Of a stretch of 64,000 bases of DNA, positions 1 to 64,000 are shown piece by piece. This stretch comes from Mustelus asterias (Eukaryota): assembly GCF_964213995.1 (NCBI RefSeq), contig NC_135820.1, positions 3,534,001 to 3,598,000 of the forward strand. The letters are read 5' to 3'. A model generated the notes under the pieces. It was not told where the DNA came from. It worked only from the letters and a program-made list of their open reading frames with translations, and did no database searches. Position numbers and translations under genes: made by a program. Each line of letters begins with the position of its first letter. Position 1 is the first letter of the stretch.

Positions 1-560
1 AAAATCAAGTTCCAGAATACTGATTAGAATGCGAATCCCTAAAGCCAGCCAGGTCTTAAAGGTACAGACAATGTGGGTGGAGGGAGCATTAAACACAGGT
101 TAAAGAGATGTGTATTGTCTCCAGGCAGAACAGCTAGTGAGATTCTGCAAGCCCAGGAGGCAAGCTGTGGGGGTTACTGATAATGTGACATAAATCCAAC
201 ATCCCGGTTTAGGCCGTCCTCATGTGTGCAGAACTTGGCTATCAGTTTCTGCTCAGCGACTCTGCGCTGTCGTGTGTCGTGAAGGCCGCCTTGGAGAACG
301 CTTACCTGAAGATCCAAGGCTGAATGCCCGTGACTGCTGAAGTGCTCCCCCACAGGAAGAGAACAGTCTTGCCTGGTGATTGTCGAGCGGTGTTCATTCA
401 TCCGTTGTCGTAGCGTCTGCATGGTTTCCCCAATGTACCATGCCTCGGGACACCCTTTCCTGCAGCGTATCAGGTGGACAATGAATTCCTGTGGTCGACT
501 CTTGCAACTCGGCCAACATTGTCTACCTGATACGCTGCAGGAAAGGGTGTCCCGAGGCAT
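1..560 (-). mobile_element. Penelope-like element 3' fragment (GIY-YIG endonuclease C-terminal region) with a 5' fold-back
   Basis: ORF 174..560(-) contains CPEAWYIGETMQTLRQRMNEH...EQKLIAKF..H.DGLNRD, typical of Penelope GIY-YIG; 440-483 and 517-560 form an inverted repeat. Confidence 0.85.
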
Positions 561-1744
561 GTGACACTAATAAATAAAGTTAAACTTCAAAGTTTCCCTC
601 ATATCTGCAATTTCCCAGTCCTGGGTGACAACATCCTCATAAATCTTCTCTGCACTCTCTTGAGTGAAACTGTATCCTTTCTGTGACAAGGCAACCAGAA
701 CTGTACAAAGCGCTCATGTTGTGACCTAACTAATGTTTTCTACAATTCCAGCATAACCTCCCTCCTCTTATATTCTGTACCACTGCTAATAAATGAAAAG
801 ATTCCACGTTCCCCGATCACCTCATCAGCCTGTCCTGATGCATTTTGGAATCTGTGGATACTAATAAATAAACATTAAACTTTAAAAAACTTTTGTTACT
901 CATGGAGTAAAAAGAGGATCAAGAAGGGCCTATGAATAAACTGATCTGAAAATGGGCAGTGTGAGGTTGGGTAAATATACTGATTCGTGAGAGGAATGTG
1001 AGACAAGTTCAAACACCTACGCAGTGGACTATAATCGACAATAAGGAAACAGGAGAGTTGTTAACGAATGTCTTGTGTCCACTTTCACTGCAGAGCAACC
1101 TGAAAGTGAGATCAGGGGCCCAAATTCAGTGGAGTCATTTGTGTTGAAAGATTGGCAGTGGAGTAAATCAAGTTTGGGGAATCTCTGTCAGTTGTGGGGA
1201 AGTGGCTGGGATCTATCATTAAGGATAAGCAGCTGTCTAAGTTCATAGTGATCAGTGAGTGCGGGTATGGGTGATTTACACTGTTGGATGTGTCTGGCGA
1301 AGCCTGTGTTGATTGTTATTTGAGGAAGTCACAAATCACCAGAGAGGAGAATATCGGTGCAACCTGCTGAGTTCACCCAACAGTCATCTGATAAAATCCA
1401 CTCACGAAATTGTCAGATTATTCAGAAAAAAATGAGGAAGTTGGAGGGGAATAAATAGATAGAAGGAGGAGTAGGCCATTCGGCCCTTCGAGCCTGCTCC
1501 GCCTTTCATTTTGATCATGGCTCATCATCAAATTCAATATCCTGATTCCCTCCCCTTCCTCCCATATCCCTCAATCCTTTTAGCCAAGAGCTATATCTAA
1601 TTTCATCTTGAAATCACAGAACGTTTTGGCCAAAACTACACTCTGTGGTAGTGAATTCCACACATTCACCACCCTCTGGGTGAAGAAATTTCTCCTCACC
1701 AAGACAGATAGATAGGCTGAGGGGTATGCAGAGAGATGGATATG

Positions 1745-1768
1745 CAGATAGCTAGATAGATAGATAGG

Positions 1769-1828
<60 letters not shown>
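1745..1828 (+). repeat. (GATA)n microsatellite
   Basis: Direct tetranucleotide run. Confidence 0.95.
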
Positions 1829-1926
1829 CATGTTGGATGATTGTTAGGGAGACAGATGAATGGAGAGATGAGCAGATGAATGAATGGAGGGAAAGAAGAC
1901 TGGGCAGACAGGGAGATAAGTACAAA

Positions 1927-2197
1927 ATCCCGGCTTGGGTCACTGTCTGTGTGGAGTTTGCACATTCTCCTCGTGTCTGCGTGGGTTTCCTCCGGGTGCT
2001 CCGGTTTCCTCCCACAGTCCAAAGATGTGCGGGTTAGGTTGATTGGCCAGGTTAAAAATTGCTCCTTAGAGTCCTGAGATGTGTAGGTTAGAGGGATTAG
2101 TGGGTAACTATGTGGGGGTAGGGCCTGGGTGGGATTGTGGTCGGTGCAGACGCGATGGGCCGAATGGCCTCCTTCTGCACTGTGGGGTTTCTATGAT
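1927..2197 (+). mobile_element. 5'-truncated HE1/V-SINE-like element, present in copy A only
   Basis: SINE core plus CR1-type tail gatgggccgaatggcctccttctgcactg; the paralogous site at ~6500 is empty. Confidence 0.85.
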
Positions 2198-2295
2198 GAT
2201 AGTCATGGCAGGTAGATAGATATTACAGACAGGCCGGCTATGTTATTAATTGTCCTCAAGCAAAGAAGTTTAATTCAACCTGAGAATACATGTCA

Positions 2296-2627
2296 CAGAA
2301 TAGAACCATAGAATCCCTACAGCGCAGAAGAAGGCCATTCGGCCCATCGAGTCTGCACCAACCACAATCCCACCCAGGCCCTATCCCCATAACTCCACTT
2401 ATTTACCCTGCTAGTCCTGCTGACACTAAGGAGCAATTTTCTATGGCCAATCCACCTAACCCGCACATCTTTGGACTGTGGGAGGAAACCGGAGCACGTG
2501 GAGGAAACCCATGCAGACACGGGGAGAACGTGCAAACTCCGCACAGACGGTGACCCCAAGCCAGGAATTGAATCCGATTCCTTGGCGCTGTGAGGCAGCA
2601 GTGCTAACCACTGTGCCACCGTGCCGC
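2296..2627 (-). mobile_element. HE1/V-SINE-like element
   Basis: Reverse complement of the tRNA-like head ggcacggtggcacagtggttagcactgctgcctcacagc, the core and the CR1 tail. Confidence 0.9.
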
Positions 2628-2645
2628 TGAAATGTCACCCCCTAG

Positions 2646-2810
2646 CTGCTGGGTTGTTCAGCACAGGCTCCCGGTGAGTTCCCGCCTGAACCTTCCCTCC
2701 TTGTGTGGATGGCCCACCTCTCGTGGACTGACACCAGCAGTGAAAGAGTTTGAGAATGGAACACTCGATGGCAGCATCCTCCTAAAGCTGATGTCCCTGC
2801 CCAGGTGCAA
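2646..2810 (+). pseudogene. Decayed Ig V-set exon relic (nectin-like), copy A
   Basis: Across frameshifts reads VSSRLNLPS / MAHLSWTDTSSE / FENGTLDGSILLKLMSL, paralleling AGARVLLPC / LVYVAWKKETEE / FRNNSPLDGSIVLNSL of the intact exon at 26457. Confidence 0.4.
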
Positions 2811-3444
2811 ATGCAATGGCATTTAAAAAAATAAATTAACACATGAAGGGGTCCCGAGCCTCAATCTGCCAGCCGACCCTTTCCCCTGAATGATTCATCC
2901 GATCCCCAAGGGCTGTCGCATGTTCGTTCTGAGCAGATCACGTCCCGAGCAACACTGTCAGAGATGTCACCGAGCTTGCATTGAAAAGACTGCACCATCG
3001 TCACACAAGAATATCTATCCTTTTATTAAATGATTAAATGCCTCTGAGCCGCACTTCCCTATTTTGTCTATTTTAGTTATCAGTGAATATAACCTTCTCC
3101 TTATTGGCAACACGTCTCATCCCCATGGCCATGACTGAATGAGGTTTGGGAAAAGTGATCTATCTGCAGCATATATATCCATACCGTTTTGTACAGGGCG
3201 GATCCACAAATTACATGATATACCCCCCACACACTCCACCCAACCCCAACCCCCTCACCCCCCCGCCCCACCCCACCCTCCACCTCCCACCCCCCCATTA
3301 ACAAAGGGGAAGTGAGGAGATAGAAGTATATTTAGGAAGTGGTGTGGTAATGCTAAAATGGCTGAATAAGTTGAAAGAAGAAAGAATCTCAGAATCCTAC
3401 AGTGCAGAAGGAGGCCATTCGGCCCATCGAGCCTGCACCCAAGA

Positions 3445-3945
3445 ACAAAGGGACTTTAGCATGTTTGCCCATAGATCTCTGTAGGTGGAAAGGCAGGTTA
3501 ATAGGGAGGTGAAAAAGGCATAGGGCACACTCGCCTTTATCAATTGGGTCACAGATTACAAAAGCAGAGAGGTCATGATGGAGTTGTATAGAACTTTGGT
3601 GAGGCCACAGCTGGAGTACTGTGTGCAGTTCTGGTCACCACATTATAGGAAGGACGTGATTGCACTGGAGGGGGTGCAGAGGAGATTCACCCGGATGCTG
3701 CCTGGGATGGAACATTTAAGTTAGGAAGAGAGGTTGGATAGACTTGGGTTGTTTTCATTGGAGCAGAGAAAACTGAGGGGTGACCTGAGTGAGGCGTTCA
3801 AGATTATGAAGGGCATGGACAGGGGGAAAGGGAGCAGCTGTTCCCCTTCGTTGAAGGGTCAGTTGAAAGAGGACACAAGTTAAAAGTGAAGGGTGGGAGG
3901 TTTAGGGGGGATTAAAGAAGAACTGTTTTACTCAGGGGGTGGTGA
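3445..3945 (+). mobile_element. CR1 LINE RT 3' fragment (degenerate)
   Basis: LYRTLVRPQLEYCVQFWSPHYRKD motif, with stops. Confidence 0.85.
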
Positions 3946-4104
3946 CGTACCTGTGTGAGTACTTGGCACGCCATAACATTCAAGGCTACGGGCCAAGTGC
4001 TGGCACGTGGCATTAAGTGGGCAGGCCAGGGCATTTCATGCGTCATTGAAGACACAATGGGCCAAAGGGCTATTCCTGCACTGTAGTATTCTGTGATTCT
4101 GTGC

Positions 4105-4375
4105 ACGGACAACAATCCCAGCCTGGCTCTATCCCCGTAACACCAAATATTTACCCTGTTAATCCCCCTGACACTGAGGGTAAATTTAGCATGGACAATC
4201 CACCTAACCCACACATCTTTGGACTGTGGGAGGAACTGGAGCATGCGGAGGACACCCACGCAGACACGGGGAGAATGTGCAAACTCCACATAGACAGAGA
4301 CCCAAGCCGGGAATCGAATCTGGGTCTCTGGCGCTGTGAGGTGGCAGTGCCAACCACTGTGCCACTTTGGTGCCC
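4105..4375 (-). mobile_element. HE1/V-SINE-like element
   Basis: SINE head and core, reverse complement. Confidence 0.85.
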
Positions 4376-4818
4376 CATCAGTTTAACTAGAAAGAAAGGG
4401 GAAGGGGAATTTTACAGTAGCTTCATTGCAGTGTTAATGTAAGCCGAGTTCTGACACTGATAAAGAAACTTTAAAATTGCTGAAATTTTAAGTTGTTCTC
4501 TCTCATTGTTCTGATTAACTTCACAGTTCTTCCTAACCCAGCAGTGTTACTTTCTCTGACTTCACCCCATGGTATGTTGCAGCAGTTGGATTTGGATTCT
4601 GTATAGTTCCAGGTTCCAGTGCAGTTTCAACTCGGAGGTAAATCTATAACATCCAGTTTCTCACTGTCCATTGTCACAAGAAAGGGACAGTTAAAATAAG
4701 ATTATTCCGTTCCTCACTAGTTCAACTGATGCAAAGTACTCAAATGCTAAAAAAAAGAAACTATACGAAAGACAACTCTACTAAAAATAACAACATGCTA
4801 AAAATAACAGCAACAAAG

Positions 4819-5125
4819 GCCGGCACAGTGTACAGTGGCTGGCACTGCTGTCTCACAGCGACAGGGACCTGGGTTTGATTCTGGCCTTGGGTCACCGTCC
4901 GTGTGGAGTCTGCACATTCTCCCCGTGTCTGCGTGAGTTTCCTCCGGGTGCTCCGGTTTCCTCCCACAGTCTGAAAGACGTGCTGGTTAGGTTTATTGGC
5001 CATGCTAAATTCTCCCACAGTGTACCCGAACAGGCGCCGGAGTGTGGCGACAAGGGGACTTTCACAGTAACTTCATTGTAGTGTTAGTGTAAGCCTACTT
5101 GTGACACTAATATGTAAACTTAAAC
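4819..5125 (+). mobile_element. V-SINE-like element with alternative (type B) tail
   Basis: Same head and core, but the tail is ttcacagtaacttcattg...cttgtgacactaat. Confidence 0.85.
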
Positions 5126-6645
5126 TTCAAACTTTCCCTCCTCGCTGCAATTTCCCAGTCCTGGGTGACAACATCCTCATAAATCTTCCCTGCACCCTCT
5201 TGAGTGAAACTGTATCCTTTCTGTGACAAGGCAACCAGAGCTGTACAAAGCGCTCATGTTGTGGCCTAACTAATGTTTTATACAATTCCAGCATAACCTC
5301 CCTACTCTTATATTCTGTACCACTGCTAATAAATGAAAAGATTCCACGTTCCCCGATCACCTCATCAGCCTGTTCTGATGCATTCCGGGATCTGTGGACA
5401 CTAATAAATAAACATTAAACTTTAAAAAACTTTTGTTACTCATGGAGTAAAAAGAGGATCAAGAAGGGCCTATGAATAAACTGATCTGAAAACGGGCAGT
5501 GTGAGGTTGGGTCGATATAGTGCTTTGTGAGAGGAATGTGAGACAAGTTCAAACACCTACGCAGTGGACTATAATCGACAATAAGGAAACGGGAGAGTTG
5601 TTAATGAATGTCTTGTGTCCACTTTCACAGCAGAGCAACCTGAAAGTGAGATCAGGGGCCCAAATTCAGTGGAGTCATTTGTGTTGAAAGATTGGCAGTG
5701 GAGTAAATCAAGTTTGGGGAATCTCTGTCAGTTGTCGGGAAGTGGCTGGGATCTATCATTAAGGATAAGCAGCTGTCTAAGTTCATAGTGATCAGTGGGT
5801 GCGGGTATGGGTGATTTACACTGTTGGATGTGTCTGGCGAAGCCTGTGTTGATTGTTATTTGAGGAAGTCACAAATCACCAGAGAGGAGAATATCGGTGC
5901 AACCTACTGAGTTCACCCAACAGTCATCTGATAAAATCCACTCACGCAATTGTCAGATTATTCAGAAACAAATGAGGAAGTAGGAGGGGAATAAATAGAT
6001 AGAAGGAGGAGTAGGCCATTCGGCCCTTCGAGCCTGCTCTGCCTTTCATTTTGACCATTGCTGATCATCGAAGTCAATATCCTGATTCCCTCCCCTTCCT
6101 CCCATATCCCTCGATCCCTTTAGCCCCTAGAGCGATGTCTAATTTCATCTTGAAATCACACAACATTTTGGCCTCAACTACTTTCTGTGGTAGTGAATTC
6201 CACACATTCACCACCCTCTGGGTGAAGAAATTTCTACTCACCTAGATAGATAGATAGGCCGAGAGATATGCAGAGAGATGGATATGCAAAGAGATGGATA
6301 TGCAAAGAGATGGATATGCAAAGAGATGGTTATGCCCAGAAATGGATATGCAGAGAGATAGATAGATAGATAAATAAAAGATAGATAGATAACAGACATG
6401 TTGGATGATTGTTAGGGAGACAGATGAATGGAGAGACGAGCGGATGGATGAATGGAGGGAAAGAAGACTGGGCAGATGGGCAGACAGGGAGATAAGTAGA
6501 TAGACATGGCAGGTAGATAGATATGACAGACAGGCCGGCTATGTTATTAATTGTCCTCAAGCAAAGAACTTTAATTCAACCTGAGAATGCATGTCATAGA
6601 ATAGAACCTCAGAATCCCTACAGCGCAGAAGAAGGCCATTCGGCC

Positions 6646-8097
6646 AGGTGAGGTCCCTGAGGATTGGAGGATAGCGAATGTGGTCCCGTTGTTTAAGAAG
6701 GGTAGCAGGGATAACCCAGGAAATTATAGGCCGGTGAGCTTGATGTTCGTGGTAGGGAAGTTGTTGGAGAGGATTCTTAGAGACAGGATGTATGTGCATT
6801 TAGAACAGAACAATCTCATTAGTGACAGACAGCATGGTTTTGTAAGAGGGAGGTCGTGCCTTACAAATTTGGTAGAGTTTTTTGAGGAAGTGACAAAAAC
6901 GGTTGATGAAGGAAGGGCCGTGGATGTCGTCTATATGGATTTCAGTAAGGCATTTGACAAAGTCCCAAATGGCAGGTTGGTTAAGAAGGTTAAGGCTCAT
7001 GGGATGCAAGGAGAAGTGGCTAGGTGGGTGGAGAACTGGCTTGGCCATAGGAGACAGAGGGTAGTGGTCGAAGGGTCTTTTTCCGACTGGAGGTCTGTGA
7101 CCAGTGGTGTTCCGCAGGGCTCTGTACTGGGACCTCTGCTATTTGTGATATATATAAATGATTTGGAAGAAGGTGTAACTGGTGTAATCAGCAAGTTTGC
7201 GGATGACACGAAGATGGCTGGACTTGCGGATAGCGAAGAGCATTGTCGGGCAATACAGCAGGATATAGATAGGCTGGAAAATTGGGCGGAGAGGTGGCAG
7301 ATGGAGTTTAATCCGGATAAATGCGAAGTGATGCATTTTGGAAGAAATATTGTAGGGAGGAGTTATACAATAAATGGCAGAGCCATCAGGAGTATAGAAA
7401 CACAGAGGGACCTAGGTGTGCAAGTCCACAAATCCTTGAAGGTGGCAACACAGGTGGAGAAGGTGGTGAAGAAGGCATATGGTATGCTTGCCTTTATAGG
7501 ACGGGGTATAGAGTATAAAAGCTGGAGTCTGGTGATGCAGCTGTATAGAACGCTGGTTAGGCCACATTTGGAGTACTGCGTCCAGTTCTGGTTGCCGCAC
7601 TACCAGAAGGACGTGGAGGCATTAGAGAGAGTGCAGAGAAGGTTTACCTGGATGTTGCCTGGTATGGAGGGTCTTAGCTATGAGGAGAGATTGGGTAAAC
7701 TGGGGTTGTTCTCCCTGGAAAGACGGAGAATGAGGGGAGATCTAATAGAGGTGTACAAGATTATGAAGGGGATAGATAGGGTGAACGGTGGGAAACTTTT
7801 TCCCAGATCAGAAGTGACGTTCACGAGGGGTCACGGGCTCAAGGTGAGAGGGGCGAAGTATAACTCAGATATTAGAGGGATGTTTTTTACACAGAGGGTG
7901 GTGGGGGCCTGGAATGCGCTGCCAAGTAGGGTGGTGGAGGCAGGCACGCTGACATCGTTTAAGACTTACCTGGGTAGTCACATGAGCAGACTGGGAATGG
8001 AGGGATACAAACGATTGGTCTAGTTGGACCAAGGAGTGGCACAGGCTGGGGGGCCGAAGGGCCTGTTTCCTGTGCTGTACTGTTCTTTGTTCTTTGT
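6646..8097 (+). mobile_element. Young 5'-truncated CR1 LINE with an uninterrupted 447-codon RT C-terminal ORF (6680-8023)
   Basis: [30 protein letters not shown] and KFADDTK motifs; (TTCTTTG)n tail; inserted in a SINE tail that is uninterrupted in copy A. Confidence 0.95.
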
Positions 8098-8377
8098 ATC
8101 AAGTCTGCACCAAGCACAATCCCACCCAGGCCCTATCCCCATAACTCTGCCTATTTACCCTGCTGGTCCTGCTGACACTAAGGGGCAATTTTCTATGGCC
8201 AATCCACCTAACCCGCACATCTTTGGACTGTGGGAGGAAACCGGAGCACGTGGAGGAAACCCACACAGACACGGGGAGAACGTGCAAACTCCGCACAGAC
8301 GGTGACCCAAGCCGGGAATCGAACCCGGATCCCTGGCGCTGTGAGGCAGCAGTGTTAACCGCTGTGCCACCGTGCCG
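8098..8377 (-). mobile_element. HE1/V-SINE-like element (split by the CR1; its tail is at 6593-6645)
   Basis: Paralog of 2296-2627. Confidence 0.9.
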
Positions 8378-8395
8378 CTGAAATTTCACCCCTAG

Positions 8396-8560
8396 CTGCT
8401 GGGTTGTTCAGCACAGGCTCCCGGTGAGTTCCCGCCTGAACCTTCCCTCCTTGTGTGGATGGCCCACCTCTCGTGGACTGACACCAGCAGTGAAAGAGTT
8501 TGAGAATGGAACACTCGATGGCAGCATCCTCCTAAAGCTGATGTCCCTGCCCAGGTGCAA
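8396..8560 (+). pseudogene. Decayed Ig V-set exon relic, copy B
   Basis: Duplicate of 2646-2810. Confidence 0.4.
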
Positions 8561-10032
8561 ATGCAATGGCATTTTAAAAAATAAATTGACACATGAAGGG
8601 GCCCCGAGCCTCAATCTGCCAGCCGACCCTTTCCCCTGAATGATTCATCCGATCCCCAAGGGCTGTCGCATGTTCGTTCTGAGCAGATCACGTCCCCAGC
8701 AACACTGTCAGAGATGTCACCGAGCTTGCATTGAAAAGACTGCACCATCGTCACACAAGAATATCTATCCTTTTATTAAATGGTTAAATGCCTCTGAGCC
8801 GCACTTCCCTATTTTGTCTATTTTAGTTATCAGTGAATATAACCTTCTCCTTATTGGCAACACGTCTCATCCCCATGGCCATGACTGAATGGGGTTTGGG
8901 AAAAGTGATCTATCTGCAGCATATATATCCATACCGTTTTGTACAGGGCGGATCTACAAATTACATGATATACCCCCCACACCCTCCACCCAACCCCAAC
9001 CCCCTCACCCCCCCACCTCCCACCCTCCACCTCCCACCCCCCCCCAATAACAAAGGGGAAGTGAGGAGATAGAAGTATATTTAGGAAGTGGCTTGGTAAT
9101 GCTAAAATGGCTGAATAAGTTGAAAGAAGAAAGAATCTCAGAATCCTACAGTGCAGAAGGAGGCCATTCGGCCCATCGAGCCTGCTCCCGAAGAACAAAG
9201 GGACTTTAGCATGTTTGGCCGTAGATCTCTGAAGGTGGAAAGGCAGGTTAATCGGGAGGTGAAAAAGGCATAGGGCACACTCGCATTTATCAATCGGGGC
9301 ATAGATTACAAAAGCAGAGAGGTCATGATGGAGTTGTATAGAACTTTGGTGAGGCCACAGCTGGAGTACTGTGTGCAGTTCTGGTCTCCACATTACAGGA
9401 AGGATTTGAACGCAGTGGAGGGGGTGCAGGGGAGATTCACCAGGATGCTGCCTCGGTGAGTCCTTGGCACGTCATAACATTCAAGGCAATGGGCCACGTG
9501 CTGGCAAGTGGGATTAAGTGGGCAGGCCGGGGCATTTCATGCGTCAGTGAAGACTCAATGGGCCGAAGAGCTATTGCTGTGATTCTGTGCACGGACAACA
9601 ATCCCAGCCTGGCTCTATCCCCGTAACCACAAGTATTTACCCTGTTAATCCCCCTGACACTGAGGGTAAATTTAGCATGGCCAATCCACCTAACCCGCAC
9701 ATCTTTGGACTGTGGGAGGAAACCGGAGCACCCGGAGTAAACCCACGCAGACACGGGGAGAATGTGCAGATTCTGCACAGATAGTGACCCAAGGCCAGCA
9801 TTGAACCCGGGTCCCTGGCACTGTGAGGCAGCAGTGCTAATCGCTGTACCACTGTATCGCCCCTATTTGAATGTAGGGAGGGGGAAGGGGGGGTACGAAC
9901 AGAGTAACTTCTTCACATAAATCTTTGTGAGCCAAATTTATTAATCTGTTAATTAGAACAGAGACCCTGAGATTTAGAAAAACATCCAGCTATTGCTAAA
10001 CACTATAAGCACTGCTGCCCCAGCTAGGATAC

Positions 10033-10218
10033 TGGCCGAGATTCTCCAGCCTCCCAGCCGTGTGTTTCCTGCCGGCGGGAGGTGGCACCTTGTTTGCTAG
10101 CGGCGGAATTCCCATTGACATCTCCATCCCCACACCGGTGGGACACCCGTGGGTGGGGGTGCACTGCTGACGGGACTGGAGAATGCCACCGGTGTGAATG
10201 GCCAGAGAATTCTGGCCA
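10033..10218. mobile_element. Short GC-rich MITE-like element
   Basis: Imperfect terminal inverted repeats tggccgagattctc / gagaattctggcca; related sequence at 28330-28522. Confidence 0.55.
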
Positions 10219-10414
10219 CTGTGTCCAATTCTGGCTCCTGCACTTTAGGAAGGAGGCCAAGGCTTCAGAGAGGGTGTGGAGGAGATTAAGCGGAGTGCTC
10301 CCAGGGATGAGGGGACTTCATTTAATATCAGAGAGACGGGGAGAAGCTGGGATCGTTCTCCTTGGAGCAAAGAAGGTTAAGGGGGAGATTGAATCAAGGC
10401 GTTCATAATCATGA

Positions 10415-10735
10415 GGTGCCGCGGTGACATAGTGGTTAGCGCTGCTGCCTCACAGCGTCAGGGACCCGGGTTCCAATCTAGCCTGGGGTCACTGTCTGTG
10501 CGATGATGGCACGTTCTCCCCGTGTCTGTGTGGGTTTCCTCCGGGTGCTCCGATTTCCTCCCACAGTCCAAAGGACGTGTGGGTTAGGTTGACTGGCCAT
10601 GGTAAATTGACTCTCGTGTCAGGGAAATTAGCAGGGTAAAGGTGTGGGTTACAGGGATACTGCCTGAGTGGGGTTGTGGTCGGTACAGACTCGATGGGCC
10701 GAATGGGCTCCTTCTGTACTGTCGGGATTCTATAA
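10415..10735 (+). mobile_element. HE1/V-SINE-like element
   Basis: Head, core and CR1-type tail. Confidence 0.85.
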
Positions 10736-11202
10736 TAGATTCTAGAGGATAGAGTGCATGAGAAGAAAGTATTTCCAGTGACAGGAGGGTGGGTAACCAG
10801 AGGGGGACACAGATTGAAGAGAATCAGGAAAAGAACCAGAGGTGCGGGAAGATGAGGGGGATTTATATTTAAACGCAGAAAATTGTGATCTGGAAGGAAC
10901 TGCCTGAAAGGGCGATGGAAGCAGATTCAAGAGGAACTTTCAAAAAGGGGGAATTGGGGAAATACTTGGAAAGTATTACAGGGAACAAACGTGGGAGTTT
11001 GGGAATCAGGAGTAGGCCTTTCATTCCTTGCAGCCTGCTTTGCCATTCGATAAGATGGCGGCTGATCTGAGCGTGTCTCAGTTCCACTCCCCTCTCTGGC
11101 CCTTTCTCCCGCCCATCAGTGAAAAATCAGTGTAACTCAGCCTTCAATATCTTCAGTGACCCACAGCCCAGACTGTGCTCTGTGATCAGCAGCCCCCTGA
11201 GA

Positions 11203-11527
11203 GAATCATAGAAACCCTACACTGCAGAAGGAGGCTATTCGGCCCATCGAGTCTGTACTGACCACAATACCACCCAGTCCCTATTCCCGTAATCCCACAT
11301 ATTTACCCTGCTAACCCCCCAACACAAAGGAGCAATTTAGCACGGCCAATCAACCTAACCCACACATCTTTGGAGTGTGGGAGGGAACCGGAGCCCCCAG
11401 AGGAAACTCACGCAGACACTGGGAGAATGTACAGACATCTGCACAGACAGTGACCCAAGGCTGGAATTGAACCTGGGATCCTTGTGCTTTGAGGCAGCAG
11501 TGCTCACCACTGTGCCAGCGTGCCGCC
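11203..11527 (-). mobile_element. HE1/V-SINE-like element
   Basis: Head, core and tail, reverse complement. Confidence 0.85.
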
Positions 11528-11879
11528 TCATCTCCTCACTTCCTCATCTCCGACTTAAATGGGAGATCTCCCATTCTGAAACCTTAACCCCTGGTTCTTG
11601 TCTCCCACAACATTGTAAACATCCTCCCTCTCAAATCCCACTCTGAACCTTTGTTTCAATAAGATCGCCGCTCATTCTTCTGTGCCTCGATACGTGGACT
11701 AGAAGTTCAACACCCCGGGCTTGGTGTCTGCCTCTAGGAGTTGTTCTAATCAACTGGGAGCACTTCTCCGCTACGCCCCCGTAGTGTGGGATTTCCCAAA
11801 TCCCGCCTTCCCTGACCTGAAATTTCCACCAGGAATCAACGAACCTTTCAGTATGAATAATCCTCAGGGGGTAACAATC

Positions 11880-12445
11880 CACAGGTGGATAGGGTCGTAA
11901 AGAGTGCCTTTGGTACATTTTTATAAATCGGAGTATCGAGTATAAAAGTTGGAGTGTTATCGTAAGGTTATATAAGGCATTGGTGAGGCCGAATTTGGAG
12001 TATTGTGTACAGTTTTGGTCACCTAGTTACAGGAAGAATGTAAATAAGGTTGAAAGAGTGCAGAGAAGGTTCACAAGGATGTTGCCGGGACTTGAGAAGC
12101 TGAGTTACAGAGAGAGATTGAATAGGTTGAGACTTTATTCCCTGGAGCTTAGAAGATTGAGGGGAGATTTGATAGAGGTGTATAAGATTTTGATGGGTAT
12201 AGATAGAGTGAATGCAAGCAGGCTTTTTCCACTGAGGCGAGGGGAGAAAAAACCAGAGGGCATGGGTTAAGGGTGAAAGGAGAAAAGTTTAAAGGGAATA
12301 TTAGGGGGGGCTTCTTCACGCAGAGAGTGGTGGGAGTGTGGAATGAGCTGCCGGATAAAGTGGTAAATGCGAGGGTCACTTTTAACATTTAAGAAAAACT
12401 TGGACGGGTTCATGGATGAGAGGGGTGTGGAGGGATATGGTTCAA
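11880..12445 (+). mobile_element. CR1 LINE 3' fragment
   Basis: LVRPNLEYCVQFWSP...RLRGDLIEVYK; FFTQRVV. Confidence 0.9.
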
Positions 12446-12450
12446 GTTAC

Positions 12451-12795
12451 GGGCGGCATGGTAGCACAGTGGTTAGCACTGCTGCTTCACAGCTCCAGGG
12501 TCCCGGGTTGGATTCCCAACACGGGTCACTGTCTGTGTGGAGTTTGCACATTCTCCTCGTGTCTGCGTGGGTTTCCTCCGGGTGCTCCGGTTTCCTCCCA
12601 CAGTCCAAAGATGTGCGGGTTAGGTTGATTGGCCAGGTTTAAAATTGTCCCTTAGCGTCCTGGGATGCGTAGGTTAGAGGGATTAGCGGGTAAATATGTG
12701 GGGGTAGGGCCTGGGTGGGATTGTGGTCGGTGCAGACTCGATGGGCCGAATGGCCTCCTTCTGCACTGTAGGGTTTCTATGATTCTATGATTCTA
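12451..12795 (+). mobile_element. HE1/V-SINE-like element (young) inserted in a CR1 3' UTR
   Basis: Full head to (TTCTATGA)n tail. Confidence 0.9.
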
Positions 12796-12952
12796 AGTGC
12801 AGGTCAGTGGGACGAGGCAAAAAATGGTTCAGCACAGACAAGAAGAGCCAAAAGGCCTGTTTCTGAGCTGTAATTTTCTATGGTTCTATGGTCCCTGAAA
12901 TTGTCCTCCCCACCAGCGACATACTGTGTTCTGTGGAACAACACTTTCAAGT

Positions 12953-13272
12953 GTGGCACGGTGGCACAGTGATTGGCGTACACTGCCTCACAGCGCCAGG
13001 AGCCCAGGTTCAATTCCGGCCTCGGGTCACTGTCTGTGTGGAATCCGTATGTTCTCCCCATGTCTGCGTGGATTTCCTCTGGGTTCTCCGGTTTCCTCCC
13101 ACATTCCAAAGATGTGCGGGTTAGGCTGATTGGCTGTGCTAAATTGACCCTAGTGTCAGGGATTAGCAGGGTAAATGCGTGGGGTTGTGGCAATAGTGCC
13201 TGGGTGGGACTGTGGTTAGTACAGACCCCATGGGCCGAATGACCTCCTCTGTATTGTCGGGATTCTATGATT
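12953..13272 (+). mobile_element. HE1/V-SINE-like element
   Basis: Head, core and tail. Confidence 0.85.
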
Positions 13273-13640
13273 CGATGACAGTTGCCACTACAGGTGGGCG
13301 AGACTGGAAAATTCACAATTTTTATGTCCCGTGGAGTGCGCAGAGCAGTCTCGTCCAGACGAAGGTGACTCCGTCCCCTACTCCCAGCCCACGGGTGAGC
13401 CACGCAAAACACCGAATCATCGGCGGGACTGGAAAATCCCACAGTGTGCGCAGTTACACTAAAAGGAGCAAAGTTGAACAACCCCCATCTATTTAATCCA
13501 TCCACTTTTATTTTCACTGGAATCCCCCCCGAGGATTGTTCAGCTCCACAGAAAATCTTTTACTCTTTTTTTCATAGGAGCATTTCTTCAAAGAAAGGCA
13601 AATATTGGTTTGCGTAAATCATGTGGAACCTGAACCTTAC

Positions 13641-13692
13641 CAGACAGGAGAAAGCCAATGCAAACGGTGGGAGCCCACGCCAGTGAAATCAT
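13641..13692 (-). CDS. Isolated signal-peptide (leader) exon, MISLAWAPTVCIGFLLS + 1 nt; remainder of the gene not seen in the window
   Basis: ATG at 13692, 52 nt, hydrophobic core, phase-1 donor CTG|gtaagg; lies in non-repetitive DNA with ETS (CAGGAAGT ~13798) and RUNX-like (TGCGGT ~13883) motifs upstream. Confidence 0.6.
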
Positions 13693-14320
13693 GTTGAAAA
13701 AGCGACCTTCCTTCTATCCGGGAGTCAAAAACAAGAGGCTGCTTTCCCAGCGGACTATCCAACCAACAAGTGCAATGATCTCTGTGGCAATTCATAGCAG
13801 GAAGTACAGGAAAACCTCGCAAAAAGCGCAGTGATGCACATGCTTTTCCTCTCTCTCACCACGTCTTTGCTCACACTAAGATTGCGGTTTCTTGGCCAGA
13901 GCTGTGCCAGCTCTTTTTTATTTACAGCTCTTGTACCTTCCTCCCCAGTGGAGGGACTGGTGGCCCATTGTACCAGCAGGGGATGTGGATGAGCCGCTTG
14001 CTCCTCCCTGCTCCAGAAGGAAGGCGAGGCCACACTGCAGGTCCCAGGGTTGTGTGGGTCCAGTCTGCAACACGCCAGGGACAAATATATTTCAGCTGTT
14101 GTCTTGCTCGATGCTCTGTCGCCCTTACAGGGTGAGGTGGGTCCATGAAGCATGCAGGGTATTGCTTTTGGGGACAATATTTCGAATCCCACCACAGCGG
14201 ATGGTTAAATTTGAATCCAGGGAAAAAACTGGAACGAAAAGTCTAACGATGACCATGTCGATTGTCGCGAAACATACACCCATCTGGTTCACTGGTATCC
14301 CTATAGGTAAGGATGTCCTC

Positions 14321-15794
14321 GGGGTGGCACGGTGGCACAGTGGTTAGCACTGCTGCATCACAGTGCCAGGGACCCAAGTTCAATTCCAGCCATGGGTCAC
14401 TGTCTGTGTGGAGTTTGCACATTCTCCCCGTGTGTTTGACCCGGGTGCTCCGGTTTCCTCCTACAATCCAAAGATGTACAGACTGCAGGGTTGACCATGC
14501 TAAATTGCCACTTAGGAACCAAGGATGTGCAGGTTAGATGGATTGGTCATGCTAAATTGCCCCTTCATGTCCAAAACGTACAGGTTAAGTGGATTGGCTG
14601 TGCTAAATTGACCCTTGGTGTCCAAAGATGTGTAGGTTAGGTGGATTGGCCATGTTAAATTGCACCTTAGTTTCGAAAGATGTGCAGGTTATGTGTATTG
14701 GTCATGCTAACTTGCTCCTTAGTGACCAAAGATGTCCAGGTTGGGTGGACTGGCCATGATAAATTGCCCCTAAGTGTCCAAAGATGTGCAGGTTAGATGG
14801 ATTGGTCATGCTAAATTGTTCCGTAGTGTCCAAAGATGTGCAGGTTAGGGTGGATTGGCCACGGTAAATTGCCCCTTAGTGTCTAAAGATGTGAAGGTTA
14901 GGTGGATTGCCCATGTTAAATTACGTGTTACTGTCCAAAGATGTGCAGGTTCGGTGGATTGGCCATGCTGAATTGCCCCTTAGTGTCCAAAGATGTGTAG
15001 GTTAAGTGGATTAGCCATGCTAAATTGCCCCTTAGTGTCCAAAGATGTGCAGGTTTGGTGGATTGGCCATGCTGAATTGTCCCTTAGTGTCCAAAGGTGT
15101 GCAGGTTCGGTGGATTGGCCATGCTAAATGGCCGAGAAGGGTCCAAAGATGTGCAGGTTAGGTGGATTGGCCATGCTAAATTGCCACTAAGTAACCAAAG
15201 ATGTGCAGGTTAGGTGGATTTGTAATGCTAAATTGCCCGGAAGTGTCCAAAGATGTGCAGGTTAGTTGAATTGGCCAGGCACGTTGTCCCTTCGTGTCAT
15301 AAAATGTGCAGGTTAGGTGGATTGGCCTTGCTAAACTGCTCCTTAGTGTCCAAAGGTATGCAGGTTAGGTGGATTGGCCATGCTAAATTGCCACTAAGTA
15401 ACCAAAGATGTGCAGGTTAGGTGGATTTGTAATGCTAAATTGCCCGGAAGTGTCCAAAGATGTGCAGGTTAGTTGAATTGGCCAGGCACGTTGTCCCTTC
15501 GTGTCATAAGATGTGCAGGTTAGGTGGATTGGCCTTGCTAAACTGCTCCTTAGTGTCCAAAGGTATGCAGGTTAGGTGGATTGGCCATGCTAAATTGCCC
15601 GGAAGGATCCTAAGATGTGCATGTTCGGTGCATTGGCCATGCAAATTGCCCCTTACTGTCCAAAGATGTGCAGGTTAGGTGGATTGGCCATGCTAAATTG
15701 TCTGTTTGTGTCCAAAGATGTGCAGGTTAGGTGGATTGGTTATGCTAAATTGCCCCTTAGTGTTCAAAGGTGTGCAGGTTAGGTGGATTGGCCA
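14321..15794 (+). repeat. SINE head followed by a tandem array (~25 units) of the 52-bp SINE core
   Basis: Unit ccaaagatgtgcaggttaggtggattggccatgctaaattgccccttagtgt repeated 14467-15794; internal ~207-bp re-duplication (15181 vs 15388). Confidence 0.92.
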
Positions 15795-16242
15795 GCGAAT
15801 CTGCGCTGTCGTGTGTCATGAAGGCCGCCTTGGAGAACGCTTACCCGAAGTTCAGAGGCTGAATGCCCTGACTGCAGTCACTGAGCTGAAACTGGGAGCC
15901 AAGTTCCGCACACGAGGACAGGATCTTAGGTTCATGTCACACTACCTGTAGTCCCCATGACTTGCCTGTGCTTGCAAAATCTCACGAACTGTCCTGGCAA
16001 TACACACCTCTTTAACTTGTGCTTGGCCCTCTCTCCACTCACATTGTCTGCACCTTTAAGACTGGATTACCTGTAAAGACTCGCATTCCAACCATTATCT
16101 TGTAAATTGAGTTTGTGTCGATATATGCCCTGTTTGTGAACAGAACTCCCACTCACCTGACGAAGGGGCATGCTCCAAAAGCTTGTGCTGCCAGATAAAC
16201 CTGTTGGACTTCAACCTGGTGTTGTGAGACTTCTTACTGTGC
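15795..16242 (+). mobile_element. Penelope-like 3' fragment with an inverted 5' segment
   Basis: 15795-15873 is antisense GIY-YIG sequence, followed by sense KFRTRG..FMSHYL and the 3' UTR. Confidence 0.8.
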
Positions 16243-16756
16243 TAAAAGGTGCCTCCGGACACACAGCAATATGGTTAACTCTGAAATGCCCCTCTGAAAT
16301 AGCTGTTCATTTCCAGGATAATTAGGGATAGGAAATAAGCATCGGCCGAGGGAGGGCCGCCCGCACTGAGTTAACAAACAAAACAAGTCAGCTAAATTGC
16401 AGAATGTTTTCTCTGGTTAAAGCTGCAGCTGAGCTTTGTCCTTCCTCATTCCTCTGTGGGGAGATTTGGATTTCTTCACCAACGTTCCTGCCTCAGCACC
16501 TGTTTCCTTTTTGACCACAGAACAAGTAACTGCGCTGACAAGTCTTCCCCAGGGGAGGGGTAAATGGACCCACTATTTCAGGAGCTCGTGGTTGGTGGCA
16601 GGGGTCACCCGAATCAATTCCGTCTTGTCCATTGTCCCTGTACTTTTCATTGCGTCCAATCTCCACAGTGTAGCAGACAGGGGGTCACTTTTATCAGTGA
16701 GGGTGGTGTTAGGGCACATCTGACCTGCAACTGTGACCAAACATTCAGAATATCGA

Positions 16757-17384
16757 ATAGAATCATAGAATCCCTACAGCGCAGAAGGAGGCCATTTGGC
16801 CCATCGAGTCTGCACCGACCACAATCCCACCCAGGCCCTGTCCCCATAACCCAATGCATTTCTCCCAGCTTGTCCCCCTGACACGAAGGGGCATTTAGCA
16901 GGGCTAATCCATCGAATCCACACATGTTTGGACTGTGGGAGAAAACCCACGCAGACATGGGGAGAAGGTGCAAACTCGACACAGGCAGTCACCCAAGCTG
17001 GAAATCGAACCCTGGTCCCTGGTGCTGTGTGTGGGCAGTGCTAACCACTGTGACACCATGCTGCCCACAGGGACAGGTACATTCTCTCCTACGGAAGTTA
17101 ACAAAGTTAAAGTTTATTTATTATTGTCACATTTAGGCTTACATTAACACTGCAATGAAGTTACTGTGAAAATCCCCTGGTTGCCACACTTTCGGGGATA
17201 CTGAGGGAGAATTTAGCCAATGCACATAACCAGCAGGTCTTTCAGACTGTGGAAGGAAGCCAGAGCACTCGGAGGAAACCCACGCAGACACGGGGAGAAT
17301 GTGCAGTGACCCAAGCCGGGAATCGAACCCTGTTCCCTGGTGCTGTGGGGCAGCAGTGCTAACCACTGTGCCGCTGGGCCGCCC
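16757..17384 (-). mobile_element. Two V-SINE-like elements (CR1-tail 16757-17066; type-B tail 17105-17384)
   Basis: SINE heads, cores and tails, reverse complement. Confidence 0.85.
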
Positions 17385-17744
17385 CAGATTCGGATGTTGA
17401 GAATGAACATTGAAAGGAATGACAATTTTTTTCATTGCTTCACTAAAAAACTTCCTTTTTTTTCAATAGCAGCTGATAAAATTTCCCTCTCCCTTCGCCC
17501 ATAAAATACTTCAGCAATGAAATTTCTCTGAATAAATTCCGTAACAGTTCCATGGAGGATATCTATGGACTGGTCAAGTGGGCAGAATACTAGCAAATAG
17601 GGTTGAAATTGGAGAATTGTGAGGTCACACATTTGGGGAGATTGCACAATGCAAGGGATTACACAATAAATGGGAGTTTTAAAAAAGTTTATTGATGAGT
17701 GTCATGAGTAGGCTTATATTAACACTGCAATGAAGTTACTAGGG

Positions 17745-19165
17745 GAGGCGATGGTATTATCGCTGGACTATTAATCCAGCATCTCAGCTAATGTTCTGGG
17801 GACCAGGGTACGAATCCCGCCATGGCAGGTGGTAGATTTTGAATTCAATAAAAAAATCTGGAATTAAGAATCTACTGATGACCATGGTGGCATAGTGGTT
17901 AGCACTGCTGCTTCACAGCGCCAGGGACCTGGGTTCAATTCCCGGCTTGGTTCGCTGTCTGTGTGGAGTTTGCACGTTCTCCCCGTGTCTGCGTGGGTTT
18001 CCTCTGGGTACTCCGGTTTCCCCCCATAGTCCAAAGATGTGCAGGCTCGGTGGATTGGCCGTGTTAAATTGCCCCTTAGTGTCAGCGGGACTAGCTGGGG
18101 TAAATGCATGGGGTTATGGGGATAGGGGCTGGATGGGATTGTGGTCGGTGCAGACTCGATGGGCCGAAAGGCCTCCTTCTGCACTCCAGGGATTCTAAAC
18201 AATCTACACATGAAACCATTGTTGATTGTCAGAAAAACACATCTGGTTCACTAATGTCCCTTTCGGGAAGGAAAGCTGCCGTTCTTACCTGGTCTGATAT
18301 ACATGTGGCTCCAGACTCACAGCAATGTAGTTGACTCTTAACTGCCCTCTGAACAGGGGCAACTAGGGATGGGCAATAAATGCTGGCCAGCCAGCGACAC
18401 CCAGGTCCCACAGATGAATAAAAAATCCCTGAAAATCCCCCAGTCGCCACACTCTGGCACCTGTTCGGGTACACTGAGGGAGAATTTAGCACGGTCAATG
18501 CATCTAACCAGCACATCTTTCAGACTGTGGGAGGAAACCGGAGCACCCAAAGGAGACCCACACGGACACAGGCAGAACGTGCAGACTCTGCACTGACAGT
18601 GACCCAAGGCTGGGAATCGAACCCAGGTCTCTGGCGCTGTGAGGCAGCAGTGCTAACCACTGTGTCGCTGGAATGACACAGAATGGGGTGGAGGGAGTGA
18701 GGGATCTTGGACTGCATGCCCACAGATCCCGGATTGCATCAGGGCAGGTTGATGAGGTGTTTGGGGAACATGGAATCCTTTCATTTATTAGGAGTGGTAC
18801 AGAAGGCGGAGGCGATGGCCCAGTGGTATCATGGTGAGATTATTAATCCAGAAACTCAGCTAATGTATTGGGGACCCAGGTTCAAATCCCGCCACGGCAG
18901 ATGGTAGAATTTGAATTCAATTAAAAATATCTGGAACTAAGAATCTACTGATGAAATCATTGTTAATTTTTCTGAAAAACCCATCTGGTTCACTAATGCC
19001 CTTAAGGGAAGGAAATCTGCCATCCTTACCCGGTCTGGCCTACATGTGACACCAGAGCCACAGCAATGTGGTTAACTCTCAACTACCCTCCAAGGGCAAC
19101 TAGGGATGGGCAATAAATGCTGGCCAGCCAGCAACGCCCATGTCCCACAAATGAATATTTAAAAA
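17745..19165. mobile_element. Nested SINE cluster: two Deu-SINE (SacSINE1-like) copies (17745-18425, split by an HE1-like SINE at 17884-18197; and 18805-19165) plus a minus-strand SINE at 18425-18668
   Basis: Shared domain ggtagaatttgaattcaa...catctggttcactaatg...agggaaggaaatctgcc and tail gggcaactagggatgggcaataaatgctggcc; the family name is recalled, not verified. Confidence 0.7.
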
Positions 19166-19169
19166 AATA

Positions 19170-19708
19170 TATAAAAGCAGGAAGGCAATGCTGGAATTGC
19201 ACAAAATGTTAGTTAGGCCACAACTTGAGCTCTCTGTGCAGTTCTATCACCTCATTACAGAAAGGGTATAATTTCATTAGAGAGGGTACAGAGGAGATTC
19301 ACAAGGATGTTGCCACTCAGGACTGGGAAATTGCAGCTGGATGGAAGATCAGATAGGCTGGGGGTCTTCTCCTTGGAGGGTGAGGGGATATTGGATTGAG
19401 GTGCACAAAATTGTGAGGGGGTCTGGGTAGAATGGACGGTAAGTGCTTACTTACTTCAGGCAAGAGGTCAGTGACTGGGGGAGCAATGGTTCAAAGTGAT
19501 TGGTAGAAAGATTGGAGGGGAGATGAGGAAGTATTTTTCACCCAGGAGGATGTGGATGTCTGGAACTCAACGACTTGAAAGAGACAGAAACCTCTCAGTC
19601 TTATCTTAAAGGTGTCTGGATTTGTATCTAACCTGCAGGGCTATGGACCAAATGTGGGAAAGTGGGGCTTGGCTGGGGAGCTCATATCTCAGTCAGTGCA
19701 CAGATGAT
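19170..19708 (+). mobile_element. Old CR1 3' fragment (resumes at 20044-20090)
   Basis: Degenerate LVRPQLE..ERVQRRFTRMLP; the 3' UTR cagacgatgggc(t)gagtggc is split by the U2-headed insert. Confidence 0.75.
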
Positions 19709-19711
19709 CAG

Positions 19712-20044
19712 ATCGCTTCTCGGCCTTTTGGCTAAGATCAAGTGTAGCATGGAGAGGATGCTGCACTTGGTTGAGGTCATTAGGTTACGCTGAGGCTTCA
19801 TATGTTTCATATGAAGCAATTTTTAAAAGCGGCATCTCGGCCTTTTGGCTAAGATGCAAATGAGCCCAAGTCTTGAAGGAGGAACCTCTCCCTTCTGCAA
19901 TCAGCTTGGCTCATGTAGATCAGGCCCAGGACAGGGTGGTTTAGTCGCTCGCCCTGTCTTGTCAGCCTGGATCGGAAATGTCTCAACTTGTTGAGACTCT
20001 GAATTGGATTTGATTTGATTGAATTGGAAAAGTATTAAAAAAAA
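19712..20044 (+). mobile_element. U2 snRNA-headed structured retroposon (SINEU-like, or a retrocopy of a U2-derived RNA)
   Basis: U2 nt 1-36 at 19712-19747; second U2 stem-loop I at 19835-19855; A8 tail at 20037-20044; 18-bp TSD agtcagtgcacagaYgat at 19691-19708 and 20044-20061. Confidence 0.8.
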
Positions 20045-20570
20045 GTCAGTGCACAGACGATGGGCTGAGTGGCTTTTCTGTGCTGTAAAAGGCAGCCAAT
20101 GATTCAAAGTTGATGGAAGTGCAAAATGTTTATATATATATATATTTCTATATATATATTTATTTTTAACTGCAGTCACGTGTCTAACAGCACAGTGAAT
20201 AGCAGCTTGCAAAATAACAATGTTGACACTTTGTAAGGTTACCATGATTAGCTTATCTCCGGCCCACTAACTGCTCTTCATCGACTTGGTCTCACACTTT
20301 AGATTGTGGGGAGCAGATTAGGTTGGCAGTTTGAATGCACACTGTTCCTTCCGTCACAACTCTACACAGCCTTGGAAACAAAACACTTGTTTAGTGCACT
20401 TTATTTCATCACCTCTCTCTTTGCCTCTTGTGTGACCAAATTTGGAAGTAAAGAAAGAAGCCTCATCATTTCTCAAGCGGATGGAAGATTGGGCAGGTTT
20501 ATATCCAGCCTACGCCCCTTTCTGGATGCCCAATGCCCCTGATTGTCAGCACTTCAACGCGATGGCACAG

Positions 20571-21290
20571 GGGTGACACAGTGGCAGAGTGGTTAACACT
20601 GCTGCCTCGCAGCTCCAGGGACCTGGGTTCGATTCCCAGCTTGGGTGACTGTTTGTGTGGAGTTTGCACATTCTCCCCGCGTCTGCGTGTGTTTCCTCCG
20701 CATGCTCCGCTTTCCTCCCCACAATCCAAAGATGTGCGGGTTAGGTTGATTGGCGATGCTAAATTGCCTCTTCGTGCCCCGGGATGTGTAGGCTAGAGGG
20801 GTTAGCAAAGTAAATATGTGGAGATATGGGGATAGGGGATAGTGATCAGTGCAGACCCGATGGGCCAAATGGCCTCTTTCTGCAGTGTACGGTTTCTATG
20901 ACGATGACTCGACGACACTAATCGCATGCTCCTACCAGGAACTATTTCAGAGAAGTTGGGGAACTATTTAATCCCAGCTTAAAAGTTTTTGAAAAAGCTT
21001 TATTTATTAATGTCTCAAGCAGGCTGACATTAACACTGCAATGAAGTTACTGTGAAAATCCCCGAGTCGCCACCTTCTCGCATACACTGAGGGAGAATTT
21101 AGCATGGCCAATGCACCTAACCAGCATGTCTTTCGGACTGTGGGGAGAAACCGGAGCACCCGGAGGAAACGCACGCAGACACAGGGAGAAGGTTCAGACT
21201 CCGCACAGTCAGTGACCCAAACCGGGAATCGAACCCAGGTCCCTGGTCCTATACAGTAGCAGTGCTAACCACTGTGCCACCGTGCCACCC
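20571..21290. mobile_element. Two V-SINE-like elements (+ 20571-20900; - 20990-21290)
   Basis: Heads, cores and tails. Confidence 0.85.
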
Positions 21291-21579
21291 AAGCTCTCAA
21301 AGAGGCGTTCGCAGTGTGGGTGGTATTAGTACTGGGGATGGGAGGCTGGGGCTGGCGATGGGGGCCGGGTCCCAATTCTCAGACTCCCCTTAACTGTCGC
21401 CTCTAGATGGTCCCAATAGAACGTCTCAAAATTATTCAGCATCCTTGTCAGAGAGGTTTTAGCGACATTGACATTTTATAGCCCATTTCTCAGTCCTCCT
21501 CAATCCACTGGGGGTCAAGTTTTACAGGTAGTTAGGACATCATTCGCTAAGTTGAAAAGAAAATTCTTGTATCCAATTT

Positions 21580-22310
21580 TTGATTTGATTTATTGTTGTC
21601 ACATGTATTAGGATCCAGTGAAAAGTATTTTTTGTTGCGCGTTATACAGACAAAGCATGCCATTCATAGAGTACATAGGGGAGAAGGAAATGAGAGAGTG
21701 CAGAATGTAGTGTTACAGCCATAGCAAGGGTGTAGAGAAAGATCAACTTAATATATGGTAGGTCCATTCAGAAGTCTGATGGCAGCAGAGAAGAAACTGT
21801 TCTTGAGTCGATTGATACGTGATCTCAGGCTTTTGTATCTTTTTCCCGACAGAAGAAGGTGGAAGAGAGTATGTCCGGGGTGCGTGGGGTCCTTGATTAT
21901 ACTGACAGCTTTTCCGAGGCAGTGTGAAGTGTAGATGGAGTCAGTAGATGGGAGGCTGGTTTGCGTGATGGACTGGACTATGTTGCCAATCCTTTGAGGT
22001 TATTTGCGGTCTTGGGCAGAGCAGGAGCCATACCGAGCGATGATACATCCGGAAAGCATGCTTTTTATGATGCATCTGTAAAAATTGGTGAGAGTTGTGG
22101 TGGACATGCAAAATTTCCTTAGTCTCCTGTGAAATTAGAGACATTGGTTGGTTTTCTTAACTATAGTGTCGGCGTGGAGGGACCAGGACAGATTGTTTGT
22201 GATCTGGACACCTAGAAACTTGAAGCTCTTGACCATTTCCACTTCATCCCTGTTGATGGAGACAGGGGCATGTTCTTCACTGCACTTCCTGAAGTCAATG
22301 ACTATCTCCT
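21580..22310 (-). mobile_element. Rex/Babar-like LINE 3' fragment
   Basis: KEIVIDFRK...VEMVKSFKFLGVQITNNLSWSLH; tail tgtgacaacaataaatcaaatc. Confidence 0.8.
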
Positions 22311-22892
22311 TCCTTTTAATTTCAGCTTCATTGGTGATTTGCAGACGGACCCCACTGAGGGTAAAGCTAATTGATCTCTGCGTGAAGATGCACAATTAAA
22401 CGGGAAGCTTTCTGAAGGTGATTTACTCCAAACTCCAATGTTGCGAATACCAGTGAGTAACGTTATATGGAGAGACTGCAGAAGCTGGGTTGGCTCTCCC
22501 GACCATCAGGGAAATTAGAGATGGTGAAACTCTTTCTGGGTCCTCGTGGTGTTGTGGGTTGGATGGTGACACAATGGTATTGTCACTGGAGGGGCAACAA
22601 TGTGGATTTTCTGTGTAACTTTTCTCTGGATCTATGGTCAGAGCTGAAGACAACAGGAAATATGATGAGGTTTCTACTGTTGTGGGGGAGTGGGGGAGGT
22701 GGAGCTGGAAAAGTGGGGCTGGGTAGAGGGCCAGTGATAAGTGGTGGCAAGGGAGCAACTGACAAAGACGTCCTGGACAACAAGACAAAGGGATTGCAAA
22801 TGGTCGTGGTCATGGCTTGGAAGGGTGCTGATAGCCGCCATTAAGAGATCAGAATGTGGAAACGACAGAACAACGGTACGCAATGTGACAAA

Positions 22893-23340
22893 GGACAATA
22901 CAGTGGTACAGTGGTTAGCACTGCTACCTCACAGTGCCAGGGTCCCAGGTTCAAGTCCAGCCTCGGGTCACTGTCTGTGCGGAGTGTGCATGTTCTCCAC
23001 GTGTCTGCGTGGGTTTCCTCCGGGCACTCCAGTTTCCTCCCACACTCCAAAGATGTGTAGGTTAGGTGGATTGGCCATGTTAAATTGCTCCTTAGTCTCC
23101 CAAAACATGTAGGTTCGGTGGATTTACTATGCTAACTTGCCACTTTGTATCCAATGATGTCTAGCTTTGGTGGATTGGCCATGCTGAATTGCCCCTTAGT
23201 GTCCAAAGATGTGCAGGTTAGGTGGATTGGCCATGGTGAATGTTTAGGATTATGGTGATAGAGCGGGGTGTGGGCCTGTATAAGATGCTCTTTCTGAGAG
23301 GCAGGGCCGAATGGCCTTCTGCACTGCAGGCATTCAATGG
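22893..23340 (+). mobile_element. HE1-like SINE with ~4 tandem core units
   Basis: Head, repeated core and tail. Confidence 0.85.
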
Positions 23341-23469
23341 TTCTTTGATACTTCCCTGAGCCTGGGAATCCAGGTCTGTCCCCCTCTCTGGCAAAACCCT
23401 GGATAACGGAAACAAGGCGATTGACATAATTCACAACAGGGAGGGGAAGGGGTGAGGGCTGAGGTGTGG

Positions 23470-24700
23470 GAGGTGTGTGTCTGAGTGTGAGTGTGTGTGA
23501 GTGTGAGTGTGTGTGTGTGTGTGTGAGTGCCAGTGTGTGTGTGTGAGTGAGTGTCAGTGTGTGTGTGTGTGTGTGAGTGTCAGTGTGTGTGTGTGTGAGT
23601 GTCAGTGTGTGTGTGTGTGTGTGTGAGTGTCAGTGTGTGTGTGTGTGAGTTTGCATGAGTGTGTGTATTTGTGAGNNNNNNNNNNNNNNNNNNNNNNNNN
23701 NNNNNNNNNNNNNNNNNNNNNNNNNNNNNNNNNNNNNNNNNNNNNNNNNNNNNNNNNNNNNNNNNNNNNNNNNNNNNNNNNNNNNNNNNNNNNNNNNNNN
23801 NNNNNNNNNNNNNNNNNNNNNNNNNNNNNNNNNNNNNNNNNNNNNNNNNNNNNNNNNNNNNNNNNNNNNNNNNNNNNNNNNNNNNNNNNNNNNNNNNNNN
23901 GTGNNNNNNNNNNNNNNNNNNNNNNNNNNNNNNNNNNNNNNNNNNNNNNNNNNNNNNNNNNNNNNNNNNNNNNNNNNNNNNNNNNNNNNNNNNNNNNNNN
24001 NNNNNNNNNNNNNNNNNNNNNNNNNNNNNNNNNNNNNNNNNNNNNNNNNNNNNNNNNNNNNNNNNNNNNNNNNNNNNNNNNNNNNNNNNNNNNNNNNNNN
24101 NNNNNNNNNNNNNNNNNNNNNNNNNNNNNNNNNNNNNNNNNNNNNNNNNGGTGTGTGTGTGAGAGTGTGTGCGAGTGTGTGTGTGAGTGTGTGTTTGAGT
24201 GTGTGTGTGTATGTGTGTGAGTGTGTGTTTGAGTGTGTGTGTATGCGAGTGCGTGTGCGTGAGTGTGTGTGTGCAAGAGTGTGTCAGTGTGTGTGAGTGA
24301 GTGTGAGTGAATGTGAGTGTGTGTGTGTGTGACTGTGTGTGTGGGTGTGTGTGAGTGTGTGCATTTGTGTATGAATGTGTGAGTGTGGGTGGGTGTGTAT
24401 GTGGGTGTGGGTGTGTGTGTGAGTGTGTGTGTGTGTGAGTGTGAGTGTGTGTATGTGTGTGTGTGCGTGCGAGTGTGCGAGTGTTGGTGTGTGTGATTGT
24501 GTGTTTATGAGTGAGGGTGTGTGCGTCTGTGCGTGTGAGTGTGTGTGTGTGAGCATATGAGTGTGTGAGTGCATGTGTGCGAGTGTGCGAGTGTGGGTGT
24601 GTGTGAGTGAGGGTGTGTGTGTGTGAGTGTGTGTGTGTATGTGTGAGTGTGTGTGTGTGAGCATGTCTGTGTGTGTGTGAGAGAGTGTGGGTGTGTGAGA
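23470..24700 (+). repeat. (GT)n/(GTGA)n compound microsatellite containing an N gap (23676-23900 and 23904-24149)
   Basis: Direct inspection. Confidence 0.95.
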
Positions 24701-25623
24701 GTCTATATAAAATGAAGATTAACAAATATGACAGTAACAGTCCATTTGGTCCCTTGTGTTTGCTTGTCGTTCATTTATCGATCTTTGAGCACAAACCTTA
24801 AACCCTTTAATGACATGAATCTTGGAGATTTCATTATTCACTGGGTCCACCACGTTCTAGATGGTAGTGACTGTGGGTTTGGAAGGTGCTGCCTAAGGAG
24901 CCTTGGTGAGTCCCTGCAGTGCATCTTGTAGACGGTACACATGGCTGCCACTGTGTGTCGGTGGTGGAGGGAGTGAATGTTTGTGGATGGGGTGCCAATC
25001 AAGCGGGGTTGCTTTGTCCTGGATGGTGTCTAGTCTTGAGTGTTGTGGAAAATTGTGCTATTGTGTGAAAATTCTGACCCGCAGTTGCAGTGGCAAAAAT
25101 AAATTTCAAATGAAGTTCATATGCCCTTAATCGTAGAATTGTTACAGTGCAGAAGGAGGCCATTCGGCCCATCGTCCTGCAGCAGCTCACCAAATGAGCA
25201 TCGTGACTTAGTGCCATCCCCCTGCCTTTCCCCATATCCCTGCACGTTGCTTCTATTCAAATAATCATCTAATACTCTCTCAAATGCCTCGATTGAACCT
25301 TCCTCCACCACACTTCGAGGCAGAACATTCCAGAACCCAGCCGCTTGCTGTGTGAAAAAATAATGACTCACATCGCATTTGCTTCTTTTGCCAATAGCTT
25401 TAACATTGTGATGTGACTGTTCCTCGAGTTATCCTGGAAGAGTCAAGGAGGCAGCAGTTCACTGCAGAAATATTTGGCCCCTTTCACGTCCTCGGTCAGG
25501 GGAGAGTGTTTGAAGTCTCGTCACTTTGGCTGAATAGGAATAGCAGAACTCTATTTTCCGGGCACTTGCTGCTTTCCCACGTCCCTACAGTTTTCCCCCC
25601 GAAATTCCATTATTTGCCCCATT

Positions 25624-25945
25624 GGGGTGGCAGGGTGGCACAGTGGTTAGCACTGCTGCCTCACAGCGCCAGGTACTTGGGTTCAATTCCAACCTCGGGT
25701 GACTATCTGTGCGGAGTTCTCCCCATGTCTGGGTGGGTTTCCTTCGGGTGCTCCAGTTTCCTCCCACACTCCAAAGATGTGCAGGTTAGGTTGATTGGCC
25801 ATGCGAAATTGATCCTAGTGTCAGGGGGATTGGCAGGGTAAATATGTGGGGTTACGGGAATAGGGCCTGGGTGGGATTGTGGTCGGTGCAGACTTGATAG
25901 GCCGAATGGCCTCCTTCTGCACAGTGGGAATTCTAAGATTCTATG
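25624..25945 (+). mobile_element. HE1/V-SINE-like element
   Basis: Head, core and tail. Confidence 0.85.
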
Positions 25946-26456
25946 TGTGCTGGATAATGAAGTGATGCCCCATCAGTTGCATATGTCGCGGCTGCTCTCT
26001 GCTGCAGGAGGAAGGATTGGAAATGTACCCCAGAGACTGAGAGAATGTTGCCCACTTTACCAGCAGAGCCTTGTCTCAGTGTGGCTGCACTTGTGTTCGA
26101 TTCAAAGAAACCTGTGCAGGAATCGCTGGGAGAAATGATTCTCCAACGCCGGTATCTCATCACAGTATTCTCCGGCCTCACCTGCGGCTGGGATTCTCCA
26201 GACCCGCTGCTGTGGACAGGGATTTGGCTGAGTGCCAAATTTTCCATTCTCGCTGCCAGCGGACCGGAGAATTCTGGTCAGTGATACCGCCACGGTTTAG
26301 AATGTCCCTTTTACGGATGCTCCTGGAGTAATTCCGTGCAGTTGCACTTTCTAAACTGTTTAGGATTTGCTGGTTCAGTGAGAGTTTGATCCGGATTGAG
26401 AGTAATCCGGCTCCGAGAATGTTTCCTAATGGCCTCAATGCTTGTTGTTCTTGCAG

Positions 26457-26795
26457 TTGCTGCCAGTGACCAGGTTACAGGTGTGACACTCACTGCTTTT
26501 GCTGGGGCGAGGGTGCTGCTCCCGTGCCAGGGAACAGGATACAACACAACATTGGTGTACGTTGCCTGGAAGAAGGAGACTGAAGAGAATGATATCGCTG
26601 TGAACAGCCCTCGGAACGGGACAAGCATCCCAAATGCACATTATTCCAGTCGCATGGTTTTCAGAAACAATTCCCCGTTGGATGGATCCATTGTATTAAA
26701 TTCTTTGGAAATGCAGGATGAGGGAATGTATATTTGTGAGCTCTCTTTATTCGCTCAGAGAATACAAAGGAAAACCATGAATTTGACAGTTGTAG
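26457..26795 (+). CDS. Ig V-set domain exon of a nectin/PVR/CD96-like cell-surface protein
   Basis: Acceptor cttgttgttcttgcag, donor G|gtatgt, phase 1-1, 339 nt; VLLPC...VAW...DGSIVL...DEGMYICE...NLTVV with the canonical Cys, Trp and DxGxYxC. Confidence 0.9.
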
Positions 26796-27077
26796 GTATG
26801 TATTTTCCCAGGAGCACTGTTGATGCGTGGGGGTAAGTGTGATAATCATGCAGAGGATGGGGGGTGGGTCGGGGGAGGGGGGCGGTGGGGGGGTGGTGGG
26901 CAGTGTATTGGATTGTGCATCCAGGTGAAAACTTAATACCTCTGCAATCATCACCAGAATATTGCTGCATCATTCTAATGTTTGAATCCAGCCACATTCT
27001 AGCTCATATTTGTATCAGAGAGGTTTTAATTAAATATCTGTTTCGTGGTTGCGAAGTGGTTGTGAGTGGAAGCTGGG

Positions 27078-27372
27078 AGGGCGGCACGGTGGCACAGTGG
27101 TTAGCACTGCTGCCTCACAGCGCCAGGGACCCAGGTTCAATTGCTGGCTTGGGTCACTGTCTGTGCGGAGTCTGCACGTTCTCCTCCTGTCTGTGTGGAT
27201 TTACTCCGGGTGCTCCGGTTTCCTCCCACAGTCCGAAAGACGTGCTGGTTAGGTGCATTGGCCATGCTAAATTCTCCCTCAGTGTCCCAAACAAGCGCCG
27301 GAGTGCGGCGACTAGGGGATTTTCACAGTAACTTCATTGCAATGTTAATGTCAGCCTATTTGTGACCAATAG
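27078..27372 (+). mobile_element. V-SINE-like element, type B tail
   Basis: Head, core and type B tail. Confidence 0.85.
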
Positions 27373-27509
27373 TTAACTTCAGGATTATATTAAAATGGAT
27401 TGATTCGGCTTCTCCCATTACTGGGACTGACATTCTGCAACAGAAATGTGCGAGTACGCTTTATTCCCTGCGGGAATACACAGGAAAATGGTGACTGTAA
27501 GGACTTTAG
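27372..27509 (+). pseudogene. 3' remnant of a second Ig V exon
   Basis: VNFR..NGLIRLLPLLGLT[frameshift]SATEMCEYALFPAGIHRKMVTVRTL then phase-1 donor G|gtgtgt, matching DGSIVL..MYICELSLF..IQRKTMNLTVV G|gtatgt. Confidence 0.7.
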
Positions 27510-28174
27510 GTGTGTATTCCCCCTGGATCATTGAAGGTTTATCTGTGGTGATGCCTAATAATCCTGTATTGGTGTTGGGGATGTGGATGACACAAAAATA
27601 AGTGGGAAGGTAAGTTGTGGCACAGTGGTTAGCACTGCTGCCTCACATGGGTTTGATTCCCGGCTTGGGTCACTGTCTGCGTGGGTTTTCTCCGGGTGCT
27701 CCGGTTTCTTTTCACAGTCCAAAGATGTGCGGGTCAGGTTGATTGGTCACGCCATACTGCCCACAGTATCCTGGGATGTGTAGGTTAGAGGGATTAGCAG
27801 GGTAAATTTGTGGGGATAGGGGCTGGAGTGGGATTGTTGTCAATGCAGACTTAATGGGCTGAATGGCCTCCTTCTGCACTGCAGGGATTCTAATTCCATG
27901 TGGGATGAATGCTGGATCATTGACACTGAAGTGAATTCGTCCCCCCTGCAGTTATCAACAACTACAGGTGTTGCATATTTCCAATTCTTCATTCCAAGTC
28001 AGTTTTAGCCCCCATGCTCAGTTTTAGCACAGGGTCATTAATGCGATACTTGACTATTCTCTGCTCAGCGGTCATGTATGAAGCTTTCACTGAAAGGAAG
28101 GTTGTGAGTGTTACACCAAGACGATGAAAGTTCATTATATCCACCTTCTCCCACTATGGAGAGCCGCAGTCTGC

Positions 28175-29035
28175 AATGTAACTGGAGGAGTGTCACTGGG
28201 ATCAATGCTGGGGCCACAGTCATTTCCGATAAATATTAATGACTTGCAAGAGGGAAGTGAACAGGCTAATGCCAAGATTGCAGATGACACATAAATAGGT
28301 GGGAAGGCAAGTGCTGAGGATGGCACAAAGGCCGAATTCTCCAGCAGGATTTTCCAGTCCCATCGGCAGCCCACCCTCGCCTGCGGGTTTCCCCCCGGGG
28401 GGTGACATCAATGGGGATTCCCATTGACGGGGGGGCAGGCAGAGAATCCTGCCATTATCAAACAATGTGCCACCTCCCACCCACGGGAAATATGCGGCTG
28501 GGAGGCCAATGAATCTCAGCCATTTTGTCTACAGAGGGATACAGCCAGGTTAAATAAGTGGGCAAAATAAACTTGGCTGATGGATTATAATGTGGGAAAG
28601 TATGAAGTTATGCACTTTGGTAGGAAGAATAAAGGAGCTTAGTTTTATTTAAATGGAGAAAGACTGCAGAAAGCCGCACTGCAGAGGGATCTGGAAGTCC
28701 TAGTGCATAAATCACAAAAAGCTGGCATGCAAGTTGAGCAGGTGATAGAGAAGCAAATGGAATGTTGGCCTTTATTTCAAAGGGAATAGAGTATAAAAAT
28801 AGGGAAGTCTTGCTAAAACTGTACAAGGCATTAGTTAGACCACACCTGGAATACTGGGAACTGATCTGGTCCCCTTATCTAAGGAAATATATACTGGCAT
28901 TGGAGGCAATCCAGAGAAAGTTCACGAGGTTGATCCCGGGTTTGGAGGGATTTTCTTATGAGGAGAGGTTGAGTAGGTTGAGCCTGTACTCATTGGAGTT
29001 TAGAAAATTGAGAGGTGACCTTATTGAGACATATA
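28175..29035 (+). mobile_element. CR1 fragment interrupted by a MITE-like insert (28330-28522)
   Basis: INDL..AKIADDT; LYKALVRPHLEY..LRGDLIETY. Confidence 0.8.
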
Positions 29036-29689
29036 GGGGGCGATTCTCCCATTCCGACACGCTAATTTTTTGGCCGGTTGAGTCGGGAGATGCGGGCATG
29101 CGCGGATTCATGGGATTCACGCATGCGTTCCCAACTCACGTACATCTCCCACCGCAGGATATACGTGCCGCCGGGACCACACAAGAAACCGGCGGGAACA
29201 CCAGGTAAGTTATTTTAGTCTATTTTTAATGTGGTTCAAATGTGATTATTGGGCCGGGGACTGAATTCTCCAGGCCCGATAGCATCTCCCACTCTGCCAG
29301 TACAAATTTGTTTCGGCAGGGTTTCGAGTAGCTCCCCATTTTCAGGGAACTAATGGGAGACCACGCTGGGGTGAAGAGGGGGCAATCGGGGTCTCCCAGG
29401 GGTTCGGGTGGCGGGGAAACTCCTGCTCAATTGGAACAGGATTAAATTTATCTCATTGAGTTTCTGGGTATCTGCAATGACAGGGTTTCTGGGAGGTTCG
29501 GAATTAGCGGTTTTGTTTGATTTCACCACCTGTCCATTTGTAAACCCCAACTGAATATATTAAATAAGTCAAAGACTAACATATTGTTCCAGAGCACAGA
29601 TTTAAGCAATTATCTGCTGGATGTACAGTTATTAAAATAACTTGTTTGCAGAAATTCGAGATTATTTTAACTTTGGCCAATTTGGTTCC

Positions 29690-30485
29690 ATGAATAGTGG
29701 CGAGTAACATTCACGCCACACAAATGCCAGGCAATGACCATCACCAATAAGAGACACTCTAACCACCACCCCTTGACATTCAATGGTGTTACCATCACTG
29801 AATCCCCGACTGTCAACATCCTTGGGGTTACCATTGACCAGAAACTCAACTGGACTCACCACATAAACACAGTGGCTACAAGAGCAGGTCAGAGGTTGGG
29901 AATACTGCAACGGTTAACTCACCTCCTGACTCCCCAAAGCCTATCCACCATCAACAAGGCATAAGTTAGGAGTGTGATAGAATACTCCCCATTTGCTTGG
30001 AAGGGTTGCAGCTCCAACAATTCTCAAGAAGCTCGACACCATCCAGGACAAAGCAGCCCCGCTTGATTGGCACCACATCTACAAACATTCAATCCCTCTA
30101 TCACCGACGCTCAGTAGCAGCAGTGTGTACTGTCTACGAGATGCACTGCAGCAATTCACCGAAGATCCTTAGACAGCACCTTCCAAAACTATGACCACTT
30201 CCACCTAGAACGACAAGGGCAGCAGATACATGGGAACACCACCATCTGCAATTTCCCCTCCAAGCCACTCACATTCCTGACTTGGAAATATATCACCGTT
30301 CCTTTGCAGTCGCTGGGTCAAAATCCTGGAATCCCCTCCCTAATGGCATTGTGGGTCAACCCACAGAAATGGACTGCAGCGATTCAAGAAGTTTGCTCAC
30401 CACCACTTTCTCAATGGGCAACTAGGGATGGGCACTAAATGCTGGCCAGCCAGCGATGCCCATGTCCCATGAATGAATAAAAAAA
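29690..30485 (+). mobile_element. L2/CR1-clade LINE 3' fragment sharing its tail with the Deu-SINE-like elements
   Basis: ILGVTIDQKLNWTHHINTVATRAGQRLGIL; tail gggcaactagggatgggcactaaatgctggcc. Confidence 0.75.
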
Positions 30486-30589
30486 ATGTTTTGTACTATG
30501 AAAATTGCTACATCAATGCAGCAAGTTGTTGTAGTGCAGAATGGACTTTGTGACAAGAGACTTTAGTTATCTGAACACATTTTTCAAAA

Positions 30590-30970
30590 ATTCACTTATG
30601 GAATGTGGGTGGATCAGTATTTTTTGCCCATCCCCTACTGTCCCTTCAGAAGGTGGTGGTAAGCTGCCGACATGAACCGTTGCGATTGTTGGTGTGTTGG
30701 TGCACCCACAGTGCTGTTAGGGAGGGAGTTCCAGGATTTTGACCCAGCAACTGTGAAGAATGGCCGATATATTTCCAAGTGAGGATGGTGAGTGACTGGG
30801 AGGGGAACCTTCTGTTGCTGCTGTTCCCCAAGTATCTGCTGCCCTTGTCCTTCTCGATGCTTGTGTGCATGGGTTTGTAAGGAGCCTTGGTGGGTTGTTG
30901 CTGTGCATCTTGTAGGTGGTACACACGGCTGCCAACGTGCGTCGGTGGAGGAGGGAGTGAATGTTTGTGG
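30590..30970 (-). mobile_element. Older copy of the same L2-like LINE
   Basis: Reverse-complement similarity to 30080-30480. Confidence 0.7.
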
Positions 30971-31194
30971 AAGTCACACTTTCCAGGAGACCTGTTAAAC
31001 TGTGCTGGTTTCCTTTGTTATTCAAACACGCATGGTTCCTGCAAGATTAAAAATGATCACTTTTTAATGTTTTGGCATTGTGTAGAGTTAATAACTGTTT
31101 CTTGTTGCTGCGGCCACTTCTACAAATGTACAAAGTTGGATTTTTTGCTACACTGGAGGCACTGACCACATGAACACAATGATTTCCCCCATAG

Positions 31195-31297
31195 ATCTAC
31201 CGGAAGTGACCATAACACGCTATGATGGCAAAGGGGGTGTCATCCTCAGGTGTGTCGCGGAAGCCAATCCTCCAGCAGGAACCTATTCTTGGCGAGG
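31195..31297 (+). CDS. First half-exon of a membrane-proximal Ig C2 domain (nectin D3-like)
   Basis: Acceptor ttcccccatag, donor GG|gtaaat, phase 1-2; DLPEVTITRYDGKGGVILRCVAEANPPAGTYSWR resembles nectin D3 (PEVTI..FDG..V.L.C.A.ANPPA..Y.W); in frame with the V exon. Confidence 0.85.
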
Positions 31298-31429
31298 GTA
31301 AATCTGTGCTGAATCTATTGAGAATTTCATTGTGGATATTTCCAAACTTGTGGGGATAATGGATGGTTCAGAATTGTGATGTGCCCATTAAATGTCAGAC
31401 AAATACACAATGGCAAGGTAATGGTTAAG

Positions 31430-31628
31430 ACTCACCTTCCAACCATGATCTTGCAATTGTATCTTTGTCTATACTTGCCGTGTTTGTGAAACCTACCTCT
31501 CCACTCACCTGATGAAGGAGCAGCGCTCTGAAAGCTCGTGATTCCAGATAAACCTGTTGGACTTTAACCTAGTGTTGTGAGACTTCTTAATGTGCCCACC
31601 CCAATCCAACGCCGGAATCTCCACATCA
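31430..31628 (+). mobile_element. Penelope-like 3' end with a hammerhead motif (31501-31540)
   Basis: ccactcacCTGATGAaggagcagcgctctGAAAgctcgtg. Confidence 0.75.
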
Positions 31629-32062
31629 TCTTTTTTTCATTCATTCGTGGGATATGGGCGTCGCTGGCTGGCCAGCATTTATTGCCCATCCCTAGTTGGT
31701 CGAGGGCAGTTGAGAGTCAACCACATTGCTGTGGCTCTGGAGTCACATGTAGGCCAGACCGGGTAAGGACGGCAGATTTCCTTCTCTGACGGACTTTAGT
31801 GAAAAGATAAGTTTTTTCCAGCAATTGACAATGGTTTCATGGTCATCAGTAGATTCTTAATTCCAGATTTTGTTCTGGAATTAAGGTGGGATTCAAATCT
31901 GGGCCCACAGAAAATTTGCTGAGTTTTTGGATTAATGGTCTCGCAATAATATCACTGGGCCATCACCTACCCGACTTTCTGTTGCTGTTTCCAGAAACCC
32001 TTTTGACCCCTCAACCCCTACTCTTGATCTGACCCACTCATTTGTCTTACTGTCCTTCCTGA

Positions 32063-32941
32063 GGCCGGCACGGTGGCACAGTGGTTAGCACTCCTGCCTC
32101 ACAGTGCCAGGGACCCGGCTTCGATTCCCATCTTGGGTCACTGTCTGTGTGGGGTTTGCACGTTCTCCCCGTGTCTGCATGGGTTTCCTCTGGGTGCTCG
32201 AGTTTCCTCCCACAGTCTGAAAGACGGGCTGGGTTAGGTGCATTGACCTGAAGAGGCGCCGGACTGTGGCGACGAGGGGAATTTCACAGTAACTTCATTG
32301 CAGTGTTAATGTAAACCTTACTTGTGATATCAATAAATAAACTTTCAGAAAAATCTTTTCTTTTTCTTTATCCAGCGATTGTCAACATTGTCTTCTTTCT
32401 TGTCTGGTTTTCTTCAATCATCCCACAATCCAATCTCAATATTATCCACCTGTCCCCTCCTTCTTCTTTCTCTTTTCTGTTTATCCTCATTTCCTCCATC
32501 AATTGTTGCTGATCCTCCACCAAAGCCTCATTTCAAAAGCTGTTCTCCTTCACTCAGCCTCACACTTCAGAGTCCAGTTCTCAGCTCCATGGAGTGCAAC
32601 ACTGCTCTCTAGTGACTGGACTAGACATAGATTATCATAGAATCCTACGGTGCAGAAGGGGGCCATTCGGCCCATCGAGTCTGCACCGACCACAATCCTT
32701 CCCGTAATCCTTTATATTTACCCTGCTAATCCCCCTGACACAAGGGTTAATTTAGCATGGCCAATCAACCTAACCTGCACATCTTTGGACTGTGGGAGGA
32801 AACCTGGGCACCCGGAGGCAAACCACACAGACAAGGGCAGAATGTGCAAACTCCACACAGACAGTGGCCCGAGGTCGGAATCGAACCTGGGTCCCTGGTG
32901 CTGTGAGGCAGCAGTGCTCACCACTGTGCCACCGTGCCGCC
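32063..32941. mobile_element. Two V-SINE-like elements (+ 32063-32345; - 32625-32941)
   Basis: Heads, cores and tails. Confidence 0.85.
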
Positions 32942-32942
32942 T

Positions 32943-34450
32943 CATTGTTGGAGTTTTATCAAGCCCATTTTAGAATCATACAATGATATAGCACAGAAGG
33001 ATCCCATTCAATAATGTTGGAAAGCCTAATTATTGCCCTCAGACCCTGATCATTCATCACAGTGCTGTAAATGTTACGTTTAAGCGTATTTATTTGATTC
33101 CCTTTTGGAAAGTACTCTACAATCTCCATTCAGCACCGTTCAGACAGTGACATTAGATCAGAGCACCTCATTCCCCAGAGAGAAATCACACCTTCCCGCT
33201 GATCCTATCCAGAACTGTAAAAATCTCAGGTGGGATTTTATGACCTCGCTCAAGTCAGACCGGAAAATCCCACCTAAGGTCAACAGACATTTCCATTGTC
33301 TGCCCCTCACCCGCTCCGATTCTGTGGCAGATAGGAGGGTAGAATTCCCATGCTCTTTCCTGCACTTACAACATTTTGTGTCACTTATTTACGCGATCGT
33401 AATTTTGCACATCTCTGTTCAATGACCTAAAGTGCCCTTCAGTTCTGAGAGGAATGCACAACTTGTTCAATCTCCTGTCAAACAGCTGGAGAATCACAGC
33501 TTGGTCTGACTCCTGCTCTGACCAAGACCCCAAGGAACTACAAAGGGTCGTGAACGAAGCCCAGTCCATCACGCTGCAGAGGGATTGAAACCCGCAATCC
33601 TTTTATTCAGGAATCAGACGGCCACCCTGCTGAGTGACAACTACTGAGTGGAGAGAGGCGGCTGGGGGTTAAAATGAACGCGAGTTGTAACATAATTGTG
33701 AGGTGATGCATCTTTGTGGGAGGAACATGGAAAGACAATATAAAATAAGGGGTAAAATTCTTTAAGCGGGTGCAGGAGCAGAGGGACCTGGGTGTATATC
33801 ATTGAAGGTGGCAGGACAGGTGGAGAGAGCAGTTAATATAACATAGAGCACTCTGGGCTTCATTAATAGGGGCATAGAGTATAAATGCAAGGAGATTATG
33901 CTGAACTTGTACAAGATGCTAGATCGACCTCAGCTGGAATATTATGTACATCTTATTTAACCTCTCCACACACAGTTGAGGATTCCCATCCCTGACGTAT
34001 TTCCCAGTCAATCTCCCTCTCTGCCTTCACTCTGTGATACCTCAAATCGACAAACCGACTTACAAAGTTATTGATGAAGTTGCCTGACTCTCAAATACAG
34101 GCAGAACTCTGAACATCGCACTTCGACCTTTGATGAGGTGGAGAACTCTCCTCACCTGGGATAGAGATAACCACGAGGAAATGGAAGAAACCGGTTACGA
34201 TGTGTAGAATGATTGGTCCTTCCATTGTGGAAGGATGGGTGATCTCATTCACTGACTCTGATAGACACGACTGGAGTCTGGGCTCAGATCCTCAGTTGAA
34301 ATCAGTACCTGACTTTTACAGGATGGTAACCCCCGAGTGACACAGTCGCTGTTAGTTCCCGTGTATTGAACACACTCATTAAGAATAAGTCCTTATCTCA
34401 TTGTACATTCCCTCAGCCCCAACATATTCCTCAGGGAAATGGAACAAGGC
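32943..34450 (-). repeat. Diverged paralogous block of the GPCR promoter, exon 1 and intron 5' part (homologous to ~55560-57990)
   Basis: Colinear matches, e.g. cagaccctgatcattcatcacagt (33040 vs 55965) and gatgggtgatctcattcactgactctga (34234 vs 57795). Confidence 0.85.
34156..34225 (-). CDS. Orphan exon 1 of a second GPR139-like receptor (MEGPIILHIVTGFFHFLVVISIP)
   Basis: ATG at 34225, 70 nt, donor CAG|gtgagg; same structure as 57717-57786; no exon 2 found in the window. Confidence 0.8.
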
Positions 34451-34529
34451 AGGAACGAAAGAAAGTTCACTAACAATTAAATATGTTTGCTTTTTTCCCC
34501 TATCAGTGTTGCATCATTGATGTTACATA

Positions 34530-35275
34530 GAAACATAGAAACGAGAAGCAGGAGTAGGCCATTCAACTCTTCGAGTCTGATTATCTTATTCAACATCCTG
34601 ATCCTCCCTCCCCCCATATCCCTTGATCTCTTTCGCCCAAGAACTGTATCTAATTTCTTCTTGAAATCACACAACATTTTGGCCTCAACTACATTCAGTG
34701 GTAGTGAATTCCACACATCACCACCCTCTGGGTGAAGCGATTTCTCCTGACCTCAGTTCTAAAAGGTTTAGCCTTATCCTCAAAGTATAATCCCCTCGTT
34801 CTGGACTCCCACAACATTGGGAACATTCTTTCAGAACTTATCCTGCCTAACGAATCCTGTTAGAATATTATAAGTTTCTATGAGATCCTCTCTCACTCTT
34901 CTGAACTCCAGTGAATATAATCCTAACCGACTTAGTTTCTCCTCATATGACAGACCTGCCATCCCAGGAATCAACCTTCGCTGTACTCCCTCCATAGCAA
35001 GGACATCCTTCCTCAGATAAGGACACCAAAACTGCACACAATACTCCAGCTGTGGCCTCACCAATGCCCTAGACAACTGCAGCAAAACATCCCTATCCCT
35101 ATACTCCAATCCTCTCGCTCTGAAGGCCCACATTCCATTATCCTTTTTTACTGCCTGCTGTACTTGCACGCTTACTTTCAGCTACTGATGCATGAGGACG
35201 CCAAGGTCTTGTTGAGTATCGGCCTCTCTCAATTTACACCCATTCAAGTAATAATCTGTCTTCCCATTATTGCTA
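34530..35275 (-). mobile_element. CR1 LINE 3' fragment
   Basis: LVRPQLEYCVQFWCPYLRKD; tail tttctatgtttctatg. Confidence 0.85.
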
Positions 35276-35669
35276 CCTATTATTGGCGTTTCATTTCAGA
35301 TCAATGGTCTGGTTCTAATTTTAATTCTGATTTCAGTCACTCTCTGCATTATTGACAAGGAAAGGGTTCATGCACAGAATTGTATTGGAGTGGATTCCCA
35401 AAAAAATCCTTGGTTTTAAGCCAAGGGAAACTTCTATTGTTGCTATCTGATTGTTCAAAGCTTCCATCTTAGGTACAAGTGGCTCAGGACGTTCCATAAA
35501 CAAAGCACCATCTCCACACTTTAAAGGTGGTCCCTAGGGCAGCATGGTGGCAGAGTGATTAGCGCTGTTACCTCACAGCCAGGATGTGGAGATGCTGGCG
35601 TTGGACTGTGGTGGGCACAGTAAGAAGTCTCACAACACCAGGTTAAAGTCGAACAGGTTTATTTGGAAT

Positions 35670-35710
35670 CACGAGCTTTCGGAGCGCTGCTCCTTCATCA
35701 GGTGAGTGGA
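35670..35710 (-). ncRNA. Minimal hammerhead ribozyme motif (Penelope)
   Basis: Reverse complement: tccactcac CTGATGA a GGAGC agc GCTCC GAAA gctcgtg. Confidence 0.7.
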
Positions 35711-36139
35711 GAGGTAGGTTGTACAAACACGGAATATATAGACAGTGACACAATTGCAAGATAATTACAGATTGGATTGTGAAGAATGATTGGAATGCGA
35801 GTGGTAACTGGTCATCAAGTCTTCACAGGTACAAACAGTCTGAGTGGAGAGAGAGGTAACCACAGTTTAAAAATCATAGAATCATAGAAGCCCTACAGTG
35901 CAGAAGGAGGCCATTCAGCCCATCGAGTCTGCACCGACCAGAATCCCACGCAGACCCTACCCCCATATCCCAACATATTTACCCACTAATCCCTCAAACC
36001 GACACATCTCAGGACTCTAAGCGGCAATTTTTTAGCATGACCAATCAACCTAACCCGCACATCTTTGATGTTGGACTGGGGTAAGCACAGTAAGAAGTCT
36101 CACAACACCAGGTTAAATTCCAACAAGTTTATTTGGAAT

Positions 36140-36180
36140 CAGGCGCTTTCGGAGCGCTGCTCCTTCATCAGGTGAGTGGA
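36140..36180 (-). ncRNA. Minimal hammerhead ribozyme motif (Penelope), tandem partner
   Basis: Same CTGATGA-stem II-GAAA core. Confidence 0.65.
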
Positions 36181-37269
36181 GAGGTAGGTTGCCCAAACAC
36201 GGCATATATAGACAGAGACACAATTGCAAGATAATTACAGATTGGATTGTGAAGAATGATTGGAATGCGAGTCTTTCCAGGTAGTCAAGTCTTTACAGGT
36301 ACAAACAGTATGAGTGGGGAGAGGGGTAATCACAGGTTAAAGAGGTGTGAATTGTCTCAAGTCAGGACAATTAGTCGGATTTTACAAACCCAGGCAGTAT
36401 GGTGGGGGTTTACATGTAGAGTGACGTGAACCCAATATCCCGGCTGAGGCTGTCATCATGCGGACAGAAATTGGCGATCAGTTTCTGCTCGGCGATTCTG
36501 CGTTGTCGTGTGTCTTGAAGACAGCCTTGGAAAACGCTTACCCGAAGATGGGAGGCTGAATGCTCTTGACTGCTGAAGTGTTTCCCGACTGGAAGGGAAC
36601 ACTCCTGTCTGTCGATTGTTGTGTGGTGTCCGTTCGTCGCCTCACAGTGCCAGGGGCCCGGGTTCGATTCCCGGCTTGAGTCACTGTCTGTGCAGAGTCT
36701 GCATGTTCTCCCCTCGTCTGTGTGGGTTTCCTCCGGGTGCTCCGGTTTCCTCCCACAGTTTGAAAGACACGCTGGTTGGGTGCATTGGCCGTGCTAAATT
36801 CTTCCTCAATGTCCCCGACCAGGCACCAGAGTGCGGCGACGAGGGGATTTTCACAGTAACTTCATTGCAGTGTTCATGTAAGCCTATTTGTGACACTAAT
36901 AAATAAACTTTAAAAACTATTTGCAGCAAATTAAATCCATGGCTCGTTCAGTTATCAAGTTGATATTTTGCACTGAATGATTGGTGTTTTGCGCTCAAGG
37001 GGATTGGTATTGTCACTGGGCTAGTAATCCAGAGAGACAGGACAGGATCTGGGCACACGGATTCAAATCCCACCACGGCAGACGGTGAAACTTCAATTCA
37101 ATTCAATAAAAAGTCTCATGAAATTGATTGTCGGAAAAATCCATCTGGTTCACTAATATCCTTCAGGGAAGGAAATCTGCCATCCTGACCTGGTCTGGCC
37201 TACAAATGACTCCTGATCCAGATGGTTGACACTCAGCTGCCCTCTGCATTTTGGAAGGTCCTAAGCATG

Positions 37270-37472
37270 TAGGAATTATACAGTAAATTTAGAACCCTTT
37301 GGAGTATTGACAGGCAGATAGATCTGTGCGTACAAGTCCACCAATCACTGAAAGTGGCAACGGAGGTGGATAAGGTAGTCAAGAAGGCATACGGCATGCT
37401 TGCCTTCATCAGTCGGGGCATTGAGTGTAAAAATTGGCGGGTCTTGCTGTAGCTGTAGAGGAACTTAGGCCT

Positions 37473-37504
<32 letters not shown>

Positions 37505-38010
37505 GCACTACCAGAAGGATGTGGATGCTTTGGAGAAGGTACAGAAGAGGTTTATCAGGATGTTGCCTGGTCTGGAGGGTATTAGCTATGAGGAGAGGTT
37601 GGTTAAACTTGGTTTGTTCTCACTGGAACAATGGAGGTTGAGGGGCAACCTGATGGAGGTTGACAAGATTATGAGTGGCATGGAAAGAGTGGATAGTCAG
37701 ATGCTCTTTCCTTGGGTAGAAAAGTCAAGTACCAGGGATAGAGGTTTAAAGTGCGTGGGGAAAAGTTGAGAGGAGATGTGCGAGGCAAGTTCTTTACACA
37801 AGGGGGTGGTGAATGTTTGGAACACGCTGCCCCGGGAAGTGGTGGGAGTAGATATGATAGTGGCATTAAAAGGGCAACCAGACGAATACATGAAGAGGAT
37901 GGGAATGGAAGGATACAGACGACATAAGTGCAGATGGTTTTAGTTTCGGCAGGCATCATGATCAGCGCAGGCTTGGAGGGCCGAAGGGCCTATTCCTGTG
38001 CTGCTCTTTG
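37270..38010 (+). mobile_element. CR1 LINE 3' fragment
   Basis: RPHLEYCVQFWSPHYQKD...; 3' UTR gggccgaagggcctattcctgtgctg. Confidence 0.85.
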
Positions 38011-39377
38011 TTTTTTTCAATGGAGGGCAGTTAGGGGTGGACATTAATTGGACCCAGACAACAACGCCCACATCCTCTGAGTGAATAAAAGAAAACAAAA
38101 TCTCCCAATGAAGAAGCAGATCAATAATTTTTATTATTATTCTCTGTCTTTTCCATTCAGGGATCGATAAATGTTTTCTGGGTTAGATTGTCAAGTTGTG
38201 GAGCCAAGCAAGCTTGTGTCAAATCAGCCATACTTGATTGAACTGTGGAACAGTCTCAAGGGGCTGAATGGCCTCCTGAATCTTCTTACATAGTTCCTTG
38301 TGAGCATTAGGGAAAAGTCTGAATTTCCTTGCAGAAAGCAATGATGATGTTTTATAAATGTCATTAATTTAGATATTTGACAGGAGTGAGAAGATTTTTT
38401 TTTGCAATCCACGTACACACACCCACAGGTATTAGTGCAAAAGGTAATGAAGAAAGTCAATGAAATGTTGGTCTTTGTCTCAAGGTGTTTGGAATACCTT
38501 GTGAATCAGTTAAGGGCTACCGCCAGTAATTTTACTCTGCAGTGACCACATTGAGTTCTGAGCATCACATATCAAGAAGGAGACATTCAAGGATACGGGA
38601 CAAGTGCAGGAAAGTAGGAGCGTGACTTTATTGGCAGTTCTTGTCGGTGCAAACTCGAAGGGCCGAAATGCCTTTTCTGCACAGTACGATTCTATGACTC
38701 TCTGCACATGTGTGCCCCAAAGAGATGCTGAAATTAGATCAAGCATTTTTATTATTAAAGACAGGGGGTAACGCCATTGTCCATCCTGCATAGAGTAACC
38801 ACCTGTTTTCAGGTGAACTCCTCTGAGCCCAAGCAATTGGAGTCTCGCTCAACCCCTATCTCCGTCCAACCAAAACCCCTTCGACCTCAGATGAACCCAC
38901 TCCATGGAAACACACAATCCTATCTCAACCTGTTCCACTTCAACCTCGAACACAATCCAACTGCCGTCGACGCATTTTTAAAAAATATTGTTTTGTAGGA
39001 CATGGGCGTCACTGGCTGGCCAGCATCGGGCAGTTGCGGGTCAACCACATTGCTGTGGCTCTGGAGTCACACGTTGGCCAGACCTGGGAAAGACAACAGA
39101 TTTCCTTCCCTAAAAAGACATGAGTGAGCCAGTTAGGTTTTTCCAACAATTGACAACAGTTGCATGGCATTCGGTAGATTCTTAATTCCAGATCTTTTGT
39201 ATTGAATTCAATTTCCACCACCTGCCGCGGCAGGTCGATTGGCCATGTGAAATTACCACTTGGTGTCCAAAGATGTGTAGGTTAGCTGGATTGGCCATGG
39301 TAAATTACCCTTACTGTCCAAAGATGTGCAGGTTAGATGGATTGGCCACGCTAAATTACCCTGACTGTCCAAAGATG

Positions 39378-40563
39378 CAGTAAGAAGTTTAACAACACCA
39401 GGTTAAAGTCCAACAGGTTTATTTGGTAGCAAGAGCCACACAAGCTTTCGGAGCTGCAAGCCCCTTCTTCAGGTGAGTGGGAATTCTGTTCACAAACAGA
39501 GCATATAAAGACACAGACTCAATTTACATGAATAATGGTTGGAATGCGAATACTTACAACTAATCAAGTCTTTAAGAAACAAAACAATGTGAGTGGAGAG
39601 AGCATCAAGACAGGCTAAAAAGATGTGCATTGTCTCCAGACAAGACAGCCAGTGAAACTCTGTGGGGGTTACAGATAGTGTGACATGAACCCAATGTCCC
39701 GGTTGAGGCCATCCTCGTGTGTGCGGAACTTGGCTATCAGTTTCTGCTCAGCGACTCTGCGCCGTCGTGTGTCGCGAAGGCCGCCTTGGAGAACGCTTAC
39801 CCGAATATCAGAGGCCGAATGCCCGTGACCGCTGAAGTGCTCCCCAACAGGAAGAGAACAGTCTTGCCTGGTGATTGTCGAGCGGTGTTCATTCATCCGT
39901 TGTCGCCGCGCCTGCATAGTTTCCCCAATGTACCATGCCTCGGGACACCCTGAGGCATGTCCCGAGGCATGGTACATTGGGGAAACTATGCAGGCGCGGC
40001 GACAACGGATGAATGAACACCGCTCGACAATCACCAGGCAAGACTGTTCTCTTCCTGTTGGGGAGCACTTCAGCGGTCACGGGCATTCGGCCTCTGATAT
40101 TCGGGTAAGCGTTCTCCAAGGCGGCCTTCGCGACACACGACGGCGCAGAGTTGCTGAGCAGAAACTGATAGCCAAGTTCCGCACACACGAGGACGGCCTC
40201 AACCGGGACATTGGGTTCATGTCACACTATCTGTAACCCCAATAGAGTTTCACTGGCAGTCTTGTCTGGAGACAATACACATCTTTTTAGCCTGTCTTGA
40301 TGCTCTCTCCACTCACATTGTTTTGTTTCTTAAAGACTTGATTAGTTGTAAGTATTCGCATTCCAACCATTATTCATGTAAATTGAGTCTGTGTCTTCAT
40401 ATGCTCTGTTTGTGAACAGAATTCCCACTCACCTGAAGAAGGGGCTTGCAGCTCCGAAAGCTTGTGTGGCTTTTGCTACCAAATAAACCTGTTGGACTTT
40501 AACCTGGTGTTGTTAAACTTCTTACTGTGTTTACCCCAGTCCAACGCCGGCATCTCCACATCA
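39378..40563. mobile_element. Palindromic Penelope-like insertion (570-bp arms, 10-nt spacer) inside a SINE-core array
   Basis: Arms 39378-39947 and 39958-40527; mirror ORFs 39669-40034(-) and 39871-40236(+); flanking tgtccaaagatg at 39366-39377 and 40564-40575. Confidence 0.95.
40425..40469 (+). ncRNA. Minimal hammerhead motif (mirror copy at 39436-39480 on the minus strand)
   Basis: ccactcac CTGAAGA a GGGGC ttgca GCTCC GAAA GCTT gtgtgg. Confidence 0.65.
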
Positions 40564-40822
40564 TGTCCAAAGATGTGCAGGTTAGGTGGATTGGCCATGC
40601 CAAATTGCCGCTTGGTATCAAAAGATGTGTAGGCTATGTGGATTGGCCATGCTAAATTGCCCCTTAGTGTCAAATGATGTGTAGGTTCGGAGGATTGGCC
40701 ATGATAAGTTGCCCTTAGATGCTCAGAGTTGTGCAGATAAAGTGGTTTGGCCATGCTAAATTGCCCCTTGGTGTCCAAAGATGAGTAGTTAGTTGGATTT
40801 GCCATGCTAAATTGCCCCTTAG

Positions 40823-43440
40823 TTTGATTTGATTGATTATTTTGATCTGATTTATTATTTTATTTGATTTGATTTATTATTGTGACATGTATTAACATAC
40901 AGTGAAACATATTGTTTCTTATGCACTATACAGACAAAACACATTGTTCATAGGAAACGAGAGAGTGCAGAATGTTGTGTTACAGTCACAGCTAGGGTGT
41001 AGAGAAAGATCAAATTAATGCAAGGGAAGTCCATTCAAAAGTCTGACAGCAGCAGGGAAGAAGCTGTTCTTGAGTCATAGAACATAGAACATAGAACATT
41101 ACAGCGCAGTACAGGCCCTTTGGCCCTCGATGTTGCGCCGACCAGTGAAACCAATCTAAAGCCCATCGAACATACACTATTCCATTATCATCCATATGTT
41201 TATCCAATGACCATTTAAATGCCCTTCATGTTGGCGAGTCCACTACTGCTGCAGGCAGGGCATTCCACACCCTTACCACTCTCTGAGTGAAGAACCTACC
41301 TCTGACATCTGTCCTATATATATATCACCCCTCAATTTAAAGCTATGTCCCCTCGTGCTAGCTATCACCATCCGAGGAAAAAGGCTCTCTCTATCCACCC
41401 TATCTAATCCTCTGATCATATTGTATGCCTCTATTAATTCACCTCTTGACCTTCTTCTCTCTAACGAAAACAACCTCAAGTCCCTCAGCCTTTCCTCATA
41501 AGACCTTCCCACCATACCAGGCAACATCCTAGTAAATCTCCTCTGCACCCTTTCCAATGCATCCACATCCTTCCTATAATGCGGTGGCCAGAACTGGACG
41601 CAATACTCCAAGTGCGGCCGCACCAGAGTTTTATACAGCTGCAACATGATCTCCTGGCTCCGAAACTCAATCCCTCTACCAATAAAGCTAACACTCCATC
41701 CGCCTCCTCAACAACCCTATCAGCCTGGTTGCCAACTTTCATGGATCTATGCACATGGACACCGAGATCTCTCTGTTCATCCACACTACCAAGTATCTTA
41801 CCATTAGCCCAGTACTCTGTAATCCTGTTAGTCCTATCAAAGTGAATCACCTCACACTTTTCCGCATTGAACTCCATTTGCCACCTCTCAGCCCAGCACT
41901 GCAGCTTATCTATGTCCCTCTTTCACCTGCAACAACCTTCCGCACTGTCCACAACTCCACCGACTTTAGTGTCATCCGCAAATTTACTAACCCATCCTCT
42001 ACGCCCTCATCCAGGTCATTTATAAAAATGACAAACAGCAGTGGCCCCAAAACAGATCCTTGCGGTACACCACTAGTTACTGAACTCCAGGATGAACATT
42101 TCCCATCAACCACCACCCTCTGTCTTCTTACAGCTAGCCAATTCCTGATCCAAACCGCTAAATCACCCTCAATCCCATGTCTCCGTATCTTCTGCAATAG
42201 CTTACCGTGGGGAACCTTATCAAACGCTTTACTGAAATCCATATACACCACATCAACTGCTTTACCCTCATCCACCTCAAAGAACTCAATAAGGTTTGTG
42301 AGGCACGACCTACCCTTCACAAAACCGTGTTGACTATCCCTAATCAAATTATTCCTTTCTAGATGATTATAAATCTTATCTCTTATAATCCTTCCCAAAA
42401 CTTTGCCCACGACAGAAGTAAGGCTCACTGGTCTATAATTACCAGGGTTGTCTCTACTTCCCTTCTTGAACAAGGGGACAACATTTGCTCTCCTCCAGTC
42501 TTCTGGCACTATTCCTGTAGACAATGACGACCTAAAAATCAAAGCCAAAGGCTCTGCAATCTCTTCCCGAGCCTCCCAGAGAATCCTGGGATAAATCCCA
42601 TCCAATCCAGGGGATTTATCTGTTTTCACACTTTCGAGAATTGCTAACACCTCCTCCTTATTAACCTCAATCCCGTCTAGTCCAATAGCCTGTATCTCAG
42701 CATTCTCCTTGACAACATTGTCTTTTTCCTGCACGAATACTGACGAAAAATATTCATTCAGTGCCTCTCCTATCTCTTCGGCCTCCACACACAACTTCCC
42801 ACCACTGTCCCTGACATGCCCTAATCTTACCCAAGTCATGTTTTTATTGCTGACATACCTATAGAAAGCTTTAGAGTTTTTCCTTGATCCTACCTGCCAA
42901 AGACTTCTCATGTCCCCTCCTGGCTCTTCCTAACTCTCTCTTTCGGTCCTTCCTGGCTAACTTGTAACTCTCAAGCACCCTAACTGAACCTTCACATCTC
43001 ATATTCACATAGGTCTCCTTCTTCCTCTTCACAAGAGATTCAACTTCTTTAGTAAACCACGGTCCCCTTACTCGACCATTTCCTCCCTGCCTGACAGGTA
43101 CATACTTATCAAGGACACCCAGCAGCTGTTCCTTGAACAAGCTCCACATTTCAATTGTGTCCATCCCCTTCTGGTTGGAACGTGACCTCAGACTTTTGTA
43201 TCTTTTTCCCAAAGGAAGAAGGTGGAAGAGAGAATGTCCAGGGTGCGTGGGGTCATTAATTATGCTGGCTGCTTTGCTGAGGCAGCGGGAAGAGTAGACA
43301 GAGTCAATGGATGGGAGGCTGGTTTGTGTGATGGATTGGGCTACATTCACGATCTTTTGTAGTTCCTTGCGGTCTTGGGCAGAGCAGGAGCCATACCAAG
43401 CTGTGATACAACCAGAAAGAATGTGTTCTATGGTGCATTC
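40823..43440 (-). mobile_element. Rex/Babar-like LINE fragment (40823-41076 and 43169-43440) split by a nested CR1
   Basis: IEHILSGCITAWYGSCSAQDRKELQ; the sequence ttgagtc|..ggttggaacgtg resumes after the CR1. Confidence 0.8.
41077..43168 (-). mobile_element. ~2.1-kb CR1 LINE, frameshifted
   Basis: [29 protein letters not shown] and [10 protein letters not shown] motifs; (TTCTATG)n tail at 41077-41098. Confidence 0.93.
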
Positions 43441-44612
43441 GATGGTGTGCAAAGATGTGTAGTTAGGTGGCGTGGTCATGATAACTTGCCCCTTAGCATC
43501 GAACGATGTGTAGTTAGGTGAATTGGCCATGGTAAATGTGTGGGGTTACAGGGAGAGGGGGAGAGAGAGCTGAGGTAAGATGGTCTGTCAGAAAGTTGGT
43601 GTAGACTCTTCTGCACTTTAGGGATACAATGATTGGGGGAGGCACTCAAGAGTGTACGTGCTCTCTTCGGTGCATTTGTTCATTTGAAGAGATGAGAGGA
43701 CAGCACAGGTACGAGTTTAAATTGGGTTTCTTTCATTGGTAAGAACTACATGACAGAAGCAAAAAATTGAACTTTCAGTCTGGCTTCTCAGCCGGGCCCA
43801 TTAATGTAAGAACTGGACTGAACTGAACTCACACACTCCAAAGCCACAATATATTTCAACCCTGATCTCACCATCGGAAGTGTTTTTCGCATGTTGTCTC
43901 TGCCTAGAAAAACAATCCTTGCAGCTGCTGTTATGGGAAACTGTTGTTTGCCTGCATTGTGTACCCTTCAGGAATGCAGTCAATATTTAGCTAACCCATC
44001 ATGCCTTCTGATTCTACATGTAATCACGTGAGCTACAATTATTCAGCTGTGCAGATTTAGTTAACACCTACAGTCTAGCATTTAAATGTAATTGTGCATC
44101 GGCTGAAATATCTTAAAATGAAGTCTTTGCACAGACTGAAGCAAACAGGGCTATGTATGTACAGGATCCCTCATGCTCCCACGGTGTAAAGGAAAGGGTT
44201 TATACCAACCTGGCATATCTCCTCTGAGCAACCAGAGGGAACTGATGATGTGACAGTTCCAAACAGTTCACAGAGAAGCGACATTTCAAATGTCCACATC
44301 ATTTTATTGTATTGACACAGTCTGAGGCAAAAGAAGGGAACACAGGCACAACACATTCCGATTGGAATAGGAATGCAACACTCGAACACAGTGATCATTA
44401 TTCCATCAAAATAGATAACAATTAATTAATAATACCATCCAAATGTGTACCATCCAAACATTGCCCTCAACATTATTAAGCAAACATGACTGTGTTCCTA
44501 TGTTAGTTGGGATTAATTCCGTGGGGGAACATTCAATATATCAATTGGCTATTGTACATTATAGCTTTAACACTTCATAACAGTGCATGACAATATTAAT
44601 ATATTAATATAA

Positions 44613-44953
44613 AGGGCGGCACGGTAGCGCAGTGGTTAGCACTGCTGCTTCACAGCTCCAGGGTCCCGGGTTCGATCCCCGGCTCGGGTCACTGTCTGTG
44701 TGGAGTTTGCACATTCTCCTCGTGTCTGTGTGGGTTTCCTCCGGGTGCTCCGGTTTCCTCCCACAGTCCAAAGATGTGCGGGTTATGTTGATTGGCCAGG
44801 TTAAAAATTGCCCCTTCGAATCCTAAGATGCGTAGGTTAGAGGGATTAGCGGGTAAATATGTGGGGGTAGGGTCTGGGTGGGATTGTGGTCGGTGCAGAC
44901 TCGATGGGCCGAATGGCCTCCTTCTGCACTGTAGGGTTTCTATGATTTCTATG
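44613..44953 (+). mobile_element. HE1/V-SINE-like element (young)
   Basis: Near-identical to 12451-12795. Confidence 0.9.
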
Positions 44954-45381
44954 AATATCGTCACTACCTTTTCCTGAGAGCAGAGGTCAATAACAACATC
45001 TGAAGCAGCCAAAGACTGATCCGAGGGGAGTCGAGGAGCAATGTTTGTCCCCAAAGGGTGAAAACTCATTGCCTTTATAATATTGTGGCTAAACTAAAAA
45101 AAGAATCACATTTAAGGAAATGTGTTTGGATGTTATCTCGAAGTGTAGAAAACGACAAGGCAACGCACCAAGGGTTGGAAAGTGGGATGATGTTGGACAG
45201 CTGTTCCTCAGCCAGCACAGATGCAATGGGCCGAATGACTTCACTCCGTGCACTTATATTTATATGACAGCATTTTGACATTACAGGCAAACTGCTTCAT
45301 TCCTGATGAATTGTACTTGCGTGGTTATGACACTGGGGCACGGTTGCAATGTTGTGGGAGAGACATCATGTCTGCTGTATT

Positions 45382-46790
45382 GGGGCGGCACAGTGGCACC
45401 GTGGTTGCCAGTGCAACCTCACAGCACCAGAGAGAAAAGTTTGAATGCAGCCTTGGGTGACTGTCTGTGTGGAGTTTGCACATTCTCCGAAGTCCGTGTG
45501 GATTTCGTCCGGGTGCTCCAGTTTTCTCCCACACTCCAAAGATGTGCAGGTTAGGTGGATTGGCCATGCTAAATTGCCCCTTAGTGTCCAAAGATGTGTA
45601 GGTTAGGTGCATTGGCCATGCTAAATTGCCCCTTACTGTCCTAAGATATATCCGTTAGTGGGATTGGCCATGCTAAATTGCCTCTTAATGTCAAACGATG
45701 TCTAGTTAAGTGGATTGGCCATGCAAAATTGCCCCTTAGTGTCCAAAGGTGTGTAGGTTAGGTGCATTGGCCATGCTAAATTGCCCCTTACTGTCCCAAG
45801 GTATGTATGTTCGTGGGATTGGCCATGCTAAATTGCCTCTTCGTGTCAAATGATGTCTAGTTAAGTGGATTGGCCATGCTAAATTGCCCCTTAGTGTCCA
45901 AAGGCATGGAGGTTAGGTGAATTTGCCATGCTAAATTTCCCCTTCCTGTCCCAAGATATGTACGTTCGTGGGATTGGCCATGCTAAATTGCCTCTTAGTG
46001 TCCAAAGATCTGCAGGTTTGGTGGATTGGCCATGCTAAATTGTCCCTTAGTGTCAAACGATGTCTAGTCAAGTGGGTTGGCCATGTGAAATTGTCCCTTA
46101 GTGTCCAAAGGTGTGTAGGTTAGGTGCATTGGCCATGCTAAATTGCCTTTTCGTGTCGAAAGATGTGCAGGTTCGGTGGATTGGCCATGCTATATTGCCT
46201 CTTAGTGTCAAACGATGTCTAGTTAAGTGGATTGGCCATGCTAAATTGCCCCTTATTGTCCAAAGGTGTGTAGGTTAGGTGAATTTGCCATGCTAAATTG
46301 CCCCTTACTGTCCCAAGATATGTACGTTCGTGGGATTGGCCATACTAAATTGCCTCTTAGTGTCCAAAGATCTGCAGGTTTGGTGGATTGGCCATGCTAA
46401 ATTGTCCCTTCGTGTCCAAAGGTGTGTAGGTTAGGTGCATTGGCCATGCTAAATTGTCCCTTCGTGTCCAAAGGTGTGTAGGTTAGGTGCTTTGGCCATG
46501 CTAAATTGTCCCTTCGTGTCCAAAGGTGTGTAGGTTAGGTGCATTGGCCATGCTAAATTGCCCCTTACTGTCCCAAGATATGTACGTTCGTGGGATTGGC
46601 CATGCTAAATTGCCTCTTAGTGTCAAACAATGTCCAGTTAAGTGGATTGGCCATGCTAAATTGCCCCTTTGTGTCCAAAGATGACGAGGTGGATTGGCTA
46701 TTATCAATGCGTGGGTTTACAGGATTGGACTCTTTTGGAGGGTCGGTGCGCACTCAATGGGCTGAATGGCCTCCTTCTGCAGTGTTGAGA
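45382..46790 (+). repeat. SINE with an internal tandem array (~22 x 51-52 bp) of its core
   Basis: Head 45382-45535, array 45535-46700, tail to ~46785; recurring unit variants. Confidence 0.92.
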
Positions 46791-47293
46791 TGTTGAGGTA
46801 TCTTATCTCAATGGAAGGAATGTCTCCAAACTTTGATTCAAACGTCAAAACTGCCAATGTGCGATCACATTCATCTTGCGGGATGTATGATAAAACTGCA
46901 AGCTCTATAAATGCAAAAGCATCTCAATTCGGTTCAAGTTAATGAACAGGGAGAAAAATAACCAGTGATAACTAACAGTGTCATATCATTCCAAACCTTG
47001 TTACAACGCAGGACCACATATATATGTACCTCTCTACCTTAGAGGATAGAGTTGAACATTTGCAATCCATTACTGATGAATATAAGTGAATTTAATCTCC
47101 TGTTTCAGAACGCTACACACAACTCCTTCTATCTGCACTGGGCCATGTTCTCTTGCTGATCTCTCCTACTCTGTTGGTGTGTGATCAGGATGCTCAATAG
47201 AGGGAGCTATTGAAGCTAATTATGTCCTGGCATGGTGAACACTTTGTATCAACAGATGTTCCAATTTTTATTGTCAAATGTATCTACTGCTTA

Positions 47294-49053
47294 ATCATAG
47301 AATCATAGAATCCGACAGTGCAGAAGGAGGCCATTCGGCCCATCCACCCTGCACCGACCACAATCCCTCCCAGGCCCTATCCCCATGCAAGTCCTGCAAG
47401 TCCCTCTGACACCAAGGGGCAAATTAGAATAGTCAATCCACCTAGCTTGCACATCTATGGACTGTGGGAAAAAACTGAAGCACCCGGAGGATACCCACGC
47501 ATTCACGGGGAGAAGGTGCAGACTCCGCACAGACTCCCACGCTGGGATTTGAAACCGGATCTCAGGCGTTGTGAGGCAGCAGTGCTAACCACTCTGCTAC
47601 CCTGCCACACTGGATTGTGAATCTCTGGAATTCCCTGCACCAAAGGGCCCCTGGTTCAATTCCCGGGCTCTGGTCTCTGTCTGTGGGGTGTCTACACATC
47701 TTCCCTGTGTCTGCGTGAGTTTCCCCCGGGTGGTCCAGTTTCTTCCCACAGTCCGAAAGACGAGATGGTTAGCTGCATTGGCCGTGCTAAATCCGAGGCT
47801 GTGCCCTGGAATCCTGGTCTCTCCTCCTCATGGAAACTTCTTCCTCACATCCATATAATGAGTTCTTCACACACGGTTTGGGGGTTAAATCTCAGCTTGG
47901 ACACTGGCAAGAGGATCCCCTGCACTTTGACTTTCAAAATACTGACCCTGGGATCTTTTATGTTTCCTGAGATGTTTAACCCAAAAAAGTTATGTCAAGT
48001 TTATTTATTAGTCACAAGTAACACTGTAATGAAGTTACTGTGAAAATCCCCTTGACGCCACACTCCAGCACCTGTTCAGATCAATGCACCTAAACAGCTC
48101 GTCTTTCAGACTGTGGGAGGAAACCGGAGCACCCGGAGGAAACCCACGCAGACACGGGGAGAATGTGCAGGCTCCGCACAGACAGTGACCCAAGACCGGG
48201 AATGAAACCGGGTCCATGACTCTGTGAGGCAGCAGTGCTAACCACTGTGCCAGCGTGCCACCCTGCAGGGTGGCATATAGCATGGGATTAAGCTGGCATG
48301 TGGAATGTTGCCATTTATTGGAAAGGGTTAGAATACAGAATGAGGGAAGTTTCACTGCAGCTGTACAGGGCCATGCTGGAACCACATATGGAGTATTGTG
48401 TACCATTTTGGTGTCCTTATTGGAAAGCAAATAATCTCCTTCGAGGCAGTTTGTCTCATTCCAGGTGGAAGGTGTTTATATTGTGAGGAAAGTCTGAAGA
48501 GATTAGCCCTGTCAACATGGGAATTCTGAGGCCATTTTATTGAATTCTGTACGGCCCTGAGCGAGCTGGATTGGGTGGATGTTTGAGGAATATTACATCT
48601 TGGGTGGGATTCTCATAAAAATAATTCTGAGTGCAAAGAGACGTAAAACCGCTGGTTTTTCCAGCAAGAGTTTCAGAATGAATCTTTCACACCTGTGCTC
48701 TGCAGAGCGTACGACCATGAATTGGGGCAGCACGTTGGCACAATGTTTAGCACTGCTGCCTCACAGAACCAGGGACCCGGGTTCAATTCCCGGCTTGGTT
48801 CACGGTCTGTGTGGAGTTTACACATTCTCTCTGTGTTTGCGTGCGTTTTCTCCGGGTGCTCCGGGTTCCTCCCACACTCCAAAGATGTGCCGGTTAGGTA
48901 GATTGGCCTTGATAAATTTTCCGTTAGTGTCAGGGAGACTAGCTCGGGTAAATGCATGGGGTTATGGGGATAGGGTCTGGGTGGGATTGTGGTTGGTACA
49001 GAGTGATGGGCCGAATGGCCTCCTCCTGCACTGTAGGATGCTATGATTCTATG
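47294..49053. mobile_element. Cluster of V-SINE-like elements (- 47294-47606, - 47995-48263, + 48724-49053) and a CR1 relic (~48290-48600)
   Basis: SINE heads, cores and tails. Confidence 0.8.
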
Positions 49054-49816
49054 AATCCCATTAGAAATCAGTGTGTGGGCCTATTCCCGCTGGAGACGCC
49101 TGCAGCAGAGCGCTGAGCGAACCAGTGCACATGCGCCAATCTGTCAGCGCCGACATTGGTGCACTGCCAGCTTCCTGATTGCCACAACCCACATCGCTGG
49201 CCACGCGACACCACTCCCTCCACTCCCTGCACCACTTGAACACTGGCCTCCCGGATGTGTCTGTGCCAGCCCCGACCACCCCCGGCACTCCTGATCTCTG
49301 GATCCACCAACATCCGTAGCCCTGACCCCGAGGCAGGCCGATTGCCCTTGCCCCCTCCCCATCCCGATGGCCAGCCTCAATCACTGGCCTCCCTCCCTCT
49401 GTCAGCACCGAGTGCAGAGTGGCAATGGGACCCTCCACTCACACAGATCGCCCCTCAGAGGTCCCGCTCCCTTTACTCCCCCATTCCGCCCTGCCCCCTT
49501 GGCACTGCCCGATGGCACTTCCAAGGAGCCCCCAGCACATTGGCATTTTGCCCCTTGGGCAGTGCCAGGGGACCAAGTTGGCTTTGCAAATGTGGCCATG
49601 CCCAGGGGGCACTCTCCAGACCCTCGGCACCCAACCCTCTGAGAGTTCCTTGAATGCCCCCGCTTCTCTCTAACAGGGTCGGGCTGCCAGCTCCACGCAG
49701 TTAAATCCCATTGGCGTGACATACTCCTGTCAGGCAGGAAAGGCTAGTGGGAGGCTTCAGTCCCGGACACGCTAATGAGATCAAAATGAATATTAAACTA
49801 ATTTATATAGCCTTGC

Positions 49817-50005
49817 GATGGATAGATTGATGGATGGATGGATGGATGGACGGACGGACGGAGGGACGGACGGACGGAGGGACGGACGGACGGACGGGTG
49901 GGCGGGCGGGCGGGCGGGCGGACGGGCGGGCGGGCGGACGGGCGGGCGGGCGGACGGGCGGGCGGGCGGGCGGGCGGGCGGGTGGGTGGGTGGGTGGGTG
50001 GGTGA
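49817..50005 (+). repeat. Graded compound microsatellite (GGAT)n-(GGAC)n-(GGGC)n-(GGGT)n
   Basis: Direct inspection. Confidence 0.95.
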
Positions 50006-50241
50006 ATGTGCGGATGTGTGGCTGAGCTGTTGAGCCAAAAGACCAATTGAATTAAAATATGGCCAAGACCTGGCAGACACAACTTTCCATCTGATGGCGA
50101 AAGTGGAAATTCATCCTTCTCAACTTGGTATTTTGGGTAAATCCATTAATGATCAGGTTCTGTAGGTCCTGGAGAGCGGGGAAAGGCCAGAGTGAATTAT
50201 GTATCTCCTGGAGTTCTGCAATTCCGAACAACATTCTCACT

Positions 50242-51146
50242 TTAATGAGGGGAATAAACACAGATGAGAGTGAAGGGATATTTCACCGCCGTCTTCAGTT
50301 GCTCTCTGACCTTCCTCTGGGTCAGTGCATAAACAGCGGTGTTGGTGCAGGAGCTCAGGTAGAACAGCATTGTCCCGGTGTAATCCGCGATAATAACCGG
50401 GTGGTTGAAACTCGGGTAAACATGCCTGTTCGATATCTTCATCAGTAAGAAAATAACAATCTTGGTCATCCACAGAAATATAAAACTGCCCGAGACAACA
50501 AACAACAGCATGATGGACCTCCGCCTGTTGGCCACCTCTGCATCTTCTCTCTGCTCCCCCTTACTGGAAGCCCGGAGACTCCTGCGGGCTCGATTGGCCA
50601 GCACAATGTGTCTGACCGTCAGAGCGTTGAACAACAGGATCAGCAGGTAGGGGATCAATGGGTTCAGCAGGTGGTGAAGCCAGAAAAATGCCACCCATCC
50701 TGGCAAGGTGAAGGAATCTAGTCTGGTGGCACAGCCCCAGGGTACACTGCCCAATGTGCCGACGGATTGGTATCTGAAGTAAAAAGGGACGTTCCTCACA
50801 ATGTTCACCAGGGAGACGGTGGTTATCACCGCCACCGCTGCCTTCTGGGTGCAGTATCTGGCTTTCAGATTGTGGCAACAAATGGCCACATAACGGTCAA
50901 TGGTGAAAGCGATGGTGAGCCAGACGGAGCAGTCTATAGCAGCGTAGCTCAGCACAGTGACAGTGCGGCACACCGCCGTGTAGCGCAAGAATGAGAATGG
51001 GAAATACATGGTTCCAAGTAAAAGGTCTACCGCAGTGAAGAAAATGACCAGGAGATCTGCTGTCGCCATCGAGACCAGGTAGATAGCAACACCTTTACCC
51101 AGGCCGCACTTTCCCCGAGACAGAATTGCGATCGTCACCAAATTTG
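50242..51146 (-). CDS. GPR139/GPR142-like class A GPCR, exon 2 (end of TM1 to C-terminus)
   Basis: Acceptor tttctcaacttgccttccag, phase 1; ANLVTIAILSRGKCGL, YLVSMATADLL, SVWLTIAFTIDRYVAIC and SSCTNTAVY motifs; open to the stop at 50242; 324 aa when joined to exon 1. Confidence 0.92.
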
Positions 51147-51359
51147 CTGGAAGGCAAGTTGAGAAATGTTGAATGTTGAGGAGGATGATGACCCAGTGAA
51201 AATTGAGTCCTCGATAAATATTGTCACAGTGAGTTACAGTTAATACTGACCTCAGAGGCACAAATCTATGGACAACTTCTGCAATGATCTCATAGGAAAG
51301 GGTTAATTAACATAAGGGTGAAAAATACAAGAAAAATATAAGAATATAAGTGTTGTGCA

Positions 51360-52810
51360 ACAGAGGCACCTGGAGAACAATTGAAAGTGGTGTCCCAGGT
51401 GGACAGAGTGGTGAAGCAGGTGTTCAGCACACTGGCATTCATCACTCAAGGCATTGAGTTTAGGAGTTGGGACATTATGTTACAGTTGTATAAGCCGTTG
51501 GTGAGGCCACATTGGCCGTATTGTGTATAGTTTTGTTCCCCCTGATGTGGGAAAGACTTTGATAAACTGGAAAGCGTGCACAGAAGATTTATAAGGATGT
51601 TGCCAGGACTAATGAGCCTGAGGGGTTGGCCAAGCTCGGGCTTTCATTGCCTGTGAGGTAAAGTAAAGTTTATTCATCAGTGTCACAAGTAGGCTTACAT
51701 TCACACTGCAATGAAGTTACTGTGAAAATCCCCTGGTGGCCACACCCGGCGCCAGTTCAGGTCCACTGAGGGAGAATTTAGCATGGCCAATGCACTTAAC
51801 CAGAATGTTTTTTGAACTGTGGGAGGAAACCGGAGCACCCAGAGGAAATCCACACCGACACGGAACATAGCAGAATGAAATGGTGGTTGTATTGAAGTGT
51901 ATAAAATCTTGAGGGGCATAGATAGGGTGAACGCACAGAGTCTTTATTCCAAGGAAGGGGAATTGAAAAATAGAGGGTGTAGGTTTAAGGTGAGAGGGGA
52001 AATATTTAAAAGAGACCTGAGGGGCAACATTTTCGAACAGAGGGTGGTGCCAGAGGAAGTGGTTGGGACATGGCCAACAGCAACACTTATAAAGCATTTG
52101 GATATGTACATGGATAAAGTTTAACATTTAATGTTTATTTATTCGTAACAAGTAAGGCTTACATTAACACTGCAATGTGAAGTTAGTGTGAAAATCCTCT
52201 CGCCGTCACACTCCGACACCTGTTTGGGTACACTGAAGGAGAATTTAGCACGGCCAATGCACCAAACCAACACGTTTTCAGGCTGTGGGAGGAAACCCAC
52301 TCAGACACGGGGAGAACGTGCAAACTCCACACAGGCAGTGACCCAAGCCGGGAATCAAACCTGGGTCCCTGGAGCTGTGAGGCAGCAGTGCTGACCATTG
52401 AGCCACCGTGCCGCATAGATGGGAAACGATGAGTGGGATATGGGCCAAACGTGGACAATTGGGACTAGCTGGGACAGCATCATGGTCGGCATGGAGAGGT
52501 TGGGCCGAGGGACCTGTTTCCATGCTCTGTGACTCCATGAATTTAATGCAGCTGAGAATCTTGACAAGACTAATAGTGTGAAGACCTCGGCAAGAAACTG
52601 CAATATATTTTTTAAGGCTTGATCAGGCTCTGGTGAGGCCACATTTAGAATATTGGGAGCAATCTTGGGCCCCGTATCTAAGGAAGGATGTGCTGGCCTT
52701 GGAGAGGATCCAGAGGAGGATCACGCGAATGATCCCGGGAAGGAAAAACGTGGCTTATTTGGAACAGTTGAGGACTCAGGGTCTGTACTCGATGGAGTTA
52801 GAAGGATGAT
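51360..52810. mobile_element. CR1 fragments (+) interleaved with type-B SINEs (- 51660-51863, - 52130-52413), in the GPCR intron
   Basis: CR1 RT C-terminal motifs; SINE tails. Confidence 0.75.
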
Positions 52811-52819
52811 GGGACTTAG

Positions 52820-53200
52820 TCACAGCAGGTGTTGCAAAGCTGCAAGATACAGCATTACGTGAGCATACTTACTTTCTGTGCTAAGCCTGAAACCGGGACG
52901 TATGTTAGTAAAAATGTTTTGTTGGATCAGTATTTTTTTAGCTGTTAAGGTTTATACAATATCATGGTGTTTTTTTTTCTTCTTGTCTGTAATTGGTAAA
53001 ATTCATTGCTAATTTTCTTTCTATATGTTAACTGTGTTCTTAAATAAACTTTGTTTGATAAAAGCTCCCTCTTGGGTCATTTGAATCATACCAGGAGTGA
53101 AACATCTGATGCTTACCCGAGCCAAATTCAAAGTCAAATAAAACAGGGTCGAGGTGGACTTCATAAAACCTTTGTAGTTTCTGACCTGGATTAGAATAAT
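52820..53200 (+). mobile_element. Possible 3' half of a solo LTR
   Basis: T-rich R/U5-like composition with AATAAA at ~53043; boundaries unverified. Confidence 0.35.
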
Positions 53201-53329
53201 GCATTGGCTTTGATTGTTGCACTCATGTGCAGTAGGACATGAGTCAGGAATCATGGGGTGATTCAGATGAGACTGAGGAGGACATCAGGCCATAAAATCC
53301 CACGCGACCTGAGGCCAGAAATTTTTTTT

Positions 53330-55830
53330 CTAAAGTAAAGTTTATTTTTTAATCACAAGTAGGCTTACATTAACACTGCAGTGAAGTTACTGTGAAAATC
53401 CCAGACCCACCACACTCCGGCACCTGTTTGGGTACACTGAGGGAGACTTTGTCGTGGCTAATGCACCTAACCAGCATGCCTTTCGGACTGTGGGAGGAAA
53501 CCGGAGCGTCCAGAGGAAACCCACGCAGACATGGGGAGAATGTGCAAACTCCGCACAGACAATGACCCAAGCCGGGAATCAAACTCGGGTCCTTGGCGCT
53601 GTGAGGCAGCAGTGCTCACCACTGTGCCACTGTGCCATCCTCTCACCCAGGATTGTGGATTAGATTGTGTCGGTGTGTTTAAGCAATGAAGGCTCATAGA
53701 TACAGGAGCAGTAACATTAACTGTGATGGGAACAGTTCACTGAGGTACAGAATAAACACTGACAATCTCTGGAAGAGATGAACACCAAAGCGAATCTTTA
53801 TTATAACACTTCACATGATGAAACTTTCCCGCAATTCTGTAGAATTTACAATGAAAAAATGAGTTTCTGTCTCTGACGCTATTCTGAATATGTCTGAGTG
53901 CAAGAAACCAGATCACTAACTGGGTTGTGGCTATTTACCTGTCCAAAATGGGAAGCTTAGAGATCTTCTCGAATATGTGACAATTCTGTAGAATGTGTGT
54001 GAAACATGAGGCCTCCTGTGGAGGGAGCAACAGTGAGGGGTCTATGAAATATTAGACATGCACATGGGAACATCAAAAGAGGTTTCCTGAACCAGACTGT
54101 GTTTGGATTGTGGAATTCACTGTTGCAAGGCTTTTTTTGAAAGGTAAATGATTAGTGTCACAAGTAGGCTTACGTGAACACTGCAATGAAGTTACTGTGA
54201 AAATCCCCTTGTCGTCACACTCCGGCACCTGTTCGGGGAAACTGAGGGAGAATTTAGCATGGCCAATGCATCTAACCAGCACGTCTTTCGGACTGCGAGA
54301 GGAAACCTGAGCACCCGGAGGAAACCCATGCAAACACGGGTAGAATGTAATTTTAGTTTATTCATTAGTGTCACAAGTAGGTTTAAATTAACACTGCAAT
54401 GAAGTCACTGTGAAAACCAGCTAGACTCCACACTCCGGCGCCTGTTTGGGTACACTGAGGGAGAATTTAGCTTGGCCAATGCACCTAACCAGCACGTCTT
54501 TTGGACTGTGTGAGGAAACCGGAGCATCCAGAGGAAACCCATGCAGATACGGGGAGAACGTGCAAACTCCACACAGACAGTGACCCAAGCCAGGAATTGA
54601 TCCCGTGTCCCTGACGCTGTGAGGCAGCAGTGCTAACCACTCTGCCACCCTGCCACCCAAGCAAACTCCACACAGATTAACTAAGTTCATTCAAACAAAC
54701 ATTCCATTTCAATTCAATTACACGTCATGAACATTGATTTGGGCACATTGCTGTTTTAAAAATACTATTCCATATTTCTGAATAATAATGGATGGAATAT
54801 TAGCCGATCAGAGAATAACCTTCAATTAAATATGTGGTAGGAACTGTTCCAATCCATTTCAACAATCAGTCAGTGAGAACCAGCCTCATTTATATTCTCA
54901 ATCTCAAATCAAACTCCTGTTACAAGCTCCGATCGAGAAGGCCAGAGAGATTGGAACCTTGACTGTGAATGCACTCGGCATTAACATGGAAACGAGGACT
55001 GATTGTCATTGTGTATGACCCTAGGAACTTGTTTCAAAATTATTCCATCGCAAAACGTCATCAAAAATTGTTCTGCCCACCAGATACCCTTCTTGCCTCC
55101 TTCGATAGTTTCTCAACCCTGAAAGAACCTGCTTTCGCAAGGCAATGGTGCCAGGCGAGAGTTTGAAAGTTTATTTATTAGTAACACAAGCAGGCTTATA
55201 TTTACACTTAGTTATTGTGAAATCTCCGAGCTGCGAAACTCCGGGTTCTGTTCGGGTACATTGAGGGAGAATTTAGCATGGACAATGCATCTATCCAGCA
55301 TGTCTTTTGGACTGTGGGAGGAAACCGAAACACCCGGAGGAAACCCATGCAGATACGGGGAGTAAGTGCAGGCTCTGCACAGACAGTGACCCAAGCTGGG
55401 AATCGAACACGGGGTCCCTGGTGCTGTGAGGCAGCAGAGCCAATAACTGTGCCACCGTGCTGTGAGCAATGATGTAGGACTTTAAATGGAGATTAATTTG
55501 TCCGATCAAAAACTATTTCCCTTACTCCTTCTGAAAAAATTAAAATTTTCACAGTGTCTGGCATTGTTTGGATTTTATAGAGTCCATTTTAGAATCAGAA
55601 ATGATATAGCACAATAATGTTTGAAAGTGTTTTCACGTATGTTTCCTCCGGGTGCTCCGGTTTCCTCCTACAGTCCAAATGACCTGCTGGTCAGGTGCAT
55701 TGGCCATGCTGAAATTCTCCCTCAGTATATCCGAACAGGTGCCAGAGTGCGGCTACTGGGGGATTTTCACAGTAACTTCATTGCAGTGTTAATGTAAGCA
55801 TACTTGTGACACTAATAAATTAACTTTAAA
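53330..55830. mobile_element. Five type-B V-SINE-like elements (- 53330-53640, - 54140-54345, - 54355-54658, - 55165-55460, + 55640-55830)
   Basis: Heads, cores and type B tails. Confidence 0.85.
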
Positions 55831-56306
55831 CCTAAATGTTTCCCACATGTAGTGATCAACGGCTGGGAGGAGCTAATGAGTAAACCTCAGTCTGGGAGAC
55901 ATTATTGGGTTTCAGGTCATTGAGAAAAGAAGCAATGATGTTGAAATGACTGCCTCCGGCCTCACAGACCCTGATCATTCATCACAGTCCTGTAAATATT
56001 ACATTTAATCGTAATTATCCAATTCCCTTTTGGAACTTATTCTGCAATCTCCATCCAGCACCCGTTCAGATAGTGACATTATCTCATCGCACTTCACTCC
56101 CCAGTGGGAAATCACATCTCACCCTGATCCTGTCCGGAACCATGGAAAAATCTCTTTCCTGCACTTACAGAATCTTGTGACACCTGAAAACATTTCGCTC
56201 CCTTATTTCCGCGTTCATAATTTTAAACATCTCCATTCAATTACCGAAAGTGTCCTTCTGTTCTGAGGAGATTGCACAATTTGTTTAATCTCTCCGCACA
56301 CAACAC

Positions 56307-57242
56307 GGGTGCGCCGTAAGGCTGTGTCCTCAGCCCCTTATTCTACTCCTTATACACCTCTGACTGTCTGGCCAAGTTCCCCTCCAACTCGATCTTTAGG
56401 TTTGCTGATGACATCACCATAGTGAGTCGGATCTCAAACAATGACGAGACAGAGTACAGGAACAAGATAGAGAATCTGGTGAGCTGGTGCAACGGCAATA
56501 ATATCTCTCTCAATCTCTCCCTCAAAACGAAGGAGAGAGGCATTGACTTCAGGAAGTATAGTGCAGGACATGCCCCTGCCAACAGGGATGAAGTGGAAAT
56601 GGTCGAGAGCTTCATGTATTTAGGTGTCCAGTTTGCCAACAACCCGTCCTGGTCCCTCCATGCCGATGCTATGATTAAGAAAGCCCACCAACGCCTCTAC
56701 TTTCAAAGGAGGCTAAGGAAATTTGGCATGTCCACTACGACTCTCACCAACTTTTACAGATGCACCAAAGAAAGCATCCTTTCTGGTTGTATCACAGCTT
56801 GATATGGCTCCTGCTCTGCCCAAGACCGCAACAAAGAACAAAACGTCGTGAATGTAGCCCATCCATCACGCAAAACCAGCCTCCCATCCATTGACTCTGT
56901 CTACACTTCCCGCTGCCTCGGAAAAGCAGCCAACATGATCAATGACCCCATGCACCCCGGACATTCTCTCTTCCACCTTCTTCCATCGGGAAAAAGACAC
57001 AAAACTCTGAGGTCACTGACCACTGACTCAAGAACAGCTTCTTCCCTGCTGCCATCAGACTTTTGAATGGACCTACCTTGCATTAAGTTGATCTTTCTCT
57101 ACACCCTAGCTATTACTGTAACACTACATTCTGCACTCTCTCCTTTCCTTCTCTATGAATGGTGTGCTTTGTCTGTATATTGTGCAAGAACAATACTTTT
57201 CACTGCATCCCAATACATGTGACAATAATAAATCAAATCAAA
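56307..57242 (+). mobile_element. Rex/Babar-like LINE 3' fragment
   Basis: LSPLFYSLYT..RFADDIT; IDFRK; KKAHQRLYF; tail catgtgacaataataaatcaaatc. Confidence 0.85.
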
Positions 57243-57716
57243 GTTTACCATCCCTGCCGCTGTCCCAGTCAATCTCCTCTCCACCTTCCCCAAAGTCACG
57301 CGATGGAAACTTTGCATCGCCAACCCGGGTTACAATGTAATCACAGAACCTTGTCGTGCAGAAGGAGGCCATTCAGCCCATCGAGTCTGCACCGACCACA
57401 ATCCCACCAAATGCATTTACCCTGCTAGTCCCCCTGACACTAAGGGGCAATTTAACATGGCCAATCCACCAAACCCGCACATCTTTCGGACTGTGGGAGG
57501 AAACCGGAGAACCCGGAGGACACCCACACAGACACAGGGAGAATGTGCAGACTCTGCACAGACAGAATCGAACCCGGCTCCCTGTCGCTGTGAGGCAGCA
57601 CTGCTAACCACTGTGCCATCGTGCCACCCCGATCAACTAATCGATCAGCTAACTTACAATGGAATAAATACTGAACTCTGAACATCACCTTTGATGGGCT
57701 GGACAGCTGTCCTCAC

Positions 57717-57786
57717 CTGGAATAGTAACCACCGCGAGGAAATGGTAGAATCCCAGGAAGATCTGTAGAATGATTGGTCCTTGCAT
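57717..57786 (-). CDS. GPR139/GPR142-like GPCR exon 1 (MQGPIILQIFLGFYHFLAVVTIP)
   Basis: ATG at 57786, 70 nt, donor CAG|gtgagg, phase 1; joins to 51146 to give ...VVTIPANLVTIAIL, completing TM1. Confidence 0.88.
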
Positions 57787-57869
57787 TGTGGAACGATGGG
57801 TGATCTCATTCACTGACTCTGACAGACAGACTGGAGTCTGGGCTCAGATTCCCAGTCAAAAGCAGTGCC

Positions 57870-57985
57870 TGATTTATACAGGATGGTAACCCCCTGGTGG
57901 CACAATCACTGTGAGTTCATGCTCATTAAGCATATCCCCATCGCATTGTACGTTCCCTCAGCATCAACATATCCCCCTGGGAAAA
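57870..57985 (-). promoter_or_regulatory. Putative GPCR promoter: TATAAA (57878-57873), homeodomain-type TTAATGAG (57929-57922), O/E(EBF)-like CCCCCTGGGA (57973-57982)
   Basis: Homeodomain and O/E-like motifs are conserved in position in the paralogous block (34375-34383, 34428-34437). Confidence 0.45.
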
Positions 57986-58234
57986 GGAATAACGTCTGAA
58001 CAACAATCCCATTCCCCACAAACAACTCTCATGAACAATGAGGCATGTTTGTTTTTCAATCACATTCTTGAAGCACTGACATCATTTCACTTCGAGTCAG
58101 CAACTTGGAGTCCATTCCCCTCCACATGTCAGTCACTTATTGTCAGTGGAAGGATAATGACCCAGAATTTTATACACCCTTTTTCTCCCAGATTTGTGAT
58201 TAAGTCCCAGTTGGAGAAACAGTATTTGTTGAGG

Positions 58235-58632
58235 CAAACAAAAGAGAAAATGCTGGAAAATGCTGGAAAATCTCAGCAGGTCAGGCAGCATCTGTAAGGA
58301 GAGGAAAGAGCTGATGTTTTGAGTCCAGGTGAGCCTTTATCAAACAATGTCCTTTGGGGAAGGAAATCTGCCATCTTTACGTGGTCTGGCCTACATGTGA
58401 CTCCAGAGTCACAGCGATGTGGTTAACTCTCAACGACCCTCGGGCAACCAGGGATGGGCAATAAATGTTGGCCCAGCCAGCGACGCCCACATCCTGCAAA
58501 TTATTATTTTTTAAATCTGGATTTGAAACGTCAGCTCTTTTCTCCCCTTACAGATGCTGCCAGACCTGCTGAGATTTTCCGACATTTTCTCTTTTGGTTC
58601 CAGATTCCAGCATCCGCAGTAATTTGCTTTTA
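58235..58632. mobile_element. Inverted pair of 3' ends of a second Penelope-like family (58235-58345 -, 58515-58632 +) with a Deu-SINE piece between them
   Basis: gaaacgtcagctcttttctccc..cagatgctgccagacctgctgagattttcc and its reverse complement. Confidence 0.6.
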
Positions 58633-59114
58633 GCCAGTTTTTGTTCAGGTCCTGTTGTCCATTTGGAATACATTTAGGGCGGGATTTTCCAGCCACGCTC
58701 ACCCCAAAGCCGCAAAATCCCACCCAAGGTCAATGGACCTTTGGATGGTCTGCTCCCTCCGCCCCCGCCCTCCACCCGCTCCCCCCCCACCCCCAACCCG
58801 CCCCATCGCCCACTACAATTCCCATGGCCGGGGGAACGGGAAAATTCTCCCCTTGAGCTCCACTATCTCACTTTACCAAAGGCCCCTCTCTCGTGCTGCA
58901 AATACAAACCCACGCCTCGGTCAGAAACTAAGTCGATAGTTTACCTCGAGTACCTCATCTCTCCGTTTCAGGCAGCAGACTTGATCGCCTGCACAAAGGA
59001 TGGATCAAAGTTCAACCTTTTCCAGATGAGGGTGGATAGATACTTGTTGAGAAATGATGTCAAGGCAAATGGAACCAAGCTGTGTCAATGGGTAGCAGCC
59101 ATCTTCTAACTGAA

Positions 59115-59580
59115 TCTTAGAATCCCTACAGTGCAGAGAGGCCATTTGACCAATCAAGTCAACACAGTGTATCTTAACCAGGCCCTCAACATCTCTCTGT
59201 TCCTGCACCACACAGATTTCCTGGAGCTAATCCCGCAACCTAGACATCTTTTGTCACGAAGGGACAATTTTCCTCATCTGCACCTCTTTTGGCACGAAAG
59301 AACAATTTAGCATGGCCAATCCACCTAACCTGCATATCTTTGGACACTGAGGGTCAGTTAACCATGGCCAATCCCCCTGACATTAGGGTCAATTTAGCAT
59401 GGCCAACGCACCTAACCCGCATATCTTTGGACTGTGGGAGGAAACCGGAGCACCCGGAGGAAACCCATGCAAACATGGGAGAAAGTGCAAACTCCACACA
59501 GCCAGTGACCCGAGGCTGGAATTGAACCTGGATCTCTGGTGCTCTGAGGCAACAGTACTTACCACTGTGCCACCGTGCCG
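59115..59580 (-). mobile_element. HE1-like SINE with several tandem core units
   Basis: Reverse-complement head and repeated core. Confidence 0.8.
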
Positions 59581-60888
59581 GATATGGGACAAGTGCTGGA
59601 AAATGGGGTTTGCGCATCTTTAGTTGTAGACAGTGTCGGTGCAGACTTGATGGGCCGAAGGGCCTGTTCTGTGCTGTACGACTCTATGACCTTATGGAAG
59701 AAGCTAAAGGCCTCCTCGCATTTAAACAGGAATATTGACCTTAAATCATGTCACCCGTGGAGGTTACGGAACAAGTGTTGGTAAATGGGAGGAGGTTGTA
59801 TCCTCGGTCAGCACAGACATGATAGGTCGAATGGCCTTGCCTGGCGCTTTCGATTTGTACAATTAGATTTCTGTTTTTTCCATTAGGTTCACTCCTGATG
59901 AACTTCATTCCTATCCTGACATCTCCGGGATATTCCTGGCACATGGTGACAAGACAGGTCCAGAGATGGAGGTTTAGTGACTCCTGTCTGCTCCAGTCGG
60001 GATCTTCAGGCAACGAATTGTCACTTAATTTAGTCCAGAGCACATCACTGCCAATATGTTAACATAGGGCAACACGGTGGCTGGGGCGGCACGGTGGTAC
60101 AGTGGTTAACACTGCTTTCTCGCAGCGCCAGGGACCCAGATTTGATTCCCGGTTTGGATCACTGCCTCTGTGGTGTGGGAGATCTAGGGTACCAGCAACA
60201 TTAGGCACGATTAGGTACTATAGTTGATTTGGGAACAAACAGCACTGGACAGTATGAGTACTTGATCTTGCAGGCTTCAATTACTTGTGCAGAAGGAGAA
60301 ACAGACTTGCAGCCCTCGGCAGATTGTTTCTGATGTTACAAACAACTTGGCAATTACAGTTAATGACAGCAAATGGGAAACAAGCACTTCTTCTAATCCT
60401 TCATTTGCAGACATATTCACCAATCATACCCTAGCTTTTCACCCTTCCATATTTGATGAAAACTGTCTCCTGCTAATTCTTCATTTGCATAAAAGGTCCC
60501 CATATATTGCCTTTGGTATTCTGTTGTGGAAAACTCTGATTTTTCTCATTCTCGAGTAAAGGCCCAAAAACAGAATGTTTACTGGACTTAAGCAGGTGAA
60601 GATTAGCTGTTCATGCTAAATACACAAGCACTGACCCCACTGATGATTAGCATTTTCCATTGCTTGACAGGGATTTATGGAACCTTAATTTTAACAATTT
60701 AACTTCCACAGTGGAGTCTGCACCTTCTCCCCATGTCTGTGTTTCTTTCCTCTGGGTTCTCCGGTTTCCTGCCACATCCCAAAAGATGTGCTGGTTAGTG
60801 GCCATGCTAAATTTCCCCCAGTGTACCCAAACAGGCGCCGGAGTGTGGCAACTTCACTACAGTGTTAATGTATGTCTACTTGTGACAC

Positions 60889-61758
60889 TGTTACGAGGTG
60901 GAGGTTTTTTGTCCCCCTTTTGAGACATAACGCAGAATCCCCCAAAGAGGAATACCTCACCTCGTAATCTGTTAAAAATGTGTGGGAAGGTGTGAACTGT
61001 TCTTCGGTAACGTTTAGCGGTTAACGAACAGAAATACCTGACACTCACTTTAAAAAGAACACTTCACAATTTATTCATTTAACCAACAGGGAACTTTAAC
61101 TGAACAAATAACATACTGAATAAAGTAAGATTCTATTGGAATGCTTGTCCAAATAAGTACAATATCTATTCATTAACCCCCAAAAAAATACAATTCAGTC
61201 ACTCTCAAAAAAATATACAACCAGGTTTTGTGCCTTTCGGAACCTTCTGGAGTTTCTCGGTTGATTTCTCGATCTGTCAGTTCTTTTTGATTTGATATCT
61301 TTCACTGGTTAAATAGTGCCTTCTCTTAAGAGATATATAAAGCTGGCAGGATAGGGAGCTGCTCTCTCCCTATCGAGACTGGAGAGGTGGCAGTTCGATC
61401 TCCTTTTTTGCCCCTTGCACTCTCTGTTATCCCTGTGATGACCTATCCATTTTCCGACAGGAGGATTGGTCAAATTTTGTCAACATCAAATTCAAATGTT
61501 ATCGATTCTTGGTATCTGAGTGTCTGCTTTAAATTGAGAGGCTGAATTCAAAAACGTTCAAATGCCTGAAACCTGTTACCAAGGCAACTCTCTTGCCAGG
61601 CCCTGGATACAAATGTTTCAGTCTGGGACCCCATATGCACCTACATTTTAAACCTCCAAGCACTGAAGCAACACAAGTTTTTAAAGGGACCACTTAATGT
61701 TTTTTCCCTCGATCATTTTCACATTCTTTACATGTTCACAAACTCCACAAAACAATCA
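60889..61758 (-). mobile_element. Probable solo LTR inserted in a SINE tail
   Basis: TG...CA termini; interrupts gtgacac|taataaata; minus-strand AATAAA at ~61070; TSD not clear. Confidence 0.5.
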
Positions 61759-62482
61759 TAATAAATATCATGTTGCTCTATCTGGGATCTTGCTGTGCTC
61801 AGTGTTGTTGCTCAGTTATCCACAGTTCTACCAGACTGATTCCTGGGAAGGCAGGATTGATGTATGAGGAGAGATTAGGTCGGTTAAGATTGTGTTCACT
61901 GCAGTTCAATAGGATGAGGGGAGATCTCATAGAAACGTATAAAATTCCAACAGGACTAGTCAGGGTAGATCCAGGAAGGATGTTCCCGATGGTGGGGTGT
62001 GCAGAACCAGAGCTCACAGCCTAAAGGTAAGGGGTAAACCATTTAGGACAGAGATGAGGAGAAATGTCTTCACCCAGAGAGTGGTCAGCCTGTGGAATTC
62101 ACTACCACAGAAAGCAATTGAGGCCAAAACATTGTGGAGCGAATTGATCCGGTCCGCCCGCCCTGGGGATCGGAGCGGGAGAGGGGTGGATCATGGAAAG
62201 GTCCGTTGACCTTGGGTGGAATTTTCTGGTTTCAGGAGAGTGCGGCCGGAAAATCCCACTCACTATGTTTTCAAGAAGCAGCTCAATATCGCTCTTGGGC
62301 AGAAGGGGATGGAAGGATTTGTGGGGGAGGTGGGATCAAGCTTTTGGGGCAAATTCTACCATCCTACCCGGCATGGGAATCGGAGCGGGTGAGGGGCTGA
62401 CCACGGAAGCCGCTGATCTCGGGTGGGATTTTACAGTTTCTGGACGAGAGAGGCTGTAAAATCCTGCCCAGTGATTTGGATG

Positions 62483-62810
62483 ATCATAGAATCACAGAAC
62501 CCCGACAGTGCAGAAGGAGGCCATTCGGCCCATCGAGTCTGCACTGACCACAATCCCACCCAGGCCCTATCCCCGTAACTCCATGTATTTACCGTTCTAA
62601 TCCCCTGACACTCAGGGTCAAATTAGTTTGGCCAATCAACCTAACGTGCACGTCTGGACAGCGGGAAGAAACGGGAGCACCCCCAGGAAACCCACGCAGA
62701 CATGGGGAGAATGTGCAAACACCGCACAGACAGTGACCCGAGGCTGGAATTAAACTCGGGGCCCTGGCGCTGTGAGCCAGCAGTGTGAACCATTGTGCCA
62801 CCGTGCCGCC
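62483..62810 (-). mobile_element. HE1/V-SINE-like element
   Basis: Head, core and tail. Confidence 0.88.
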
Positions 62811-63664
62811 AGTTATGATCATAATGAATGACAGAGCAGCCTCGAAGGGCTGTTCCTGCTCCTATTTTTAATGTTAGAAATACTTAATTGGCTACTCAAA
62901 AAGATGTCAATATAAATTATCACGAGTGAGTTATTTATTGCGATGATACACCACTGCAGTTATTGCAACAATAAAATAGGACAATTTCATCAGGAATCAT
63001 CGTTTTTAATGTCGGGACCCTGCGTAGTCACACAATAGGTCTTCAGAGAACAAGCTGCCCATTGGGAAATTCCCATCGGATACATGGAGGGCATTGCACA
63101 CCAATCCGAAACTATTATGACCTGACTAAAATAACGTTGCAAAATCATGGACAGGAGATGAATGGGGGTTGGGGATACAAGGCAACATGGCCATTTCTGC
63201 CTCCTCCAAATCAGCTCAGGAGAAAATGTAATTGTGAAAATTTAACCAAACATTGCAGCAATCAGGATCAGTTATACTGCTGCAGTAACAATACAGTGCT
63301 GCTGTATACAGACAGAACAGCTCCGATAATAGCAAAACAAACTGCTACAATCCATAGTGAGGAAGAAGCCACACTGGACTCGAAAGGTGAACTGTTTCTC
63401 TCTTCACCAATGCTGCCAGACCTGCTGAGTGTACCCAGCACTTCCAGTTTTAAACACCATACATGAAATCTCAGTGGACCCTGACTGGAAAATGTGGGTA
63501 ATAGAAACAGAGACATTCAGTTGCAAGTATTAGAGCGATCCCATTAGACAGATGTCAATCAGGATTATCAGCGCAGAGATTTACAGCAGCACTCAGTAAT
63601 CAAAGCTTGAGGTGTGATAATTGTCCCTGACGCCCGTGTTGTCGCATTGCACCTTCAGGCGACT

Positions 63665-63762
63665 TTATACAATAATATTGATGGGCTGGAACCAAGAGGA
63701 GAATGGATCACTGTCCTGGGTCTGGGTGAGGGGTGTTTGTTTTTGTATTGCGGTCACCGTAT
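63665..63762 (-). CDS. Probable terminal coding exon of a gene entering from the right (xTVTAIQKQTPLTQTQDSDPFSSWFQPINIIV*)
   Basis: Strong branch point and acceptor tctaacatttctttatttttcag; the phase-1 frame is the longest; minus-strand AATAAA at 62939-62934. Confidence 0.45.
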
Positions 63763-64000
63763 CTGAAAAATAAAGAAATGTTAGATGTCTGGGATCAATA
63801 TTTAGAAAGTAAAAGGAAGAATCGAATACTTATTGATAATGGAAAGCCTCAGGAGGAAGAGAATGTCAGCGAGGCAGAGTTATAGAGACTAAGAGACAGG
63901 CAGACATCTGACTGACTGACATTCATATTGACAGGCAGACTGGCAGTCAGAATGGCAGACTGACTGGGATACTAACAGACTGATTGGCTAACAGGCAGAC

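Follow-up and report, generated by a model that had tools for sequence, protein, structure and literature searches.

The window, the whole 64-kb stretch of shark DNA (Mustelus asterias) analysed here, contains a non-coding insert of 335 nt between two target site duplications (TSDs). It comprises a head derived from U2 small nuclear RNA (snRNA), a body, a second and diverged U2 5′ fragment, further hairpins and a run of seven to eight A residues (Table 1). Because of the TSD, the A-run and a clean empty site, the feature is recognised as a target-primed insertion into an older LINE, in the 3′ UTR of a CR1 element. At slightly better than even confidence, we lean towards the reading that it is a copy from an independently arisen SINEU-like retroposon family, which was moved in trans by a Tx1-clade LINE and whose RNA is predicted to fold back over its own U2 head. 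This family reading is favoured by the predicted structure, which goes beyond shuffled sequences and local controls even without the head and which a one-off fusion of U2 with a random RNA would not be expected to give. Against it stand the single copy in 64 kb, the CR1 tail as a target not known for Tx1, and the fact that no Tx1 partner was seen.

Table 1. Coordinates of the U2-headed insert, its parts and its host site in the window
Feature	Positions	Strand	Basis
Host, left part: decayed CR1 LINE 3′ end (ORF2 end and 3′ UTR)	19169..19708	+	Identity of 60-79% with further CR1 copies of the window
Left TSD, 18 nt	19691..19708	+	17/18 identical to 20044-20061
Three extra bases preceding U2 nt 1; untemplated or short 5′ extension	19709..19711	+	Sequence
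Head 1: U2 snRNA nt 1-38/39; branch-point-pairing hexamer carries a transition (nt 37)	19712..19750	+	Rfam RF00004 alignment
Antisense arm: degenerate reverse complement of U2 nt 11-39	19758..19786	+	Pairing count and helix probabilities
Perfect 10-bp hairpin	19795..19817	+	Sequence and predicted fold
Sm-like U-tract AAUUUUUAA, single-stranded, without consensus G	19818..19826	+	Unpaired probability 0.80-1.0; strict Sm pattern unmatched
Head 2: another U2 5′ fragment covering nt 4-28, with weak similarity beyond	19832..19857	+	Alignment to head 1 and Rfam
Interrupted long hairpin	19860..19914	+	Predicted fold; 19831-19915 z -4.5
Long hairpin, 12-bp core 19927-38/19950-61	19921..19969	+	Predicted fold; 19916-20000 z -5.7
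Short 3′ hairpin, 7-bp core	19973..20001	+	Predicted fold
AT-rich tail with GATTT repeats; ATTAAA runs into the A-run	20002..20036	+	Sequence
Poly(A) remnant: A7 and first A of right TSD	20037..20044	+	Sequence
Right TSD, 18 nt	20044..20061	+	Matches left TSD
Host CR1 3′ UTR, right part	20062..20120	+	Empty-site alignment

Insertion site and genomic surroundings

The 18-bp TSD that an earlier note on this DNA had described was recovered, with 14 of its positions as an exact match. At equal spacing, exact matches of at least 14 occurred in 43 of 3101 control pairs, and all 43 were located within three tandem arrays. The six other A-runs of at least eight residues in the window had no TSD of at least 10 in the same search. 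Once the insert and one repeat are taken out, the restored empty site can be aligned through the former junction to further CR1 tails of the window, and the proposed location inside a CR1 3′ UTR is thus confirmed. Together with the head found by Rfam, these observations bear out the previous description of a retroposed U2-headed element. Its terminal A8 is present as eight A residues at 20037-20044, but the last of these belongs to the right TSD. The three bases between the left TSD and U2 nt 1 (19709-19711) were absent from that description.

The window consists of repeat-rich vertebrate DNA with CR1-type reverse transcriptase (RT) fragments (Pfam RVT_1) and dozens of tRNA-headed SINE copies, which we take to resemble HE1. 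HE1 is described as the V-SINE of sharks and rays (PMC3747384), and the abundance of CR1 likewise suggests a host from this group. A 52-nt unit derived from the middle of the tRNA-headed SINE forms tandem arrays at 14491-15794 and 45535-46683 (25 and 22 copies, respectively), with shorter arrays at 23046-23235, 39237-39377 and 40569-40823; the same internal segment of the SINE expands repeatedly in independent copies. A young CR1 copy at 6605-8023 (+) retains an uninterrupted 3′ portion of ORF2 of 472 codons with an RT domain. Further RT element fragments end in AAATC repeats (56524-57242 (+), 21579-22317 (-), 40863-41077 and 43182-43438) and are presumably Rex1/Babar-like. Read in antisense, their tails show a weak similarity to the final 35 nt of the insert, with a score of 39 that was reached by none of 12 shuffles (best shuffle 38). 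Repeated ORF fragments were also found at 39669-40236 (-), 174-566 (-) and 36410-36793 (-), the pair near 39669-40236 being a 160-nt tandem duplication. To us these look like the GIY-YIG endonuclease ends of Penelope-like elements; 174-566 had no Pfam match.

Cellular genes are represented by an exon encoding an Ig V-set domain at 26390-26836 (+) (Pfam E 4e-11), which resembles a nectin/CD226-type gene, and by an intronless ORF of 354 codons for a rhodopsin-family receptor at 50242-51306 (-) (7tm_1, E 5.9e-20). The Ig V-set gene may harbour the U2-headed insert in an intron, or the insert may be located upstream of it.

The U2 fragments and the predicted fold

The only Rfam match in the window at gathering score is the U2 match at 19712 (47.4 bits, gathering score 46), and the model aligns there from its position 1. 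The exact start at U2 nt 1 claimed before is therefore correct, but the head extends over 38/39 nt and not over 36. Compared with the U2 consensus, positions 1-36 of head 1 agree except for position 3, position 37 differs and positions 38-39 agree again; we assume that positions 1-36 are fully identical to vertebrate U2. The match is genuine for nt 1-39 only, the remainder of the Rfam alignment being forced. Copies like this insert pass the Rfam U2 threshold, so that automatic annotation would name them U2, and they inflate U2 gene counts.

The second, extended U2 stem-loop I that had been proposed was found at 19832-19855, where 23 of 24 positions are identical to head 1 nt 4-27 and where the Rfam search independently recovered U2 nt 7-26 (19.5 bits, E 0.058). 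One substitution and one insertion lengthen stem-loop I by 3 bp, and the predicted hairpin energy is -15.9 kcal/mol in head 2 compared with -8.2 kcal/mol for head 1 alone. An octamer-like sequence at 19854-19861 overlaps the end of head 2, probably by chance.

The + strand of the insert has a minimum free energy of -141.8 kcal/mol (z -8.9), which none of 100 shuffles equalled, and without its head the insert still reaches z -8.4. Controls were clearly less stable, with z values from +1.9 to -3.1 for 29 window segments and from +1.6 to -2.05 for eight local tRNA-SINE copies over both strands. The postulated highly structured RNA thus stands out, with z about -8 to -9 against -3.1 for the lowest of the 29 windows, and approximately 70% of the insert bases are paired in the predicted ensemble. 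Since the antisense strand of the insert also folds well (z -5.7 compared with -8.0 for the + strand), much of this structure may have originated from DNA inversion or duplication. A comparison of 19752-19800 with 19888-19931, made in view of a dimer origin, gave p 0.002-0.05 depending on the scoring, among 30 tests, and is a weak lead only. As to the individual stems, the perfect 10-bp hairpin at 19795-19817 was confirmed. The three further stems described earlier are predicted as hairpins, but pairing of 19980-87 with 19990-97 would leave a 2-nt loop, and this stem folds as 7 bp instead.

The arm at 19758-19786 is an antisense copy of the head, a relation that the earlier note missed. It pairs with U2 nt 11-39 at 18 of 29 positions through Watson-Crick and at seven through G-U pairs, the four mismatches forming two 2x2 loops. 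In the predicted fold, a rod at 19722-19786 encloses stem-loop I together with the U6-pairing segment and the branch-point hexamer, with helix probabilities of 0.89-1.0. In the predicted ensemble, native stem-loop I has a probability of 8e-6, and nt 33-38 have an unpaired probability of 0.0. Nucleotides 1-38 of U2 serve in U6 and branch-point pairing, and both U2 pieces are predicted to be inaccessible for either interaction. A 12-bp stem had been proposed over the branch-point hexamer; the hexamer is indeed changed and is predicted to be buried, but this stem contains one G-U pair and belongs to a longer helix of 15 bp (19736-50/19758-72) inside the rod.

The nt 37 change in head 1 pairs with the arm through Watson-Crick bonds. 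Each of the seven transitions in the arm leaves a G-U pair on the + strand, and no pair is lost through any of them (P ~0.02-0.03 under equal transition rates); this bias towards A-to-G and C-to-U changes could be due to editing of the RNA instead of selection. The arm departs from a perfect inverse of the head at 11 of 29 positions, whereas the TSDs differ at only 1 of 18, and the arm therefore evolved in a source element well before the present copy was inserted.

In agreement with the previous reading, the RNA is not a working U2, and a functional U2 variant was rejected. Nucleotide 37 is changed, the altered hexamer is predicted to be fully paired and stem-loop I to be buried, and no stem-loops II-IV were recognisable beyond nt 39, where Rfam detected only the second nt 7-26. 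The Sm-like site is single-stranded as claimed but lacks the consensus G, and the strict Sm pattern is not matched anywhere in the insert. By motif patterns, neither an upstream octamer, DSE or PSE nor a downstream 3′ box was found, the flanks being CR1. Simple patterns likewise gave no pol III A or B box within the insert, which has three T-runs of at least four residues. No other Rfam family matched the insert body above chance; mir-26 (16.4 bits), fiv_FSE (14.6 bits) and the HDV ribozyme (12.4 bits, E 7.5) were discarded as sub-threshold candidates.

The unpaired U-tract is located about 107 nt from the 5′ end, roughly at the Sm position of U2. Together with the start at U2 nt 1, the extensive pairing, the wobble-preserving bias and a body conserved in several organisms, this would suit a processed pseudogene of a cellular RNA gene, namely a lineage-specific U2-derived snRNA-like RNA with a U2 promoter and an Sm-type site that was retrocopied a few times. 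We consider such an origin quite improbable in view of the missing consensus G and of the AT-rich tail, whose ATTAAA running into poly(A) resembles the end of a retroposon and not that of a 3′-box-processed snRNA. Moreover, no Rfam family but U2 fits, and no source gene was seen.

Source, mobilisation and copies elsewhere

The insert's U2 head ends at nt 38/39, the insertion site shared by Keno (Tx1 clade) and Utopia (NeSL clade), two LINEs targeting U2 genes for which downstream U2 starts at nt 39 (PMC4640811; PMC6136364). This coincidence, too, had been overlooked in the earlier note. The boundary is not diagnostic, because SINEU-3 has a U2 head of 32 nt according to Kojima 2015 (PMC4494074) and U2 chimeras form by other routes; as SINEU-3 shows, similar head lengths arise without a Keno site. 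The same boundary would be expected of a non-autonomous element that arose by internal deletion from a Keno-type Tx1 LINE of U2 genes, in which U2 nt 1-38 is a co-transcribed leader, the body consists of the LINE 5′ and 3′ UTR and the present copy is off target. Poly(A) and a long TSD would be shared with such an element, some crocodilian Tx1-Mar LINEs carry U1 or U2 heads (PMC4494074), and a leader-complementary arm suits an element that always receives that leader. Nevertheless, this derivation is distinctly unlikely in our view. The longest stop-free frame in the insert has 61 codons on either strand, without an endonuclease or RT ORF or a remnant of one, and simple deletion would not be expected to leave a second U2 fragment inside the element. 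In addition, the nt 37 change that pairs with the arm suggests an inherited head and not one renewed from working U2 genes, unless this change is private to the copy.

Poly(A) combined with a long TSD indicates L1-clade machinery (PMC3747384), and sharks are reported to possess Tx1 but no full L1 in the whale shark paper (PMC8455134). Tx1 is therefore the likely mobilising partner, and the L1/Tx1-type machinery proposed previously is upheld, pointing to Tx1 in sharks.

For the preferred family reading, we propose the following course of events. A master copy located elsewhere would be a pol II transcription unit with its promoter upstream, in the simplest case that of a U2 gene, because the insert has only three bases ahead of U2 nt 1 and its head breaks off at the Keno/Utopia site. 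The simplest source would be a U2 locus interrupted at the Keno/Utopia site, with its RNA starting at U2 nt 1. The two heads may go back to a partial duplication or, as in SINEU-1, to 5′ sequence being added more than once, and the arm may have arisen as an inverted copy of the head with pairing kept at the RNA level, so that the RNA would not pair with U6 or branch points. A Tx1 endonuclease and RT, primed on the A-tail, would finally have inserted a promoterless dead copy.

In a more far-reaching version, which we regard as unlikely though worth stating, the masters of a shark family would parasitise U2 loci at the Keno site and borrow the U2 promoter, and the antisense clamp would mask the U2 leader so that the RNA spares splicing; in its strongest form, the source RNA would be a domesticated U2-derived small nuclear RNA. 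If true, this would answer how promoterless snRNA-headed SINEs are transcribed.

The start at U2 nt 1 and the switch to foreign sequence at the Keno site make master copies inside U2 loci directly testable. The antisense arm, in turn, suggests a means by which the RNA of a U2-like parasite could be kept from interfering with the spliceosome.

Beyond the window, which holds no second copy of the insert, an index of public runs was queried with 26 sampled words of the body (19748-20036). The index lists only runs that contain the query; the body was wholly or partly present in 20 of the 24 public runs listed, from 11 studies, with at least half of the words in six rows. In organisms A-F, 0.35-0.61 of the 26 words were found, equivalent to a divergence of roughly 1.6-3.3% on the assumption of evenly distributed changes. 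No RNA run was on record among the matches listed. Left out of the interpretation were run X17 (library line RNA-Seq, share 0.23), rows X9 and X16, for which an RNA source is a guess, rows X18-X20, which have small shares, and X8. The last of these is labelled as a hot springs metagenome and contains 0.39 of the body words, possibly through contamination or mislabelling. A hairpin motif scan of metagenome contigs returned 11 loci, none of which resembled the insert beyond the motif (best E 0.01), and these were dismissed as chance.

Runs with the body include deep ones of 2,100-2,400 million letters as well as assemblies of 33 million (X7) and 147-380 million letters (X5, X6 and X15; one study, two organisms). 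Its occurrence in such very small assemblies favours a repeat family over a single locus, although small assemblies can be chance picks, since only runs with matches are listed. As the word shares imply only low divergence, one orthologous insertion shared by close species could be the source of the deep-run matches. That divergence, the single copy in the window and the folding of the antisense strand are consistent with a one-off or very low-copy chimeric retrocopy, formed by an RT template switch from U2 to other RNAs with fold-back synthesis of the arm and then passed on as a single orthologous locus. In mammals, chimeras of U2 and LINE-1 form a known class (PMC13174262). Yet no fewer than five independent stems and two joins to U2 would have had to come about in a single event, the arm diverged long before this insertion, and the body appears in assemblies of only 33-380 million letters; we rate such a retrocopy as quite improbable.

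Comparison with known systems

No U2-headed retroposon from sharks was found in a literature search over listings and abstract openings, in a collection with few subscription papers or Repbase Reports, and the SINEs of cartilaginous fish in the literature found are tRNA-headed only. With U2 snRNA (RF00004), the insert shares nt 1-38/39 and a second nt 4-28, just above the gathering threshold, and differs from it by its poly(A) and TSD, its off-consensus Sm site and its altered, buried hexamer. Unlike Keno and Utopia, it lacks an ORF and the downstream U2 sequence from nt 39 onward and lies outside a U2 gene, with a TSD made of CR1 sequence. An in-situ copy of either element was rejected, as the TSD and tail of CR1 follow downstream and no endonuclease or RT ORF is present. 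The chimeric and tailless snRNA retropseudogenes of mammals (PMC13174262, PMC5322556) likewise have a sense 5′ piece of an snRNA heading a target-primed insertion with TSD. In contrast to these, the 3′ part of the insert has no counterpart among the LINEs and SINEs of the window; it is itself highly structured and includes an old antisense copy of the head.

The closest resemblance is to SINEU, which Kojima 2015 (PMC4494074) found only in crocodilians and whose transcription is named there as an open question. The traits in common are a length below 500 bp, the lack of coding capacity, a U2-derived 5′ head, a 3′ poly(A), internal oligo-T, the lack of pol III boxes, more than one snRNA fragment and probable mobilisation by Tx1. 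The differences are the host, a cartilaginous fish instead of crocodilians, the target, which is a CR1 3′ UTR (single site) and not Mariner-N4, the target preferred in crocodilians by both SINEU and its Tx1 partner, and the antisense arm pairing with the head, no such structure being described for SINEU in the text available (PMC4494074). An origin of the insert independent of crocodilian SINEU is likely. If the family is multi-copy, snRNA-headed SINEs would have originated a second time among vertebrates, independently and in cartilaginous fish. Recurrent 5′ U2 additions are reported for SINEU-1 (PMC4494074), and the two differently diverged heads of the insert match this pattern. By this analogy, the insert appears less unprecedented, as its two-head layout repeats an arrangement documented in SINEU-1.
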